A DNA stretch of 64,000 bases, taken from Candidatus Woesearchaeota archaeon (GTDB lineage Archaea; Nanobdellota; Nanobdellia; Woesearchaeales; WAPJ01). Where the stretch lies: positions 2,273 to 66,272 of the forward strand of contig JBLKOL010000001.1 in the NCBI GenBank assembly GCA_047602765.1. The letters run 5' to 3'. The position numbers and the translations under genes were made by a program. Below are positions 1 to 64,000 of the stretch, one piece after another (position 1 is the first letter of the stretch; every line of letters starts with the position of its first letter). The notes beneath the pieces are model-generated. The model did no database searches and was not told the origin of the DNA. It saw nothing but the letters and a program-made list of their open reading frames with translations.

Positions 1-94
1 GCATCATTGAGCGGTCCTTGATGAGGAGCACGGCGAAGAATACGGCGAGGAATCCGACTACGGCGAGCAGTATCGAGAGTACGAGCGTGATCAT
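1..94 (-). CDS. Partial CDS (N-terminus only, runs off left edge): membrane protein MITLVLSILLAVVGFLAVFFAVLLIKDRSMM...
   Basis: ATG at 94 on minus strand, TM-like N-terminus, TATA-like tctatatc at 116-123 about 25 nt upstream; absent from ORF track because truncated. Confidence 0.3.
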   Translation of the reverse strand, partial: MITLVLSILLAVVGFLAVFFAVLLIKDRSMM

Positions 95-198
95 ACGTAT
101 ACGTGCATGTCCGGGTCTATATCACTACCGGTCTACTACGGATCGCGTGTGTTGTCTGAGGCGAGTGACCGCCCACCTCTTCGGCGATCCAAGCTGCT

Positions 199-1098
199 CT
201 AGCCTCGGTTGCGGAGCCGTGCGATGCGGTCTTCGATCGGCGGGTGGGTTGCGAAGAGCGAGTGCATGAAGTTCTTCTTGACAGGGTCCTTGATGAACAT
301 CTCGGAGGTGAGTGAACTCGCTCCGCGAAGCTGGGTCGTATCACCCGCGATCTTCTCGAGTGCCGATGCGAGTCCTTCCGGGTAGCGGGTGAACTCGACC
401 GCCGTCGCATCTGCTAGGTATTCGCGGTTCCGGCTGAGCGCCATGCGTGCGAGTTGTGCGAGTATGACGGCGAGGATCGAGAACGCGAGTCCGATGAAGA
501 ACATGAGGATCGCTCCGCGCCCGTCCCGGCTGCGCCCTCCGCCTCCGAAGAGCGCTGCTCGAAATCCGATCTCTGCGATCATGACGATCGCTCCTGCGAG
601 CACCGATGCGAAGAGCATGAGTCTGATGTCGTAGTTCTTGATGTGTGCTACTTCGTGTGCGGCGACGGCTTTGATCTCTTCTCGGTTGAGTTTCCGGATG
701 AGTCCTTCGGTGAAGGCGACGTGTCCTTTCTCAGGGCTCATGCCGGTGGCGAAGGCGTTGAGCGCGTTCGATGGTATGACCCAGACGCGTGGCATGGGGA
801 CGCCGGAGGAGAGTCTGATCTCTTCGACGATGTTGTAGATCTGTTTGTGCTTCTGATCGCTTGTCTCAGGGGTGATTTCGATGGCTCCGACCGATGAGAG
901 TGCCATGTTCGCTCCGGCGAAGTATCCTATAAGCGCGTAGATGATGCTGATGACCACGGCGATGCCCAGTCCGAAACTCGGGCTTCCGAGCCAGAAGAAT
1001 CCGATAGCATACCCGAGTGATGCGAGGAGCAGTACGAATCCGAAGACGAGCACGCCGCTCATCCGCTTGTTCTTCGAGATCTGCTGTCGGAAGTCCAT
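199..1098 (-). CDS. htpX: HtpX-family M48 zinc metalloprotease (membrane)
   Basis: N-terminal TM helices, HEVAH (HExxH) motif, typical HtpX C-terminus ...THPPIEDRIARL; TAG stop. Confidence 0.9.
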   Translation of the reverse strand: MDFRQQISKNKRMSGVLVFGFVLLLASLGYAIGFFWLGSPSFGLGIAVVISIIYALIGYFAGANMALSSVGAIEITPETSDQKHKQIYNIVEEIRLSSGVPMPRVWVIPSNALNAFATGMSPEKGHVAFTEGLIRKLNREEIKAVAAHEVAHIKNYDIRLMLFASVLAGAIVMIAEIGFRAALFGGGGRSRDGRGAILMFFIGLAFSILAVILAQLARMALSRNREYLADATAVEFTRYPEGLASALEKIAGDTTQLRGASSLTSEMFIKDPVKKNFMHSLFATHPPIEDRIARLRNRG

Positions 1099-1113
1099 CG
1101 TGCAGAGTACGTC

Positions 1114-1665
1114 TCAGAACGATACTTTGACGGGTTCGCGTTCGGCTTCAGGGGTTTGGAGCATCTCACGCGTCTTCTTACCGAAGGCGGGGAGAACCAT
1201 GTTGTTGGGGAAGACCTGGAGCAGGTTGTTGAAATCGAGTACGCGGTCGTTGTAGAACTGGCGTGCCGCTGCGATCTTGTTCTCCGTCGTCGTGAGTTCC
1301 TCTTGGAGGGCGAGGAAGTTCTCGTTCGCCTTGAGGTCTGGATAGTTCTCGGCTACTGCGAAGAGCGATTTGAGCGTCTCCGTGAGCTGGTTGTTCGCGT
1401 GGACCTTCTCCTCGGTCGTGCCTGCGCTCATGACGGCTGCGCGAGCCTTCGTCACGTTCTCAAGGACGCTCTTCTCGTGCTTGACGTATCCTTTGACGGT
1501 GTTTACGAGGTTCGGGATGAGATCGGCACGTCGTTTGAGCTGCACGTCGATCTGTGCGAATCCGTTCTCGACTTGGTTTTCGAGGCGTACCGATCGGTTG
1601 AATACGGCGATGACCCAGAGCACTCCTATGACGGCGATACCGCCGATGATCCATCCAAGTACCAT
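1114..1665 (-). CDS. lemA: LemA family protein
   Basis: N-terminal TM then [32 protein letters not shown]... characteristic LemA sequence; 15 nt upstream of htpX (operon). Confidence 0.9.
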
Positions 1666-1687
1666 GGATGTGGTGTGACGAAGTCGG

Positions 1688-1696
1688 TTTTTAAAC
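1688..1696 (-). promoter_or_regulatory. TATA box for lemA-htpX (leaderless)
   Basis: tttttaaac in GC-rich context, 23 nt from lemA ATG (1665). Confidence 0.5.
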
Positions 1697-1726
1697 GTTG
1701 TTAAGCTCTGTTACGGCTTGGATCTG

Positions 1727-2065
1727 TCAGGGCCCTTCGAATAGAAGCAGAAGCTGTCCGACCTGTGCGAGCGCTCGTGGTGGCATCGGTGGCGAAAGAC
1801 GTGCTGCATGCGAGGCGTATGAGCCGTACGTCTGATCGTGTCGTGCTACGTTGGCTTCGTTCGCTCCTGAGACGTACTTCTCGAAGAAACCTGGTGTGCG
1901 CATACTCGTCTCGCGTGCTGCTGCGTTCGCAAGTCCGCTCGTAAGAAGGTACGCTGCGTTCTGATCCGCAGGCTTCAGTTGGGTGAACCACGTTGAGAAT
2001 CGTACGACGAGGTCATCGAGTTCGCCGTCCGTATCGTTGTGTCGTGACTCATGAGGCTCGTTCAT
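1727..2065 (-). CDS. Hypothetical protein (112 aa from MNEPHESRH...)
   Basis: Internal ATG of 200-aa ORF chosen so it does not overlap the 2117 gene; shares TATA 2086-2093; no recognisable motifs. Confidence 0.3.
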   Translation of the reverse strand: MNEPHESRHNDTDGELDDLVVRFSTWFTQLKPADQNAAYLLTSGLANAAARETSMRTPGFFEKYVSGANEANVARHDQTYGSYASHAARLSPPMPPRALAQVGQLLLLFEGP

Positions 2066-2085
2066 GCCCGAGGGGTATTCGCTAC

Positions 2086-2093
2086 CTTTAAGT
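2086..2093. promoter_or_regulatory. TATA box shared by divergent genes at 2065(-) and 2117(+)
   Basis: ctttaagt, about 21-27 nt from both start codons. Confidence 0.4.
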
Positions 2094-2116
2094 GACCATA
2101 CATCTGCCCAGGGGGT

Positions 2117-2386
2117 ATGTGGAAGATCCTCGCCGCTATGGACCTGATCATCGCAGGAGTGCTCGTCAGCCAGCTCTTCTTCGATATTCCGTGGCGGATC
2201 ATCGTGGCCCTCGCAGGGCACCTCCTCGTCAAGGCGTGGCTCTTCTGGCCCGAGCCGCTCTCGATCGCTGATGGGGTCATCGCCATCATCGCTCTGATCG
2301 GCATCGTGGTTACGTACGAGCCGATCCACTGGGGAGCAGTGATCGTGCTCGCCTACAAGTCGCTGCCCGCGTTCATCTCACTGTGA
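2117..2386 (+). CDS. Small integral membrane protein (89 aa, 3 predicted TM)
   Basis: Hydrophobic helices throughout; TATA about 27 nt upstream. Confidence 0.5.
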   Translation: MWKILAAMDLIIAGVLVSQLFFDIPWRIIVALAGHLLVKAWLFWPEPLSIADGVIAIIALIGIVVTYEPIHWGAVIVLAYKSLPAFISL

Positions 2387-2399
2387 ACCCGCATAAAAG

Positions 2400-2408
2400 T
2401 CTATAAAG
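2400..2408 (+). promoter_or_regulatory. TATA box for 2429 gene
   Basis: tctataaag, 27 nt upstream of ATG 2429. Confidence 0.5.
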
Positions 2409-2428
2409 CCGCACCTCGATGAGGGGAT

Positions 2429-3184
2429 ATGGCGTCCTTCGAAGGCTTCTGGGCGGAGTTCCGTCGCAATTCGATCCCTCGGTGGCCTGAGAACCGTATC
2501 ATCCTCGCCTTCGCACTCATTGGCTTGCTCGCCGTGGGTTTCAACGACGTCCTCATCCTCGGTCCGCTCAAGACCGAAGGGACGCCGTACGAGCCGATCG
2601 TCCTCTTGTTCTCTGCGATCGGAGCGCTCATCGCCGTGTACAGCAACGTCCTCGTCCAGAAAGCGTTCGCACTGCGTCGTGGCATCCAGACGACGGCATC
2701 GTGGAATCCGCTCAAACTCGCCTTAGGAGCGCTCTTCAGTCTCTTCTCGTACGGACTGGCCCCTGTGGTCTTCCCACCGGACCTCGACGCGAAGATCAAA
2801 CCCTACCAGCGCGTCGGAAAATGGCGCTACCAAGTGAACTTCAAAGACTATGCGAAGATGGGCACGGCAGGTCTCATCGTGAATCTGATCATCGCAAGCG
2901 TATTCGCCCTGTTCGGCATGGCCGACCCGCTCACGCGCGGTATCGTCATCGCATCAGCGTTCTGTGCGGTGGGAACCATCCTTCCCATACCTCGTTCGGC
3001 GGGATTCTTCCTCTTCTACACGAGCTTCATATACTACGCATTGGTCCTCGGACTCGCAGCGATTGGCCTCATACTCGTCTATTCAGGGAGCGTCTCGCTC
3101 GCCATCACGCTCGGCCTTGTGATGACCGTGCTCTTCTGGGCGTTCGTCGTGCTCCAAGTGGACAAGATGATCGACATCACCTGA
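2429..3184 (+). CDS. Polytopic membrane protein, unknown function (251 aa)
   Basis: Six or more hydrophobic segments; leaderless start behind TATA. Confidence 0.6.
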   Translation: MASFEGFWAEFRRNSIPRWPENRIILAFALIGLLAVGFNDVLILGPLKTEGTPYEPIVLLFSAIGALIAVYSNVLVQKAFALRRGIQTTASWNPLKLALGALFSLFSYGLAPVVFPPDLDAKIKPYQRVGKWRYQVNFKDYAKMGTAGLIVNLIIASVFALFGMADPLTRGIVIASAFCAVGTILPIPRSAGFFLFYTSFIYYALVLGLAAIGLILVYSGSVSLAITLGLVMTVLFWAFVVLQVDKMIDIT

Positions 3185-3859
3185 TCATGCGATGATTGCG
3201 ACTGCATCCTTCGAACGCACGAGCTCTTCGACACCTGGTGAGTGTGCTTTTCCGATGACGAGCAGGACTGTGTCGAAGTGTTCGCTCAAACGCAAGGCGT
3301 TTCGTGCGATCGTACGGTTGCGGTCTTCGACGAGCACGCGGTAGAACGAAGGGTAGCGGCTGCGCATATGTTCGAGGACCGTTTCGACGACCTCATCAGG
3401 AGGGATTTTGTCGAGATCGAGGTTTGCGAGCGCATCGTCGGGTTTCGAGCGTCCGGGGATGAGGTCGATGATGAACCGCAGCTTCTCTCGGCGAGGGATG
3501 CGTCTGAGCGCTGCGAGTGTCGCGGTGATATCCCGATCGACGAGCGCTACGCTCGCGCCGTTCTCACGTGCTGCTCTGAGTGCGTGGAGCATCTCCGAAC
3601 CCGGTTGCAGCCCGAGCGAGGTTCCGATCTTCTGTTGGAGCATGCGTCCTACGGTGAAGAACGTCGCCGAGAACAATCCCGCACGTCTCCATAACTGCCA
3701 GAAGCTCGCGCTCGGCAATCCCTTCTCGAGCGAGTGGAGCCGTCTGCGGTCGAGTTCGATCCCGACCACATCAGGTTTGTATGCTTCCATAGCCGCATCG
3801 ACACGCCTCAGGCTCTCAGAAGCGACGTGCGAGGTTCCGACGATGACGATACGCGGCAT
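3185..3859 (-). CDS. TraB/PrgY (GumN-like) family protein
   Basis: MPRIVIVGTSHVASESLRRV...PDVVGIELD N-terminal signature of TraB family. Confidence 0.75.
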   Translation of the reverse strand: MPRIVIVGTSHVASESLRRVDAAMEAYKPDVVGIELDRRRLHSLEKGLPSASFWQLWRRAGLFSATFFTVGRMLQQKIGTSLGLQPGSEMLHALRAARENGASVALVDRDITATLAALRRIPRREKLRFIIDLIPGRSKPDDALANLDLDKIPPDEVVETVLEHMRSRYPSFYRVLVEDRNRTIARNALRLSEHFDTVLLVIGKAHSPGVEELVRSKDAVAIIA

Positions 3860-3862
3860 CCG

Positions 3863-4474
3863 TCAAGGGCTGGTTGGCGGTTGATAAAGGTTGAGGGCCT
3901 CAACCGTGCCCCTGTATATAAGTGAAAGGCTTCCGTGATCCAACCAAGCATAACTGCGGCGCCCTCCGTGGTCGCGTACGATTTCGTCTGCTTGTGCGAA
4001 GAATGCTGCAGCAGCCGATAGAACGGTCGGGTTATCATCTCCGAGCGCGCCCCGAGCGAACAGTTCTGACCGTTCTTGCCCGGTCTCGAAGGATTCGAAG
4101 AGCGGTTCTTCGCCCTCAGGGTCGAAAGCTCTGTGGAGCGCGTCCTCGATGGTCGACCCGAGGTACCATGCCTTGAGACGGCGAGATGTCGCGACGAACG
4201 TATAGGATGCTGGCCAATAGCGGAGTTCAACAACCCCTCTCCTCTCTTCTTCGGGGTTGAGGTATGTGAACCAACTGATGGCTGGATGCGGGGATTCTCG
4301 GAGCAGAGTTGCGAGGTTGAGCGCACCGTGGTGGCGTTCAACGAGTCCGTCGAGCCATACAGCCTGATTTTCTGGCGTCGTGTGTTCGAGCCACACTCGC
4401 TCAGATGCCCGCATCCCACGAGCACAGAGAACCGCGTATGTCTCCGGTTGCTCGATCGGTCCGAATCTTGTCAT
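3863..4474 (-). CDS. Hypothetical protein, 203 aa; C-terminal ~85 aa paralogous to ORF 4962-5354
   Basis: Shared block YLGSTIEDALHRAF...AAAAFFAQADEIVRDHGG vs YTLGRTIEADVRDAF...TAAAFHDRAGRIVRGHGG; TATA tctctatag about 4487-4495. Confidence 0.55.
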   Translation of the reverse strand: MTRFGPIEQPETYAVLCARGMRASERVWLEHTTPENQAVWLDGLVERHHGALNLATLLRESPHPAISWFTYLNPEEERRGVVELRYWPASYTFVATSRRLKAWYLGSTIEDALHRAFDPEGEEPLFESFETGQERSELFARGALGDDNPTVLSAAAAFFAQADEIVRDHGGRRSYAWLDHGSLSLIYRGTVEALNLYQPPTSP

Positions 4475-4688
4475 ACGCTTGAGTATCTCTATAGATTCAA
4501 ATACTTCTCGAGCGGTATTTGCCGCTGAGGGGGGACAGCTGTTTGCTCTGATTATTGCTTCGAGTATCGGGTGTTCTCGAGCGTTAGCGGGCTATAGATG
4601 AGCACCGCATCGGTACCGATGCCGCCGTGTCTGCGTACGGTTCGGACGTGCTCTCTTTGTGTCGAGAGTTCGTTCGTGCAACCGATGT

Positions 4689-4697
4689 GTATATATC
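4689..4697 (+). promoter_or_regulatory. TATA box for 4719 gene
   Basis: gtatatatc about 29 nt upstream of ATG 4719. Confidence 0.45.
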
Positions 4698-4718
4698 GGA
4701 CCGGTTCGTACTACGTGT

Positions 4719-4946
4719 ATGGTATCTGAGAACGGTTCGAAACGAGTGGATTATCCCGCGGCAGCAATGGATGCTGGGCGCGTTGCGTTTTCCATCAGGG
4801 AGCTTGGTGATTTCACTTCTGATAAACTGGCAGCTCACCTCGAAGCGAAAGGCGTGACGGTGCCGTCTGCTGTGTTGGAGGATCGGCTTGGTCATCTCGT
4901 TGCGGCCGGTTGGCTCACGTATCAGGACGGTCGGTACCACACCTGA
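4719..4946 (+). CDS. Small winged-helix-like protein (75 aa)
   Basis: FSIRELGDFTSDKLAAHLEAKGVTVPSAVLEDRLGHLVAAGWLTYQDGRY resembles wHTH (helix-turn-helix plus wing); start picked by TATA spacing. Confidence 0.45.
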   Translation: MVSENGSKRVDYPAAAMDAGRVAFSIRELGDFTSDKLAAHLEAKGVTVPSAVLEDRLGHLVAAGWLTYQDGRYHT

Positions 4947-4961
4947 CCGAATCCCTTGATA

Positions 4962-5354
4962 TCATCCGGAATATGGTATGGTACGGTGTTTCGTGTTGAC
5001 CAACGTGAGCGGTCCGTAGTGCAGGAGCGCCGTTTCCGTTGTGCCTCCATGACCTCGTACGATCCTGCCCGCTCGGTCGTGGAACGCTGCAGCTGTATCG
5101 AAGATGTGTGCTCCATCAGCGATTCTCTTGAGCGTCCTATATCCCTCTGCCTCTTGGTGGGTAGCAAAGCCGAGCGAACCAGCCTGCGTAAACGCATCTC
5201 TGACGTCGGCCTCGATCGTTCGTCCGAGCGTGTACGTGAGGGTGCGATGGATACACGCAGGCGAAGTGTTCGCCCGGTCGAAAAACTGGTCGTGATCGAT
5301 TCGCCTCGGATTCGTGACGAAACGGCTCTGCGCTTCTGTATCTCGCCCGACCAA
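4962..5354 (-). pseudogene. Truncated paralogue of 3863-4474 family (130 codons, no ATG anywhere, only a TTG start)
   Basis: Homology begins at residue ~41 vs ~104 in the full-length paralogue; no Met codon in ORF; TATA too close to the ORF start. Confidence 0.4.
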
Positions 5355-5406
5355 ACGTTTATATAGAGTCTCGTGTTCGTCTCGGTATCATTGAGGAGGG
5401 GTTACA

Positions 5407-5670
5407 ATGCTACGGATGAAGAAGCTCTCAGAGATCTACGGGATGAAGGTATACACCGACGAAGGGGACTACTTCGGCGACCTTGAGGAAGTCATCGTCT
5501 CTCAGACGAAGGTTAACTCATGGCGTGTGCGCGCGATGCGCGGCTCGCTTCTGAGCAAGGTCCTCGGTTCAGCGAAAGGCGTGATCGTACCGCACGGCTT
5601 GGTCAAGTCGATCGGCGATATCATGGTCATTTCCCGCTCGGCCGCACCTGCTCGTCCCGATGACGAGTAG
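5407..5670 (+). CDS. PRC-barrel domain protein
   Basis: KLSEIYGMKVYTDEGDYFGDLEEVIV...GVIVPHGLVKSIGDIMVI typical PRC barrel; gaggagggg SD-like sequence upstream. Confidence 0.8.
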   Translation: MLRMKKLSEIYGMKVYTDEGDYFGDLEEVIVSQTKVNSWRVRAMRGSLLSKVLGSAKGVIVPHGLVKSIGDIMVISRSAAPARPDDE

Positions 5671-5680
5671 TTGATGCAGG

Positions 5681-7135
5681 ATGCACTTCTCGATCGTTTC
5701 GAAGAAGTCGTACGATAAGAAGGAGACGCTCCTCGTACCGCTCGCGGCGGATCCGAAAGTCACGAGTCGGCTCAACGACACAGACCGCTCGTTCATCGAT
5801 GCGTACGTGAAGGATACGAGTTTCTCTCGTAAAGACATTGCGCTCATCAAGATACCTGAGCTCGATATGACTGTTCTGCTCTGTGGTATCGGCTCGCTTA
5901 CCGATTCGCTCGCACATGCGGTGCGTTCGTACAGCGATCGGATCGAGTCGCTCACGTTCGAGATCGAGATGTTCTCTCAGTTCTCGCTCTCAGATGATTC
6001 GCTCGTGAACTCGATCGTCTCGGCGGTATTGCTCGGAGCGGATAAGGGTCGGAGCAGTCGAGTGGTGAAACTGCGTTCGGTAACGATCAACGTTCCTGAT
6101 GGAACGGTCGAATCATACCGTGATCGGTTCAATCGTTCGATCGAGAACATCACCGCTACGCGTAATGCTCGGCTCATGGGGAACATGCTCTCATCCAAGC
6201 GTTCTGCGGAGTCGGCATCAGAGATGATGCGCAAAGGACTCTCCAAGCGCATCAGGCCTCGCGTGATCGGACTCAAAGAACTCAAGTCGCTTCGCCTCTA
6301 CGGCTTGGCAGCTCTCGCTGAATACAGCGATGAAGAACCATCATTGCTCGTGTTCGAACACAAACCGGAGAAGGGCAAGACGATCGTCGTCTGCGGATCG
6401 TGTCTGATCGACCCGACGCGCACCGCTGAGGAACGCGATCGCGACGTCATAGGCGCCGCCCTTGTACGTTCGTTGTGCGAGACGTATTCGGTCTATGATA
6501 AGGACCACCACATCGTGTTTCTCATAGCTCTTGCACGATGCGACTCGTCGCGAGCGCCTTCCGCGCACGATATCAGGCTCGCGTCGGGAACATCGTATAC
6601 CGTTTCAACCATAGAGCACCTGCGTTACGTTATGCTCGCCGATGCGATCTACTACGCGTCGCGTTACAAGCCGAGGATAATCGCATCCTTCGCAGCGGAG
6701 GGACTCTCGCACATGCTCGGCTATCGGATCATGACCTACGTATCGAACGCCGACGTGCTCAAAGAAGCGCTCGAACACGCAGGGCGGTTCGTTCACGAAC
6801 GCGTCTGGGAATTGCCGATCATATCGCTCCGGCAGGTACACGGAGAGAACCATACGATCAGATTGCGCGCCGCACGTGCGAACGCAGCGTTCACGAATGC
6901 GATGTCGCTCGAACTCTCGAGCGGAGGGTATCCGTGGATGCACCTCGACCTCTCATCACACATCGCTTCGAGCCGAGCTCACGGACTGCTCAGTGAAGGA
7001 GCGACGGGTATCGGAGCGGCGACGATGACCGAGTATCTGCGGCGCGTTTCTGGTGAAACGATACGGGATGACGAGACGCCCAAGACCGATCCCAAGAACG
7101 AGCCGTCTTCACCTAGGCCGGTCGAAAAGGATTAA
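5681..7135 (+). CDS. M17 leucyl aminopeptidase homologue with degenerate active site (probable pseudo-peptidase)
   Basis: Collinear with PepA catalytic domain (VWELPI, WMHLDL, EGATGIGAATMTEYL) but VGKGxTFDSGG is VCGSCLIDPTR and NTDAEGR is STIEHLR. Confidence 0.7.
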   Translation: MHFSIVSKKSYDKKETLLVPLAADPKVTSRLNDTDRSFIDAYVKDTSFSRKDIALIKIPELDMTVLLCGIGSLTDSLAHAVRSYSDRIESLTFEIEMFSQFSLSDDSLVNSIVSAVLLGADKGRSSRVVKLRSVTINVPDGTVESYRDRFNRSIENITATRNARLMGNMLSSKRSAESASEMMRKGLSKRIRPRVIGLKELKSLRLYGLAALAEYSDEEPSLLVFEHKPEKGKTIVVCGSCLIDPTRTAEERDRDVIGAALVRSLCETYSVYDKDHHIVFLIALARCDSSRAPSAHDIRLASGTSYTVSTIEHLRYVMLADAIYYASRYKPRIIASFAAEGLSHMLGYRIMTYVSNADVLKEALEHAGRFVHERVWELPIISLRQVHGENHTIRLRAARANAAFTNAMSLELSSGGYPWMHLDLSSHIASSRAHGLLSEGATGIGAATMTEYLRRVSGETIRDDETPKTDPKNEPSSPRPVEKD

Positions 7136-7139
7136 ATAG
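7131..7139 (+). promoter_or_regulatory. TATA box for 7160 gene
   Basis: attaaatag about 25 nt upstream of ATG 7160. Confidence 0.45.
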
Positions 7140-7159
7140 CATTCTTGCACGGAACACGT

Positions 7160-7372
7160 ATGGCACGAGCCCGCACCGCTCTACGCAGCTTCCAGAAAGG
7201 CGTGCGTTCCGAGATCGACCGTTTGCACCACGCGACCGAACACTTCGTGAGGACCGCAACGCACCACGCCAAGTCGAAAGACCACCTCGAAGCGCTCGAA
7301 GAGCACGTGCTCGAGATCGGCCGCAACATCGATGAACTCGAAGAGATGCTCTTCAACCTCCACCTCAAGTGA
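7160..7372 (+). CDS. Small His-rich helical protein (70 aa)
   Basis: ORF with leaderless ATG behind TATA; predicted all-helical; no family recognised. Confidence 0.4.
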   Translation: MARARTALRSFQKGVRSEIDRLHHATEHFVRTATHHAKSKDHLEALEEHVLEIGRNIDELEEMLFNLHLK

Positions 7373-7376
7373 TCCT

Positions 7377-8057
7377 ATGGCAACGACTCCGAAACGGAAG
7401 GTAACGAAACGAACGGCGCCCGCGACGAAGAAGCGCACGAAGCCAACGACCAAAACCACGGCGAAATCTACCAAGCCGACGAAGGCTTCGAAGAGCACGA
7501 AGCCGTCTACTCGTACGACTGCCAAGAAGCCTGCTGTGAAGAGCGCGAAAAAAACCGCGACGAAGAGGCCTTCGAAGACCACTCAGAAAAAGGCTCTAGC
7601 CAAGAGTCCTCAGAAGAGGGTCGCGAAGACTACTCGCCGTGCGAAGAGCGCCGTACCGAAGGCTTCGACGCGCAAAACCACGAAGGCTCGCTCGAAAACG
7701 TCGGGAACGAAGAAGTCCAAGAAGACCACGAAGGCTTCAAAGCCAACAAAGGCTTCGCCCGCCCGCAAGAGAGCTGCGCCAACCCGCACACCAGGTTCGG
7801 CAACGAAGAAGGCCAAGCGTACACCTGCTCGCAAGCGAACCGCTGCGAAGCGTTCTGAAACGCTCACGTCTATCGACATCGAACGCGAACTTCGCGCACT
7901 GCACGATCAGATGGCGCTCTCGCTTGAGAGTATCGAAGAACTCCTCGAAGGCGTTTCGACCAAGCACCGCACGATCGCCAAACGCCACCTGCGAAAGTTC
8001 CACTCAGAGCAGAAACGGCACCTCGAACACATCAAGGCCAAGCTAGCCGAGTCTTGA
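7377..8057 (+). CDS. Highly basic Lys/Thr/Ala/Pro/Arg-rich protein (histone H1 / AlgP-like tail, ~165 aa) with C-terminal helical domain
   Basis: MATTPKRKVTKRTAPATKKRTKPTTKTTAKSTKPTKASK... low-complexity repeats; ATG 4 nt after previous stop. Confidence 0.65.
   Translation: MATTPKRKVTKRTAPATKKRTKPTTKTTAKSTKPTKASKSTKPSTRTTAKKPAVKSAKKTATKRPSKTTQKKALAKSPQKRVAKTTRRAKSAVPKASTRKTTKARSKTSGTKKSKKTTKASKPTKASPARKRAAPTRTPGSATKKAKRTPARKRTAAKRSETLTSIDIERELRALHDQMALSLESIEELLEGVSTKHRTIAKRHLRKFHSEQKRHLEHIKAKLAES
7380..7860 (+). repeat. Low-complexity coding repeats (AAG/ACG/GCx/CCx-rich) encoding K/T/A/P tracts
   Basis: Recurrent ccacgaaggcttc / aagccgac units visible in nucleotide sequence. Confidence 0.6.
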
Positions 8058-8877
8058 TCCAACGAGCGATGTCTTCTCGAACCCACGCGTAGTGTTCATC
8101 GGTATTGAACCACTTACCCGGCCACGTCCGATCGTTCAGGTTATGGTCCGCTCCGGGGATGATACTCACTTCTTTCACAGCATTCCACCGTTCGATCGTT
8201 GCGAGCGCCGAAGCGTCGAGCACATCGTCTCTGATGCCGAACTCAGGTTGGTTCCCTCCGTAGACGAAGAACGTAGGAGTTGTAACGCGCTCTGCGGCAT
8301 CGACGAGGCCCGGAGCGTCTTTGAGCCGCTCCAAGAACACGTTCGGATCGCCGATGCGCATACCGACCACACTCAGATCCTTCGACTCTTCATCTACCTG
8401 TGATCGGTAGTCTCCGTTCGTAAGGCGATGGTAGAGATCATACGCTTTGACGCCCGCTTCGAGTACGTGCGTGGGGAAGAGGTGCGCATGCTCCAAGAAC
8501 CACCCTGGAACCGCATCCTGGGGTCTCGCTGGCGAGTTGATGATGACCATACCTGCGATTTCTCGCCCGATGCTCGCATTCGCCGCGATGATCCCTCCAG
8601 CGCTGTGGCCGACGAGCACGATGCGCTCATACGACTCCGTATATCGGTCGATGAGTTCTCCGAACCCGTGTATCATCGCATTAAGATCCCACTCGCCCCC
8701 GCTTCCACCCTGTGCGTACAGATCTGCCGCGACGAGGTCGACGCCTTCGAGGTGTTCGATGATGCCGAGAGCGAAGGCTTCGATCGACTCTTTCGGTTCG
8801 GTGATACCAGGAAGCGCGATGAGCAGAGCAGGATTGTCCTCTCGGTGTTCGCTCATCGCGATGTGAACGGGCTCCAT
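8032..8877 (-). CDS. Alpha/beta-fold hydrolase
   Basis: Nucleophile elbow GHSAGG, C-terminal GADHN (His of triad). Confidence 0.8.
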   Translation of the reverse strand: MEPVHIAMSEHREDNPALLIALPGITEPKESIEAFALGIIEHLEGVDLVAADLYAQGGSGGEWDLNAMIHGFGELIDRYTESYERIVLVGHSAGGIIAANASIGREIAGMVIINSPARPQDAVPGWFLEHAHLFPTHVLEAGVKAYDLYHRLTNGDYRSQVDEESKDLSVVGMRIGDPNVFLERLKDAPGLVDAAERVTTPTFFVYGGNQPEFGIRDDVLDASALATIERWNAVKEVSIIPGADHNLNDRTWPGKWFNTDEHYAWVREDIARWIKTRLAWP

Positions 8878-8898
8878 AGGCGAGCTGTGTTCATAATG

Positions 8899-8906
8899 CT
8901 TATAAG
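8899..8906 (+). promoter_or_regulatory. TATA box for suf operon
   Basis: cttataag 28 nt upstream of sufB ATG 8928. Confidence 0.5.
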
Positions 8907-8927
8907 ACGTTCTTTGGACCGCTCGAC

Positions 8928-11537
8928 ATGAACGATGTATCGAAGGAGCTCCAGGCGGTGCTCGATGCGCCTTCGACCGACCGCTACCGCTACCGTGCTC
9001 CTGATGGAGTATCTGAGGAGCTCGTACGTTCGATCAGCACCGAAAAAGGAGAACCGTCATGGATGCTCGACTTAAGGCTCCGCGCCCTCAAGATATACTC
9101 TGAGAAGCCCATGCCTGAGTGGGGTCCGGACCTCTCAGGACTCGATCTCGACGGACTTACGTACTATGTGACGCCCGATGCGAAATCGAACGCCGCATCA
9201 TGGGATGAGGTTCCTGATGATATCAAGAAGGTCTATGATGCGCTCGGCATCCCCCAAGCGGAACAGAAGGCGCTCGCCGGTGCAGGTGCACAGTTCGACT
9301 CAGGCGTCGTCTACCATCAGATCAAAAAAGAGTGGGAAGAGAAAGGGGTTATCTTCCTCGACATGGACGTAGCGCTTCGCGAACACGAAGAACTCGTCAA
9401 ACGGTATTTCGGCACGGTCGTCTCGCCCGCGCTCCACAAGTTCAGTGCACTGCATTATGCGGTCTGGTCGGGTGGGACGTTCATCTACGTGCCGAAAGGT
9501 GTTGACGTTCCGCTCCCGCTCCAAGCCTACTTCCGCATGAACGCGCGCAAGATGGGTCAGTTCGAACACACGCTCATCATCGTCGACGATGGAGCGCGGC
9601 TCATGTACATCGAAGGCTGTAGCGCCCCACAGTACAACGAATCATCGATCCACGCAGGCTGCGTTGAGGTCTACGTCGGCAGAGGTGCACGTGCACGTTA
9701 CTCGTCCGTCGAGAACTGGAGCCGCAACACGTACAACCTGAACACGAAATCCGCGCACGTTCACGAGGACGGTGTGATCGAATGGATAGGTGGGAACCTC
9801 GGATGCCTGACGGGAGATGCTCTGGTAGAAACCGTCGGGGGGCCACGTCGGATCGATGAGATAGAGGTCGGTGACCACGTCTATGCGCTCGACGAAACCG
9901 ACCGTTCGATCAAACCGCGCAGGGTTCTCGGGAGCGTCTTCAGCGGAATCAAAGAAGTGTATGTTGTAACGGTAAGCGGGCGGCGCCTGCGTGCGACGGC
10001 GAACCACCCGTTCCTCGTCATGGAGCGAGTGAAGCGTCACCCATCGCACAAGAAAGGATTCTTCAACGCGACGTGGAAGCCGCTCGCATACCTACGTGCA
10101 GGTGATTTGATCGCGGTACCGAGACGTCTCCCTGATGAAGGCACTCCCTACCGGCTCCCACAACCGGTTCGAGGGTCTTTCGCTCGAAGTAATAATCAGT
10201 ATGGCGATTTCATCATGCGTACCGGTAGCAGCATCCGTCAGATCAGAGTGCCGGATCATACGTCTGAGGATTTCATGTGGTTCCTCGGGCTTATGCTCGG
10301 CGACGGCCACGTCTGGTTTGACAAGAGCGCTACCAAAGCGAAGATCAACATCGCGATTCCGCGTTCGAGCGATCTGCGCACGCCACTCATCGAAACGTTG
10401 GAGTCGCTCTTCGACATACGCGAATTCTACGAACAGGAACGATACATCGTGGTGAACTCGATACAACTCGGATTGTTGCTCGAGGAGATAGGATTCGTCG
10501 GCAACGCCGATACGAAGAGTGTCCCTCGATGGGTCCATACGCTGCCACGCTCACAGAAACTCGCGTTCCTTGCAGGATACTTCGATTCTGACGGTCATGT
10601 CGGCCGGAACGGCATCTATCTCACGAGCATCAACGAAGACGTCTTACGCTCCATCCAACACGTCGCATTGAGCTGTGGTATGGGTTTCTCGCACGTTTTC
10701 AACCACGGTATCGAACGAGAGACTACGATCTGCGGTGTTCAGTGCATGGCGCATGAGAGTTTCAGATTGCTGTTGAACGGTCCTCTCGTTGGAGAATTGC
10801 CGACGAGAAGTCATTCTTACCGCGAATCCATCACGCGAATCAAGACGAAACGCAACTTCACCACCGCGAACGGCGTGAACTTCCGGCATGAGACGAGCGA
10901 TGATCTCGGATTCACCAGGGTGCAGTCGGTCGAAGCAGCAGGAATAGAGCCCACGTATGATATCGAAGTCGAAGGATCACACAATTTCATCGCGAACGGC
11001 ATCATAGTACACAACAGCGGCGTAACCATGCTCTACCCTTCGTCGATCCTCAAGGGCGCGAGAGCGAAGTCGGATCACATCTCGATCGCCTTCGCCGCGA
11101 AGGATCAGAACCAGGATGTAGGAGCCAAGGTCTTCATGCTCGCACCCAACACTGCAGCTACGATCACGTCGAAGTCGATCAGCCTCGACGGTGGCATCAC
11201 GAGCTATCGTGGTGTCGTCAAGGTAAGTCCTAAGGCGACGGGCGCGAACCTCTCGGTCGAGTGCGACGCGCTCATGATGGATAACCGTTCAGAGTCGAAC
11301 ACGTATCCGGTCATGGATATCCAGAACGATACCGCAACGATCACGCACGAGGCGACGGTGGGCAAGATCAGCGAAGAAGAGGTGTTCTACCTGATGAGCC
11401 GCGGTATTCCCGAAGAACAAGCGGTTCAGATGATCGTCTCGGGATTCATAGAACCGGTGATCAAAGAGCTCCCGCTCGAATACGCTGTGGAATTGAACCG
11501 TTTGATCGCGCTCGAGATGGAGGGGTCGCTCGGATGA
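8928..11537 (+). CDS. sufB: Fe-S cluster assembly protein SufB, interrupted by an intein
   Basis: SufB N- and C-extein sequence (…IEWIGGNLG / SGVTMLYPS…GKISEEEVFYLMSRGIPE…); 869 aa vs ~465 expected. Confidence 0.95.
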   Translation: MNDVSKELQAVLDAPSTDRYRYRAPDGVSEELVRSISTEKGEPSWMLDLRLRALKIYSEKPMPEWGPDLSGLDLDGLTYYVTPDAKSNAASWDEVPDDIKKVYDALGIPQAEQKALAGAGAQFDSGVVYHQIKKEWEEKGVIFLDMDVALREHEELVKRYFGTVVSPALHKFSALHYAVWSGGTFIYVPKGVDVPLPLQAYFRMNARKMGQFEHTLIIVDDGARLMYIEGCSAPQYNESSIHAGCVEVYVGRGARARYSSVENWSRNTYNLNTKSAHVHEDGVIEWIGGNLGCLTGDALVETVGGPRRIDEIEVGDHVYALDETDRSIKPRRVLGSVFSGIKEVYVVTVSGRRLRATANHPFLVMERVKRHPSHKKGFFNATWKPLAYLRAGDLIAVPRRLPDEGTPYRLPQPVRGSFARSNNQYGDFIMRTGSSIRQIRVPDHTSEDFMWFLGLMLGDGHVWFDKSATKAKINIAIPRSSDLRTPLIETLESLFDIREFYEQERYIVVNSIQLGLLLEEIGFVGNADTKSVPRWVHTLPRSQKLAFLAGYFDSDGHVGRNGIYLTSINEDVLRSIQHVALSCGMGFSHVFNHGIERETTICGVQCMAHESFRLLLNGPLVGELPTRSHSYRESITRIKTKRNFTTANGVNFRHETSDDLGFTRVQSVEAAGIEPTYDIEVEGSHNFIANGIIVHNSGVTMLYPSSILKGARAKSDHISIAFAAKDQNQDVGAKVFMLAPNTAATITSKSISLDGGITSYRGVVKVSPKATGANLSVECDALMMDNRSESNTYPVMDIQNDTATITHEATVGKISEEEVFYLMSRGIPEEQAVQMIVSGFIEPVIKELPLEYAVELNRLIALEMEGSLG
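9804..11015 (+). mobile_element. SufB intein (404 aa) with LAGLIDADG homing-endonuclease domain
   Basis: Cys1 CLTGDALV, block B ATANHPF, LAGLIDADG motifs LGLMLGDGHV (~10290) and LAGYFDSDGHV (~10570), C-terminal NGIIVHN followed by Ser+1. Confidence 0.9.
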
Positions 11538-12490
11538 CCGTTCAGAACCTGAAGGACCCATCGCTCGTCTACGGTCTGGGTGTGCGCTCACCATTCGCAA
11601 CGCACGAATTCGCATCCGCACGACCCAATGAGTGTGCGCTTCTGCGGTGGCTCGAAGAACACTCGCTCAGGTCCTTGCTTCGCTTCGAAGAAGCGATCCT
11701 CTCACGTCTTGCCGTTCGAGAACACACGGTCGAGGGATCGTACGATGCCACGGTTACCGACGCATTGCTACTCACGATCGCCGAGCCTTCATCGATCCGC
11801 CTCGGGCTCGAAGGTACACGTGTCGGCGATCTCGGTGTTTCGGTCGTCGTCCTCGACGTCCGCACAGACACAACACTCATCCTTGAATCCGAGCCTTCGG
11901 ATCGAAGCGTACACTTGGTGTATGCGAACGTCGCTGACGATGCGACGCTCTCGTTCAACGACGTATTCATCGGGGAGCATGATTCGTTCCGCCGCGTGAG
12001 CGTCGTACTCCACGAGTCATCGCGCGTGTATCCTAATCACGCCTTCTTCACGTACGGTCGTGGGACGCTCGATCTCAAGTCCGACGTTACGCACATCGGT
12101 CATGAATCGTTCTCGGATATGAAGGTTCGCGGCGTGCTCGCAGGGTCGTCGTGTGCGATCGTACAGGGAGACGTGACGATCGCCCCTTCGGCGTTCGATG
12201 CGAACGGATACCAACAGGAAGACTTGATTCTCGCATCACCGCGTGCGATCGCACGTCCGATCCCCAACCTTGAGATCGGAAACAACCAGGTCAAATGCTC
12301 GCATGGAGCGACGGTTTCGAGTGTGGATTCCGAAGCGGTGTTCTACTTACGCTCCCGAGGCGTTCCTGAAGGCGATGCCAAGTCGCTGCTCCTCTCGAGC
12401 TTCATCAAACCGATCCTCTCGTTGTATCCTGAGGAAGAGCTCGAGGCGCTCAGCGCGAAGATTCGAGGTGTGATCGATGAAGCTCGCTGA
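11534..12490 (+). CDS. sufD: Fe-S cluster assembly protein SufD (short form)
   Basis: C-terminal NQVKCSHGATVSSVDSEAVFYLRSRGVPEGDAKSLL signature; ATGA overlap with sufB. Confidence 0.85.
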   Translation: MTVQNLKDPSLVYGLGVRSPFATHEFASARPNECALLRWLEEHSLRSLLRFEEAILSRLAVREHTVEGSYDATVTDALLLTIAEPSSIRLGLEGTRVGDLGVSVVVLDVRTDTTLILESEPSDRSVHLVYANVADDATLSFNDVFIGEHDSFRRVSVVLHESSRVYPNHAFFTYGRGTLDLKSDVTHIGHESFSDMKVRGVLAGSSCAIVQGDVTIAPSAFDANGYQQEDLILASPRAIARPIPNLEIGNNQVKCSHGATVSSVDSEAVFYLRSRGVPEGDAKSLLLSSFIKPILSLYPEEELEALSAKIRGVIDEAR

Positions 12491-13643
12491 CCTCCGAGGG
12501 CAGGTGCCTCAACTATCACAGAATACCGTCTACCTCGATAACGCGGCTACGACACACAAGCCTTCGGCGGTGATCGAAGCGCTCGAAGCGTTCTACCGCG
12601 AGGAGAACGCGAACATCCACCGCTCTCCGCACGCGCTCGGTCAACGTGCGACCGCACGCTACGAAGCCGTCCGCAGGCGCATCAAGCACACGTTCAACGC
12701 GCACTCGTACGACGTCGTCTTCACGCGTGGTGCGACCGAAGCGCTCAACCTGGTCATCTCAGGAGTAGCGCGCTCTCGTGACGGTGCGATCGTGACGTCG
12801 ATGATCGACCATCACAGTTCGTTCGTAGCCGCACAACACCACGCGATGCGATACGAATGCGCCTTTCGGGTCCTCGATGTGGAGAGTGGATTCTCTTCGC
12901 TCGATATGCTCAGTGGCGCCTCGCTCGTATCGGTTCCGATGGTGAGCAACGTGACCGGCGAGATCCTCAACTACGAGGACGTTGTGAGACGTGCGCGTTC
13001 AGAAGGGTCGTTCGTTCTCCTCGACGCCTGTCAAGCGGCGCCTCACCTGCTCCTCGATTGCGATTCGATCGGAGCAGATGCGTATGCCCTGAGCGCTCAC
13101 AAGGTGCTCGGACCCACAGGTCTTGGTGTGCTTATCGCCAAGCGCGAACTCCTCGATTCGATCGAACCGATGTTCTACGGTGGAGAGATGGTCGAACAGG
13201 TTTCGTCAGAGCAGACGACGTTCGCCTCCATCCCGCATCGTTTCGAAGCGGGGACGATGCCGATCGCTCAGGTCATCGCATTTGCATCAGCACTCGACGT
13301 ATTCGATTCGCTCGACCGTCACGAACTCGAATCGCATCGCACGGCGCTCTCCAAGCAGCTTCTTTCAGGCCTCTCGAAGCTCGGTGTGCGCGTGCTCTCG
13401 GCATATGATGATCCCGATGCGCACGATCGCATCCCCATCGTGTCGTTCACTGGCGACTTCCACCCGTACGATGCTGCGCTCTTGCTCGATGCGAAGGGCA
13501 TCGCCATGCGAGCCGGCCATCACTGCGCCGAACCGTTCCATGCATCGAGGGGAGTCTCAGGCTCGCTGCGCGCCTCAGCATACCTGTATTCCACCGAGGA
13601 CGATATCGACCGCTTCCTCGAAGAACTCGAAAGGATTACGTGA
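12477..13643 (+). CDS. sufS: Cysteine desulfurase SufS (class V aminotransferase)
   Basis: PLP lysine SAHKVLGPTG, catalytic RAGHHCAEP, N-terminal YLDNAATT. Confidence 0.9.
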   Translation: MKLADLRGQVPQLSQNTVYLDNAATTHKPSAVIEALEAFYREENANIHRSPHALGQRATARYEAVRRRIKHTFNAHSYDVVFTRGATEALNLVISGVARSRDGAIVTSMIDHHSSFVAAQHHAMRYECAFRVLDVESGFSSLDMLSGASLVSVPMVSNVTGEILNYEDVVRRARSEGSFVLLDACQAAPHLLLDCDSIGADAYALSAHKVLGPTGLGVLIAKRELLDSIEPMFYGGEMVEQVSSEQTTFASIPHRFEAGTMPIAQVIAFASALDVFDSLDRHELESHRTALSKQLLSGLSKLGVRVLSAYDDPDAHDRIPIVSFTGDFHPYDAALLLDAKGIAMRAGHHCAEPFHASRGVSGSLRASAYLYSTEDDIDRFLEELERIT

Positions 13644-14380
13644 TACCCATGCTCGACATCAAGAACCTTACCGCTACGATCGAAGACAACCGCATCCTCG
13701 AAGGAGTAGACCTCACCATTCCGAAGGGTCGTATCGTTGCCGTGATGGGTCCGAACGGTTCGGGCAAGTCGACGCTCGCATCAGTTCTTGCAGGCGATCC
13801 GAAGTTCGAGGCCGAAGGCTCGGTTTCCTTCCTCGGCGAGGATCTGCTCGCTCTCGAGCCCGATGAGCGTGCACGTGCAGGTGTGTTCCTCTCCTTTCAG
13901 TATCCGGTCGAGATCCAAGGTGTGACGGTTTCGAGTTTCCTCAAGGCGGCGCTCGATGCACGGAGCGAGGAGAAGCTCAAGCCCAAGGAGTTCTTCGCGC
14001 GGCTCAAGCGGGCTATGGAGACGCTCAAGATCCCGACGGAGTTCGCGAGCCGTTATCTCAACGTAGGATTCTCAGGTGGCGAGAAGAAGCGTCTTGAGAT
14101 GCTCCAGATGCTCCTGCTCGAACCCTCGTTCGTCATACTCGACGAGACGGATTCGGGTCTTGATATCGATGCGCTCAGGATCGTGGCTGACGCGGTGAAT
14201 GCGATGCGCTCGCCTGAACGGAGCTTCTTGCTCATCACCCACTATACGCGCATTCTCACCCTCATAGAACCCGACGAGGTTGCGATCCTCATGAAGGGTC
14301 GTATCGTCGAGCAGGGAGGACCCGAACTCGCTCAGAAGCTCGAGGATGAAGGGTATGCGTGGCTCGACGAACACCGTTAG
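13640..14380 (+). CDS. sufC: Fe-S cluster assembly ATPase SufC
   Basis: Walker A GPNGSGKST, LNVGFSGGEKKR signature, Walker B ILDETDSGLD; start GTG 13640 or ATG 13649. Confidence 0.95.
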   Translation: MIPMLDIKNLTATIEDNRILEGVDLTIPKGRIVAVMGPNGSGKSTLASVLAGDPKFEAEGSVSFLGEDLLALEPDERARAGVFLSFQYPVEIQGVTVSSFLKAALDARSEEKLKPKEFFARLKRAMETLKIPTEFASRYLNVGFSGGEKKRLEMLQMLLLEPSFVILDETDSGLDIDALRIVADAVNAMRSPERSFLLITHYTRILTLIEPDEVAILMKGRIVEQGGPELAQKLEDEGYAWLDEHR

Positions 14381-14586
14381 AGGAGGTCCTCGAGTCCTCC
14401 TTCGGTTTCGAGCTCGTCGATGAGGCTCGTTGCGTTCACGAGAGCGTAGATACCGATGGTTCCGAGCACAGCGACGTATGGTTGGTTCGTGACGATTCCG
14501 ACGACACCTGTGGTGAGGAACGGTATGGAACACACATAGGAGAGGTACTGCCGCTTCCGGATCGATGCAGCATCGTATCCACCCAT
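14377..14586 (-). CDS. Small membrane protein (69 aa)
   Basis: Two hydrophobic segments; downstream of Ham1 gene on same strand; no family recognised. Confidence 0.3.
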   Translation of the reverse strand: MGGYDAASIRKRQYLSYVCSIPFLTTGVVGIVTNQPYVAVLGTIGIYALVNATSLIDELETEGGLEDLL

Positions 14587-14611
14587 ACAGGTTCTGGGGC
14601 TTTTCGGGTTC

Positions 14612-15139
14612 TTATCCGTTTCGCAGGAACGATACGAGTTTCTCAACGGCCTTCGTCCGGGGGCTCATCGTGTGCTTTTCTTCGCCGAGTTCGGCGTACG
14701 TCTGATCGTATCCTTCGGGTTCGAAGATCGGATCCCATCCGAAGCCTTCGCCTCGGGGTTCGACGATTTTGCCACGGACGGTTCCTTCGAAGAACTCCAT
14801 CTTCTCGCCTGAGGCGTATCCGATGATCGTGCGCGCCGTGGCGTGCGTATCTTCACTGTATCTTGTGATGAGATGTGCGATGCCTTCGACTCCGAGTTCT
14901 TCGAGGAAGTGTTTGATGAGAGGGCCGGGAAGGCGTCCGAGGCAGTCCATCATGAGTGATGTGTCTTCGACGATGAGGTCTTCATCGGTGTATGAGCGTG
15001 CCGATTCGAGTTTCGCTCTGATGATCGTATGAGGGTCGAGGGATTGGATCTCGGGCAGGTCGAGTTCGAGCGGTTCGATGTCCGGGATGTGGATGCGCAG
15101 TTCCCGCAGCTTGTTCGGGTTGCTCGTGACGAATCTCAT
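14612..15139 (-). CDS. Non-canonical purine NTP pyrophosphatase (Ham1/RdgB/ITPase family)
   Basis: FVTSNPNKLRE..., EDTSL, FGWDPIF motifs. Confidence 0.9.
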   Translation of the reverse strand: MRFVTSNPNKLRELRIHIPDIEPLELDLPEIQSLDPHTIIRAKLESARSYTDEDLIVEDTSLMMDCLGRLPGPLIKHFLEELGVEGIAHLITRYSEDTHATARTIIGYASGEKMEFFEGTVRGKIVEPRGEGFGWDPIFEPEGYDQTYAELGEEKHTMSPRTKAVEKLVSFLRNG

Positions 15140-15534
15140 CGCCGGTCCTCTCTGAGTTCGAGGAAGCGTTCGACCGCTGCTTCGGGTTTTACGCCGTAGG
15201 TTTTGAGGTGTGCGATCGGCATCCAGACGAGTTCGTGAATGTTATCAGGTCCTGTTTCTGCTTCTTCTCCGACGATACGCGGCGTCCCTTCCCATTCGCG
15301 TACGACGAAGTACGTGTGTTCGCGTTCGTCGAAGTCGTTCGTGATGGTGAACGATTCTGCGAGTGTAACCTTCAGATCAGTCTCCTCTACGGCTTCGCGG
15401 ATCGCCGCTTGTTCTGCGTTCTCTGCGGGTTCTGCTCCTCCTCCGATGAGTGTGAAGTACGTTCCGCGATCAGGACGGTATCGTCTCATGACGAGCACCT
15501 GTCGTCCGTCGGTGATGATGACGCCTGCTCTCAT
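15136..15534 (-). CDS. NUDIX hydrolase
   Basis: Nudix box GGGAEPAENAEQAAIREAVEETDL; ATGA overlap with Ham1 gene; start at MRAGVIITDG chosen by TATA spacing (ORF extends to 15645). Confidence 0.85.
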   Translation of the reverse strand: MRAGVIITDGRQVLVMRRYRPDRGTYFTLIGGGAEPAENAEQAAIREAVEETDLKVTLAESFTITNDFDEREHTYFVVREWEGTPRIVGEEAETGPDNIHELVWMPIAHLKTYGVKPEAAVERFLELREDRR

Positions 15535-15555
15535 ACTGATGCGCGCGCATACGGG

Positions 15556-15563
15556 TTTAAAAA
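15556..15563. promoter_or_regulatory. Shared TATA box between divergent Nudix (15534) and glycosyltransferase-like (15586) genes
   Basis: gggtttaaaaaccgttt, 22-30 nt from both ATGs. Confidence 0.5.
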
Positions 15564-15585
15564 CCGTTTCTTGTTCTCTTACGGT

Positions 15586-16392
15586 ATGAAGCGCCTCATC
15601 GCAACGGCGGCGAACAGCAAGGTCGAACGCTTCATGCTCGAACACTGGTTCGCACCTCTTCGTGCCTCGGTCGACCTAGACGGCATCGATGTCCTCGTAG
15701 TCGACTACGGCTTATCTGGTGAGGTGAGGGAGGAGTTGTCTGCACAGAAGGTCATAGTATTCGAGGGTGTGGTGCGCGGTCACGTAGTGAACGCTCGGTT
15801 CCTCGATCTCGCACGGTTCCTTGAGCGCAATGAGTACGGTCGGGTGCTCCTCTGTGATTCGGGTGATCTCATCTTCCAGAGCGATATCAGCTGTCTGCTC
15901 GACGGGTCTTCCAATTGCTTTCAGGCGATGCGCGACCCGGTCGTCATCAATAACCAGATTTTCGGAGTGGGTGATATTCCTCGTGGTGAACACATCCGAC
16001 TCCTGCGCAAGTATGCGTCGACTCCGATGGTGAATGCAGGGGTGATCGTGGGTCCTCCTGCGTGTTTCGTGTCGTTCGCGCGGTTCTTGGAGGACTCGAC
16101 GCGTTCGCTTCGTGCGTACGGTACGGATCAACTCTTGTTATCATCTTTTGTCGACCAATATGGGTTGTCTGAGCTCGACCGGATGTACAATTGGATGCCC
16201 CTGTACTTCACGGACTTCACGGTTGATCATGGTGTTGTGCTGCATGACGGTATGCCGATCCCCATCGTGCATAACGCCGGATGGCGTGATGGACTGCGCG
16301 CGTTCAAAAGATTCGGATATGGGCCTGACAATAACGAGTTCCGCGAAAGACTTACGAAGATGATACGGCGCACGTATCGCGAGGTGTCGTGA
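15586..16392 (+). CDS. GT-A-like (GT8-like) nucleotide-sugar transferase, putative
   Basis: LLCDSGDLIF (DxD-like) and VNAGVIVG motifs; the first 126 codons of the 394-aa track ORF are antisense to the Nudix gene. Confidence 0.5.
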   Translation: MKRLIATAANSKVERFMLEHWFAPLRASVDLDGIDVLVVDYGLSGEVREELSAQKVIVFEGVVRGHVVNARFLDLARFLERNEYGRVLLCDSGDLIFQSDISCLLDGSSNCFQAMRDPVVINNQIFGVGDIPRGEHIRLLRKYASTPMVNAGVIVGPPACFVSFARFLEDSTRSLRAYGTDQLLLSSFVDQYGLSELDRMYNWMPLYFTDFTVDHGVVLHDGMPIPIVHNAGWRDGLRAFKRFGYGPDNNEFRERLTKMIRRTYREVS

Positions 16393-17510
16393 TGGTTCGC
16401 AAGAGGCCTTTGAGGATTGCGTTCGGCGTGTTATCGATCGGACTCGGTCATGCGACGCGCTCGCTTCCGGTGATCACAGAGCTCATCGCCCGAGGACACG
16501 AGGTTCACGTACTCTCATCAGGCAGGTCCCTTGTCTTCTTGCGCGAGGCGCTCGGTGACTCAGCGTCGTTCACTGAGCTTTCAGACTACTCGCTCAGCGA
16601 CACGATGCACGCTGAGAAGGGAGCGTCGGTGGGTCGCTTCGCGCTCTCGTTCCCGCTCTACGCGTCGCAGGTCGTCTCTGAACACCGACGATTCTTACGG
16701 TGGTTCAAGAAGACTCCGTGTGATTGTATCGTCTCAGACACGCGTTTCGGCTTCTACCATGAAGTGCCTTCTTTCCTTATCTTCCATCACTTCAGGCTCG
16801 ACACGAGCGTTCCGGGAAGCCGCAAGATCACCGAACGGGTCCTCTCGCTCGTTCGGCACACGTTCGACCACGTATTCATCCCTGATTATGAAGAGCCTTG
16901 CTTGGCAGGCGAGATCGCCCATGGTCTCACGTTCATTCCCGAAGAGATGATCTCCTACGTCGGAGTGCTCTCCATGGTGCGTCCGCTTGGACTCGAACGC
17001 GACGTTCCGCTCTTCGTATCGATATCTGGTCCTGAGCCTCAACGTACGGTGTTCGAACGCGCCATTATGGATCGTATCGGTGAGCTTCCCGAAGGCTCGG
17101 TCATAACCCTCGGCAATCTTGAGGATCGGAGTGTACGGATGATCGGCGGCGTATCGGTCCACGGCTCTCTCGGTCGTGAGGAGCAGGAGCGCATGCTCAA
17201 CCGAGCACAACTCGTCCTGACGCGCTCAGGCTATTCGACGATCATGGACCTCGCCCAAGCAGGAACGCGAGGATTGCTCATCCCGACGAAAGGACAGCCC
17301 GAACAAGAATACCTCGCACGCTACCACGCATCAAAAGGGAACTATTATTCGACGAGACTCGAAGACCTCGACCTCAAACGCCAACTCCCCATAGCCCGTT
17401 CCTTCCCAGGGTTCATCGTGCCGCACCGATCCGATGAATCGGTGCGTCGGATCGTTGAGATGATCGAACGAAGCGTTTCAGATGAAGGCGATGATCGCCG
17501 CGATCGCTAA
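16389..17510 (+). CDS. GT-B glycosyltransferase, MurG/GT28-like (MJ1255/TIGR00661-like)
   Basis: RIAFGVLSIGLGHATRSLPVITELIARGHEV N-terminus and C-terminal LVLTRSGYSTIMDLAQAG...IPTKGQPEQ. Confidence 0.75.
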   Translation: MMVRKRPLRIAFGVLSIGLGHATRSLPVITELIARGHEVHVLSSGRSLVFLREALGDSASFTELSDYSLSDTMHAEKGASVGRFALSFPLYASQVVSEHRRFLRWFKKTPCDCIVSDTRFGFYHEVPSFLIFHHFRLDTSVPGSRKITERVLSLVRHTFDHVFIPDYEEPCLAGEIAHGLTFIPEEMISYVGVLSMVRPLGLERDVPLFVSISGPEPQRTVFERAIMDRIGELPEGSVITLGNLEDRSVRMIGGVSVHGSLGREEQERMLNRAQLVLTRSGYSTIMDLAQAGTRGLLIPTKGQPEQEYLARYHASKGNYYSTRLEDLDLKRQLPIARSFPGFIVPHRSDESVRRIVEMIERSVSDEGDDRRDR

Positions 17511-17897
17511 CCCCGCGATGTAGACAACCGGTACGGCGAATCGTCCGATCCGCACCCATGCGAACCAATCGACGTTCTCAGGATTCCAGCGTTTCAATCC
17601 CCAACCCGGATTCGAGACGAACCATGAGAGATCTTGGATGAGCACTCCGGTAACGTATCCGAAGGCGATCGTGCGCAAGAGCTCAGGCGAATAGTTGAGT
17701 ACGAGCGGGATCGAGAGCACGAGCGGGAACGTCACCCAGAAGAGGAAGAAGTGGTATCGAGTGAGGATCCACGGCTTTCTGCCGATCTTCCATCCGCGCT
17801 TGTTCTTCTCCCACGCATTATCTCCTTCGACCGAACTCTCCCAGATACCGCTTGCGACCATCGCGGCCCATATGATCCCTATGACGAGAAAGTCCAC
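17478..17897 (-). CDS. Integral membrane protein (139 aa)
   Basis: Four hydrophobic segments, Trp-rich loops. Confidence 0.55.
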   Translation of the reverse strand: MDFLVIGIIWAAMVASGIWESSVEGDNAWEKNKRGWKIGRKPWILTRYHFFLFWVTFPLVLSIPLVLNYSPELLRTIAFGYVTGVLIQDLSWFVSNPGWGLKRWNPENVDWFAWVRIGRFAVPVVYIAGLAIAAIIAFI

Positions 17898-18352
17898 GTG
17901 GTGTTGTCAGCCCGCGGGCTTAAGAGGATATCGTTCGGCCGTTCATGAGGCTCTCGAGCTCGTTCGGTATGGTTGCGAGCAGCGACGACCGAGGCGAGGG
18001 CCCCTGCCGGCCGTTTCTCGAACGTGGTGAAGTCGTAGGTGACCCTTCGCTTACCGCTGACGTATCCTTCGAGAGCGCCCGTAACCCATGACTGGGCATC
18101 AGCCTGGTCGATTCCCATCTCGGTTTCCACGATGACCTTGAGGTTGAGTGTTGCAGGTCCGTGTTCGCGGTTCGTGATCGAGTCGGAGGCCACGTAGATG
18201 TCGCGTATACCGTGTGTTCCCGGTACGGTGCGAAGCGCAGTCATGAACTCGCGCAGGTCGTCGTATGATTGGGTCATCGCAGCGAGTTGCGAACCGATGT
18301 GGGCCCTCGTATCTGCTGGTATGTAGGTTCGAGGATCGGGTTCAGGGTACAT
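17879..18352 (-). CDS. Hypothetical protein (157 aa from MYPEPDP...)
   Basis: Long ORF; ATG about 28 nt from cacttaagc TATA-like element at 18380-18388. Confidence 0.45.
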   Translation of the reverse strand: MYPEPDPRTYIPADTRAHIGSQLAAMTQSYDDLREFMTALRTVPGTHGIRDIYVASDSITNREHGPATLNLKVIVETEMGIDQADAQSWVTGALEGYVSGKRRVTYDFTTFEKRPAGALASVVAARNHTERAREPHERPNDILLSPRADNTTWTFSS

Positions 18353-18395
18353 CCTGAGAGTACGACCGAATCGCCATGACACTTAAGCGTTGCGG

Positions 18396-18686
18396 TCAGA
18401 TGAGGAAGGCTATGATTCCGACGACCAGTGAGAGGAGCGAGAGCATGAGTCCGATCGTGCTCCGAGCGAGTCCGACGCGTTCGCGGACAGCGGCTCTGCG
18501 TGCGAGCGTTCCGACGAGCACCGCTACGGTCAGTGTTGCCGCCCAGAGGATGATGCTCACTTCGCGCGTGATGAACTCTGTGAGCAGAGCGCTCAGAGCG
18601 ATGCGAACGCTGAGAGCGCCGCGAGGGTTGCGAGCACGCCGTTCATATCCTCTCAGAGATAGATGCCTTATTAATGGTTCCCACAA
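18396..18686 (-). CDS. Possible small membrane protein (96 aa)
   Basis: Three hydrophobic stretches; start uncertain. Confidence 0.3.
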   Translation of the reverse strand: MWEPLIRHLSLRGYERRARNPRGALSVRIALSALLTEFITREVSIILWAATLTVAVLVGTLARRAAVRERVGLARSTIGLMLSLLSLVVGIIAFLI

Positions 18687-18690
18687 CCGT

Positions 18691-18698
18691 TTTTAAGG
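18691..18698 (+). promoter_or_regulatory. TATA box for adenosyltransferase gene
   Basis: aaccgTTTTTAAGG, 25 nt upstream of ATG 18719. Confidence 0.5.
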
Positions 18699-18718
18699 GC
18701 CTGAGTCTCCCTCCTCGT

Positions 18719-19231
18719 ATGAACATCTACACGCGTCGCGGCGACGGGGGTATGACGATGACCCTGTCGGGTTCGAAGCATCCCAAATCCGATCTGCTCA
18801 TTTGGCTTGGCGGATCGGTTGACGAGCTCCAGACGGCGCTCGACCGCGTGATATCCCAACTTGGCCGCGTCAAGCATCGTTCTCGGATCGAACGCGTACA
18901 ACACGTCCTCTGGCAGATCGCCGGTGAGCTGAGCCAACAGGGAACCGGAGGAACCGTGAAGGATCCGGTCTCTGATCGTGATACCGAGGAGCTCGAACGG
19001 TGGATCGACGAGGCGAAGTTAGACCTTGACGGCTTCGTCCGGTTCTCAACGCTCATCGCTGCTGACGTGTCTGAGGCGCGCGTGCGTGCTCGGCGCTTCG
19101 AGCGCATCCTCACGGACTACGCGCGTTCGAACGAGATCCGTCCCGAGGTGCGAGCGTATGCGAACCGTCTCGGTGACTATCTTTTCGCGCTCGCTGTCGT
19201 TCTCGATGCGAAGGTGCTCGTGCAGAAGTAG
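18719..19231 (+). CDS. ATP:cob(I)alamin adenosyltransferase, PduO/MMAB type
   Basis: MNIYTRRGDGGMT...GSVDELQTALD N-terminal signature. Confidence 0.85.
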   Translation: MNIYTRRGDGGMTMTLSGSKHPKSDLLIWLGGSVDELQTALDRVISQLGRVKHRSRIERVQHVLWQIAGELSQQGTGGTVKDPVSDRDTEELERWIDEAKLDLDGFVRFSTLIAADVSEARVRARRFERILTDYARSNEIRPEVRAYANRLGDYLFALAVVLDAKVLVQK

Positions 19232-19285
19232 AGTATTCTGAGTTCGGTTCAGAGACCGTTCTGCTGATGTGAATCCAACACACTA

Positions 19286-19390
19286 TCATCCGAGTTCTAC
19301 ATCGGAGCAATCATAGAAATATCCGCAGTTGGTGCACTTCACTTTGCAGTGGAGCGCTGAAAGTTCGAACGAACACCGTGGGCAGTACAT
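19286..19390 (-). CDS. Unannotated 34-aa zinc-ribbon mini-protein MYCPRCSFELSALHCKVKCTNCGYFYDCSDVELG
   Basis: CPxC ... CxxC cysteine pairs; TATA tttatag at 19412-19418, 22 nt upstream; below ORF-track size cutoff. Confidence 0.4.
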   Translation of the reverse strand: MYCPRCSFELSALHCKVKCTNCGYFYDCSDVELG

Positions 19391-19443
19391 GCTGTTCCGC
19401 GAATACCGCTGTTTATAGCGGTTGTGGGATGGTTCGTGCATCA

Positions 19444-19451
19444 CATTTAAG
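19444..19451 (+). promoter_or_regulatory. TATA box for ABC transporter operon
   Basis: catttaag about 30 nt upstream of ATG 19476. Confidence 0.5.
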
Positions 19452-19475
19452 AACCGTTTTCAGACCCGAGGTGGT

Positions 19476-20261
19476 ATGGTGACTCGGGTGAAACCTCTGC
19501 GTGCTCAGAGCACTGTAAAGAGCGCTGATTCGTCGGCGATCATCTCGCTGCGCGACGTCGAGAAGGTCTACGACCTCGGAGAGGTACAGGTCAAGGCGCT
19601 TCGAGGCGTATCGGTAGACGTAGCTCCAGGCGAGTTCATCACGATCATCGGAAAGTCGGGTTCGGGCAAGTCGACGCTCGTGAACATGATCGGCTGTCTC
19701 GATACGCCGACGTCCGGAGCGGTCTATCTCGATGGGCGTAACATCGCTGAGCTGGACGAATCGGACTTGGCTCAAATCAGGGGTCGCACGATAGGGTTCA
19801 TATTCCAGACGTTCAATCTTATGCCGACGCTCTCGGTCGCTGAGAACGTCTCGATCCCCATGGTCTTCCAGGGTACGGACGAGGAGGTCCGTGAGAAGCG
19901 CGTGCGTGAGCTCCTCGAACTCGTCGAACTCTCCGACCGCGTATCCCACAAGCCTGCAGAACTCTCGGGAGGTCAGCGTCAAAGGGTTGCGATCGCACGC
20001 GCCTTGGCGAACGATCCGAAGGTGATCCTCGCTGATGAGCCGACGGGCAATCTCGATTCGAAGACGGGCAAACAGATCATGCAGGCGCTCCTCTTGCTCA
20101 ACGAACAGCAGGATACGACGCTCATACTCGTCACGCACGATGACGATCTCGCTCAACTCGCACCGCGCACCGTCGTACTCGTGGACGGTACGGTCGGTGA
20201 GATAAGAACACGCAGTGCATCAGAGGTCAAGAAGAACCGCAAAGCGTTCTTCGGGGAGTGA
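19476..20261 (+). CDS. ABC transporter ATP-binding protein (MacB/LolD-type)
   Basis: Walker A GKSGSGKST, LSGGQRQRV, ILADEPTGNLD. Confidence 0.9.
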   Translation: MVTRVKPLRAQSTVKSADSSAIISLRDVEKVYDLGEVQVKALRGVSVDVAPGEFITIIGKSGSGKSTLVNMIGCLDTPTSGAVYLDGRNIAELDESDLAQIRGRTIGFIFQTFNLMPTLSVAENVSIPMVFQGTDEEVREKRVRELLELVELSDRVSHKPAELSGGQRQRVAIARALANDPKVILADEPTGNLDSKTGKQIMQALLLLNEQQDTTLILVTHDDDLAQLAPRTVVLVDGTVGEIRTRSASEVKKNRKAFFGE

Positions 20262-21502
20262 ATACTATGAAACAACGATGGATCATGATCGCGCTTGTGC
20301 TCGTCGTCTCGATGAGCATGGTAAGCGCCCTACAGTCAGTCTCACCGGATATCAGAATCACGCAGATCAGTCAGACGCCTGATCCTGTCGAACCAGGGGA
20401 TTACGTCGACCTGCGGTTCCGGGTCGATAACCTCGGTGCTCCTGCTTCGAGTTTCGACTATGAGATCGTGCTCGACTATCCGTTCAGCCTTGATCCTGGT
20501 GTTCCGCGCCGAATATCGGTCGGAACAGCAGACTACTACCGGGCGGCTGTCGGTGATGGTGCGACGATCTTCTGGCGTGTCCGCGTAGCATCGGATGCGG
20601 TTCCGGGCGATCGTAATACGGTTTCGATCCGCTTCTATCCTCGTGAAGGGGACGACCGAACGTTCGTCACAAAAGACTTCCCTGTTCGAATCGCGGCTCA
20701 GGAGGGTCTTCTCATCGTTCGCGATGCGACGATCAACCCTGAAGAAGTCGCACCGGGACGCCGATTCTCGGTATCGCTCGATCTTGAGAACCTGGGTACC
20801 TCTGCCATCCGTAATGTGAGGGTCACCTCGAACGTCGAAGGCACACCGTTCTCTCCCTACGGGTCTGCGAACGAGCGGCTCGTACGACTCATAGGATCTG
20901 AATCGACGAGATCCGTCGACTTCGAGTTCTTCACGTCGCCCGGCGTTTCGCTCGGTGTCGAGCGCCTTCCGTTCACGATCGCCTATACGGATTCGCTCGG
21001 AACGCAGTACACGCTTCCGGCTACTGTGGGCATTCCGATCGATGAGGCTCCTTCGTTCCTACTCAACCTTGAATCATCGAATGTCTACGTACCTGGTACG
21101 CGCGGTGAGGTGGTCGTGTCTGTGTCGAACACCGGTTCGAGCCCGCTCAACTTCGTTGTGCTCTCGCTTGCCGAATCCGATTCGTATGAGGTCATCGGTC
21201 AACGCCAAACGTACTTGGGTAACCTTCAAAGTGATGATTTCGAAACGGGCCAATTCCGCATATTTGTAGATGGTGATGCGGAGTCGCTCGATCTCGATTT
21301 CACCGTATCGTACCGAACAGCTTTCGGTGAACAGCGCGTCGATACGCGTTCGGTGAGCGTTCCGCTCTACACGCGTGAACGCGCCCAAGAGCTCGGGCTT
21401 GTGCCTGCGGGGAACGGCAGGGGTATGATCATGTTCGTCGTCCTGCTCCTCGTCATCGTGGGTGGCTTCGTCTGGTACAGGCGTAAGTGTAAGAGCCGTT
21501 AG
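20258..21502 (+). CDS. Secreted, C-terminally anchored protein with repeated Ig-like (CARDB / S-layer-domain-like) modules
   Basis: Signal peptide MKQRWIMIALVLVVSMSMVSA, repeated beta-rich ~100-aa units, C-terminal TM plus RRKCKSR. Confidence 0.7.
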   Translation: MNTMKQRWIMIALVLVVSMSMVSALQSVSPDIRITQISQTPDPVEPGDYVDLRFRVDNLGAPASSFDYEIVLDYPFSLDPGVPRRISVGTADYYRAAVGDGATIFWRVRVASDAVPGDRNTVSIRFYPREGDDRTFVTKDFPVRIAAQEGLLIVRDATINPEEVAPGRRFSVSLDLENLGTSAIRNVRVTSNVEGTPFSPYGSANERLVRLIGSESTRSVDFEFFTSPGVSLGVERLPFTIAYTDSLGTQYTLPATVGIPIDEAPSFLLNLESSNVYVPGTRGEVVVSVSNTGSSPLNFVVLSLAESDSYEVIGQRQTYLGNLQSDDFETGQFRIFVDGDAESLDLDFTVSYRTAFGEQRVDTRSVSVPLYTRERAQELGLVPAGNGRGMIMFVVLLLVIVGGFVWYRRKCKSR

Positions 21503-21504
21503 CG

Positions 21505-22707
21505 ATGTCGTTCGTCCTGCGGTTCGCGGTTCGTTCGCTGCGTGATCGCAGCGTGCGGAGCTGGCTGACGATCTCGGGTGTGATCGTATCGATCGCCGTG
21601 ATTTTCACGCTCCTCACGCTCTCGACGAGTCTGCAGGGTGCGGTGATCGAGCTCTTCGACCAGTTCGGCGCGAACAGGGTTCAGATCGCTCCTCGTGGCG
21701 GACTCGGTGGTGGTCCGACCGCGGTTGAACTGCTCGAGAACGACGTTCAGTTCGTCGAGCGTCTTCCGTACTTCGATCTCGTCTTGCCGTACCTGTTCGA
21801 AATGGCGTTTCCCATAACGTATCGTGGTACGACGGTGCGCACTGAAGTGATCGGTATTCCGACTGACCGTGCTGATGAGACGGACCGTTCCTACGCGTTC
21901 TCAGATGAGATTCCAGTAGGGCGGTGGTTCCAGCAGAACGAACGAGGATCCGTCATCCTCGGATACAACGTTGCGAATAACGTGAACGACCGCTGGTTCG
22001 GCCGTGAGATCCCATTGCGCACGAACATCCAGATCGGCAACGAATCCTTCAGGGTTATCGGAGTCTGGCGTGAGTTCGGAACGCCTGATGATAACCAGGT
22101 GTTCATCCCGCTCGAAGACGCGAGGCGTATCTTCGACGAACCCTATAAGGTGAGTATCATTTCGGCTGATGTGCGTGAGGGTCTTGATATCGACCGTGTC
22201 GCTGAGCAGACACTCAGGCAACTCGAGCGTCGCAAGGGAAGGGATACGGTGGTCATCCTCACTCCGGAACAGATCATCAGGCAGTTCAACACGATCTTCG
22301 GAACCGTGCAGGGGATCTTCCTCGGCATCGCTTCGATCAGTCTCATCGTCGGAGCGCTCGGCATCGCGAATACGATGTTCACGTCCGTTCTCGAACGCGA
22401 ACGCGAGATCGGCATCATCAAGTCTGTCGGAGCACGCAACAGTCAGGTGCTCGGTATCTTCATGGCCGAATCAGGACTCATCGGGTTGCTCGGAGGAATC
22501 GTCGGGGTCGTGCTCGGCGTGCTCATCTCGCTCCTCATCGGAGCGATCGCTGCAGCATCTGGGTTCGCACTGCTCACGATCAGGTTCTCGATCGAACACG
22601 TCATTCTCTCCCTTGTCTTCGCGACGATCGTCGGAATGCTCTCCGGCCTCTTCCCATCCTACATCGCGTCCCGCAAGAGGATCGTAGACACGTTGCGATC
22701 GGCATGA
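21505..22707 (+). CDS. ABC transporter permease, MacB/FtsX family
   Basis: N-terminal TM, large periplasmic-type loop, C-terminal FtsX domain with EREREIGIIKSVGA. Confidence 0.9.
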   Translation: MSFVLRFAVRSLRDRSVRSWLTISGVIVSIAVIFTLLTLSTSLQGAVIELFDQFGANRVQIAPRGGLGGGPTAVELLENDVQFVERLPYFDLVLPYLFEMAFPITYRGTTVRTEVIGIPTDRADETDRSYAFSDEIPVGRWFQQNERGSVILGYNVANNVNDRWFGREIPLRTNIQIGNESFRVIGVWREFGTPDDNQVFIPLEDARRIFDEPYKVSIISADVREGLDIDRVAEQTLRQLERRKGRDTVVILTPEQIIRQFNTIFGTVQGIFLGIASISLIVGALGIANTMFTSVLEREREIGIIKSVGARNSQVLGIFMAESGLIGLLGGIVGVVLGVLISLLIGAIAAASGFALLTIRFSIEHVILSLVFATIVGMLSGLFPSYIASRKRIVDTLRSA

Positions 22708-23882
22708 ACCTCTCGATCATCGTCATCCGTCAACTCTCCGAACGTAGGTTGCGGTCTGCGCTTACCATGCTCGGAATCGCGATCGGTATCGCAGCCCTCG
22801 TAGGTCTCATATTGCTCTCGAACGGATTGCAAGGAGCCGTTACGGGTCAGCTCGAACGCTTCGGTACCGATGAGATCCTCATCGCTCCCTTGGCGAGCGT
22901 CGGGGCGGGCGGTCCACAGGGAGTCGGCTCGCTCACGAGGAGCGATCTCGAAGTGGTGGAACGCATACCCCAGGTCGATCGTGTCGTGCCGCTCCTCGTA
23001 TCTCCACAGAGGGTCTCATTCGGTCAACAAGAACGGTTCCTCACCGTAAGAGGGACGGCTCCCGAAGAAGTCGAGGCGTTCCTCGGTACGGACCTCGCTG
23101 AGGGCAGGTATATCCGAGAGGCGGATTCGGGCGTGGTGATGATCGGAAGCCGTATCGCTGACGGAGCCTTCGATCGTGAGGTTACCGTAGGATCGCGTAT
23201 CAGGATCAACAACTCAGCCTTCCGTGTGATCGGCATTCTGATAGAAACCGGAACGCTTGAGGAGGATCGGGCGATCATCGTTCCGATCGATGACCTTCGA
23301 AGGGTGATCGGTGATCGTAATGCGCTCAGCGCAGCTCGCGCTATCATCACGCCTGGAGCGGATATCGAGGTCGTCGAGGCACGCGTCGCACGCGCTCTTG
23401 AACGCTACCGTGGAACGGATGATATCGGTACGACGACGGCTTCACAGATCATCGATCAGATCGGAGGGTTCCTCGGAGTCGTGAACGTTATTGTGTACAG
23501 CATCGCTGCGGTAAGTCTTGTCGTCGCAGGTATCGGTATCATGAACTCGCTCTTCACATCGGTATTGCAGCGTACGCAGGAGATCGGTACGATGAAGGCG
23601 GTGGGTGCGACGAATGCGCAGATACTCTACATCTTCATCTCTGAGTCAGCGCTCCTCGGCTTGTTCGGGGGAGTGCTCGGCATCGGATTGGGAGTCGGTG
23701 CTGCGCTCGGCTTCGCGGCTCTCTTCAACACGGCGGGCATCTATCGGCTTGTGATCGACGTCGAGCTCTCGCTTGTGATATCTGCCCTTGTCTTCTCGCT
23801 CTTGGTCGGTGTCTTCGCGGGTACGCTTCCTGCGCTGCGCGCATCCCGTCTCGATCCGGTCGAGGCGCTCAGGCATGAGTGA
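22704..23882 (+). CDS. ABC transporter permease, MacB/FtsX family (paralogue)
   Basis: Same architecture; RTQEIGTMKAVGA motif; ATGA overlap with the previous gene. Confidence 0.9.
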   Translation: MNLSIIVIRQLSERRLRSALTMLGIAIGIAALVGLILLSNGLQGAVTGQLERFGTDEILIAPLASVGAGGPQGVGSLTRSDLEVVERIPQVDRVVPLLVSPQRVSFGQQERFLTVRGTAPEEVEAFLGTDLAEGRYIREADSGVVMIGSRIADGAFDREVTVGSRIRINNSAFRVIGILIETGTLEEDRAIIVPIDDLRRVIGDRNALSAARAIITPGADIEVVEARVARALERYRGTDDIGTTTASQIIDQIGGFLGVVNVIVYSIAAVSLVVAGIGIMNSLFTSVLQRTQEIGTMKAVGATNAQILYIFISESALLGLFGGVLGIGLGVGAALGFAALFNTAGIYRLVIDVELSLVISALVFSLLVGVFAGTLPALRASRLDPVEALRHE

Positions 23883-24685
23883 TGGGACGCGCTCCTCAAC
23901 GAAGAGAACCGATGGAACGTCCGAACATACAGGCCGCTCGGATCGCGATGTTCGGCGCTGGATTCGTCGGCACACCGCTCCGAAGAAGGCTTGAAGCGCG
24001 AGGTCACACGGTGGATCTCTTCGGTCGTGATCGGTTCGATGCACTCGCTGATGAGGCTCCGGTGCTCGAAGGCTACGATGTGGTCATAAACCTGATCGGA
24101 ACCCCGATCGCTCCTCCATGGACACAACGCACGCGTCGGCTCATGCGCGATTCGCGCATACGCTCTTCGATCAAGCTTTCGGCTGCGGCTCGCGATGCGA
24201 AGGCTTTCTACGTCCAGTCGAGCGGCGTGTCTTCCTCGGGCTTTCTCGGCGCGCTTCGCGACGAGTGGGAGTCATCGATCGCCACTGATCATTCGGCCGT
24301 CTGTCGTTTCGGACTTGTCATCGGTGATGGAGGGGTGCTCGCAACGCTCACACCGCTCTTCCGTCTAGGGTTTGGAGGTGTCTTCGGTCGGGGTGATCAG
24401 ACCTATGCGTGGATACCGCTCGAACGTCTCGTCGACGAGCTCGTCAACATCGTCGAAGAGCGTCGCTGTGGAACCTTCGAGCTCGCACGCGAAGTGAGAG
24501 CACGCGAGTTCTATCGCAACATCGCCCGAGGACTCTCGCGTCCGTGTGTGTTCCGCTATCCCGAATGGCTGCTTCGCATGCTCATGCCGCGCTCTCATGA
24601 GGTGCTCACAGCCGGAACGCCGCTTTGTGATGGACTCGACTTCGACGATCGGATCGAAGAGGTGGTTCGGTCGGTTCGCAGCTGA
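23879..24685 (+). CDS. Epimerase-family Rossmann protein (YfcH/TIGR01777, DUF1731-like)
   Basis: MFGAGFVG...GHTV...VINLIG...PWTQRTRRLMRDSRI...GFGGVFGRGDQTYAWIPLERL collinear with the YfcH family. Confidence 0.7.
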   Translation: MMGRAPQRREPMERPNIQAARIAMFGAGFVGTPLRRRLEARGHTVDLFGRDRFDALADEAPVLEGYDVVINLIGTPIAPPWTQRTRRLMRDSRIRSSIKLSAAARDAKAFYVQSSGVSSSGFLGALRDEWESSIATDHSAVCRFGLVIGDGGVLATLTPLFRLGFGGVFGRGDQTYAWIPLERLVDELVNIVEERRCGTFELAREVRAREFYRNIARGLSRPCVFRYPEWLLRMLMPRSHEVLTAGTPLCDGLDFDDRIEEVVRSVRS

Positions 24686-24720
24686 TGCTCGAAGGATCTG
24701 CGAGTATTCAAGTCTTCAGG

Positions 24721-25467
24721 TTACGGTTCGATGAGCGTCTTGACTCGTGTGAGGAGGTCTTCGAGGTCTTCTATGGTGCTCTCTCCGGCGGTCCGTTCCA
24801 ATACGTCGAAGAAGTCTTCGGGTGCGTCGAACACAGGCGTGGTTCGTGCCTGTTCTCTGAACGCATCGTATCCGTACCGGTAGGTAAGTAAGATATTGTT
24901 GTGTGCCGCGATTGCCTTCGCTACGAACCACATCGCAGTTGCCTTGAGAAGCGTTCGTGTTACTGCAGAGCGAGCCTTGCGATGCTTGTCGATATTCCAC
25001 TCTGCGAGTCCGAGAGCGTCTCGTATGAGCTTCTTTCGCGCCCACTGAGGGAACGGTCGTGTTCGTATACTCTCGAGTGTTCCTTCAGGATTGTAGATGA
25101 CCTTGGCACTCGTGAGGAATTCGAGGTGGTGTTCGATGATCGTGTAGTTCGTGTGGTTGAACGCTTCTTCGAGTTCGTTCGCGTCGGTGAAGTTGAGTGA
25201 GACCTCGCCTTTGTCGGTCTGGAATGCTTTCGAGACGATGATGAATGCTCGCTCGAGTTGTGGCGCGACGTTGGCGGTTCGTTTCGGTTCGAGGCCGATA
25301 TCAGCTGTGAGTTCTTCGACGAGTCCGATGCTCGGAGACTCGTTAAGCAAGATGCCGAAGTCCCAGTCGCTCTCTTCGTTCGCATTCCCTTTCGCCCGGC
25401 TTCCGCCGAGGACGACTCCTCTCACGTGTGGGTGGTTCTTCGCCCATGACTCGATGAGACGCTCCAT
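24721..25467 (-). CDS. Pol-beta superfamily nucleotidyltransferase with C-terminal helical domain (KNTase/DUF4037-like)
   Basis: VVLGGSRAKGNANEESDWDFGILL (GS...DxD) motif. Confidence 0.75.
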   Translation of the reverse strand: MERLIESWAKNHPHVRGVVLGGSRAKGNANEESDWDFGILLNESPSIGLVEELTADIGLEPKRTANVAPQLERAFIIVSKAFQTDKGEVSLNFTDANELEEAFNHTNYTIIEHHLEFLTSAKVIYNPEGTLESIRTRPFPQWARKKLIRDALGLAEWNIDKHRKARSAVTRTLLKATAMWFVAKAIAAHNNILLTYRYGYDAFREQARTTPVFDAPEDFFDVLERTAGESTIEDLEDLLTRVKTLIEP

Positions 25468-25540
25468 AGGATGATCTCTTCATATGGTGGTTATAGCTCT
25501 TGTGGATAGGCTTCTAAAACCGAGCATACTTCATGATGCT

Positions 25541-26020
25541 ATGGCTGTTCGACCTGCACGTTCAGAAGATATCGCTCGCATCATCCCGATCGTCATGGAA
25601 TACGAGCGTGAGAGCGCATCGTACCTCTCAGAAGAGTATCGTGCGATCCGAAGGACGAAGGAGCCTCTCGATGAGCACTTGGCCCGGTCGCTCGAGAATG
25701 AAATCGTGCGAGCGGATGCGAGGTTCCTCGTGTATGAGGATGGTGGATCGATCGTTGGGTATGCCCATGGTATGATCCGGGATGACACGCATATGGTCTA
25801 TGATCGGCCAAGGTCCGGTGAGTTCTCGGAACTCGCGGTTCTCCCATCGCATCGCGGCAGAGGTATCGCGAGCGCTCTGTGGGATGAACTGCTCGATTGG
25901 TTCCGAGAAGAGGACTGCGCGTTCGTAACGCTCAGTGTGAACGCGAACAACCGAGCCCGTGCGATCTACGAGAAGTGGGGTTTCGATGAGTTCTACGTGC
26001 GGATGATCAAGAAGCTCTGA
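25541..26020 (+). CDS. GNAT family N-acetyltransferase
   Basis: LAVLPSHRGRGIASALWDEL (motif A) and ARAIYEKWGF. Confidence 0.85.
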   Translation: MAVRPARSEDIARIIPIVMEYERESASYLSEEYRAIRRTKEPLDEHLARSLENEIVRADARFLVYEDGGSIVGYAHGMIRDDTHMVYDRPRSGEFSELAVLPSHRGRGIASALWDELLDWFREEDCAFVTLSVNANNRARAIYEKWGFDEFYVRMIKKL

Positions 26021-26642
26021 GCTCGTCTGATTCGATCAAGCCGTTCTCGACGAGGAATCGTGATATCTGCTCGTACATCCACGCGTATCCGTGCGCATTC
26101 GGGTGGAGTCCGTCGTCGAGCATCTCGTGGTACGCTTCGTTGAGGAACGCAGCAAACATGTCGAGGAAGGGAACGTCGTGCGTGCGGGCAGCATCTTTGA
26201 GTGCTTCGTGATAGGTTCTCTGACGCTCGTTGGTGAAGCTCGTACCTTCATAGTCGAGGGAGAGCGATTCGTCGACCGGTGTGAGGCCGATCACACCGAC
26301 CGTTCCGTAGCGTTTCGCAATCGTGAGGATCGCGTTCATATTCTGGGTGAACGTTCCGATCAGTGTTTCGGGTGTGCTTCCATTGAGCCGTGCGTCGTTC
26401 GTTCCGATGGCGATGAGGATGCACGAGCGGTCGTCTTCGTACTTCGTGCGTGCCCGTGCACGCAGCTCTCCTTCGAGTCGTTCGAGCAGATCGTTCGTCG
26501 TATCACCACAGATGCCGAGGTTGTAGACGAAGCGATAGTCATCGTATTCGTAGGCGTTCTGGAGTCGTCCGCACCATCCACGGTTCGCTACATCTCCTTC
26601 TCCGAACGTGATGCTGTCGCCGAAGCAGATGATCGCATGCAT
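26007..26642 (-). CDS. SGNH/GDSL hydrolase
   Basis: ICFGDSITFGEGD block I, GTND block III, DGLHPN block V. Confidence 0.85.
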   Translation of the reverse strand: MHAIICFGDSITFGEGDVANRGWCGRLQNAYEYDDYRFVYNLGICGDTTNDLLERLEGELRARARTKYEDDRSCILIAIGTNDARLNGSTPETLIGTFTQNMNAILTIAKRYGTVGVIGLTPVDESLSLDYEGTSFTNERQRTYHEALKDAARTHDVPFLDMFAAFLNEAYHEMLDDGLHPNAHGYAWMYEQISRFLVENGLIESDELRAS

Positions 26643-26675
26643 GAGTTGTGTGAGGTATAGCGGCTTATATGCGTT

Positions 26676-27035
26676 TCATACGAACGGCACGTCGCTCGTG
26701 AATGAGCGGGGTTTCTTCTTGAAACGTTCAACGTCTCCGAAGGAGCGGAGCATCTTGATGTTGATCGTCCAGTACGCATCTGATTGTGGATTGGCAAATA
26801 TGATCCTCGATTCGGGGAGTTCGTCGAAGTGCGAGGCGACCCATGAGAGGTTCGCTTCGGTGTTGAGTGTGATGAGTACGTCTGCACTGTCGTGTTCGCG
26901 TGCGTCTTCGCTCACCAGATAGCGCTGGGTCTTCTTCGTCGTAACGTCGTATGCGGGTCCGTCCCCTTCGACCTTCCAACCTTTGAGTTTGCTGTTTCGG
27001 ATGAGGAACTGGCGACCCCACTCGGCTAGGTCCAT
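26676..27035 (-). CDS. Hypothetical protein (119 aa), divergent from herA
   Basis: ORF with its own TATA (cttataac 27059-27066) about 25 nt upstream; no motif recognised. Confidence 0.5.
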
Positions 27036-27082
27036 CGCCTCGTTCGAGGAGTGGGTGCTTATAACCTTGCCGAGCCATGTTA

Positions 27083-27090
27083 TTTATAAG
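27083..27090 (+). promoter_or_regulatory. TATA box for herA-mre11
   Basis: tttataag about 26 nt upstream of ATG 27112; back-to-back with the 27059-27066 TATA of the divergent gene. Confidence 0.5.
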
Positions 27091-27111
27091 CGCCTTGTCC
27101 TCCCTCCTCGC

Positions 27112-28581
27112 ATGGTCGTCGGAGAGGTGATCGCGGGCTCGTTCGAGGGTATCATCGCCCGTGAGAAGGCGGGTTCGAACGTCGAAGTCGGAGAACTCCT
27201 CGTCACGGTCGGTGATCCTTCGCTCATCGTCCAAGTCACCGGTATCGAATACGCGTCGCAGTTGAGCCAGCAGAACCGCGAGCTCATCGCAGGGCTTCGC
27301 TTGGAGGATGATGCGCAGCTCAACTTCTTCGACCGTTCGCTGCGTACCTACAATGTGCTCAGCCTCAAACTCCTCGCCGAAATCTCAAATGGTATCCGCG
27401 TTGCGAAGCGTCTTCCGGCGATGTTCTGCGAGTTGCGGCGCATCACCGATGGTGACCTCGGCTTTCTCGTATCCGAGGGTGATGTGTTTGCTGGGCGCGT
27501 GCGTTCGGGTTCTCGGGTTCTCGAGACACCTCTGCGTCTCGATTCCAAGAACGTATTGAGCCATCATGTACTCATCGCAGCCCAGACAGGTAAGGGGAAG
27601 TCGAACCTGACGAAGTGTTTGCTCGTCGATTCGCTTGAGAACCGTTCGTTCGGACTGCTCGTCCTCGATCCTCATGACGAGTATTTCGGCCGTTCCGGCG
27701 TTGGTCTCAAAGACGCACGGTCTTCGAATCTCGCGTACTATTCGAGCCAGGATCATCCGTTGGCCCAGCCGTTGCGCTTCAGGCTCAGCGAACTGCGACC
27801 CGTGCATTTCAACGGCGTTGCGAACTTCTCTCAGGCGCAGCATGAGGCGATCGCTTCGTTCCGCAGACGCTACCGTGACCGGTGGGTCGAAGAGCTCTTG
27901 AGTGCTGATGACGATTCGTTCCATGAGGCGACGCTTCAAGTGCTCAAACGTCGGTTCTCCAACCTGCTCTCCCTCGGTCCGAGCCTTGAGCCTTCGGGCA
28001 TGTTCGTGCGCGAGTCCTCATCACTCACGAGTATTCTCGATGCGCTCGAAGAAGGGCGTACCGTCGTGATCGATACGTCGCTCTTCGCTGGTGCACAAGA
28101 ACTCCTCGTCGGCTCGATCATCACCTCGGAACTCTTACGCCGATACCGTTCGTACAAACGCAGGGGAATCGTCAAGCCCCAGGTGTCGATCGTCATAGAA
28201 GAAGCTCCGCGGGTACTCGGAAAAGCCGTGCTCGCTCACGGTTCGAACGCGTTCGAAGAAGTAGCTCGTGAGGGACGCAAGTTCGGCGTAGGGCTCATCG
28301 CGATCACCCAGGTTCCGAGCCTCATCCAGCGTGAGATCCTCGCGAACATGAACACGAAGATCATCCTCGGACTCGAGATGGCGCTCGAACGCAGTGCGGT
28401 GATCGAATCAGCGGCTCAGGACATCTCGGATCTGAACGGTGCGATCGCGAGTCTTGAGAAGGGAGAAGCGATCATCACCTCATCGTTCGTACGCTTCCCG
28501 ATGCCGATCGCCATGCCGCTCTTCGAAGAACTCCTGCCTGAGCATTCGCATCCGACGCCAGGCTCGAAGGTGCGGTTCTGA
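27112..28581 (+). CDS. herA: HerA-type (DUF87/FtsK-like) hexameric ATPase/helicase
   Basis: HAS-barrel-like N-terminus [14 protein letters not shown], Walker [11 protein letters not shown], Walker [11 protein letters not shown]. Confidence 0.85.
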
Positions 28582-29780
28582 TGCGGTTCGCCCACCTCGC
28601 AGACCTGCACTTGGGCGGTTGGCGTGATGAGAAGCTCAAAGCCCTCGGACTTGAAGCGTTCGAGCGAGCCGTCGATCTGATCATCGAAGAATCGCCTGAC
28701 TTCGTCGTCATCGCAGGCGATTTCTTCAACACAGCCCTTCCTGGCATCGAATCCGTCAAACACGCATCGGTACAACTATCCCGTCTGCGTACGGCAGGCA
28801 TCCCGGTATACTTGATCGCGGGCTCGCATGATTATTCTGCTTCGGGAAAGTCGATGCTCGACGTCCTTGAAGGAGCGGGATTGGCGCGCAACGTTCAGAA
28901 GGCGCGGTATGGTCGTGACGGTCGGATCGAGCTCGAATACACGGTTGACGAGAAGACCGGGGTGAAACTCGCAGGCCTACCGGGGAAGAAGGGAGCGCTC
29001 GAATCCCAGTACTACGACGTGCTCGACCGAGACGCAGCGGCACGAGAGTCGGGTGTGAAGATATTCTTGTTCCACATGCTCCTCTCAGAATTCAAACGAG
29101 CCAAAGACGATCAGATCCCTTCATCTCCGTCTTCGGTGCTCCCGCCGGGCTTCGCCTACTATGCGGGTGGCCACCCGCACCTCGTGGAGCACAAGCGCTT
29201 CGGCGAGGGTATCGTCGCGTATCCGGGTCCGCTCTTCCCCAACAACTTCGAAGAGCTCGAAGAGCTCGGCTCGGGTGGATTCTACTTCGTCGACCTCGGA
29301 TCGGGTTCGGTCGAGTGGAAGCGCATCCTGACGCGTCCCGTCGTTCGTATCGACGTATCCTTCGATGGTGATCCATCACAGCTCGAAGAACGGCTCGTCG
29401 AAGAGGTCGACCGTGAGCTCGCCGGCTCGATCGTGCTCGTACGCGCGTCAGGATCGCTCACCGGTCCGGTGTCGGAGGTCGACTGGTCTCGTATCGAGCG
29501 AAGAGCGTTCGAGCGTGGAGCCTATGCCTTCGCGAAGAACACCTACAAGCTCGCGGCTCGTACGTACGAGCGCGTCGATGTAGCAGTCTCACACGAGCAT
29601 CTCGAATCGCAGATCATCACCGAGTTCTCCGAGAAGGCCTCGGCTTCAGAAGTCCTCGGAGAGAATGCGTTTGAACGACTCTTTTCGACGCTCGCCAAGC
29701 ACAAGCATGAGGGTGAGACGAACGCTGACTTCGAGAAGCGCATTCTCGATGATTTCGAAGCTGAGTTCGGCGTTCGTTGA
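28581..29780 (+). CDS. mre11: Mre11-type metallophosphoesterase nuclease
   Basis: [32 protein letters not shown] phosphoesterase motifs, collinear with archaeal Mre11; start overlaps the herA stop. Confidence 0.85.
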   Translation: MRFAHLADLHLGGWRDEKLKALGLEAFERAVDLIIEESPDFVVIAGDFFNTALPGIESVKHASVQLSRLRTAGIPVYLIAGSHDYSASGKSMLDVLEGAGLARNVQKARYGRDGRIELEYTVDEKTGVKLAGLPGKKGALESQYYDVLDRDAAARESGVKIFLFHMLLSEFKRAKDDQIPSSPSSVLPPGFAYYAGGHPHLVEHKRFGEGIVAYPGPLFPNNFEELEELGSGGFYFVDLGSGSVEWKRILTRPVVRIDVSFDGDPSQLEERLVEEVDRELAGSIVLVRASGSLTGPVSEVDWSRIERRAFERGAYAFAKNTYKLAARTYERVDVAVSHEHLESQIITEFSEKASASEVLGENAFERLFSTLAKHKHEGETNADFEKRILDDFEAEFGVR

Positions 29781-29809
29781 TACCTCTAAGATGCGTTCGA
29801 GAACGCGTG

Positions 29810-30409
29810 TTATCTGGCGTTGAGAATGTCTTTAAGGATGTTCGTGAGATCTGGATCGGTGATACGTTCGAGTACGTACGTGAAGAAATCGTCCAGTCCT
29901 GTGTATCCGAGTGTTTCGTAGAGTCTTGCTTGGAGTGCCATTTCGAGACTGTCGATCTGTTTTACGAATCGTGCTTCGGGAGACTTCTGAAGTTCGTATT
30001 CCTCCCAGATAGTGATGTACTTCTGAGGATCAGCTAGGTGCGAGAAGACGCTCGTAACCCCGCGGCGCTCGTCTCGCGTCTTCTCGTCTCGGGAAACGTC
30101 GTCGTCCGGGGTAATATCGCCTACATGTATCTCTCCGATCTCGTGAAACAATCCGAGCATCATTACCTTCGTCGGATCCAAGTCAGAGCGGTATTCTTCA
30201 GCGATGATGTATCCGAGCAATGCAACTCCGAACGAGTGTTCCGCGACAGTTTCACAGTGGACTTCGGATACTCCTCTCTTGAGCCAGCCTTGCCGGTATA
30301 GATTCTTCAACTGAGCATATGCGAAGAACAACTCGCTCATCGGATGGCTGTGGCCCGATAATCCGCTCGTATGCTCATGCTTCATTCTCATAGGTATCGG
30401 GTGGTTCAC
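29810..30409 (-). CDS. HD-domain 5'-deoxynucleotidase (YfbR/HDDC2-like)
   Basis: LKNLYRQGWLKRG, AEHSFGVA, LFHEIGEIHVGDITP (HD written as HE); start 30409 or 30391. Confidence 0.8.
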   Translation of the reverse strand: MNHPIPMRMKHEHTSGLSGHSHPMSELFFAYAQLKNLYRQGWLKRGVSEVHCETVAEHSFGVALLGYIIAEEYRSDLDPTKVMMLGLFHEIGEIHVGDITPDDDVSRDEKTRDERRGVTSVFSHLADPQKYITIWEEYELQKSPEARFVKQIDSLEMALQARLYETLGYTGLDDFFTYVLERITDPDLTNILKDILNAR

Positions 30410-30540
30410 GCTCGTCTATAAAGGTACGCGGCTTATATGGTGAGGGATGGTTACGGATCTGGTGGGAGAACGGCGTCTGAGCGCATCAAACCTAGCTGAT
30501 ATTCTTGAGGCTCCGGTAGCACGAACATCGTTGTCCATAG

Positions 30541-30549
30541 CCTTAAATG
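30541..30549 (+). promoter_or_regulatory. TATA box for maf
   Basis: ccttaaatg 27 nt upstream of ATG 30571. Confidence 0.5.
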
Positions 30550-30570
30550 AGTAGAATACTCGGATATCGT

Positions 30571-31137
30571 ATGAGAATCATCCTGGCTTCGCAGTCTGCG
30601 TTCCGTAAGAGAGCGCTTGAGATCTTGGGAGTGCCGTTCGAGACGAGACCGCACACCGTTGATGAGCAGTCCATACGTGATGAGGATCCGTATGTTCTTG
30701 CACGGGTGCTGTCCGAAGCGAAGGCGAAGGATATCGGAAGCAGAGAGCAGGATGCGATCGTGATCGCCGGCGACCTCTTTGTCGTGTTCGAAGGGCGGAT
30801 CTACGAGAAGCCTGTTGACGATGACGAAGCGCTCGATATGCTCACTTCATTCTCTGCGAAGACGCTTGACATCATCGCGGGGGTCGCGGTATACAACTCG
30901 AAGACTGAACGCATGCTCTCGTCGGTCGAGACGTGTTCGGTAACCTTTCGCAGGCTTGAAGACTTCGAGATCGAAGACTACGTATCGCGGTATCCGGTGG
31001 AGACATTCGCCGCCGCTTTTGATGGTGACGGGTTGCTCCGGTTCGCAGACACGGTGCACGGCGCGTATCCGTTCCTCACCGGCTTCCCGCTCAGCGAACT
31101 CATCCGGCTTCTCAGAGAGAACGGATTGAGGGTGTAG
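30571..31137 (+). CDS. maf: Maf-like nucleoside triphosphate pyrophosphatase
   Basis: MRIILASQSAFRKRALEILGVPFE..., typical Maf N-terminus and length. Confidence 0.9.
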   Translation: MRIILASQSAFRKRALEILGVPFETRPHTVDEQSIRDEDPYVLARVLSEAKAKDIGSREQDAIVIAGDLFVVFEGRIYEKPVDDDEALDMLTSFSAKTLDIIAGVAVYNSKTERMLSSVETCSVTFRRLEDFEIEDYVSRYPVETFAAAFDGDGLLRFADTVHGAYPFLTGFPLSELIRLLRENGLRV

Positions 31138-31180
31138 GCGATCCGTATCGCGCGGGGTCCCAAGGTTCGCCTCAGAAACC

Positions 31181-31189
31181 GTTAAATAT
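31181..31189 (+). promoter_or_regulatory. TATA box for NDK-like gene
   Basis: aaaccGTTAAATAT, 27 nt upstream of ATG 31210. Confidence 0.5.
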
Positions 31190-31209
31190 GATTACTACTT
31201 GACAGTGGT

Positions 31210-31632
31210 ATGTCGCATGTGTTGGTGATGGTCAAACCCTGGGTCTTCCAAGACGCGCAGGCCATCCTCGATTAGTTAGATGCTCACGGCGTGAGACTCA
31301 AGACTGTTGTAGTCGATCGCGTACGTCTGGAAGAGATCGCGAATCACTATGAAGGTCACGAAGACAAACCGTACTATCGTGATATGATCACTGACTTTCT
31401 CGGACAACCCGTGTTGCTCGCTCTCTACGAAGCGGACCCTGCGCGATTCAACAGTCTCAAGGATGCGATCCGAGCGCACTATGCGCATTCGATTCCGCAG
31501 GGATCCACGCACGGGCGAAACGCCCTACATATCTCCGGTTCTGCCTCTGAAGGGCGCCGTGAATGCGACATATGGAGTTCCTATCTCGATCGAGCATCTG
31601 CCGTGGACTGCTCGTGTTCTTCACTGCACTGA
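31210..31632 (+). pseudogene. ndk: Nucleoside diphosphate kinase-like gene interrupted by an in-frame TAG (31273-31275)
   Basis: MSHVLVMVKP...ILD*LDAHGVRLK...HYEGHEDKPYY...GRNALHISGS aligns across the stop with NDK (ERTFVMVKPDGV...HYGEHEDKPFF...RNVIHGSD); promoter positions the TSS at 31210. Confidence 0.55.
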
Positions 31633-31695
31633 TGGAAGAACGTGCAGACGCCGTTATCGAGTTCGATCAGATAGGTTCCCACGAACACGCGTTCG

Positions 31696-32442
31696 ATGCT
31701 ATTGGTGTCGGTGTATGTGAGTTTCCAGAGCACGTTGTGTCGGTTTGCGCTGCTCGAGAACGCGACTATCATTCTCGGAAGATTCCTGCAATCGAGAGTA
31801 ATTGTTTTGAATCGAGCATGTCACGTAGTATTCGTGGAAATACAAGGAGATGTGTCTGAAGACGAGGTCGTAGCGGTCTTCTTGAAAGGAGAACTCGGAT
31901 CTCAGAGGTTTGGAGCGCATATACGTCAGCTTCTGGAACAGGATGGTAGAGGAACAGGTCTGGTGCTGCACCCTAATCTGCAGAGCGAGGAAGAGAATCT
32001 CTACAGAAGGTCGCTATTGGGGCTAACAAGAGGCTTCGGTATGAACAGGGATCTTTTCGAACGCTTCCCTGACGATGTCCGATGGAAGAATGCGCGTATT
32101 CCCAAGGAGGAGCTGGAGCGTGTGAAGTACATCAACTATAGCTATTGGAACGAAATCTCCAGGGGTACGCGTCTTCCACGGGACGCTGCGAAGAGAATAC
32201 TGAATGGAGATAGGGCTTACGGAGTGGGAAACGACGGTTTTTTCGAAATCTTATCAGCCATTAAGGAGAAGAGGGCTCTTCCGAGAATGATACTCGTTGC
32301 GAAGAGCAGAAGATCCAGGGTAGTTGTGTTAGAGGGACATGCGCGGTTGACCGCGTATTTCCTTGCACCAGATCATATTCCTCGTGTGATGGACGTTATT
32401 ATCGGTTTTTCTGATCGGATGCCTGAATGGGGACTCTACTAG
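31696..32442 (+). CDS. Hypothetical protein (up to 248 aa) in compositionally atypical segment
   Basis: Long ORF with AGA/AGG/ATA/TTA codons rare elsewhere in the window; conserved-looking block VKYINYSYWNEISRGTRLPRDAA; start uncertain. Confidence 0.5.
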   Translation: MLLVSVYVSFQSTLCRFALLENATIILGRFLQSRVIVLNRACHVVFVEIQGDVSEDEVVAVFLKGELGSQRFGAHIRQLLEQDGRGTGLVLHPNLQSEEENLYRRSLLGLTRGFGMNRDLFERFPDDVRWKNARIPKEELERVKYINYSYWNEISRGTRLPRDAAKRILNGDRAYGVGNDGFFEILSAIKEKRALPRMILVAKSRRSRVVVLEGHARLTAYFLAPDHIPRVMDVIIGFSDRMPEWGLY

Positions 32443-32518
32443 GCGCGTGCTTCCAACGATTGAGTTTCGAAGCATACAGTTCCCGTATGAGTTATAAGCT
32501 CGTTCTGTCTCGGAGGTA

Positions 32519-32779
32519 GTGATGGTATCTGCGCTCGCATGGTTCGTCGGGATGTCAGCGGCGGTTCTCAACACGAGTGGGTTGGTGCCTCAAGTCGTGA
32601 AAGGGTTCAGAACAAGGAGCTTGAAAGACCTGTCGTGGGGGTGGCTCGGTATCGCCGGGTCAGGCACGCTCTTGTGGATCGTCTATGCGCTGCTCGTGTC
32701 GGATCCGGTACTGTTGATCGCCAACGGTTTCACAGGGGTCTGTTATTGCCTTTTGGTGTACCAGAAAGTAGCCTTCTGA
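32519..32779 (+). CDS. SemiSWEET / PQ-loop (MtN3-like) 3-TM transporter
   Basis: 86 aa, three TM helices, PQ motif LVPQVVKGFRTRS. Confidence 0.75.
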   Translation: MMVSALAWFVGMSAAVLNTSGLVPQVVKGFRTRSLKDLSWGWLGIAGSGTLLWIVYALLVSDPVLLIANGFTGVCYCLLVYQKVAF

Positions 32780-32969
32780 GCCTGTGTGCTCGAGTAGTGG
32801 TGTATGGATCGTGCTAACGACATACGCTTGTCTGGTTCGATTCACACCTGATCGCATGTTTGCTGAATGAGTCTCATCCGTACTCATCCGTGATAGAGGA
32901 ATGCTGTTCGTAACCGGATACGATGCAATTTTCCTGGAACCATCCCCTGCGTGTGTCAGCCGATATATG

Positions 32970-33290
32970 TCAATCTGTTCGATCGGTCTCCTCTTCGCCT
33001 TCTTCACGCTCAGCATCCGGAGCCGTGTATGCTTCCATCGGTCCTCCTTCTTCGACGTAGCTGATCGCGGTTCCGTACGCTACTTTGATGCGTTCGAGGA
33101 GGGCTTTGGGGTCGTCGGTCGTGTAGGTTGCGATGATCGCTCCGAGTTCTACGCCGAAGCGCGTGTTCGCAACGTAGAGGGCTGATTCTGGTTTGGGGTC
33201 CTGTTCGAATATGTCGATGACCTGTTCGAGTCCTCCGTTCGGGTCGTATCCGAGCTGGTCTGCGTTGTAGGTTACGATGATCTCTTTCAT
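32970..33290 (-). CDS. Small acidic protein (106 aa) translationally coupled to subtilase
   Basis: ATGA overlap with subtilase stop (33287-33290); Glu-rich tail; no family recognised. Confidence 0.5.
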   Translation of the reverse strand: MKEIIVTYNADQLGYDPNGGLEQVIDIFEQDPKPESALYVANTRFGVELGAIIATYTTDDPKALLERIKVAYGTAISYVEEGGPMEAYTAPDAEREEGEEETDRTD

Positions 33291-34495
33291 AGTATGTACC
33301 TCCGTAGGATGTTGTTCGCCTGTGAGAGTGTTCGTGCGGCTACGCTTCGCTCCGAGGCGATGGCTCGATCCGCGCGTATGAGTCCGGCTCCGTATTCGAT
33401 CCACTCGCCTCGTTCTTCGGCGGTCCGTTTGAGTACTCCTTCAGGATCGTTCTCGGTTACGGCTCTGATCAAGGCGACGGCTCCAGCTACGTGCGGGGCT
33501 GCCATGCTCGTTCCTGAATGCGTCGCGTATCCCCCTCGTGGTTTGAGGCTGTAGATCGATACGCCCGGAGCGCTCACGTCGAGCGTCTTGTGCTTCGTGC
33601 TGAAATTCGCGCGTTCTTTGTTCTGGTCGAGCGCTGCTACGGATATGACGTGTTCGTATGCGGCGGGGTAGCTCGCTTCTTCGCGTCCGCTGTTTCCCGC
33701 TGCGGCTACGAGTACCACTCCTTTCTCGTGTGCGGCGTTTACGACGAGTTGGAAGGCCTGTGAGCGTCCTGGTCCTCCGAGGCTCATGTTGATAACGCCT
33801 GCATTTTTTCGTGTCGCCCAGTCGATTCCTCGCATGACGCTTCCATCACTTCCCGAACCGTAGTCGCTGAGGACCTTGACGGCGTAGAGCGTCGCTGCGC
33901 GTGCGACTCCGACCTTCTTTCCGGCTACGATCCCGGCGACGTGCGTTCCGTGTCCGTGCCGGTCGATCGGATCGCCTCCGCTGATCGCGTCGAACCCTTT
34001 CTCGCTCGTGAATCGTGCTGCGATCTCGGGGTGCGTGTAGTCAACACCGGTGTCGAGCACGGCGACCGATACGCCCGTTCCGTCCGAGTGTTTCTCGGCT
34101 TCTGGTTGTCCGATCATCGCGAGGTTCCAGAGCGTTTCGTCGTCCTGACTGCGCCTAGCGATGCCTTTCATCGGGTTGCTGGCTTCGATGGAGAGCAAAT
34201 CGTCGAGATTGAGGTCTTGTGCGAGCGTTGCGCTCTTACGCGCGCCGCTCCAGGCCGACACGAGATCGACGAGTCCCTTGTGGTCGGTCTTCACAACGGT
34301 AACGGGGGCGATATCGAGCGGGTATACCTCTGCGCTTCCCGAGAGGATCCGCGCGTAGCGTTCCTGTTCGCTGGGGGTTGATGTGAGCAGGACCTCCTTG
34401 GGCTTTGCGGCGAGCACTCGTGCGGCCTGGATGCTTCGTGCGATGCGTCTGAGCATACGGTAATGGTCATCTCGTTCTTCAAGAGCGCTTGTCAC
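33287..34495 (-). CDS. Subtilisin-like serine protease (S8), no obvious signal peptide
   Basis: Catalytic triad motifs VAVLDTGVD, HGTHVAGI, GTSMAAPHVAG. Confidence 0.9.
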   Translation of the reverse strand: MTSALEERDDHYRMLRRIARSIQAARVLAAKPKEVLLTSTPSEQERYARILSGSAEVYPLDIAPVTVVKTDHKGLVDLVSAWSGARKSATLAQDLNLDDLLSIEASNPMKGIARRSQDDETLWNLAMIGQPEAEKHSDGTGVSVAVLDTGVDYTHPEIAARFTSEKGFDAISGGDPIDRHGHGTHVAGIVAGKKVGVARAATLYAVKVLSDYGSGSDGSVMRGIDWATRKNAGVINMSLGGPGRSQAFQLVVNAAHEKGVVLVAAAGNSGREEASYPAAYEHVISVAALDQNKERANFSTKHKTLDVSAPGVSIYSLKPRGGYATHSGTSMAAPHVAGAVALIRAVTENDPEGVLKRTAEERGEWIEYGAGLIRADRAIASERSVAARTLSQANNILRRYIL

Positions 34496-34559
34496 ATCCC
34501 CTCGGAAAGTTTCCGTTCAAGTGCGGAAGAGGGATAAACGAGGGACGGCTGCTACAGGT

Positions 34560-35729
34560 ATGAACGTCTCTGCTGTGCCCGGTCTTGAGGAACTCGCTGA
34601 GAGAGTCGAAACGATCACCGGTTCGGTCTTGCGTGAACGAGAACAACTCGGACTTTCGGTCCCTGATCGCTTCAACGTACATGTGAGGTACTCTGGTTCG
34701 AGATATACGGCTGAAGCCAGTTTTAGTCTGCTCCGGCCGTCGATCGAAGTGAACGCGATACCGCTCGTGATTCCGGTGCTCGATACGGCAGATGCGAGTG
34801 CCCTTCATGATGTTACGAAATACTTCGGATACGTTCGCGAAGCCTTCGGGGAGGTACCCGACGAAACGGTTCTCTCGATCATCGAGGACCCTTCGCTCAT
34901 CGACCGGTTGGAGTCTTCGATGTCTCCAGAGGACTTGGTACATCTCGAGAAGCGGTTCGCCCAGCGAGGGGTCTCCTACGGGGATCTGAAAGAGATACTC
35001 GTGAAGGCTGCACCACTCGCTTCTGGTATCTTGCGCAAGACGAGAAGAAGGTTCGTTCAGGCGCTCGATGAGATCGAACTTGCGGTTTTCCGTCATGAGA
35101 TGGATCACGTCGACTTGTTCCGTGCAGGGTTCGCGAGCGTCTACAAGGCGTACAGAGGTAGTGCTTGGCGAGCGCAGAGGAGTTGGGAGGAGCGCGGTGA
35201 TGAGGAGAGTGCTAAGGCGCTCGCTGCGGCCAAGATGGGTTTTCTGAAAAAGATGATCCGGGTTGATCCTGTGTTCGAGACCCGTGCGTTGTTCTTCGAT
35301 CACGTGCCCGTTGATGGATGGCGCGATGCTGACTTCGATGCGGTTCGCGACGCGGTGATTGAAGACTACCGGACCACGTATATCGGTGAAGTGCGCCTAT
35401 CGGAGATAGTTGATGCTCTCGTATCGCGTGCATGGTCCGAAGGGAGAATGGATCACAAGACGTCGAGTTTCGTATTCTCCTCAGCGAACGCTCAACGTCA
35501 GGATTCGGTCTCCCATTCGTTATACGCTCGAGGCGAAACGGGTGTTGATCGTGCTGAAGCCGAACGGATCCTTAACGAAGAGCTTCCGCTGTGGAAGAAT
35601 GCCATGTTGGATAACGCTATCGATGCGGCAACGGTGTTCGCTGACGCGTACCGAGAAGATCCGCGCCGATTGCAGCGTGGTATGACCTCAACAGACGCAG
35701 GCGAGTATCTCGATGCGTGTCGATCATGA
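34560..35729 (+). CDS. Hypothetical protein with HExxH motif (putative zinc metallopeptidase)
   Basis: AVFRHEMDHVDLF; TATA-like gggataaac about 25 nt upstream of ATG 34560; divergent from subtilase. Confidence 0.55.
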   Translation: MNVSAVPGLEELAERVETITGSVLREREQLGLSVPDRFNVHVRYSGSRYTAEASFSLLRPSIEVNAIPLVIPVLDTADASALHDVTKYFGYVREAFGEVPDETVLSIIEDPSLIDRLESSMSPEDLVHLEKRFAQRGVSYGDLKEILVKAAPLASGILRKTRRRFVQALDEIELAVFRHEMDHVDLFRAGFASVYKAYRGSAWRAQRSWEERGDEESAKALAAAKMGFLKKMIRVDPVFETRALFFDHVPVDGWRDADFDAVRDAVIEDYRTTYIGEVRLSEIVDALVSRAWSEGRMDHKTSSFVFSSANAQRQDSVSHSLYARGETGVDRAEAERILNEELPLWKNAMLDNAIDAATVFADAYREDPRRLQRGMTSTDAGEYLDACRS

Positions 35730-36143
35730 TCGCTGCGCGAACAGATCGAACCTGTGCGTCCGATAGATTTCGGCGTCTTCGTGGAAATGCGTGTCGAGCG
35801 TGTCCGTGCACGTCTCGATGGGGATCCATTCGTAGTCGGTGTGTTCTTCGCTGAGGAGAACTTCCTCGCTGTTCGCAGTGCAGAGGAATATGAGCATGGT
35901 GATAGCCTGACCATCATCGCGTACGAAGTGGTGGACGTTCATCACGGTGCGGATCTCAACTTCGATCCCAGCTTCTTCCTTCGTTTCTCGGAGTAGTCCT
36001 TTATATGGGTCTTCTCCTGGTTCGAGCCGGCCACCGGGCAAATCCCAGACGCCGGGTTTGTGCGGGTCGTTCGATCGCCGTTTGATGATGAGCAGTCGCT
36101 CGTCTTTGACGACGAACGCTTTCACCGCGATCCGGAAGTCCAT
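35724..36143 (-). CDS. NUDIX hydrolase
   Basis: Nudix box GGRLEPGEDPYKGLLRETKEEAGIEV. Confidence 0.85.
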   Translation of the reverse strand: MDFRIAVKAFVVKDERLLIIKRRSNDPHKPGVWDLPGGRLEPGEDPYKGLLRETKEEAGIEVEIRTVMNVHHFVRDDGQAITMLIFLCTANSEEVLLSEEHTDYEWIPIETCTDTLDTHFHEDAEIYRTHRFDLFAQRS

Positions 36144-36226
36144 GGTGGTATGGGTGGAGTTTTGGTTATGAACCTTTCTTCCTTGGCGTTCAGAAGCGAT
36201 ATAAAGTGAGAATCGTCCCGTTGGGT

Positions 36227-36742
36227 ATGGAACCGCATCCCGCGCTCAGTGTGCTCATCGCCCTCGTGATAACGGTGCTCGCCGCTTCGTTCCTCTTCTC
36301 GGTGGGCAACGCAGTCTTCGTAGAACCTGAGTATGATGAGTACTGTTCGATCATGCCATATCCCGATCGGTTCGAGAACCTGACGAACGCGGAGCGTGAG
36401 GAACACGATCGTCAGTGGCGTGAGTGCCAACACGCGTTCCAGAACGCTCGTGATGAGCATCGCAACGCTGTCTTCTTCACCGTGACGATCCTCGCCGTGC
36501 TCGTGATCATCGGAGCTCTCGCATTGAGGCCTGACAAAGTCGACCTCACGTTCTACATCGTGTCGGGCGTTGTCTTCGGATCCCTGGCTGCGATCCTCGT
36601 ATCGACGATGCAGAACTGGGCGTCGTTCGGACGGCTACTGAGGCCGCTCGTCCTGTTCATTGAGATCGTCCTCGTCACGTTCGTAGCGTACCGGTTGTTC
36701 GCTTCGAAGGAGCACAAGGCGAAACGAAGAGATACGAAATGA
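36227..36742 (+). CDS. Membrane protein (171 aa)
   Basis: Four hydrophobic helices; ATG 24 nt after gatataaag TATA. Confidence 0.55.
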   Translation: MEPHPALSVLIALVITVLAASFLFSVGNAVFVEPEYDEYCSIMPYPDRFENLTNAEREEHDRQWRECQHAFQNARDEHRNAVFFTVTILAVLVIIGALALRPDKVDLTFYIVSGVVFGSLAAILVSTMQNWASFGRLLRPLVLFIEIVLVTFVAYRLFASKEHKAKRRDTK

Positions 36743-36773
36743 ACGGACACAGCAGTGCTCCGAGTATCTGGGC

Positions 36774-37115
36774 GTGATGACCTCCATCTTCATCATCAAG
36801 GCTGACCGAGTACTCCTTACGCGCCGCTATGACGATGAGTGTTGGCAGGCGTCGTGCACGGGCGCGGGTGATCCTGATGACGTGCTGTTCCGAGAACTGA
36901 GCATCACGACCCGTCTCGTTCGGTGCGCTCAGGACGTGTATCGTGGTGTAACCTCTGATCTGATCGCGACGACACATGAGGTTGATGAGATCGAATGGGT
37001 ACGCATCGAGGACCTTTCCCGATTCGTATCGCAGAACCGGTGTGATTCTGGGCTTGTTCCGGCTCTGAACGCATTGCTCGAAAGCCTTGGTTCTTCGCTG
37101 CGTATCACGCTTTGA
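36774..37115 (+). CDS. Nudix-fold-like protein with degenerate Nudix box
   Basis: IFIIKADRVLLTRR start and EIEWVRIEDL end are Nudix-like, but the box reads GAGDPDDVLFRELSITTRL (EE lost). Confidence 0.4.
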   Translation: MMTSIFIIKADRVLLTRRYDDECWQASCTGAGDPDDVLFRELSITTRLVRCAQDVYRGVTSDLIATTHEVDEIEWVRIEDLSRFVSQNRCDSGLVPALNALLESLGSSLRITL

Positions 37116-37821
37116 TCGTGCCGTCCTGCCAGTCTTTGATGATCTTGCGGCTGACACGGTCCATGTCGACGCCTCCTTTGCGGAGCATGCCGAGCTTCTG
37201 ACCGATCGCTTCGATCGTCTCGTAGGTATCCTCATGCGTTTCGACGCCGTAGTGCGCTTCTACGGCTCCTTCGAGCGCTCCGATGAGGTTCGAAGCGGCT
37301 GCTTCGGCATCTTTGACTTTGCTCGCATCGATCGCTGCTGCCTTGAGCCGTGTCGTGGGGTGCTGTCCTGCGAGCACACCCGGGGTGTCGACGAGCAGGA
37401 TCTTCGGCGAGATGCGGATGTGTTGGATGCCTTTCGTGTGTCCGGAGATCGGTGAGGTCGAGGCGGCGCGGCTTCCTTTGAGTGCGTTGATCAACGTCGA
37501 TTTTCCGGCGTTCGGAAGACCCACAACGCCCACAACGATTTCCTCTCCGTGGCCGATCTCCATGAGTTTGCGTACGAGCGCTCGGGTCGAGATGCGTTTG
37601 CTCGCTGAGACGGTGATGAAGGGCTTGAGACGGATCTCTTTGATGTCGCCGTCGAAGAGGTCGGCTTTGCTCAGTACGTAGAGGTATTTCTTGCCGGCGC
37701 GCTGCACTTCGGTTCTGATGAGCGAGAGGTCGACCTCCATCGCTGTTCTGATATCGACGATGATGAGTACGATGTCCGATTCTCGAATCACGCGGCGCAC
37801 GAGGGCGTTGTATGAGGGCAT
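37105..37821 (-). CDS. Circularly permuted GTPase (YlqF/RbgA-like ribosome biogenesis GTPase)
   Basis: G4 SKAD precedes G1 GLPNAGKST and G3 DTPGV. Confidence 0.85.
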   Translation of the reverse strand: MPSYNALVRRVIRESDIVLIIVDIRTAMEVDLSLIRTEVQRAGKKYLYVLSKADLFDGDIKEIRLKPFITVSASKRISTRALVRKLMEIGHGEEIVVGVVGLPNAGKSTLINALKGSRAASTSPISGHTKGIQHIRISPKILLVDTPGVLAGQHPTTRLKAAAIDASKVKDAEAAASNLIGALEGAVEAHYGVETHEDTYETIEAIGQKLGMLRKGGVDMDRVSRKIIKDWQDGTIKA

Positions 37822-37842
37822 ACGTGATGGGTGCGGTATCGT

Positions 37843-37850
37843 GATATAAA
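37843..37850 (-). promoter_or_regulatory. TATA box for GTPase gene
   Basis: gatataaa 22 nt from ATG 37821. Confidence 0.5.
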
Positions 37851-37890
37851 GGTCCGTGTTCGGAGGGTTTTCGACTCGGGACCCGACACG

Positions 37891-37898
37891 CTTATATG
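37891..37898 (+). promoter_or_regulatory. TATA box for antitoxin-toxin pair
   Basis: cttatatg 28 nt upstream of ATG 37921. Confidence 0.5.
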
Positions 37899-37920
37899 CA
37901 CGCTATAACTTCTACATAGT

Positions 37921-38154
37921 ATGGCGAAGACGACGATCCAACTCAGCAGTCGAACGCTTGAGAGGCTCAAGGATCATAAGTACTTCGAGCGCCAGTCGTA
38001 CGACGAAGTGCTCAACCGGATCCTCGACGAGATCGAAGAGGAACACTTGGGCGATGAAGAGATCGAGGATTTGCATGAAGCGCTCGAACAGGTGCGCACG
38101 GGCGAAACCGAGCCGATCGAAGCGGTTGCCCGTTCCCTCGGTGTGAAGCTGTGA
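37921..38154 (+). CDS. Putative antitoxin (RHH-like N-terminus, acidic tail)
   Basis: MAKTTIQLSSRTLERLKD..., directly upstream of and overlapping the RelE-like gene (GTGA). Confidence 0.6.
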   Translation: MAKTTIQLSSRTLERLKDHKYFERQSYDEVLNRILDEIEEEHLGDEEIEDLHEALEQVRTGETEPIEAVARSLGVKL

Positions 38155-38405
38155 CGTATCGGGTCGAACTGACCAAGAGGGCCTCAGGCTACCTGCGAAG
38201 CGTAGAGCATACTGAGGCAGAACGCATCCTCAAGAGGATCTATGCGCTCCGCGAGAACCCGATGCCGCACCTCAAGAAGCTCAAAGGGACACGTCTCTGG
38301 AGGTTAAGGATCGGTTCACATCGAGCGATCATCGATGTGCTCATCAAAGGAAAACGACTGATCGTCCTTCGCATCGGACGCCGGTCGAACGTGTACGATC
38401 GTTGA
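38151..38405 (+). CDS. RelE/ParE-family type II toxin
   Basis: YRVELTKRASGYL...LKGTRLWRLRIGSHRAIIDVLIKGKRLIVLRIGRRSNVY. Confidence 0.8.
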   Translation: MTYRVELTKRASGYLRSVEHTEAERILKRIYALRENPMPHLKKLKGTRLWRLRIGSHRAIIDVLIKGKRLIVLRIGRRSNVYDR

Positions 38406-38444
38406 ATGCGGAAGCATTATAGCTGAGCGATGCGTAGAGAGCAT

Positions 38445-38573
38445 ATGGATGTGAATCGACGCGGCGAGCCGAACGTTCATGAGGTCGCCGCCTTCGTCGA
38501 AGCGCTCGAACGAGGGCGCAAAGAGAGCGCCCACGACTACGTGTACAAGTCCTCTCACGTGTACGAACGCTGA
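38445..38573 (+). CDS. Possible 42-aa leaderless small ORF
   Basis: ATG 28 nt after TATA cattatag (38415-38422); MDVNRRGEPNVHEVAAFVEALERGRKESAHDYVYKSSHVYER; no family. Confidence 0.25.
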   Translation: MDVNRRGEPNVHEVAAFVEALERGRKESAHDYVYKSSHVYER

Positions 38574-38635
38574 CAAAGCCTTATATACTCCTCGTCTCGT
38601 TCGCGCTGGGTAGAACCTCGTTCTGCGGATATCCC

Positions 38636-39889
38636 ATGGCATTCACCGATATGAACCTGATGCGCGAACTCGTTCGCACCCTCGAAGAGCTCAACTACAC
38701 CGAACCGACGCCGATCCAGGAACAGGCGATCCCCGCGCTCCTCGAAGGACATGATCTCATCGGCATCGCTCAGACGGGTACGGGTAAGACGGCGGCGTTC
38801 TCGCTGCCCATCCTCCAGCACCTCGCCAAGCATCCGAAGCGGACGGTGAAGGGATCGGTCCGCGTGCTCATCCTCGCTCCGACGCGTGAACTCGCAGCGC
38901 AGATCCGCGAGAGCATGCGCGAGTACGGCTCGAAGCTCAAGGTACGCTCAGCCGTGATCTTCGGTGGTGTCGGACAGTCGCCTCAAGTGAGCGCGCTGCG
39001 GCAGGGTGTCGACGTGCTCGTCGCAACGCCTGGGCGTTTGCTCGACTTGATGAACCAAGGATTCGTGGACTTGCATGATCTTGAGATCTTCGTGCTCGAC
39101 GAAGCTGATCGGATGCTCGACATGGGGTTCATCCATGACGTGAAAAAGGTCATCTCACACCTTCCTAAGAAGCGTCAGACGCTCTTCTTCTCCGCGACGA
39201 TGCCTCCTCAGGTCGCTGAGCTCGCCAAGGGCCTGCTCGTAGATCCGGTACGTGTCGAAGTGACTCCGCAGGCTACGACGGTCGAGCGCGTCGATCAGAA
39301 GGTGCTCTTCGTCGATGACAAGCGCAAGAACGATCTGCTCCTCGAACTCCTCGAAGCGGAGCATCTTGAGAGCGTACTCATCTTCACGCGCACGAAGCAT
39401 CGTGCGAACAAAGTCGCGAAGATCCTTGTATCGAACGGTATTCGAGCCGAGGCGATCCACGGCAACAAATCCCAGACAGCTCGAACGCAGGCGCTTCGGG
39501 CCTTCAGTTCCGGCAAGGCGCGCGTTCTCGTCGCCACGGACATCGCTGCGCGCGGCATCGATGTCGATGACATCTCGCACGTCATCAACTACGACATCCC
39601 TGATGATCCTGAATCGTACGTACATCGCATCGGACGAACGGCTCGAGCGGGTCGCGAGGGAGTCGCATACTCGTTCTGTGATGCTCAGGAACGCGACCGT
39701 CTTCGTGACGTTGAGAAGCTCATCCGGATGAAGCTCGAGGTCTTCGAACACCGCTACCACTCCCAAGCAGCGCAGGATGCTAAGGGTGCGGCTGCGCGTC
39801 CGCCTCCGAAGACCCAGCGCTCGCACAGGCCTCGCCCGCGCCAGAACCGTCCGAAGAGTGGTTCGAGGCGTGTCCGGCGTTCGAGATGA
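38636..39889 (+). CDS. DEAD-box ATP-dependent RNA helicase with basic C-terminal tail
   Basis: Q motif, AQTGTGKTAAF, DEAD, SAT, HRIGRTARAG. Confidence 0.95.
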   Translation: MAFTDMNLMRELVRTLEELNYTEPTPIQEQAIPALLEGHDLIGIAQTGTGKTAAFSLPILQHLAKHPKRTVKGSVRVLILAPTRELAAQIRESMREYGSKLKVRSAVIFGGVGQSPQVSALRQGVDVLVATPGRLLDLMNQGFVDLHDLEIFVLDEADRMLDMGFIHDVKKVISHLPKKRQTLFFSATMPPQVAELAKGLLVDPVRVEVTPQATTVERVDQKVLFVDDKRKNDLLLELLEAEHLESVLIFTRTKHRANKVAKILVSNGIRAEAIHGNKSQTARTQALRAFSSGKARVLVATDIAARGIDVDDISHVINYDIPDDPESYVHRIGRTARAGREGVAYSFCDAQERDRLRDVEKLIRMKLEVFEHRYHSQAAQDAKGAAARPPPKTQRSHRPRPRQNRPKSGSRRVRRSR

Positions 39890-40112
39890 GCATGTGGAGC
39901 GATTCTCGAGTCGGCCTCTATGAAAGAACGCGATCTCCGGTAGGGGTTTCCCTCGTTCGGCGGATACCTGTGACGGTCTTCTGGTGCTTCAGGTTCTTGG
40001 AGCAGGTATGATCCTCTGCCTGTGCACGAATAACCACTCTCATCGAATGTTGTTGCATCTGTAGAGTAGATACTTCGGGAAGGCTTATATGCTGGTAGTC
40101 AGCACACCTCTC

Positions 40113-40496
40113 ATGCCGCCAACGTTCATAACCGATGTTCAGTACCGTTCGAGTTTGCCCTGGACCCTTGCCGTGGCGTTCCCCAAAGAGCAGGGTCACA
40201 AGCCGGTCATCGATGACCTGGTTTCACAGCTCGAAGCAGCAGGGCACTCGGACCTCACCTACGACGAGCATACAGCGCCGCACTACATCCCGAGTAGAGG
40301 TGAGCGTCGGTTCGTTTCCATCAGGAGACGCGAGAGTGCTGAAGGGTACCTGGCTCGGGTTGACATACCTCCGGAGGGTGGCCGAGCGTACATCCAGACC
40401 ACTCGTGCTTTGGATGAAGGAGAATTCCTGGGAGCATATGCTGCTCGACTATCTGAATTGCTTACATCCTCAGGTACGGATCAACAGGAGCCGTAG
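40113..40496 (+). CDS. Hypothetical protein (127 aa)
   Basis: ATG about 25 nt after TATA cttatat (40084-40090). Confidence 0.45.
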   Translation: MPPTFITDVQYRSSLPWTLAVAFPKEQGHKPVIDDLVSQLEAAGHSDLTYDEHTAPHYIPSRGERRFVSIRRRESAEGYLARVDIPPEGGRAYIQTTRALDEGEFLGAYAARLSELLTSSGTDQQEP

Positions 40497-40735
40497 CGAA
40501 CGATACGGCCTAGCGCGAGTGGTCGGCTCATACGGTCGTGCGCTCAGAGAGTATGCTTCAAAGGGACTCGCTCCGATTAGTGAGTATGACGTTCAGATCC
40601 GTACAGATCGATGCTCGCTATCGTGTCATCGGTGGGTCGCCTCGTAGAGCCCTTCGTATCGAGTGTTTCTCACTCGGATCTGATTGTTGAGTGTTCGGAG
40701 CACCGACAGCGTGTGTTGTGGTGGGCGGTCCGAGC

Positions 40736-41671
40736 TCAGGCTGCAGTCCACTCGGGGTGGTGTGCGGGTGGTTTCTCGAGCGGTTCATACGCGTCTGTGA
40801 GTCGTTCGTTCGCTCGGTCGAGGTATGGGATTTCGATGATCGTGCCGTTCTCTCTGAGGTCATAGAACGAGTTATCGTAGGGTTTGAGCCTGAGCGGGCC
40901 GACCGGCTCGCTTGTAGTGTATCCTCTGCGCGCAAGCGCACGCCTGATGACTTCCAAAGGCTGCTCGCTGAGCGATCGATCATGGCTGACGCTCCTCTTG
41001 TTCTCGCGATACTCGTAGAGCGTTCGGGGTACGTGTGCGAAGTTCACGCCTGCTGCAAGCTCGGAGAGCCGCAGGAGCATGTCGAAGTCCTCTCCTTTCT
41101 TGAGGGTGGGGTCGTAGCCGCCGATCTCACAGAAGGCACTCGCATCGATGAACTGGCACATGCCGACGAACGAGGTGTGCAGGAGCGGGTCGAGCAGCCT
41201 CCCTTTGTACTGTTCGTGCAGTTCATGGAAACGAGCCTTCTTCCGATCGTGGATGACGCTCTCAAGATCTTCAGTTACTTTCCGATGGTCGGTGTAGGTA
41301 AGCGCGTATCCAGGGGCTGCGTACGCGCACGACCGTACCGCATCAGGGTGGATGCGATCATCCGCATCGGCGAAGAAGAGGTACTGGCCTTCAGAGACCG
41401 ACACGCCATGGTTGCGGGCGACGCTCGCTCCTGCGTTCGTCTCGAGTTCGACGACTCGGATTCCTGGTATGCTTTTCAGGTGACGTATGTCTCCGGATGC
41501 ATCATCGACGACGATGACCTCGAGCCGTTCGCGCGGATAGTTCTGGTCAAGGGCGGAACGCACCGCGGTGAGTGCCCATTCGTTGCGCACTTGGTAGTGG
41601 GGTATGATGATGCTCACGTAGGGTAAGGTAGCTGTTTCGCGCGATGGTTCTAGTATTCGGGTGGGGTGCAT
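40736..41671 (-). CDS. Family 2 glycosyltransferase
   Basis: VSIIIPHYQ..., VIVVDDASGD, FADADD (DxD). Confidence 0.85.
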   Translation of the reverse strand: MHPTRILEPSRETATLPYVSIIIPHYQVRNEWALTAVRSALDQNYPRERLEVIVVDDASGDIRHLKSIPGIRVVELETNAGASVARNHGVSVSEGQYLFFADADDRIHPDAVRSCAYAAPGYALTYTDHRKVTEDLESVIHDRKKARFHELHEQYKGRLLDPLLHTSFVGMCQFIDASAFCEIGGYDPTLKKGEDFDMLLRLSELAAGVNFAHVPRTLYEYRENKRSVSHDRSLSEQPLEVIRRALARRGYTTSEPVGPLRLKPYDNSFYDLRENGTIIEIPYLDRANERLTDAYEPLEKPPAHHPEWTAA

Positions 41672-41848
41672 GGTCTGGTCCGCAGAGCCATTATGATCGG
41701 CATGATGACTCGAGCAGGAGTAGTGGTCGTCTGAAGCATTATAATAGGAAAGAATCGCTTCTTTTGTTGATCGTAGCGATCCGTTGTTTCAATGGATCAT
41801 TCTACCAAACCTAAAGGGTGTGCTGAGAGATTCCGTCTATTCGCCAGT

Positions 41849-43234
41849 TCACGAACGGGGAATCATCTGTTCGAGTATCGCTCGTGCCTTCTTGATATCT
41901 GCCTTGCCCTGCATCGATCGCATGAGTTGGCCGGCGAGGAAGTTCATCGTCTTCTCGTTCCCTGCTCGGTAGTCGTCCGCAGCCTTCGGGTTCGCGTCGA
42001 TCACCGTTCGAGCAGCGTCTCGCAGTGCTGCATCGTCAGAAACCATGCCGAGCCCTTCGTTCTCGACTCGTTCTTGTGGTGAGAAGTCTTCTTCGTAGAG
42101 CTGTTCGACGAGTTCGCGCATCGTCTTATCCGAAATCGCTCCGTCAGAGGCGAGCCGTGCGGCTTCGGCGAGGTGTTCGCTCGAACCTGCGAAGGAACGC
42201 GGATGCGCCTGATGGTAGTTGACGACGCGTAGGAATTCGCTTCTGAGGAACCGTCCTGCGAATCCTCCTTCGATCCCCTTGGCGAGGATCCGTTCTGCGT
42301 GTTCGCTCACGACGGGATGTACGGTGATGATCGCCGCATCCTCAGCGTTCATTCCTGCTGCGATGAGTGATTGGAGAACCGCCTCAGGATCGCGTTCGGT
42401 CAGAGCAGCTGCTTCGTCTCTCATCGTATCGTTGATTGCGATGCGGGGAAGATCCTGTTCGGGTATGAATCGGTAGTCGAGCGCGTGTTCCTTGCTTCGC
42501 ATGAACACCGTCTCCGTACCGGTCCATGTGCGCGTCTCGTGCGGTACGGGCTCTGATCGCGAGACGAGTTCGCGTTGGCGTTGCGCTTCTGATTCGATGG
42601 CTTCGAGAATCGCTGAGAACGAGTTGATGTTCTTGATCTCGACGCGTTCGTACTTCGGAGCGATCGATACGTTCACGTCGGCTTTGATGCCGAAGCGTTC
42701 ATCGAAGCACCCGGCGTAGTCGAGTCGTCTTCTGAGCTTCTCGAGCCATTCGCGTGCGTGTTCGGCGCTCGTGATATCGGGTTCGGTGACGATTTCGATG
42801 AGTGGTGTTCCGCTCCGGTTGTAATCCACGCTGCCGGTCTGTGGGTCGTAGCGCGCGGGATCCTCTTCGAGGTGTACCTGCATGATGCGTACGCTTTCGA
42901 AGCTCCCTTTTCGCGCGATGGGGTATGCGTACGATCCTGACATGGTCCGTTGGTATCCTGCGGGTAGGTCGGGGTAACTGTAGTGTTTGCGTTGGAAGGC
43001 TGGCTTGGGGTCGAGGGTTGATCCGAAGAGGCGTGCGATGGCGATCGTTTTGATGATCGCCTCTTCGTTGGGTGCCATCGGGTTCGCTCCGGGCTGCGCG
43101 GTGCAGACCGGGCAGATATTAGTGTTCGGCTTGGCTTCGGGGTCGATCGTGCAGTCGCAGAAGAGCTTCGCCTTCGATTCCATGCGCGGATACACGTGGA
43201 TTTCGAGGCCCACTTTGAGTGTTCGCTCGCTCAT
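41849..43234 (-). CDS. gatB: Asp/Glu-tRNA amidotransferase subunit B
   Basis: LKVGLEIHVYP, KLFCDC...NTNICPVCTAQPGANP, C-terminal YqeY-like NFLAGQLMRSMQGKAD. Confidence 0.9.
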   Translation of the reverse strand: MSERTLKVGLEIHVYPRMESKAKLFCDCTIDPEAKPNTNICPVCTAQPGANPMAPNEEAIIKTIAIARLFGSTLDPKPAFQRKHYSYPDLPAGYQRTMSGSYAYPIARKGSFESVRIMQVHLEEDPARYDPQTGSVDYNRSGTPLIEIVTEPDITSAEHAREWLEKLRRRLDYAGCFDERFGIKADVNVSIAPKYERVEIKNINSFSAILEAIESEAQRQRELVSRSEPVPHETRTWTGTETVFMRSKEHALDYRFIPEQDLPRIAINDTMRDEAAALTERDPEAVLQSLIAAGMNAEDAAIITVHPVVSEHAERILAKGIEGGFAGRFLRSEFLRVVNYHQAHPRSFAGSSEHLAEAARLASDGAISDKTMRELVEQLYEEDFSPQERVENEGLGMVSDDAALRDAARTVIDANPKAADDYRAGNEKTMNFLAGQLMRSMQGKADIKKARAILEQMIPRS

Positions 43235-43317
43235 GCCCTACGGTTCGGTTCGGGGTTTATAGGGTGTGCGGTTCACAATCGTTTCATGCGCGGTGTGCTG
43301 AATCCTGTGCGCAGCTC

Positions 43318-43596
43318 TTATCTGATGATGCCTGCCTGTGAGAGGTCCACATAGTATTCGTGTTCCTGTACTGGTTCGTAGCCCAGATGCGTCCAGCATG
43401 TATCGTTCGAGTTCGCTCCGATGACGATGGTCTCGATGTCGAGCGCGTCACAGATACGCTCGCGCGCTTCGACGAGCATCCGTCCGATTCCCTGGCCGTT
43501 CCATCCGCGGCGTACCTTGAGCGATCCGTTCGCTGAGAGTCGCAGTTCGGGGATGATGGTGAACCGGTACCAACCAGGTCCTCCCGAGATATCCAC
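43318..43596 (-). CDS. Short GNAT-like acetyltransferase fragment (GTG start; open in frame back to the upstream TAA)
   Basis: RRGWNGQGIGRMLVEAR (motif A-like) and THLGYEPV; same frame as 43708-44319 with only a TAA between. Confidence 0.45.
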   Translation of the reverse strand: MDISGGPGWYRFTIIPELRLSANGSLKVRRGWNGQGIGRMLVEARERICDALDIETIVIGANSNDTCWTHLGYEPVQEHEYYVDLSQAGIIR

Positions 43597-43707
43597 AGGA
43601 GTTCGAGTCCTGCTTTCGAGTACGGGTTCGTATCGGTGTGCAGGTCCGTCCTCCGGAGCACTGTTCCGCTGATCCGCCCCACCGCGTTGCCCGTATCGGT
43701 GTTCACG

Positions 43708-44319
43708 TTATGCACCGCTGATGCGTTCGAAGAGCGATTCTGCACGAGCATATTTACGTCGTGCGGTTCTCGGATGCTCGCATTCGAAGAACATCCCTGC
43801 GGGGTAGAGGGCTTCGCCGTCGATCGCTACGACGGGATGCGCGTCTCCTCTCCATGCGTCTTGTATGACGCGCGCTCCGCTTACGTAGATGCCTCCTGGT
43901 ACGAGCGGATGTACGATGCCATCGTCGCTCTCGATCATCTGGTGGCGGAACGAGAGTATGTTGGGCATGCCGTATCCGGTGCGCTTGAGGGTTCCGATCG
44001 GCTCTCCTCCGATCGTGAGGATGGCGAGCGAGGCCGCTCCGTGTACCGCTGTTTCGAGGGCTCGCAGGTGGTTCATACCTGCTTCAGAACACACGCCGAT
44101 GTAGTCGAGTTCTCGTTCGCAGGCGGCGCGAACGCTTCCTGTGATCGGTTCGAAGGCTGATATGGGCACACGCTCGCGAGCGTACGAGACGAACGGTTCG
44201 GAGTGCTCCGTTTCGGGTACGAACGCATATGCCTTGGGGATCAGTCGGGGACTGAACGGTGGCGTGCGTATCTTCTTTTCCAGCGATTCTCTGCTGAGCA
44301 TGTGCTCGGAAACCACCAA
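43708..44319 (-). CDS. Hypothetical protein (203 aa)
   Basis: Long ORF with typical codon bias; no motif recognised. Confidence 0.5.
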   Translation of the reverse strand: MVVSEHMLSRESLEKKIRTPPFSPRLIPKAYAFVPETEHSEPFVSYARERVPISAFEPITGSVRAACERELDYIGVCSEAGMNHLRALETAVHGAASLAILTIGGEPIGTLKRTGYGMPNILSFRHQMIESDDGIVHPLVPGGIYVSGARVIQDAWRGDAHPVVAIDGEALYPAGMFFECEHPRTARRKYARAESLFERISGA

Positions 44320-44331
44320 GAGATTAAATAA

Positions 44332-45378
44332 CTACTTATTCGTAGTTACTTGTTGTTCGTCTTTCGGTGCGTCATGCGCCTCGCACCACTCGAGCATCCA
44401 CGCCGCTGCCTGTGCTGGAGTGAGTTTCTTGAAGGTTCCTCCAGCGGCGCGGTCGTGTCCTCCTCCGATGCCCATGAGCGTCGCGATGTCTTTGACGTTC
44501 ACGCTGCCCGGCAGGCTGCGCAGGCTCACCTTCACGCTACCGTCGCTGCGTGGAGTGCCGACGAACGTCCAGTCGATCGATTCGACTTGGAGCGCATACG
44601 ATACGAACTGGTGTGCTGCTTCGCTGATCGGATCGTCATCGACGCCTTCGACCTCGTCTTCTTCGAGGTAGCTGTACATCGCCTTGGGCCATCCGGGAAG
44701 CTCGATCATCTGCGCTCTGCTGAGGAGTTTGACGTAGAGCGGATGCGCTTTGAGGCTGCGCAAGTGGTATCCTGCGAGGAAGGACTGCACGTTCAGGTTC
44801 GACTCCATGATGAGCCGGTGAGCGGTGATGAGGACCTGAGCGTTCTTCGGCGTGATGAAGCGGAACCGGCCGGTGTCTCCGAGGATCCCCATGAGCAGGA
44901 TCGGCGCGATCATCTCGTCGAGCTCTCCGTTCGTGTAGAAGATCTTCTCGATCATCTCTGTCGTCGAAGCCGCTGTGGGGTCGATGATGTTCAGATCGAA
45001 TTCGAGCGTTTCGTAGTGGTGGTGGTCGATGCAGATCGTCTCGACCTCCATCGCCTCAAGACCGAAACGGTGCCACTGGTTCCCATCGAGGAAGATCACC
45101 AGATCAGCATCTTCGATCGCGCTTTCAAGGTCGTCGGTGAATTCGATACGGTCGTAGAGTTCGAAGGAACTCCACCGCGGCATCCGCACACCCGGATAGA
45201 CCATCCGTACATCGGTATGTCCGAGCGTACGGGTGATCGCATAGTACGTACTGATCACCGACGCGATCGAATCGTCATCAGGTGAGATATGGCCTGTGAT
45301 TACGATGCGCTGTGCTTCGTTGATCCTCCGAAGGACCTCGAAACGCACTTCATCGGTGATCTCGTCTGTGACACTCAT
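44332..45378 (-). CDS. DHH/DHHA1 phosphoesterase (NrnA-like)
   Basis: HISPDDDSIAS, ICIDHHH, GIGGGHDRAAGG. Confidence 0.85.
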   Translation of the reverse strand: MSVTDEITDEVRFEVLRRINEAQRIVITGHISPDDDSIASVISTYYAITRTLGHTDVRMVYPGVRMPRWSSFELYDRIEFTDDLESAIEDADLVIFLDGNQWHRFGLEAMEVETICIDHHHYETLEFDLNIIDPTAASTTEMIEKIFYTNGELDEMIAPILLMGILGDTGRFRFITPKNAQVLITAHRLIMESNLNVQSFLAGYHLRSLKAHPLYVKLLSRAQMIELPGWPKAMYSYLEEDEVEGVDDDPISEAAHQFVSYALQVESIDWTFVGTPRSDGSVKVSLRSLPGSVNVKDIATLMGIGGGHDRAAGGTFKKLTPAQAAAWMLEWCEAHDAPKDEQQVTTNK

Positions 45379-45413
45379 ACGATGATGGCCTGACCGTCCC
45401 CTTATAACGCTTC

Positions 45414-47771
45414 TTACCGGTATGCCTTGTCGAGGGCTTCGTGCACGGTGAGGTGGTCTCTTGTCGGTCCGACATCCATCTCTATCTTACTGCTCCCGGT
45501 CGTCGTCACCTGTACGATGCCGGTTTTGAAGATTTTGTCGAAGAACCTTTGGCTGGTGTTGAGGTGGTCGATGCGATCGTAGAAGATGACCTTGCGTGTG
45601 GGGTAGATGAACCGAACTTCGCGTACGATGCGGTGCTCTTCGATGAGGAACGTCGTTCTGCTCGCTCGGATCGCTGCGATCACTGCTGCGATGAGGACGA
45701 TCGGCAAGAGCGGTAGGATGATGCCGATGAGCATGATCGGAACGGCGATGCGCGATGATGAGAGGTGCACGGTCCGCTGCGCATCGCTCGGAGGCGCGAA
45801 TTCGTCGAGCTTGACGCTCAACTCATGCGATGTGTCGAATGCGGATGGGATGTACGGTGCATTGACGGTGTTGGGGATGACGTGTTCTCCCTTGTCGGTC
45901 TTGATGATCCCTTCTCCTGCTACGTTGAAGGCGATCGAGCCTTCGGTTCCGAAGGGGTATTGTGTGGTGGTCACGCCTTTGATGTCTTCGACATTGACGA
46001 ACGACTGCGTGCGGGTGAACCATCCGTGCGTTTCGTAAAGAGTATTCTCGTCGATGGTGAAGTATGCGTTGCGGTATGTGAGTCTCTCTGATAGGATGAT
46101 CGCGAAGAAGATGAGCACGACGATCCCTGTGGTGACCGTCAAGACGTACGGTACGAACAGGTTCACGACCGCCGCGATGGCGAGCACGAACGCCGATGTG
46201 ATGAGGCTGTATGTATATGCTTTGAGGATCGTTCCGATGCGTGGCTCTGAGCGTATGAGGTGTTCGGTGGGCTCGCGCAACCCGTACTTCTCTTCGAGCA
46301 TCCGTATGATGCCGCTCGCCTCGTCGACCGATCGGAACGTGATGCGTGCTCCTGATCCGATCGACCAGTAATCCACACTTACTGTCTTTGCGATCCGGTC
46401 GATGATGCTGCGTCTGAGCGTGATGCGTGTGATCCGATCGTCGCTGAAGGATTGTTCATCCCGGTTGAAGAAGTCGACGTTGCTCTTCACCCGGTTCGGC
46501 TCGATCGTATACGTCGTTACGGCGATCATGATCGCGTTCCCGATGAGTCCGACGGCTCCTACGATGAGTGTGAGAACCACGATTCCGATTAAGAGTGGGA
46601 ATGCACTGAGTGCTCCGAGGGCTGCAGCGATCACGGATGCGAAGACCAAGAGTACGAATGCGAGGCCCGCGCTGATTCCGAAGCTGACGAAAGCAGGGCG
46701 CATGCTCGGCTTGTAGTTCGTCGTCTTCACCGTAGCGGCGCGTGTGCGTCGTTCGGCTCGTTTGCGTGCGGCCGCTCGTACTTCGCCTCGGTGGTCCGGT
46801 TTCTCCTCGCTTGCGACTGGTGTTCGATCCGTGTCGATGAGTGTGCTGATGCTCGTGTCGAACCGCTTGGCATCGGTGAGGTTGCAGAACTTGATCTGCG
46901 AGCCGCTGCCCTGACAGCTTACGATGACATCCGATACGCCGAAGATGCGTTTGAGCAGCGGTTCTCGTATCTGGCTGTTGCTCAAGTTCTCGACAGGGAT
47001 GACGGCGCGTCGTTTCGTGAGGAATCCTTCGTCATAGTAGACGCCGTCTTCGGTGATCGTATAGGTTTTGGAGACTGAATTGAGGTAGTATGCGTAGAGC
47101 CCGATCGCGCTGATGATAAGGACGATGGCAGGTATGATGAGTAGCACCGGAGAGATCATGAGGAGCGGTATGATCGATGCTCCTCCGAAGTAGAGCAAGA
47201 CGAATAGGGTGCCGATGGATGCGCTGATCACGTCGATGATCGCTCCTGTGGGGCTCGCACGGGTTTCCATCAGGTTCTTCTCGCTCGAGAGCGAGAAGCC
47301 GTTGCGTTTCATGAGGTCCTGTACGATGGTATAGATACGTTCGGGTTCGTCGAGATAGAGTAGGTGCGCTTCAACACCTGCGGTTCCCGCTGATTCGACG
47401 TGCACCGCTCCGGTTCCGAAGAGCTTGTTCTCGATCCATGGAAGCACGAGTTTGACGTGCGTGACGTTTCGGATCTCGAGTTCGGTGCTCGAATCGGAGA
47501 ACGGCCCTCCGGTTGTGGTGACGATGCGCGTCTTCTCGAAGCGGTAGTTCGTCTTTTCGTAGCGGATCTTCGTGCTGTAGATGATCCACGGTACGTTGAG
47601 GAGGAGCAGGGTGCCGACTCCGATGGTGATCAGCGAAACCCACTGTGCACCTTCGAGGACCAAGCCGATCGTGATGAGTGCGATGGCGAATAGCAGGCTG
47701 ATGGTGATGCCGATGATGCGTTGGAAGGTAACGAGAACCGTGCGGTTCGGCTTGAGGGTGAGCGGCTCCAT
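45414..47771 (-). CDS. Membrane protein with five tandem TM-hairpin + bacterial PH (bPH_2, YdbT/YdbS-like) modules
   Basis: Five repeats of two TM helices followed by Y-x-[FI]-x...[LI]xxR... beta-rich ~80-aa unit (e.g. TNYRFEKTRIVTTTG, KTYTITEDGVYYDEG, TTYTIEPNRVKSNV, NAYFTIDENTLYETHG, TTFLIEEHRIVREV). Confidence 0.75.
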   Translation of the reverse strand: MEPLTLKPNRTVLVTFQRIIGITISLLFAIALITIGLVLEGAQWVSLITIGVGTLLLLNVPWIIYSTKIRYEKTNYRFEKTRIVTTTGGPFSDSSTELEIRNVTHVKLVLPWIENKLFGTGAVHVESAGTAGVEAHLLYLDEPERIYTIVQDLMKRNGFSLSSEKNLMETRASPTGAIIDVISASIGTLFVLLYFGGASIIPLLMISPVLLIIPAIVLIISAIGLYAYYLNSVSKTYTITEDGVYYDEGFLTKRRAVIPVENLSNSQIREPLLKRIFGVSDVIVSCQGSGSQIKFCNLTDAKRFDTSISTLIDTDRTPVASEEKPDHRGEVRAAARKRAERRTRAATVKTTNYKPSMRPAFVSFGISAGLAFVLLVFASVIAAALGALSAFPLLIGIVVLTLIVGAVGLIGNAIMIAVTTYTIEPNRVKSNVDFFNRDEQSFSDDRITRITLRRSIIDRIAKTVSVDYWSIGSGARITFRSVDEASGIIRMLEEKYGLREPTEHLIRSEPRIGTILKAYTYSLITSAFVLAIAAVVNLFVPYVLTVTTGIVVLIFFAIILSERLTYRNAYFTIDENTLYETHGWFTRTQSFVNVEDIKGVTTTQYPFGTEGSIAFNVAGEGIIKTDKGEHVIPNTVNAPYIPSAFDTSHELSVKLDEFAPPSDAQRTVHLSSSRIAVPIMLIGIILPLLPIVLIAAVIAAIRASRTTFLIEEHRIVREVRFIYPTRKVIFYDRIDHLNTSQRFFDKIFKTGIVQVTTTGSSKIEMDVGPTRDHLTVHEALDKAYR

Positions 47772-47817
47772 GTATAGGTGTACGTCACCAACGCTTCATA
47801 AGCATATGCGAATCGGT

Positions 47818-48264
47818 TCATCCGCGCAAATGCTTCTCGAAACGATCACGATACCGTTCGAGGACGTAGGCGAAGCCGGTGTGAAGCGGCTCGGGGAGTG
47901 TTGAGAGCGTCGCCCAGGTAAGATCGGTGTGCTTGTGCGGTTCGCGGAGCGTGACGTCTGAACGCCGTACGCGTATGAAGAACGGTATCAAGAGCCAGCA
48001 CGTCGTGTCACTTTCGTGTTCGCGGATGAGCACGTGAGGTGGGATCGTATCGATGATCGTGCCGGTGCATCCGTACTCCTCTGCGAGTTCCGCGAGAGCG
48101 TTCTCCGCAGGTTCGCGTCCGAACTCGAGTTGTCCGGATCCGGCATCCCAATGGCCGTGCTCGTCTCGGCATGCTGCTGTTCTCCGGTGTAGTGCGAGGT
48201 AGCGGTCCTGGTCGATGGCGAAGAACGGCGTTGCGATCCCAACATAGTCGACTCCTGGCTTCAT
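47818..48264 (-). CDS. NUDIX-family hydrolase (variant box)
   Basis: GSGQLEFGREPAENALAELAEEYGC (Arg of REUxEE replaced by Ala). Confidence 0.7.
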   Translation of the reverse strand: MKPGVDYVGIATPFFAIDQDRYLALHRRTAACRDEHGHWDAGSGQLEFGREPAENALAELAEEYGCTGTIIDTIPPHVLIREHESDTTCWLLIPFFIRVRRSDVTLREPHKHTDLTWATLSTLPEPLHTGFAYVLERYRDRFEKHLRG

Positions 48265-48294
48265 GGGTGCAGGTATTCGTGTCGTCTTATATGT

Positions 48295-49200
48295 TTAGCA
48301 GGTGACGTTCGTCGAGCCGGTGTAGTCGTCGAGGCGGTCGGTGTCGAGTCGGAACCAGTCCGGAGTGCCGCTCATGCACTGCGCTTCGTGTGCGATCGTC
48401 GAGAAGTAGAGCGCGTCGATCGAGCTTCGTCCATCGTAGGTTCCGACTCCTTGGACGAGGAAGCGCTGTCCGCTCACGATGCTCTCGATACCGTGTTCTG
48501 ATGCTGAGAAGTTTCCTTCGAGGCGCATGAGGAAGCTCGGACTCTTGTTCGACGAACGGTACTTGCTGTTCATCATAGACCAGTTGATGAGCGTTGGGAT
48601 GTCGGTTTCGTTCGTGAATTCTACGATGTTGCTGATCCTACCGATGCTCGCCATGTAGTATGCTGGGTCTTCGAGTCCGCCCACCGGGATGTCAACCTCA
48701 ACCCGGATGTCCCGCTCGTATCGTCGCTCTTGGCGCGGATCGCTCAGGTTGTAGGTGAGCGTCGCTGCGTTCGTGATCGCGTATGGGGTTGTGTGGTACT
48801 GTTCGAGCGATATGATTTCGTATTCGAAGTGGTATCCTCTGTTCGCATAGATCGTCCTGGTCCGGTCGAGCCAGTCGATGAGTCCGCTTCCGTTGAGCGC
48901 TGATACGTTGACTCCTTCGATCGTTCGGTTGAGCATCCCTTCGTGGTAGCTCGCGTTCAGGTCGACGAGGTACTCGCCGGTCTGTGTGATCTTCTCGATC
49001 TGTCCTATGACGGTACGGTATGATGAGATGTACACTCCGCGCTCGAGGTCCTCTTCGAATGCGTCGATCACCGCGTTCATGGATTGTACGATGCTGATCG
49101 GACTCTGGGTCGCACGTGTCGGCTGATCGATCGTCGTCGCGAATACGAATACGACGCTGCTCAGGATGATGGCGATGAACGTGTAGGCGACGCCTCTCAT
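48295..49200 (-). CDS. Pilin-like protein with class III signal peptide (301 aa), 10 N-glycosylation sequons
   Basis: MRG|VAYTFIAIILSSVVFVFA N-terminus; ATGA overlap with the upstream vWA gene. Confidence 0.65.
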   Translation of the reverse strand: MRGVAYTFIAIILSSVVFVFATTIDQPTRATQSPISIVQSMNAVIDAFEEDLERGVYISSYRTVIGQIEKITQTGEYLVDLNASYHEGMLNRTIEGVNVSALNGSGLIDWLDRTRTIYANRGYHFEYEIISLEQYHTTPYAITNAATLTYNLSDPRQERRYERDIRVEVDIPVGGLEDPAYYMASIGRISNIVEFTNETDIPTLINWSMMNSKYRSSNKSPSFLMRLEGNFSASEHGIESIVSGQRFLVQGVGTYDGRSSIDALYFSTIAHEAQCMSGTPDWFRLDTDRLDDYTGSTNVTC

Positions 49201-51875
49201 CGTGTTACCTCGACCACGTATTCCGAGGGGCCCCACAGGCTCGGCACGTCTTGAGTGATGGCTACTTCGACGCTGAGCTCCTGCTCGCGAAGGTAGATGT
49301 CGATGCGCCCGGTGTTCGTCACGTCGAGTTGGCGGAAGAGCTCGTATGCTGCGCGGTCGTATGCGTCCTGATCATCGTACGTTGCGGTTTCGTAGTAGCA
49401 TTCTTTCGTGCCGTTGTAGTGCGCGGGGATGCTGATCTCATAGATGTTGAGGTCCTCTTGCATGACGAACCAGTGGCAGCCTTCGGCCTTGGGTGTGACG
49501 ATGGAGACTGTCGGGTTGATCGCGACGGCTGCGTTGATGACGATGCTGTTGTTCACGCTGCACCCTGTCTCGTTGCCCGGCTCGTTTCCGGTGAGCAGTG
49601 CGATCGTGTTCGATCCGTTCACGAACCGATCTGCGGGGAGTCCGACGATGAACGGGTCTCCGATGAGTGTGTAGTCGTCTGAGTACCTGCTGATGTTGAA
49701 GACGGTGTGCGCATTGATACCCACCAGGCTCGTCCAATGTTCGTCGCTGTAGCTTGTCACATGCGCGTCGACGACCCGCAGGTTGCTGCCGAGCAGGAAG
49801 TCATCGGTGCAGTGGTCGAATGTGGGTGTTTGTACGGTGATCGGTACTTCGTTGATCCCTGCTGGTTGCGCGATCGGATCGTAGGTGAACGATATGTAAC
49901 TGTTCGTAAGGTTCGATGCCATACCTTCGCCCGGATGGACGATCTGTGAGGTGTACGTCGTCCGTGAGAGGATCTCTTGGGTGACGGTTTCGTAGAATCC
50001 TGCGAGGTCGCTGAAGTCGTCGCTCGCGAAGAACATCGACTCATCACATGCTGTGTGTCTGAGGGTGTCGATACCTGTCGGTGTCAAGTCGTCTCCGATG
50101 GCTATGGTGAATACTGATATGTTGTTCGCGCAGGCGTACTGGCCTGCGTCGATCGTCGCTTGGTTCGCGATGTTCTCTGCTGCGTGTGTTCCTGAGTAGT
50201 CTCCGGGACCTGTGCAGTCGTGTGTTGAGTCTCCGTCAGAGAGTACGATCATGTAGCTGTGGTTTGCGCTCAGATTGGTATACATGTCGAAGGCGCGGTA
50301 GATGCCGCAGCAGATACACGTCCATCCGCCGGCGGTATACGAGTCGATCTCGTCTTCAACAGCGGCGAGGTTATCGGTGAGGTCGAGCACGGATCGCACT
50401 CCGGTGCTGTATGACACGGTGCCGACGCGTGCGAGATCCGATTGGAGGATGCCTGCCGCGGCTGTCTTTGCGGCTTCGATGGCGACTCGCATGCGTGATC
50501 GGCATGCGTCGTGGTTGTACGTATTCACGCACGTGGGTGATCCGCCGCATACGTCTCCTGTACAGGCGTCGACTGATCCGACCGTGCAGGTTTTGGTTGT
50601 TGTGAGGGGCCAGATCCACCACATGTACTGGCAGCCGTATGTACAGGTGAGTGGGGGTTCGGTGTCTCCGCATACGCTCATGGACCCTGATACGTCGGTG
50701 ACTAGGGTTGTATCCGAAGGGCGGTCTACGGTGATGTATCCTGTGTAGTTGACACCTTCAAGTCCCATCCTGATAGGGTTCGTTCCGCTCATCGCGCTGT
50801 AGTCGAGCATGCTCAGATCCGCGTCGGTGAGCGTGATGCTCTCGCTCGATATGTTCGTGCCGTTGTACACCGTCGTGTTTCCGATGGTGAGGAAGTACGT
50901 TGTGGTGATGTTCTGTGGGAGGAGCGCGTCGTACTCGAGGTTGATCTCGAGTGAGGTGAGGTTCCCGGGTACGGTGAACGAGTCGTAGATGTTGATGATG
51001 CCGTAGATGTCGGGGAAGTGGTAGGTTCCGTGTCCTACTGGTGGGATCGTGATGCGGTCGGTCGTGTACCGTACGCGTACGAATCCTCCTCCGACGAATG
51101 CGGTTTCGAGTTCGTCGAACGAGAGTCTGACGCGGTTGTTTCCAGGTGTGAGCGCGGAGATGCACGGCGAGAGATCGAAGTACTGGCTCTCTTTGTATGC
51201 TGGTTGTGCGGTGAACGTCCCGCAGCTCACTGTGTTGACGGTCACTTCTACGTCTTGGCTGATCGCTGCTTCCATGGAGAACGATACGACCCTGCTCGCT
51301 TCGATGTCGCTCGGCAGGTCTCTGAGTACGACTTCGACGTCTCCTTGTCCTGAGAATCCTCCGAAGTACGCGAACGTCGAGGTCGTTCGATTGCTCGAGG
51401 CTGAGAACTGCATGCGCGCGCTGTACCCTCGTACGGGTTGGCTCTTGTTGATGCCTGATACGAGTCGTGTCGTTCTGCTGATCGTACGAGGCTGGGCTGC
51501 TGCGTTCGTGTAGAGCGCTTCTTCGTTGATGAGCGTTGAGAATCCGCTCATGTTCGATACGTGTTCGCTCACGTTCGTGATGATGCGTTCTGCGAGGGTG
51601 AGGTTTCCGTTCGCCCATAATTCGGATGTGTATTCGAGGATGCTCCTCTCCATCTGTAAGGGCTCGACGGTTCCGTTTCCGCGGAGCTCTGCGATGAGTG
51701 GTGCGGTTGATTCCGAGACGGGTATGGCTGAGAGTGCTCGGATGAGGTCGTGTGCGAGGATCTGTTCGTTCTGCGATCCGTGGTCCGTTCCGATGCTCGT
51801 GATCAGTATGATCGTTCCGAGCAGGATTCCGGTTGCGATGAGCGCATCGATAGTGAACAGTTGGCCTAGTGCCAT
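49197..51875 (-). CDS. Large pilin-like surface protein (892 aa) with class III signal peptide and vWA/MIDAS domain
   Basis: MALG|QLFTIDALIATGILLGTIILI; MIDAS DVSGSMS ... T(GGWT) ... MIVLSDGDS; 21 NxS/T sequons. Confidence 0.8.
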   Translation of the reverse strand: MALGQLFTIDALIATGILLGTIILITSIGTDHGSQNEQILAHDLIRALSAIPVSESTAPLIAELRGNGTVEPLQMERSILEYTSELWANGNLTLAERIITNVSEHVSNMSGFSTLINEEALYTNAAAQPRTISRTTRLVSGINKSQPVRGYSARMQFSASSNRTTSTFAYFGGFSGQGDVEVVLRDLPSDIEASRVVSFSMEAAISQDVEVTVNTVSCGTFTAQPAYKESQYFDLSPCISALTPGNNRVRLSFDELETAFVGGGFVRVRYTTDRITIPPVGHGTYHFPDIYGIINIYDSFTVPGNLTSLEINLEYDALLPQNITTTYFLTIGNTTVYNGTNISSESITLTDADLSMLDYSAMSGTNPIRMGLEGVNYTGYITVDRPSDTTLVTDVSGSMSVCGDTEPPLTCTYGCQYMWWIWPLTTTKTCTVGSVDACTGDVCGGSPTCVNTYNHDACRSRMRVAIEAAKTAAAGILQSDLARVGTVSYSTGVRSVLDLTDNLAAVEDEIDSYTAGGWTCICCGIYRAFDMYTNLSANHSYMIVLSDGDSTHDCTGPGDYSGTHAAENIANQATIDAGQYACANNISVFTIAIGDDLTPTGIDTLRHTACDESMFFASDDFSDLAGFYETVTQEILSRTTYTSQIVHPGEGMASNLTNSYISFTYDPIAQPAGINEVPITVQTPTFDHCTDDFLLGSNLRVVDAHVTSYSDEHWTSLVGINAHTVFNISRYSDDYTLIGDPFIVGLPADRFVNGSNTIALLTGNEPGNETGCSVNNSIVINAAVAINPTVSIVTPKAEGCHWFVMQEDLNIYEISIPAHYNGTKECYYETATYDDQDAYDRAAYELFRQLDVTNTGRIDIYLREQELSVEVAITQDVPSLWGPSEYVVEVTR
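49965..50714 (-). other. von Willebrand factor A domain (approx. aa 388-637) with 8-Cys insertion after the DxSxS motif
   Basis: TTLVTDVSGSMS, RVAIEAAKTAAAGIL, VGTVSYSTG, YTAGGWT, YMIVLSDGDS, VFTIAIG. Confidence 0.7.
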
Positions 51876-52315
51876 GCGATCACCTCGAGTCGCGCGATGG
51901 TTCCGTTGTATGCGACGATTCGCTCGATGCGTCGTACGGTATCGCTCGTATCGTATCCGAGCGTGGCTGTATCGTTATAGTTGGTGATGATCCCTAGATC
52001 GGATGGATGAACGCTGATGCGGTAGTAGTAGGGTGTTGAGAGCATCGTGTTCTTCGTGTCGATGTCGAACCCGCGTAGGGTCATCCACTTATCTGTGTCG
52101 ATCGAGTCGTTGCTCAGAAGTCCGATGCGCAATACGTTCGTCTCGTTCCAATCGGCGGGGTATCCGCTTGTGAGGAGCTCTTCGCTCAGTCGTACGAGGT
52201 CGATGTCTCGCTCGCCTTGTGTGCTGATCTGACTGTAGTTGAAGAATGCGAACACCGCGATCATGAAGATGAGGAATCCTGCTGCGAAGTCCGTAGCGCT
52301 TACTTGTCCTCTCAT
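51866..52315 (-). CDS. Pilin-like protein with class III signal peptide (149 aa)
   Basis: MRG|QVSATDFAAGFLIFMIAVFAFF; 10-nt overlap with the downstream gene, ATGA with the upstream gene. Confidence 0.7.
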   Translation of the reverse strand: MRGQVSATDFAAGFLIFMIAVFAFFNYSQISTQGERDIDLVRLSEELLTSGYPADWNETNVLRIGLLSNDSIDTDKWMTLRGFDIDTKNTMLSTPYYYRISVHPSDLGIITNYNDTATLGYDTSDTVRRIERIVAYNGTIARLEVIAWH

Positions 52316-52692
52316 GATACGATCACGCTTCCTTCGTGTTTTCGTACGGTGAACGAGCCTGAGTCGAGTTCTACGGTTCCGTTCACGTCGGGTATGCGGA
52401 TGATGTTCGAGTAGAGGCTGCTCTCGGCTTCGATCCAGTTGTCGTGTACGCGGATCGTCATGCTGACGGCGTTCCGCGGTTTGATAACTATGGTTCGCTC
52501 GTATCCGTCTCGTGCGATGGCTGCGGCGACGAGTTCTGATTGGAGTCGTTCGAGTTCATCGTTCACGCTCGTCTGGTGTCGTGCTTGGGACGTACGCTCG
52601 GCATACGTGCTTGCGATGGCTATGAAGGTAGCTGCGATGAGCAGTGCAGCTGCGATGAGTATCGCATATTCGGCTACTGCCTGTCCTCTCAT
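52312..52692 (-). CDS. Pilin-like protein with class III signal peptide (126 aa)
   Basis: MRG|QAVAEYAILIAAALLIAATFIAI (TadE/Flp-like QxxxEY); ATGA overlaps on both sides. Confidence 0.7.
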   Translation of the reverse strand: MRGQAVAEYAILIAAALLIAATFIAIASTYAERTSQARHQTSVNDELERLQSELVAAAIARDGYERTIVIKPRNAVSMTIRVHDNWIEAESSLYSNIIRIPDVNGTVELDSGSFTVRKHEGSVIVS

Positions 52693-53093
52693 GTGATGTG
52701 TACTCCTGTTGCTGTGCTTGTCAACACGAGGTTGCGGTATCCTTGTGCGGGTATCGGAGCATCCCATGTGAGGTTCGCGTATGTGCTGGTGAGCACGACT
52801 TCCCGGCTTCCCGGCCCTGCGTTGTATCGCATGACGATGGTTCTCTGCTCGGTTGTGATGCTCTCGATTCCCGAGGGTATGTAGACGCGGATGGTCCTTT
52901 TCGCTGGCGGTCCTTCGAAGGCGAGTTCGTCTGCGGTCGTTACGATCGTGAAGGAGATGCGTTCGAGTTGGCGTTCGGTGATCCGCGCTTCGTGGAGTTG
53001 GCTCGTTCCGATGCCTGCGAGTATGGCTGGGATGATGATGAGCAGTGAGAATCCTACGATCATCACGTATTCGATCGATACCTGTCCCCTCAT
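52689..53093 (-). CDS. Pilin-like protein with class III signal peptide (134 aa), first gene of operon
   Basis: MRG|QVSIEYVMIVGFSLLIIIPAILAG matches the archaeal class III signal (RGQxSxEY) pattern. Confidence 0.75.
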   Translation of the reverse strand: MRGQVSIEYVMIVGFSLLIIIPAILAGIGTSQLHEARITERQLERISFTIVTTADELAFEGPPAKRTIRVYIPSGIESITTEQRTIVMRYNAGPGSREVVLTSTYANLTWDAPIPAQGYRNLVLTSTATGVHIT

Positions 53094-53125
53094 GGCGCTC
53101 CCTCGGGGATCCCTGCGCGAACGCG

Positions 53126-53134
53126 CTTTATAAG
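53126..53134 (-). promoter_or_regulatory. TATA box for pilin-like operon
   Basis: ctttataag 33 nt from ATG 53093. Confidence 0.45.
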
Positions 53135-53219
53135 CCTATGAGAAATTTCGTATCCACTTTGTAGTGAAAACTCGTCGGTGGGTTTATATATGTCTGGGGT
53201 ATTGTCACTGTACGACTTT

Positions 53220-53270
53220 GGAAACACCTCTTTCCCCTCAGGGGCCATCGGGTCCGGGGGGAAAGTTTCC
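53220..53270 (-). terminator. GC-rich imperfect hairpin immediately 3' of the Lon-like CDS
   Basis: GGAAAC(acct)CTTTCCCC...loop...GGGGAAAGGTTTCC: 6+8 bp stem; abuts stop codon at 53271. Confidence 0.3.
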
Positions 53271-55076
53271 TTATCTTGTCTTCCCGACTTTCTTGAGTCG
53301 TCGTTTCGGCCGCCGGCTCGTGCGGACCGTACCTTTTCCTGCTGTGATGATCAATCCGATGCCTGCCATGGTGAAGACGCCGAGGGCGAAGGCGAGCCGT
53401 GTGTCGCGTTCGAACGTGATCACGGGGTGGTGTTCTCGTTCGAGGTAGAGGTCGAGTTCGGCGAGGCTCAGTGCGTTCTCGATGTAGAGGAGTGCGGTTC
53501 CGAGGTTATCTTCGTAGAGGCTCTGTGCGTATTCGTAGTACGAGTATGCCATGACCGGGAAGTGTCCTTTGCGTGTCTGCTCGGCGATCGCTTCGTAGGC
53601 GGCTGCACGTTTCGCTTCGTAGAGTTTGGGAAGGTCATCTTCTTGTACACCGATGGTTGAAAGGAAGGTTTCGGCTCGCGCAGTGAGCAGGGAAGCCTGG
53701 TAGATGCACACCGCATATTCGTTGTTCCGGTATGCTTCGTGGATCGAAGATACGTCGAGCACGTTCACTCCGGTGATGTACCCTGTGTACTCGGCGAGTT
53801 CGGTGACCGCTGAGAGTTTTCGGGTGCATGCGCGTCTGAGCGTGCGATCGCTGATCGCTTCTCCGGTCTCGAACCCTGAGAACTGCATCCAACTCTCCAT
53901 CGAATCGATACGTGCGAGTGCATATGCTGCGGTGAAGAGCATGCTCTCGTCGAATCGCGTCCTGAAGTCGGTCGACACCTGTTCGCGTTCGAGTTCTTCG
54001 CGAAGCGCGTCTCCGACCGTTGAGCTCTCACGGTAGCGTTCTTCGACGATCGAATAGATCTGTATGTCGTTGAGATCCGGATTCTCCATCTGTGCTTCGA
54101 ATGAGGAGAAGATCTCGCTGGCGCGTTCGAGGTTCTCATCGAGCGTTACGATCACTGCTTCAGATGCTTCATCATCAGGAAGGTCGAGGGTCATGTCGAC
54201 GAGTTGGAGGTAGTATCGTTGTACGCGGATGTTGAAGCAATGGCTCGCCTGCGTATAGTAGTCCCCGCTCTCCTGTGCTTCACGTGCGTTTCGCGTCAGG
54301 TTCTCGACGCGTTCGTATGCGACCCTCACGCTTTCAAGATCTATTTCGAGCGGTGGTGTTTCCTGTTCGGCGCACAGTTCGATGCCGACGTTCCTCATCG
54401 TATCGCGATACGATGCCGGGACTACGATCGTCGCATCGACGGCACTTGTGTCTTCGAGTCCGAGCGCTCCGATAACATCGCTCAGGGACTGTGCGCGTGT
54501 CACCTGTATGGTTTCATCATCAGGTGTGTGGTTCGCGAGGTACGGTATGATGACTTGGTGGAGTCCTGCGCGTTGCGCGGCTTGGATCTTCTCGGAGATG
54601 CCTCCGACGTTTCCGACGACACCTCCGGAGCTGATCGTTCCGGTCACCGCTGTTGTCTGCGGGATGCTCTGTCCGGTGAGTACTGCGTAGGTGATCGCTG
54701 CTGCAGCGGCTCCTGCTGAAGGTCCGCCCACGATCGGGGCTCCCGATTCGATGCTGTAGAGGAAGTCGTAGCGGTCGCAGTCGACGTTCGCGTATTCGCA
54801 GGCGTACCGTTGCGCGTACGTGGTCGATGCCTGCGTGTCGATCTTGGTGAGCGGATCCGAGTGGATGTATACGTTTCCGCTTCCTTCTACGACGCGCAGG
54901 TTCAGGTATGCGATGCCGCCTCGTTGTTCGACACCTGCGTTATCCACAGATACGGCGAGGAGCGGTACGCGTGCGCTCGAAGGATCGCTCACATGCTCGG
55001 GCAAGAGGACGAGTATCCACGCAGTCGTTATGAGGAGGACGATACCGAAGAACATCGCTGCCCGAGAGAATCCCAT
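53271..55076 (-). CDS. Membrane-anchored Lon-type S16 serine protease domain protein (no AAA+ module), long helical domain, C-terminal TM
   Basis: N-terminal TM, IVGGPSAGAAAAAI (Ser), TGTISSGGVVGNVGGISEKIQAAQRAGLHQVIIP (Lys), C-terminal TM plus RRPKRRLKK. Confidence 0.8.
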   Translation of the reverse strand: MGFSRAAMFFGIVLLITTAWILVLLPEHVSDPSSARVPLLAVSVDNAGVEQRGGIAYLNLRVVEGSGNVYIHSDPLTKIDTQASTTYAQRYACEYANVDCDRYDFLYSIESGAPIVGGPSAGAAAAAITYAVLTGQSIPQTTAVTGTISSGGVVGNVGGISEKIQAAQRAGLHQVIIPYLANHTPDDETIQVTRAQSLSDVIGALGLEDTSAVDATIVVPASYRDTMRNVGIELCAEQETPPLEIDLESVRVAYERVENLTRNAREAQESGDYYTQASHCFNIRVQRYYLQLVDMTLDLPDDEASEAVIVTLDENLERASEIFSSFEAQMENPDLNDIQIYSIVEERYRESSTVGDALREELEREQVSTDFRTRFDESMLFTAAYALARIDSMESWMQFSGFETGEAISDRTLRRACTRKLSAVTELAEYTGYITGVNVLDVSSIHEAYRNNEYAVCIYQASLLTARAETFLSTIGVQEDDLPKLYEAKRAAAYEAIAEQTRKGHFPVMAYSYYEYAQSLYEDNLGTALLYIENALSLAELDLYLEREHHPVITFERDTRLAFALGVFTMAGIGLIITAGKGTVRTSRRPKRRLKKVGKTR

Positions 55077-55098
55077 GTGCGGGCTGATGAGAGGGGTG

Positions 55099-55106
55099 TT
55101 TTAAGC
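55099..55106 (-). promoter_or_regulatory. TATA box for Lon-like gene
   Basis: ttttaagc 23 nt from ATG 55076. Confidence 0.45.
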
Positions 55107-55140
55107 GTTATGGAGTCGCGTATCACGGACGTGCGAACCG

Positions 55141-55148
55141 TTATGAAC
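55141..55148 (+). promoter_or_regulatory. TATA-like box for 55170 gene
   Basis: gaaccgTTATGAAC 27 nt upstream of ATG 55170. Confidence 0.4.
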
Positions 55149-55169
55149 CTGTGAGGTGTTCGACGTGAC

Positions 55170-55718
55170 ATGCGTTCGCATCTGGTGTTCAGCGTTCATG
55201 CCGAGCTCGACTTCGTTGAGAAGCCTTTGTGGCTCGATGAATTCCGGCGTGTATTCGACAAGCCTCGCCCATACCACCTCACGCTCAAAACGAACACGTA
55301 CCTAGAGTCCGATCAGGTCGTAGAGCTCGCCTCGGTTCTCGAACGCATCGCTCGTGAACACCGGCCGATGACCGTTACGTTCGATCGGATCGAGCAGAGC
55401 AAGGCGCCGCGAGGGTGGTGTCTTATGATCATGGCAGTTCCCAATCCTGCCCTCAATGAACTCCAAAGAGACGTCTCGCAGCGCTGTGCGTTCGGACCTC
55501 ACACGCATCCCGTGTTCGAATCGTTCGAACGCGAGTTCGCTCCTCGCCTGACGATCGCCCGGCACCTCGATGACGGAGGTCTTGAACGCGCACGCTCCCG
55601 TCTTGGCGATGGTTCGTGCGTTGTTCGCGTGCGAGCGATCGCATCGACCATCACTGCTCGCGCTGATGAACGGTTGAGCGATGCATCGAACACGACCGTG
55701 TTCACGCTCAAGAACTGA
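55170..55718 (+). CDS. 2H phosphoesterase (LigT-like) superfamily protein with degenerate second HxT motif
   Basis: First motif YHLTLK intact; second reads PRLTIAR (His to Arg). Confidence 0.5.
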   Translation: MRSHLVFSVHAELDFVEKPLWLDEFRRVFDKPRPYHLTLKTNTYLESDQVVELASVLERIAREHRPMTVTFDRIEQSKAPRGWCLMIMAVPNPALNELQRDVSQRCAFGPHTHPVFESFEREFAPRLTIARHLDDGGLERARSRLGDGSCVVRVRAIASTITARADERLSDASNTTVFTLKN

Positions 55719-55841
55719 ACGCGTAGTATGTTTCGGGTGGTGGTTGTCGGTCTCTAGGGGCCTATGAGCTGTCTTTGGTGATGGTGAGGATGTGAACGCT
55801 CTTTCTCAAACCTTATGAACTCCTCAACCGCTCGTCTTCGC

Positions 55842-56261
55842 ATGCGCGTACTCGTATTCGGCACCTTCGATCTGCTCCACCCAGGTCATCTGAGCGTCTT
55901 CGAGCAGGCTCGTGCGCTCCACGATCGAGTCGAGCTTCATGCTGTTGTGGCTCGCGATGCGACGGTCGAAGTCGTGAAAGGTCTCGCTCCGGTTGATGAT
56001 GAGAATGAGCGTGTGAAGAACGTCGCATCCTTCGTCGATCGGGCTCATCTCGGCTCGTTCGGTGATAAGTATGTGCTCATCGAACAGATACGCCCTGATA
56101 TCATCGCGCTCGGCTATGATCAGACGCATTTCGTGGACAGCTTGCAGAGCGTGCTCGCCTCGCGTGGATTCGAGCCGCGCATCGTTCGTCTCAAAGCGTA
56201 TATGCCTGAGATCTTCAAGTCGAGTCTGCTCCGAGGGTTCACGTCGGATTCTTCCGTGTAG
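55842..56261 (+). CDS. ribL: FMN adenylyltransferase (archaeal FAD synthase RibL, cytidylyltransferase family)
   Basis: MRVLVFGTFDLLHPGH...VVARD...PDIIALGYDQ collinear with RibL; TATA cttatgaa 55812-55819. Confidence 0.8.
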   Translation: MRVLVFGTFDLLHPGHLSVFEQARALHDRVELHAVVARDATVEVVKGLAPVDDENERVKNVASFVDRAHLGSFGDKYVLIEQIRPDIIALGYDQTHFVDSLQSVLASRGFEPRIVRLKAYMPEIFKSSLLRGFTSDSSV

Positions 56262-58785
56262 TGCGCTTCGCAGGTTTCTTCGCCGCGGGTTTTTGGGTGC
56301 CTGACTTCGTTTTGCTCTTCGGTGCTGCTCTCGTCTTCGATTCTGTGCTCTTGCCTTCTACGACGTTTCCGTCCTTGTCGAGTTTGGTGAGGTTCTTGCA
56401 CTTCGGATACCGCGAGCATCCGAGGAACTTGCCGTAGAAACTCGAGCGCAAGACGAGCGTTCCCTGTTGGCACGTCGGGCATTTCGTTCCTTCAAGTGGG
56501 TGCGTCTCTTTCACGTGCCGCTCGGGGTTCGTCGAGAGCTCTTCTCTTTGATCTTTGCGCATCTCTACTTCGAGCACGGGCCATCCTGCGTCGGTCTTCT
56601 CGAGTACGGTGATGTCTCCTCGTCGTGGGATCTTGACGGTGTGCTTGCACTCGGGATAGTTGGAGCATCCGATGAACCTCCCGTAGCGTCCTTGTCTGAT
56701 CTGGAGTTCTCCGTCTTCGCGTCCGGCTGCCTTGCAGAGCAGGCATGGTCCGATGCTCTCAGTGAGGTCGAGTTCGGGGGTGAGTGTGACGCGTTGCAGC
56801 TCGCTCTTCTTGTCACCGAGTTCCGCTATGGGCCATCCGTTCTCGCGGTCGTCGGTGATGGTGAAGTAGCGTGCGCGTGGTACGTTGATCGTGACGCTGC
56901 ACTCGGGGTAGTTCGAGCATCCGATGAACGCTCCGTACTTGCCTGAGCGGAGCCTGAGCGATCCTTCACGTCCTGCGCTCTCGCACGTCGGACACGGGCA
57001 TACGTACTCTTCGCTCTTGACGGCTTCGACGAGTTCCTCGCCGAGTTCTTTCTCGTGGTCTTTGAAGGTTCCGAGGATCTCGACGATCGTAGCGCGTGCC
57101 TTTTCGAGTACGGCGTTTTGTTGTTTGCGGTCTTCGCGGATCGTGTCCATCTGTTCTTCGAAGCTTCGCGTCAACTCTTCATCGACGATCTTGGGGAAGT
57201 ATTTTTCGAGGATCGAGGAGGTCTGCAGTCCGAGGTCGGTGACTTCGATCGAATCCCCTTTGATGTACGCTCGTTCGTAGAGCGTTTCGATGATCGCCGA
57301 GCGCGTCGCTTTCGTGCCGAGGCCTCGCTTCTCGAGTTCTTTGACGAGCGATGCGGGAGTGTAGCGTCGCGGTGGCTGGGTTTCTTTTGCGGCGAGATCG
57401 ACCTTCTCGACCGCTGCCTTCGCATCTTTGTCGATCGCAGGGAGTTCTTCGTCTTTGAAGCGCGCGTACGGAGCGTAGTAGCGCATCCACTGCGGGTCGG
57501 TTGTGATTGATCCTTTGCTGATGAAGGGTTCGGTTGCGATGTCGAGGCTCAAGGTGACGGTGGCGCGGGTCGCTGGTTGTCCGAACGTCGCGAAGAAGCG
57601 TTTGACGATGAGATCGTAGATCTTCTGTTTCCATCCGTCGAGTTTGGCACGGTTACCCGTCGGATAGATTGCCGGGTGTGCCGGGTCGGATTTCTTTCCG
57701 TTGTTCGGCGTGAGTGTGGTGAGTGCGAGCAGTTCTGCGGCGTGATCCTTGTATGAGGGTTGTTTGGCGAGTTCTCTGAGTACGTTCGCATATCCGATGC
57801 TCGCAGGGAGTTGTTGGCTGCTCGTTCGAGGGTAGCTGATGAGTCCTGCGCTGTAGAGCTCTTGGGCTACTTCGAGCGTCTGTGCGGGTTTGATCTTGAA
57901 GAGCGCGTACGCTTCTGTTTGGAGCGTGGTGAGGTCGAATGGATACGGTGCGGGGAGTTTCTTCTCTGAGAGGTCGCGTCCGGTGACTGTTGCTTCTCGT
58001 GCGTCCTTGGCCTTCTCGTACGCCTTTTTCGCTTCGTCCTCGTCGAGGAAGCGGTCGGTTGCGTGTTTCGCTCCGAACGCGTGCTTCTCGTGTGTGAGTG
58101 CTGCTTCGATCTCCCAGTATGGCGTCGGTATGAAGGCGCGGATCTCTCGTTCCTTGTCGGATACGATCTTGAGCGCGGGTGCTTGTACGCGTCCGGTGCT
58201 CATGATCTTGAAGATGCCTCCTTTGCGGATGGCGGCGGTAAGCGCCCGGCTCAGGTTGATGCCGTAGTACCAGTCGAGCACGTGCCTCGTCTCTCCTGCG
58301 AGCGCTTGTGGCCAGTCGAGGTGCTTCATCTTCTTCTCGTAGCTCTCCTTGAGTTCCTTGCTCGTGAGTGTCGAGAATTTCATCCGGTTCGCATCGTCTT
58401 GTCCGGCGGCGTATCTGATGATGTTGTAGCCGATGACTTCTCCTTCGATGTCGTAGTCTGTTGCGACGGTGAACTCGTCGGCTTGTTTCGCGAGTTGTAT
58501 GAGTACGTCGAGGTACTTCTTCGTGTAATCCGCTCCTCTCGAGACTTCAGCGCTCGGCTTCCATTCGATGTCGAAGACGGGGAACTCGCTTCGCTTGCTC
58601 TTCTCTTTCTCGTCGAGTCCGTAGATGTGTCCGACGGTCGCGGCTACGTAGATGGTTTTGCCGTCGCGTTCGAGTTCGAAGTACGACACCTGTCCTGAAC
58701 GGTGTTGTTTCGGGCTGCCGTTCGCGAGCGCCGCAGCGATTTTCTTCGCCGAGTTCGGCTTCTCTGTGATGATGAGCTCTCTCAT
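56239..58785 (-). CDS. topA: Type IA DNA topoisomerase with three C-terminal zinc ribbons and Lys-rich tail
   Basis: Toprim IITEKP / TDYDIEGE, active-site GLISYPRTSS, three C-x2-C...GCSNYPEC modules. Confidence 0.95.
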   Translation of the reverse strand: MRELIITEKPNSAKKIAAALANGSPKQHRSGQVSYFELERDGKTIYVAATVGHIYGLDEKEKSKRSEFPVFDIEWKPSAEVSRGADYTKKYLDVLIQLAKQADEFTVATDYDIEGEVIGYNIIRYAAGQDDANRMKFSTLTSKELKESYEKKMKHLDWPQALAGETRHVLDWYYGINLSRALTAAIRKGGIFKIMSTGRVQAPALKIVSDKEREIRAFIPTPYWEIEAALTHEKHAFGAKHATDRFLDEDEAKKAYEKAKDAREATVTGRDLSEKKLPAPYPFDLTTLQTEAYALFKIKPAQTLEVAQELYSAGLISYPRTSSQQLPASIGYANVLRELAKQPSYKDHAAELLALTTLTPNNGKKSDPAHPAIYPTGNRAKLDGWKQKIYDLIVKRFFATFGQPATRATVTLSLDIATEPFISKGSITTDPQWMRYYAPYARFKDEELPAIDKDAKAAVEKVDLAAKETQPPRRYTPASLVKELEKRGLGTKATRSAIIETLYERAYIKGDSIEVTDLGLQTSSILEKYFPKIVDEELTRSFEEQMDTIREDRKQQNAVLEKARATIVEILGTFKDHEKELGEELVEAVKSEEYVCPCPTCESAGREGSLRLRSGKYGAFIGCSNYPECSVTINVPRARYFTITDDRENGWPIAELGDKKSELQRVTLTPELDLTESIGPCLLCKAAGREDGELQIRQGRYGRFIGCSNYPECKHTVKIPRRGDITVLEKTDAGWPVLEVEMRKDQREELSTNPERHVKETHPLEGTKCPTCQQGTLVLRSSFYGKFLGCSRYPKCKNLTKLDKDGNVVEGKSTESKTRAAPKSKTKSGTQKPAAKKPAKRTTRKNPT

Positions 58786-58807
58786 GTGCCGGCTCGGACA
58801 GGGCTGC

Positions 58808-58817
58808 TCTATATATA
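58808..58817 (-). promoter_or_regulatory. TATA box for topA (leaderless)
   Basis: ctatatatag 23 nt from ATG 58785. Confidence 0.5.
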
Positions 58818-58959
58818 GGTTACCGGCGTTCTCGTCGGTGTTCGTCTCCGTTCGCGTGCGCGCGCGTAGGGTGAATGCTCGTATACGGTCGGGGGTGCAG
58901 ATACCTGGAATTCTTCCGGTTCTCTGCTACGAGGCGTGTTATAGCGTTGCTCCTCTGCC

Positions 58960-59259
58960 GTGTTTGTGACGCTTGAAGACCACTTGAGGCGGATCATCGA
59001 AGTACGAAGGCGCGCGCTCAGAGTATCGCGTCACTTCGAGGAGAAGGCGATGGAACGCGGGTTGGATGTGGATCGTATTCGGGAGTTGTTCTCATCAGGG
59101 AACTGCGTTGCGTGCGTGCAACAGAGCCATACGCGTTTCAAACTCGTCTTCGAGTACGCCCACGACAAGGATTTAAGTATCATCGTCGACCTTCACACAG
59201 ATGAACAGGTTGACCTTGTGACCGTGTTCCCGAGCAAGAAGGAACGGAGGGTTCGGTGA
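58960..59259 (+). CDS. DUF4258-like small protein (putative toxin of a TA-like pair)
   Basis: RRALRVSRHFEEKAMERGLDVDRIRELFSSG...VDLVTVFPSKK pattern; GTG start; TATA gttatag about 58937. Confidence 0.5.
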   Translation: MFVTLEDHLRRIIEVRRRALRVSRHFEEKAMERGLDVDRIRELFSSGNCVACVQQSHTRFKLVFEYAHDKDLSIIVDLHTDEQVDLVTVFPSKKERRVR

Positions 59260-59624
59260 TGAGAAAGGCAGCGGGAAAGAAGTCGTACGACTACAAAGCA
59301 GATGTTCTCTACGTCAGTCTCTTCGATCGTTCGTTCGATCATTCGGAACACTTCGAACAGTTCATTCTCGACTACGATGCGAACGGCGAGATCGTGGGTT
59401 TGGAGATCCTCGATGTGTCCGTTCTCTTCAAGTGCCCGAAGCAGGCGTTGGTGGATCTTGACGAGCTCGTTTTGGAGGTCGAGATACTGGAGGATGCGAT
59501 GCGTATCGATGCGACGCTCAAGTCGTATGTCCGCAATAGGAGACGAGATACCGTCTTCACGCTCGAACGGGTTCGGCCCGAACACCTCCACCCATCGAAA
59601 GGGCTTGCTCTCTGTGTTTCGTGA
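59256..59624 (+). CDS. DUF2283-like small protein (putative antitoxin partner)
   Basis: YDYKADVLYVSL...ILDYDANGEIVGLEILDVS signature; overlaps the upstream stop. Confidence 0.6.
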   Translation: MMRKAAGKKSYDYKADVLYVSLFDRSFDHSEHFEQFILDYDANGEIVGLEILDVSVLFKCPKQALVDLDELVLEVEILEDAMRIDATLKSYVRNRRRDTVFTLERVRPEHLHPSKGLALCVS

Positions 59625-59692
59625 CTTGTGTTCGGCCGGGTCCGCAAACATTCTTAAACCGTTCATCATACTGCCTTGTGGGGTGTTTCCAC

Positions 59693-60688
59693 ATGGTTAC
59701 TATAGCGATCAATGGATTCGGCCGTATCGGCCGCATGGTGTTTCGAGCTGGATTTCTCGATGAGGACTTCGATGTCGTAGCGATCAATGACTTGACGTCT
59801 CCTCAGGAACTCGCATACCTGCTCAGGTACGATTCGGTGCAGGGCGGATTCCCGGGCGAGGTCGCTTGGGATGACGAACACTTGATCGTCGATGGCAGGC
59901 GCATCCGCGTCTTCGCTGAACGCGATCCGGTGAACCTTCCGTGGCGCGACTACAACGTCGACGTCGTGATCGAAGGTACGGGGTTCTTCACGAAGCGTGA
60001 GGGTGCAGCCAAGCACCTCGAGGCGGGTGCGAAGAAGGTGCTCATCACCGCGCCCGGTAAGGGTGTTGATCTTACGATCGTCAAGGGTGTGAATGAGCAC
60101 GATTATGATCCTGAGCAGCATGATATCGTTTCGAACGGTTCGTGTACGACGAACAATATCGCTCCAATAGTGAAGGTCATGCATGACAATTACGGTGTTG
60201 AGAAGTGCTTGTTCGTAACCGTTCATGCCTATACAGCGACCCAAAAGCTCATCGATGGTCCTGACGCGAAGGATCCGCGTCGCGGACGTGCTGCTGCGCT
60301 CAACATCGTGCCTTCGACGACGGGTGCGGCCAAGACGGTCGTGCAGGTCATCCCTGAGCTAGAGGGGCGGATCGACGGCCATGCGTTGCGCATTCCGATT
60401 CCGGTCGGTTCGATCACGGATATGAACTTCGTTCTCTCGCGTGAGGTGTCGGAGCACGAGGTCCGAGAGCTCTTCCGCAGTGTTTCACATCACCACTTGC
60501 ACGGTGTCCTCTCGTATTCTGAGGAGGCTCTCGTCTCTTCGGATATCGTCGGTTCGCAGTATTCGACGGTCGTCGATGCTCAGATGACGCGGGTCATGGG
60601 CAACTTCGTCAAGCTCCAGGCGTGGTACGACAACGAGTACGGCTATTCGTGCCGCTGCGTGGAAGTCGCGAAGATGCTCGTCGAATAG
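59693..60688 (+). CDS. gap: Glyceraldehyde-3-phosphate dehydrogenase, type I (bacterial/eukaryal class)
   Basis: INGFGRIGR, NGSCTTNNIAP active site, WYDNEYGYS. Confidence 0.95.
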   Translation: MVTIAINGFGRIGRMVFRAGFLDEDFDVVAINDLTSPQELAYLLRYDSVQGGFPGEVAWDDEHLIVDGRRIRVFAERDPVNLPWRDYNVDVVIEGTGFFTKREGAAKHLEAGAKKVLITAPGKGVDLTIVKGVNEHDYDPEQHDIVSNGSCTTNNIAPIVKVMHDNYGVEKCLFVTVHAYTATQKLIDGPDAKDPRRGRAAALNIVPSTTGAAKTVVQVIPELEGRIDGHALRIPIPVGSITDMNFVLSREVSEHEVRELFRSVSHHHLHGVLSYSEEALVSSDIVGSQYSTVVDAQMTRVMGNFVKLQAWYDNEYGYSCRCVEVAKMLVE

Positions 60689-60781
60689 AGCGGGCACCCA
60701 CCCTCTATCCGAAGGAACACGTATGCCGAAAAATATTTAAAGGACATAAGTAACTACTGTGTTGTAATAACATAGGTGGTT

Positions 60782-61399
60782 ATGGTGTACGAAAGCCCCC
60801 AAGAACGCAAGGAACGCCGCTTCTTCGAGATGCTCAAGCCCAAGAACGTCGCATGGTCGGTGCCGATCGCCGCGGCTGCAATCTATCTTGGAGTGGGAGA
60901 TGATACTCCCGCAGAGAAGATCTCTCGATTCTACGATGGTGCTCGCAGCGGACTCGAGCATGTGACTCTCGCTGCTCGCGATGGCGCTGTACGTGCTGCT
61001 CAAGCTGTAGGCGAAGGAGCCCGAACGGTTATCGATGGTGCTGCACAGCGCGTACAGACCGCCAATGCACCCTACCTTGAAGCCGAAATCGAAGCGTTGC
61101 GGGATTCTACGGTGGGAACCGTTCGAATCGCAGCCCTTCCAGGCGAGGGTATCGATGCGTTGATGCGTTCGGTCGGACACGAGATCACCGATCTCAACGC
61201 GCCCGCGAAGAGAGCGTACTTCCAGGAAACGAACGGATTGGATGGAAGGACGCTCCAATTGGGAAGCGTATATAAGGTTCCGATTCTCGGGAACATGCTC
61301 AGACCTGAGATGACACCTGATGGGACGTACGTGCCGGTACACGGTCCCGATGATTCGGTCGTCGGGTTCGTCGAGTATGCCGGCCCGCGCACTCAGTGA
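60782..61399 (+). CDS. Membrane-anchored hypothetical protein (205 aa)
   Basis: N-terminal TM; taggtgg SD-like sequence 5 nt upstream of ATG; weak LysM-like C-terminus (uncertain). Confidence 0.5.
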   Translation: MVYESPQERKERRFFEMLKPKNVAWSVPIAAAAIYLGVGDDTPAEKISRFYDGARSGLEHVTLAARDGAVRAAQAVGEGARTVIDGAAQRVQTANAPYLEAEIEALRDSTVGTVRIAALPGEGIDALMRSVGHEITDLNAPAKRAYFQETNGLDGRTLQLGSVYKVPILGNMLRPEMTPDGTYVPVHGPDDSVVGFVEYAGPRTQ

Positions 61400-61509
61400 T
61401 AGGAGCGCCGACGATCGAACATGGCATGCTCATGTTCGAACCTTCAACTCTGCGCATCCGACCGAACAATAACACTACCCCTAAAAACCCTTGATTCCAC
61501 CTTCTCGGC

Positions 61510-62046
61510 ATGCCTCCGCTCATGCAATCTGAGGATCCGTTCATCCTCACACGCGAAGCGATCAAGGTCCTCTCGGTCGACACGCGCCTCGATATCCTCA
61601 AGCTCCTCGACGAGCGTCCGCATACGCTCACCGAGATCAAGGATACTCTCGAGCTCGCTCCGGCGACCGTCTCGGAACACCTCGCACGCCTTGAAGATGC
61701 GGGTCTCATCGAGAAGCGTGATGAGGGTCGTAAGTGGAAGTACTATGCGCTCACGCTCCAAGGGCAGAAGCTCTTCACGAAGAAGCCTGCTACGTTCACC
61801 TTCGCCTTCGCGCTCTCGACGTTCGCTGCGGGGGGATTCGCGATCGCATCGATGCTCCGCGCCCAGACGCAGGAATCGTCGGTGATGCGTTCCGAGCCTG
61901 CGATGGATACGTTCATGGCTGAAGCAGCACCGATCGCAGAGACCGCAGCGTCTCCGGACTGGCTGCTCATCACCGCCGGTGCGTTCGCCGTGCTCTCGCT
62001 CGTATTGCTCGTCTTTATGCTCGCCAAACGCTTAAAAAGAGCTTGA
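61510..62046 (+). CDS. ArsR-family winged-helix regulator fused to two C-terminal TM helices
   Basis: LKVLSVDTRLDILKLLDERPHTLTEIKDTLELAPATVSEHLARLEDAGLIEK then two hydrophobic segments. Confidence 0.8.
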   Translation: MPPLMQSEDPFILTREAIKVLSVDTRLDILKLLDERPHTLTEIKDTLELAPATVSEHLARLEDAGLIEKRDEGRKWKYYALTLQGQKLFTKKPATFTFAFALSTFAAGGFAIASMLRAQTQESSVMRSEPAMDTFMAEAAPIAETAASPDWLLITAGAFAVLSLVLLVFMLAKRLKRA

Positions 62047-62059
62047 TGGCTGATTCGGT

Positions 62060-63205
62060 ATGAACCTCTCAGATATCTCCGCAGAACGCGTATTGCTCCG
62101 TGCCGACCTCAACGTTCCGATAGAGGATGGTGAGGTCAATGGTATGCAGCGGCTCCGCGCTGTTGCTCCGACGATCCGCCAGCTCCTCAAGCAGGGCAAT
62201 TCGCTTGTCATCACCTCACACCTCGGTCGCCCTCAAGGACGCCAGAAGCGCTACTCGCTCAGACCTGTCGCACAGGCGCTCTCAACGCTCATCAAGACCG
62301 ACATTCTCTTCGCACCGGACGCGCTCAGCCAGCGCGCCTCGAGCACTGCTCGCTCGCTCAAACAGGGCCAGGTGCTCATGCTCGAGAACCTGCGCTACTA
62401 TCCTGAAGAAGAAGCGAACGATCCTGCCTTCGCAGAACACCTCGCCTCGCTCGCGACGGTCTATGTGAACGATGCGTTCAGCGTCTGCCACCGCAACCAT
62501 GCGTCGGTCGTCGGAGTACCCAAGCACCTTCCGTCCGCGTTCGGACTCAACATCCTCGCTGAGATCGAAGCGCTCGACGGGTTGCTCGAGCCGAGAAAGC
62601 CGGCGCTCGCCATCATCGGAGGAGCGAAGATATCGACGAAGCTCGGACTGCTCGAGAGCCTCTCCAAGCGCTACTCTTCGATCATCATAGGTGGAGCGAT
62701 GGCGTTCACGCTCCTCAAGGCGCAGGGTGTGTGTGTCGGCCGATCGAAAGTCGAAGAGTCGATGCTGCCCAAGGCCCGTCGGCTGCTCAAACGAGCGAAC
62801 CTGATCCTCCCGTCGGATGCCGTGGTCACGCGGACCGTCTCAGCGCATGCCAAGCGCACGGTCAAGCCTATCGACGAACTCGACCCTGAAGACATCGGTC
62901 TTGACATCGGACCTGGTTCTGTCGAGCTCTTCGCGCGCCACATCGCCAAGGCGAAGACCGTTGTGTGGAACGGTCCGATGGGACTCTTCGAACTCTCCGC
63001 GTTCGCCAAGGGAACCTATGGTGTGGCTCGCTTGCTCGCCGATGCGAAGGCGAACGTCGTCATCGGAGGAGGGGATACTGTTGCGGCCATCGAGCGTATC
63101 AGGCTCCAGAAGCGTTATGCGCACGTCTCGACGGGTGGTGGTGCGATGCTCGAATACCTCGAACTCGGAAGCCTTCCGGGTATCGACGTGATCCGCACGT
63201 CGTGA
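62060..63205 (+). CDS. pgk: Phosphoglycerate kinase (bacterial-like SHLGRP type)
   Basis: RADLNVP, TSHLGRP, IIGGAKISTK, GGGDT motifs. Confidence 0.95.
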   Translation: MNLSDISAERVLLRADLNVPIEDGEVNGMQRLRAVAPTIRQLLKQGNSLVITSHLGRPQGRQKRYSLRPVAQALSTLIKTDILFAPDALSQRASSTARSLKQGQVLMLENLRYYPEEEANDPAFAEHLASLATVYVNDAFSVCHRNHASVVGVPKHLPSAFGLNILAEIEALDGLLEPRKPALAIIGGAKISTKLGLLESLSKRYSSIIIGGAMAFTLLKAQGVCVGRSKVEESMLPKARRLLKRANLILPSDAVVTRTVSAHAKRTVKPIDELDPEDIGLDIGPGSVELFARHIAKAKTVVWNGPMGLFELSAFAKGTYGVARLLADAKANVVIGGGDTVAAIERIRLQKRYAHVSTGGGAMLEYLELGSLPGIDVIRTS

Positions 63206-63268
63206 ATCCGACGAGCGTTCGGCTGTGCGTGGTCGATCGTTCCTGCCGTTCATGAAACCTTTATAATT

Positions 63269-63277
63269 CGTTATCAC
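63269..63277 (+). promoter_or_regulatory. TATA box for 63303 gene
   Basis: ctttataat about 30 nt upstream of ATG 63303. Confidence 0.45.
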
Positions 63278-63302
63278 TTTCCGATGAGAACCAGGGGGTT
63301 GT

Positions 63303-64000
63303 ATGGAACAGATATCTTCGATCGAATCACGTACCCGTGCCTCGTTCTCACGGGTCAAACGAGACATCGACGCACTCAAAGCTCAGATCGCCAAGCTCCG
63401 TTCGCGTGACGATGCGCTCGACCACGCGCTTTCGGATTACGTTCGTTCCGGCGAGTTCTACGAGCGTATCAAGCGTATCGACGAACGCTTCTCACAACTC
63501 TCCGATGAGTATGTGACGGCGGACGAGTTCGAGAAGGGAGTGGCGCGTCTTGTCAAGGAAACCTCCTCGCTCTCGAAACGGATCGCGGGTGCGGAGAAGG
63601 CCGATCTCTCGCCCGAGGTCGCTTCGATGCGCAAAGAGCTCGAATCCCTCTCGCGCACGACACTCCAGCGCAAGCCGTTCGACGAATTCGTCGACAAGGC
63701 GACGTCTCGGATCGAAGGCTTCGATACGAAGCTCGAACGCATCGACGAACGCATGAAGCGTCTCGAGTCCGTCGAGAAACGCATCGGAGCGCTCGAATCG
63801 GTCGAGGAGAACACCAAGCGCATCGCCGAGCATGAGAAGGTGCTCAGAAGGCTTGAAGGTTTCGATGCTAAGGCGCTCGAGAAACGCCTTGCGACGCTCG
63901 AATCGAATGCGATCGGTGAAGAAGCTGTGCGTGCGATCACGCTCAACGAACTCGAGAACGCTGTCCGTGTCGAAGAGCTCAACGAGAAGATCGACGAGTT
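63303..64000 (+). CDS. Partial CDS (runs off right edge): coiled-coil protein MEQISSIESRTRASFSRVKRDIDALKAQIAKL...
   Basis: Frame open from ATG 63303 to the window end (232 codons); heptad-like E/K/R/L repeats; not in ORF track because no stop; listed minus-strand ORFs here are shadows. Confidence 0.6.
   Translation, partial: MEQISSIESRTRASFSRVKRDIDALKAQIAKLRSRDDALDHALSDYVRSGEFYERIKRIDERFSQLSDEYVTADEFEKGVARLVKETSSLSKRIAGAEKADLSPEVASMRKELESLSRTTLQRKPFDEFVDKATSRIEGFDTKLERIDERMKRLESVEKRIGALESVEENTKRIAEHEKVLRRLEGFDAKALEKRLATLESNAIGEEAVRAITLNELENAVRVEELNEKIDE

Follow-up and report, generated by a model that had tools for sequence, protein, structure and literature searches.

A conserved five-gene set of pilin-like proteins with a giant vWA member as a candidate tip complex of a DPANN type IV pilus

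To our knowledge, all DPANN archaea in culture must be in direct contact with the cell of a host, and we know of no molecule by which they recognise that host. Type IV pilus loci have already been flagged in DPANN lineages. A run of five overlapping genes for pilin-like proteins in a DPANN MAG (NCBI label Candidatus Woesearchaeota) raises the question of what such a set builds when no pilus motor lies beside it. The window, by which we mean the whole stretch of DNA analysed, is 64,000 nt long (GCA_047602765.1, contig JBLKOL010000001.1, positions 2,273-66,272 of the forward strand), and all coordinates below are relative to it. The acidity computed for the proteins of the window is only moderate.

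Gene layout and domain content of the five proteins

The five genes lie on the minus strand. O1 (52689-53093, 134 aa, family p1) and O2 (52312-52692, 126 aa, family p2) begin with the leader MRG, followed by QVSIEYVMIVGF in O1, which reads QVSIEYVMI after the cut site, and by QAVAEYAILIAA in O2, which reads QAVAEYAIL. O3 (51866-52315, 149 aa, the DUF7287-like family 3) continues from MRG into QVSATDF, with Q at +1 and D at +6. O4 (49197-51875, 892 aa, family V) is a modular pilin-like adhesin whose leader MALG, with Leu at -2, precedes QLFTID, and O5 (48295-49200, 301 aa, family 5), a candidate cap pilin, runs from MRG into VAYTFIAIIL. Two of these lengths depend on the start codon: O2 is counted from an internal ATG of a longest ORF of 151 aa, and O5 from an ATG of a 313-aa ORF that opens with GTG. 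Gene calls made independently on identical public contigs agree on all five products.

Three of the junctions (O1/O2, O2/O3 and O4/O5) are ATGA overlaps; the fourth, O3/O4, is a 10-nt overlap (ATGGCACTAG), and a 10-nt overlap recurs at this point in distant loci. The ORF list and a reading of the junctions bear out an earlier sequence-only reading, which had described five overlapping minus-strand ORFs, each with a short leader and a hydrophobic helix. The intergenic region upstream of O1 (53094-53270, minus strand), read directly, contains two A/T-rich, TATA-like boxes on the same strand, one at ~53190-53181 (ATATATAAA) and one at 53133-53126 (TTATAAAG), which are putative promoter elements. 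A pipeline-called hydrophilic ORF of 52 aa (53090-53248) overlaps this region.

O1 and O2 are paralogues, and each retrieves the other by jackhmmer. Against the NCBIfam ArlF equivalog, O2 scores 23 bits where 110 are needed; its similarity is confined to the N-terminal helix, and we rejected an assignment to the archaellum accessory proteins ArlF/ArlG. O3 aligns over its full length with Pfam DUF7287 (PF23958) at 25.7 bits (E 1.9e-5; gathering threshold 27), and 6 of 40 O3 orthologues match the family at E<=0.01, the best at 6.9e-9. Judged from these profile scores, O3 is a distant relative of DUF7287 that falls short of formal membership, and the earlier statement that no globular part of the set matches a recognised family needs a small correction for this near-threshold case.

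O4 scores 36.7 bits against Pfam VWA (cut-off 23.8). Its MIDAS is complete, as had been claimed for the 892-aa protein: D394-x-S396-x-S398, T519 and D547 are all present, in columns conserved across the family alignment. From the N-terminus, the protein consists of a hydrophobic helix (D+6), a helical domain, beta-sandwiches, the vWA domain, which holds the MIDAS and an insert rich in Cys, and finally beta domains at the C-terminus. A Foldseek search with the O4 model pairs its vWA domain with Mfa5, SpaC and the PilB of S. sanguinis at E values of 1e-7 to 1e-9, with target-normalised TM scores of 0.55-0.79 against vWA domains; a PDB profile search with O4 returned 4rck and 6tnj. O3-O5 carry 2.4-3.4 N-glycosylation sequons per 100 aa (O3 3.4, O5 3.3), compared with 0-0.7 in four cytoplasmic proteins and a Lon_C-like membrane protein of the window. 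Together with the 20 Cys of O4, a sequon density of this order fits predicted extracellular proteins.

O5 belongs to no Pfam family. Its AlphaFold model (pLDDT 90.4) combines the N-terminal helix with a second, long helix and a beta-sheet, and has no fold match in the PDB or BFVD at E<=0.001.

Cleavage-site rules and conservation across DPANN archaea

In all five proteins, a leader of three or four residues ending in Gly is followed directly behind the predicted cut site by a hydrophobic helix of ~20 residues; the AlphaFold models place the N-terminal helix at residues 9-27 in O4 and 2-24 in O5. The families follow strict rules around this site. With the exception of one sequence, position -1 is G, A or S throughout, and K or R stands at -2 or -3 in 153/160 p-family, 73/75 family 3, 84/86 family V and 80/80 family 5 members. 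In the p family (p1/p2), Q+1 and E+5 are present in every one of 160 non-duplicate members. An acidic residue occupies +6 in 74 of 75 members of family 3 and in 86 of 86 of family V, and no member of family 5 (0/80) has D or E anywhere from +1 to +12. With Q+1 and E+5, the p family is of the DUF361/QXSXEXXXL type that EppA cleaves in Methanococcus (PMC2910488), and O1 and O2 were assigned to this type by its motif definition (Q+1, S/A+3, E+5, aliphatic +9).

We scanned the 64-kb window in six frames for hydrophobic stretches of 22 residues preceded by a K/R-[GAS] leader. Among real genes, O1, O2 and O3 were recovered with their true leaders, and the O5 ORF came up only from its upstream GTG, in a shifted register; two N-termini of ABC permeases and a number of shadow ORFs, short or antisense, were further hits. 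O4 was missed, its Leu at -2 failing the K/R rule. The two V-family members (2/86) that lack K/R at -2/-3 are O4 and its relative at 60% identity, and processing of O4 is less certain because Leu replaces K/R at -2. Profile searches for the three families that the sequence-only reading had named gave a mixed result: VWA passes, TadE is absent, and PF04021 (Class_IIIsignal) stays below its gathering cut-off of 23.7 bits in O1 (16.1) and O2 (16.0), with 13 of 40 p1 orthologues matching it at E<=0.01.

The same five genes, in the order p1-p2-3-V-5, occur in ~160 non-duplicate DPANN loci from Woese-, Pace-, Nano-, Aenigm-, Micr-, Alti- and Nanohal-archaeota. Families 3, V and 5 are contiguous in 98 loci and both p genes with them in 77, so the gene order is kept in relatives, the comparison that had been proposed as a check on the set. 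Where at least 7 kb of sequence is available on both sides (43 fully flanked loci), a T2SSE-type ATPase lies within ~10 kb of the set in 38, and two TadC-like (T2SSF) genes stand behind this ATPase wherever the flank is long enough. A ~383-aa gene with wHTH and coiled-coil regions sits between the set and the ATPase in related loci. In 20 related loci, a candidate major pilin of the QAAMEFLMTYGW type adjoins the machinery. The identification of the five proteins as class III signal prepilins draws support both from the near-invariant cleavage-site rules and from this conserved linkage to T2SSE and TadC genes.

Known systems of similar layout and a proposed assembly

In cluster-2 DPANN archaea, Hamm et al. 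(2024) described conserved type IV pilus-like loci that combine a CpaF/T2SSE ATPase with TadC genes and a protein of coiled-coil type, and filament-protein genes are noted in their 'Locus 1' (PMC11291902). As far as the main text and the examined supplements of that paper go, these loci share lineages and neighbourhood with the five-gene set, their coiled-coil protein being taken as the ~383-aa wHTH/coiled-coil gene, and differ from the window lineage, in which the set is detached from ATPase and TadC. Neither a vWA protein nor a five-gene pilin set is mentioned in those parts of the source.

In bacteria, four minor pilins and the vWA-bearing PilY1 form a priming/tip complex; Glu5 is missing from PilX and GspK, the pilins at the apex (PMC7541494). 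FimU-PilV-PilW-PilX with PilY1 in T4aP, and GspH-I-J-K in T2SS, resemble O1-O5 in that four small or medium-sized pilin-like proteins are co-encoded with a large vWA adhesin and in that one subunit lacks the conserved acid; O5 and its family, whose N-terminal segment is free of acidic residues, parallel PilX and GspK. The likeness does not extend to shared sequence families. PilY1 carries a type I signal and ends in a beta-propeller, whereas O4 is itself a class III-signal protein; the acidic residue of families 3 and V stands at +6, unlike in the bacterial complexes; and the archaeal machinery comprises two TadC genes and lacks a secretin. A PilY1 assignment for O4 was rejected, the protein having no PilY1 beta-propeller Pfam match, a class III-type N-terminus and a C-terminal part modelled as beta-sandwich. 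The modular type IV pilin PilB of S. sanguinis, which carries a vWA module (PMC8179133; PDB 7b7p), is like O4 in fusing a pilin N-terminus to a MIDAS vWA domain (Foldseek E 5.7e-8). It is bacterial and ~420 aa long, and O4 adds to this plan helical and beta-sandwich domains and the Cys-rich vWA insert.

Among archaea, the Epd pilus of M. maripaludis and the euryarchaeal clade 1/2 T4P (Makarova, Koonin and Albers 2016) have two TadC, at least five minor pilins and large adhesin-like proteins (PMC4858521). They share with O1-O5 the QXSXEXXXL/DUF361 signals, the two TadC and pilin sets separable from ATPase/TadC; their adhesins carry DUF2341 where O4 has vWA, and the likeness to EpdA-C seen here is one of layout and signal. 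In that source, vWA proteins are discussed only as regulators of the ArnB type (PMC4858521). The bacterial Tad locus, with the small pseudopilins TadE and TadF and the larger vWA-like membrane protein TadG beside a CpaF-type ATPase and TadB/TadC, has a similar layout. We rejected TadE/TadF/TadG membership, as none of the five proteins has a TadE-family Pfam match at E<=1; the resemblance to Tad minor pilins that had been proposed is thus one of function and layout only and not of family. The analogy to bacterial minor pilins with a vWA protein, drawn at the same time, gains from the conserved linkage, the cleavage rules and the fold similarity, and the idea of a tip adhesin from the set-motor linkage and the fold likeness of O4 to pilus-tip adhesins.

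The set carries the hallmarks of a pilus priming/tip complex, and its five products probably make up the minor-pilin/tip-adhesin (priming) complex of a type IV pilus in DPANN archaea. Such a complex could assemble as follows. Co-transcription and translational coupling would supply the five proteins in roughly fixed proportion, the N-terminal hydrophobic helix would place each in the membrane, and a prepilin peptidase would cleave behind the Gly at -1. On a TadC-type platform, the acid-less O5 may take the apex position that PilX and GspK hold in bacteria, with O4 and O3, both Asp+6, as its neighbours, while O1 and O2, with Glu+5, would join the complex to the major-pilin shaft. This subunit order and the tip location are proposed by analogy with the bacterial complexes. 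The ATPase-driven platform would then polymerise the major pilin below the complex, and the MIDAS vWA domain displayed at the tip could bind a host cell or surface in a metal-ion-dependent manner.

Detachment from the motor and competing explanations

In the window, jackhmmer found no match to T2SSE, T2SSF or KaiC-like proteins, none of the polytopic membrane ORFs tested is an A24 peptidase, and there is no candidate major pilin of the QAAMEFLMTYGW type. The relatives at 80, 60, 50 and 43% identity likewise have no adjacent machinery; in each, the five genes are still intact and still overlap, which speaks for a function that persists. Euryarchaea often encode their pilin sets in trans to the ATPase/TadC module (PMC4858521). 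Because relatives down to 43% identity retain all five genes in this uncoupled state, the ATPase, two TadC, peptidase and major pilin of the lineage are likely encoded elsewhere in the genome, outside the window. The term 'orphan module', used in the sequence-only reading, fits the window and its lineage; it is a minority layout, with the ATPase beside 38 of 43 fully flanked sets.

Detachment of this kind could also mean that the set makes no filament in this lineage and forms a membrane-anchored surface adhesin, a short, motor-independent stub that displays the vWA domain. The loss of K/R at -2 of O4 in exactly this lineage speaks for such a stub, as does the separation from ATPase/TadC down to 43% identity. 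We nevertheless regard it as unlikely: the filament-packing acids at +5/+6, and their absence from O5, are kept in the lineage, archaea commonly encode such machinery in trans (PMC4858521), and a motor adjoins the set in 38 of 43 fully flanked relatives. Slightly less credible to us is a pseudopilus or uptake machine, in which the complex would prime a short T2SS- or competence-like fibre for DNA uptake or protein export and the vWA domain would bind cargo. T2SS pseudopili do share a minor-pilin set with an acid-less cap (PMC7541494), and pilus-mediated DNA import has been speculated for DPANN (PMC9563170), but the closest structural matches of O4 are adhesive pilus-tip proteins and none of the ~160 loci shows a secretin-like or DNA-binding component.

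The sub-threshold Pfam class III scores of the window proteins would suit ordinary Sec signal-anchored membrane proteins that have nothing to do with type IV filaments, or solute-binding components of the bindosome kind. Q+1/E+5 invariant in 160 sequences, K/R-[GAS] at the predicted cut site, the linkage to T2SSE and TadC in most loci and the lack of a solute-binding domain in any of the five (Pfam, NCBIfam) make this very improbable. That the set is the decaying remnant of a lost pilus locus, as the absence of machinery nearby might suggest, is hardly believable with five intact ORFs, conserved overlaps, relatives at 80-43% identity and MIDAS, Q+1, E+5 and D+6 all retained.

The set we favour as a probable tip complex is now defined across DPANN phyla. 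Its members are a pair of Q+1/E+5 pilins, one pilin of DUF7287-like type, a giant pilin with a vWA domain and, at 300 aa, an acid-less pilin of unmatched fold. The bacterial minor-pilin/PilY1 paradigm thereby gains a counterpart among the archaea, and the window lineage shows that the set can be retained over long evolutionary times apart from its motor genes. A bolder extension, which we rate as improbable, is that this lineage lacks a pilus motor altogether and that the set functions in some other manner, as a motor-independent surface stub or built on an archaellum-type or other T4P platform. If true, the set would be a free-standing host-recognition module, and more broadly p-p-3-V-5 would be the determinant of host attachment long sought in DPANN archaea. 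The five proteins are concrete candidates for work on attachment and host range.

Organization and predicted structures of O1–O5

The five minus-strand genes O1–O5 lie consecutively between positions 48295 and 53093, with exactly the leaders, sizes and overlaps that the sequence-only reading described; identical public contigs, called independently, yield the same five products. With the predicted cut site marked by a slash, O1 (52689-53093) encodes 134 aa beginning MRG/QVSIEY, O2 (52312-52692) encodes 126 aa from an internal ATG, beginning MRG/QAVAEY, and O3 (51866-52315) encodes 149 aa beginning MRG/QVSATDF. They are followed by the 892-aa O4 (49197-51875; MALG/QLFTID) and by O5 (48295-49200; MRG/VAYTF), of 301 aa counted from the ATG. 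About 20 hydrophobic residues directly follow the leader in each protein. The O1/O2, O2/O3 and O4/O5 junctions are ATGA overlaps, and O3 and O4 share 10 nt, ATGGCACTAG. A six-frame scan of the whole window for a K/R leader ending in G, A or S, followed by a hydrophobic stretch, retrieved among real genes O1, O2 and O3 with their true leaders and two ABC-permease N-termini; the O5 ORF came up solely in a shifted register, and O4 does not satisfy the K/R rule. This outcome argues that five such genes in a row are not a chance pattern. The pipelines also call a 52-aa hydrophilic ORF (53090-53248, minus strand) that shares an ATGA with the start of O1; the ORF may be spurious, as it spans an intergenic region with two TATA-like boxes.

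O3 and O5 are identical to ACMXYM_00335 and ACMXYM_00325 of an NCBI metagenome-assembled genome (MAG) labelled Candidatus Woesearchaeota archaeon. The species is absent among the GTDB representatives searched, where the best O4 relatives are Woesearchaeota at only 35-36% identity. The window proteins for which acidity was computed are moderately acidic.

O4 passes the Pfam VWA cut-off (36.7 bits against 23.8) and retains every residue of the MIDAS metal site (D394-x-S396-x-S398, T519, D547), so the domain is complete, as first noted. Its model (pLDDT 75, pTM 0.51) consists of an N-terminal helix, a helical domain, beta-sandwich domains, the vWA domain, in which a Cys-rich insert is modelled at low confidence, and C-terminal beta domains. 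Setting aside ITIH1 and generic vWA domains, Foldseek matched the O4 model best to adhesins of pilus tips: Mfa5 from P. gingivalis type V pili (6tnj, 6to1), which an O4 sequence profile search also matched, SpaC from L. rhamnosus (6m3y), and PilB from S. sanguinis (7b7p), a modular type IV pilin. These fold matches favor the initial idea of a vWA tip adhesin. The O5 model is of high confidence (pLDDT 90.4, pTM 0.81) and has a lollipop layout like that of pilins, in which residues 2-24 form a hydrophobic helix and residues 34-74 another long helix, alongside an antiparallel sheet. O5 has no Pfam family, and its model has no Foldseek match at E<=0.001 in the PDB and BFVD; profiles of O5 and O1 homologs found nothing significant among PDB sequences. 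O3 is related to Pfam DUF7287 at a near-threshold score; a literature search found no paper on DUF7287, DUF7288, DUF7289 or DUF7266. N-glycosylation sequons number 2.4-3.4 per 100 residues in O3–O5, against 0-0.7 in four cytoplasmic proteins of the window and a Lon_C-like membrane protein. This density and the 20 cysteines of O4 fit a predicted extracellular location.

Gene order and N-terminal rules in related loci

O4 used as a single sequence matched nothing in species-representative genomes, and an alignment-based scan of these genomes found at least 246 relatives, from which we kept 80 loci, all DPANN. A metagenome scan with the alignment of O5 homologs (family 5) contributed 74 further loci at <=35% identity, none from the window lineage. 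A protein search with the O3 family (family 3), aimed at haloarchaeal DUF7287 proteins and a possible tie to the PilB4-type locus of Haloferax, gave 16 matches, in DPANN only. We labeled all ORFs in the collected loci with HMMs, denoting O1 and O2 homologs p1 and p2 (together p) and O4 homologs V. The module is present in 162 non-duplicate loci, contiguously as pp3V5 in 77 and as 3V5 in 98, and O4 homologs from the protein database have the same five-gene arrangement. Conservation of gene order in related archaea, which the sequence-only reading had named as a check, is thus borne out as p-p-3-V-5 across DPANN. In four loci (L007, L010, L056, L068) the layout is instead '<p<p E F F K 3 V 5', with the p pair divergent and a KaiC-like ATPase between the TadC genes and family 3; the order in L007 and L010 reads T2SSE, T2SSF, T2SSF, KaiC-like ATPase, family 3, V, family 5. 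This alternative identifies 3-V-5 as the set's rigid core. By heuristic start sites, three of the four junctions are overlapping in over half of the loci, against 26 of 61 for p1/p2, and -4 and -10 nt are the most frequent values. The 10-nt family 3/V overlap recurs in pipeline gene calls of L005, L007, L008, L010, L012 and L101.

The T2SSE ATPase accompanies the set in 38 of the 43 loci with at least 7 kb on both sides, followed by two TadC genes wherever the flank allows; in the Micrarchaeota locus L005, the set stands back-to-back with T2SSE and two T2SSF/TadC genes. The five loci without T2SSE are the window, its 60% relative L008, L057, L011 and L176.

A DUF192 (COG1430) gene of ~115 aa lies between family 5 and the ATPase in 19 loci (L033, L037, L038, L044, L073 and others). 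A ~383-aa wHTH and coiled-coil gene recurs between module and ATPase and is elsewhere fused to the T2SSE N-terminus. The giant vWA gene occurs in two or three tandem copies (VV5, VVV5) in the Nanoarchaeota MAG loci L045 and L048, which suggests adhesin diversification. Some family-3 members (L055, L036, L039, L025-L027, L014, L048) reach ~370 aa against the usual ~160 aa, pointing to an added C-terminal domain.

Alignment of each family on the predicted cut site revealed near-invariant rules. Residue -1 is G, A or S in all sequences but one, and K/R occupies -2 or -3 in 153/160 p, 73/75 family-3, 84/86 V and 80/80 family-5 sequences; the sole two V sequences lacking it, those of the window and L008, have Leu at -2. 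Q+1 and E+5 are present in 160/160 p sequences, a signal of the QXSXEXXXL/DUF361 type; in Methanococcus, proteins of this type have a dedicated processing peptidase, EppA (PMC2910488). In family 3, Q+1 is joined by an acidic residue at +6 (74/75), V likewise has an acidic residue at +6 (86/86), and family 5 has no D/E at +1 to +12 in any of 80 sequences. A third p subgroup of 140-165 aa with N-terminus QAAMEFLMTYGWAIL, found in 20 loci and often just 3' of the TadC genes, is the obvious candidate for the major pilin; none is present in the window. Candidate Class_IIIsignal major pilins are of the QAAMEFLMTYGW type. These N-terminal rules and the linkage of the set to T2SSE and TadC genes are direct observations, and both uphold the reading of a pilin-type module.

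Position of the set relative to the pilus machinery

The flanks of the module in the window are housekeeping genes: a membrane Lon_C-like protease (53271-55076, minus strand) and genes for a LigT-like phosphoesterase, topoisomerase I, GAPDH, PGK, NUDIX, DHH/DHHA1 and GatB. Also in the flanks, a polytopic membrane protein of 785 aa (45414-47771, minus strand), in which bPH_2 (bacterial PH) matches five times, is conserved downstream of the module in the window lineage, including L012. Elsewhere, an 869-aa SufB/SufD protein (8928-11537, plus strand) is split by an intein with a LAGLIDADG homing-endonuclease domain.

Jackhmmer searches with queries from related loci found no T2SSE, T2SSF or KaiC-like homologs in the 64-kb window, and none of the polytopic membrane ORFs tested there is an A24 prepilin peptidase. 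A 251-aa ORF with about seven predicted transmembrane segments (2429-3184, plus strand) was set aside as not an obvious peptidase of this kind: it lacks a GxGD motif, and Pfam gave no match up to E<=10. The sole sizeable ATPase pair is a DUF87 (HerA central domain) gene (26983-28581, plus strand) directly followed by a calcineurin-like phosphoesterase gene (pair, 26983-29780); we rejected it as the pilus ATPase and read it, from domains and adjacency alone, as a HerA-Mre11-like DNA-repair pair. In the 601-aa Lon_C protein, Pfam detects the Lon_C (S16) protease domain and no AAA+ ATPase domain; we weighed it as a module member or a substitute signal peptidase. In the window, L008 and L012 its gene is the immediate upstream neighbor of the module, and homologs occur within 10 kb in a few unrelated DPANN loci (L036, L038, L044, L055). 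Two intervening genes in L101 and its absence from most loci led us to reject it: its position is probably lineage synteny; a role in pilin maturation is conceivable.

The term 'orphan module' holds for the window, which lacks ATPase, TadC and A24 genes; 'detached in this lineage' is more apt, given the 38 of 43 relatives with T2SSE. All five genes are kept in relatives with O4 identities of 80, 76, 61 and 60%, and in L012 and L101, where O5 is 50% and 43% identical. L008, L012 and L101 share one context: topoisomerase and Lon_C come before the module, with zero to two genes between Lon_C and the module, and DHH lies further on; their flanks hold no ATPase or TadC. This shared layout indicates that the detachment is old. 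A decaying locus would also lack its machinery, but the genes remain intact and overlapping, which argues against decay and for machinery encoded elsewhere in the genome. For euryarchaeal pili, frequent separation of pilin sets from the ATPase/TadC module is well documented (PMC4858521).

A proposed tip complex

In bacteria, four minor pilins and the vWA-bearing PilY1 form a complex that primes pilus assembly and ends at the tip, and the subunit at its apex (PilX; in type II secretion, GspK) is the one without Glu5 (PMC7541494). The archaeal set resembles this complex in two respects: it comprises four pilin-like proteins and a large vWA protein, and O5 is systematically acid-less. On this likeness we propose that O1–O5 would be made together, processed by a prepilin peptidase and assembled on the TadC platform; O5 would occupy the apex and O4 would present its MIDAS site, and polymerization of a major pilin would then push the complex outward. 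Processing, subunit order, tip location and ligand are what we infer here. The observation itself is real, and the first reading largely right.

Makarova et al. 2016 described a euryarchaeal design of two TadC genes, at least five minor pilins and a large adhesin, and treated vWA proteins only as regulators (PMC4858521). Xie et al. 2022 reported Tad-like clusters in Nanohaloarchaeota with "no pilins annotated" (PMC9563170). The main text and examined supplements of Hamm et al. 2024 describe two conserved type IV pilus-like loci in cluster-2 DPANN, with CpaF, TadC, coiled-coil proteins and FlaF/PilA, and make no mention of a vWA protein or this pilin set (PMC11291902); their coiled-coil protein (CCP) is likely the ~383-aa wHTH and coiled-coil gene. 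On comparative inference, the set is a variant that stays within the type IV filament paradigm. For DPANN biology, it offers concrete candidates for host attachment and an archaeal parallel of the bacterial tip complex.
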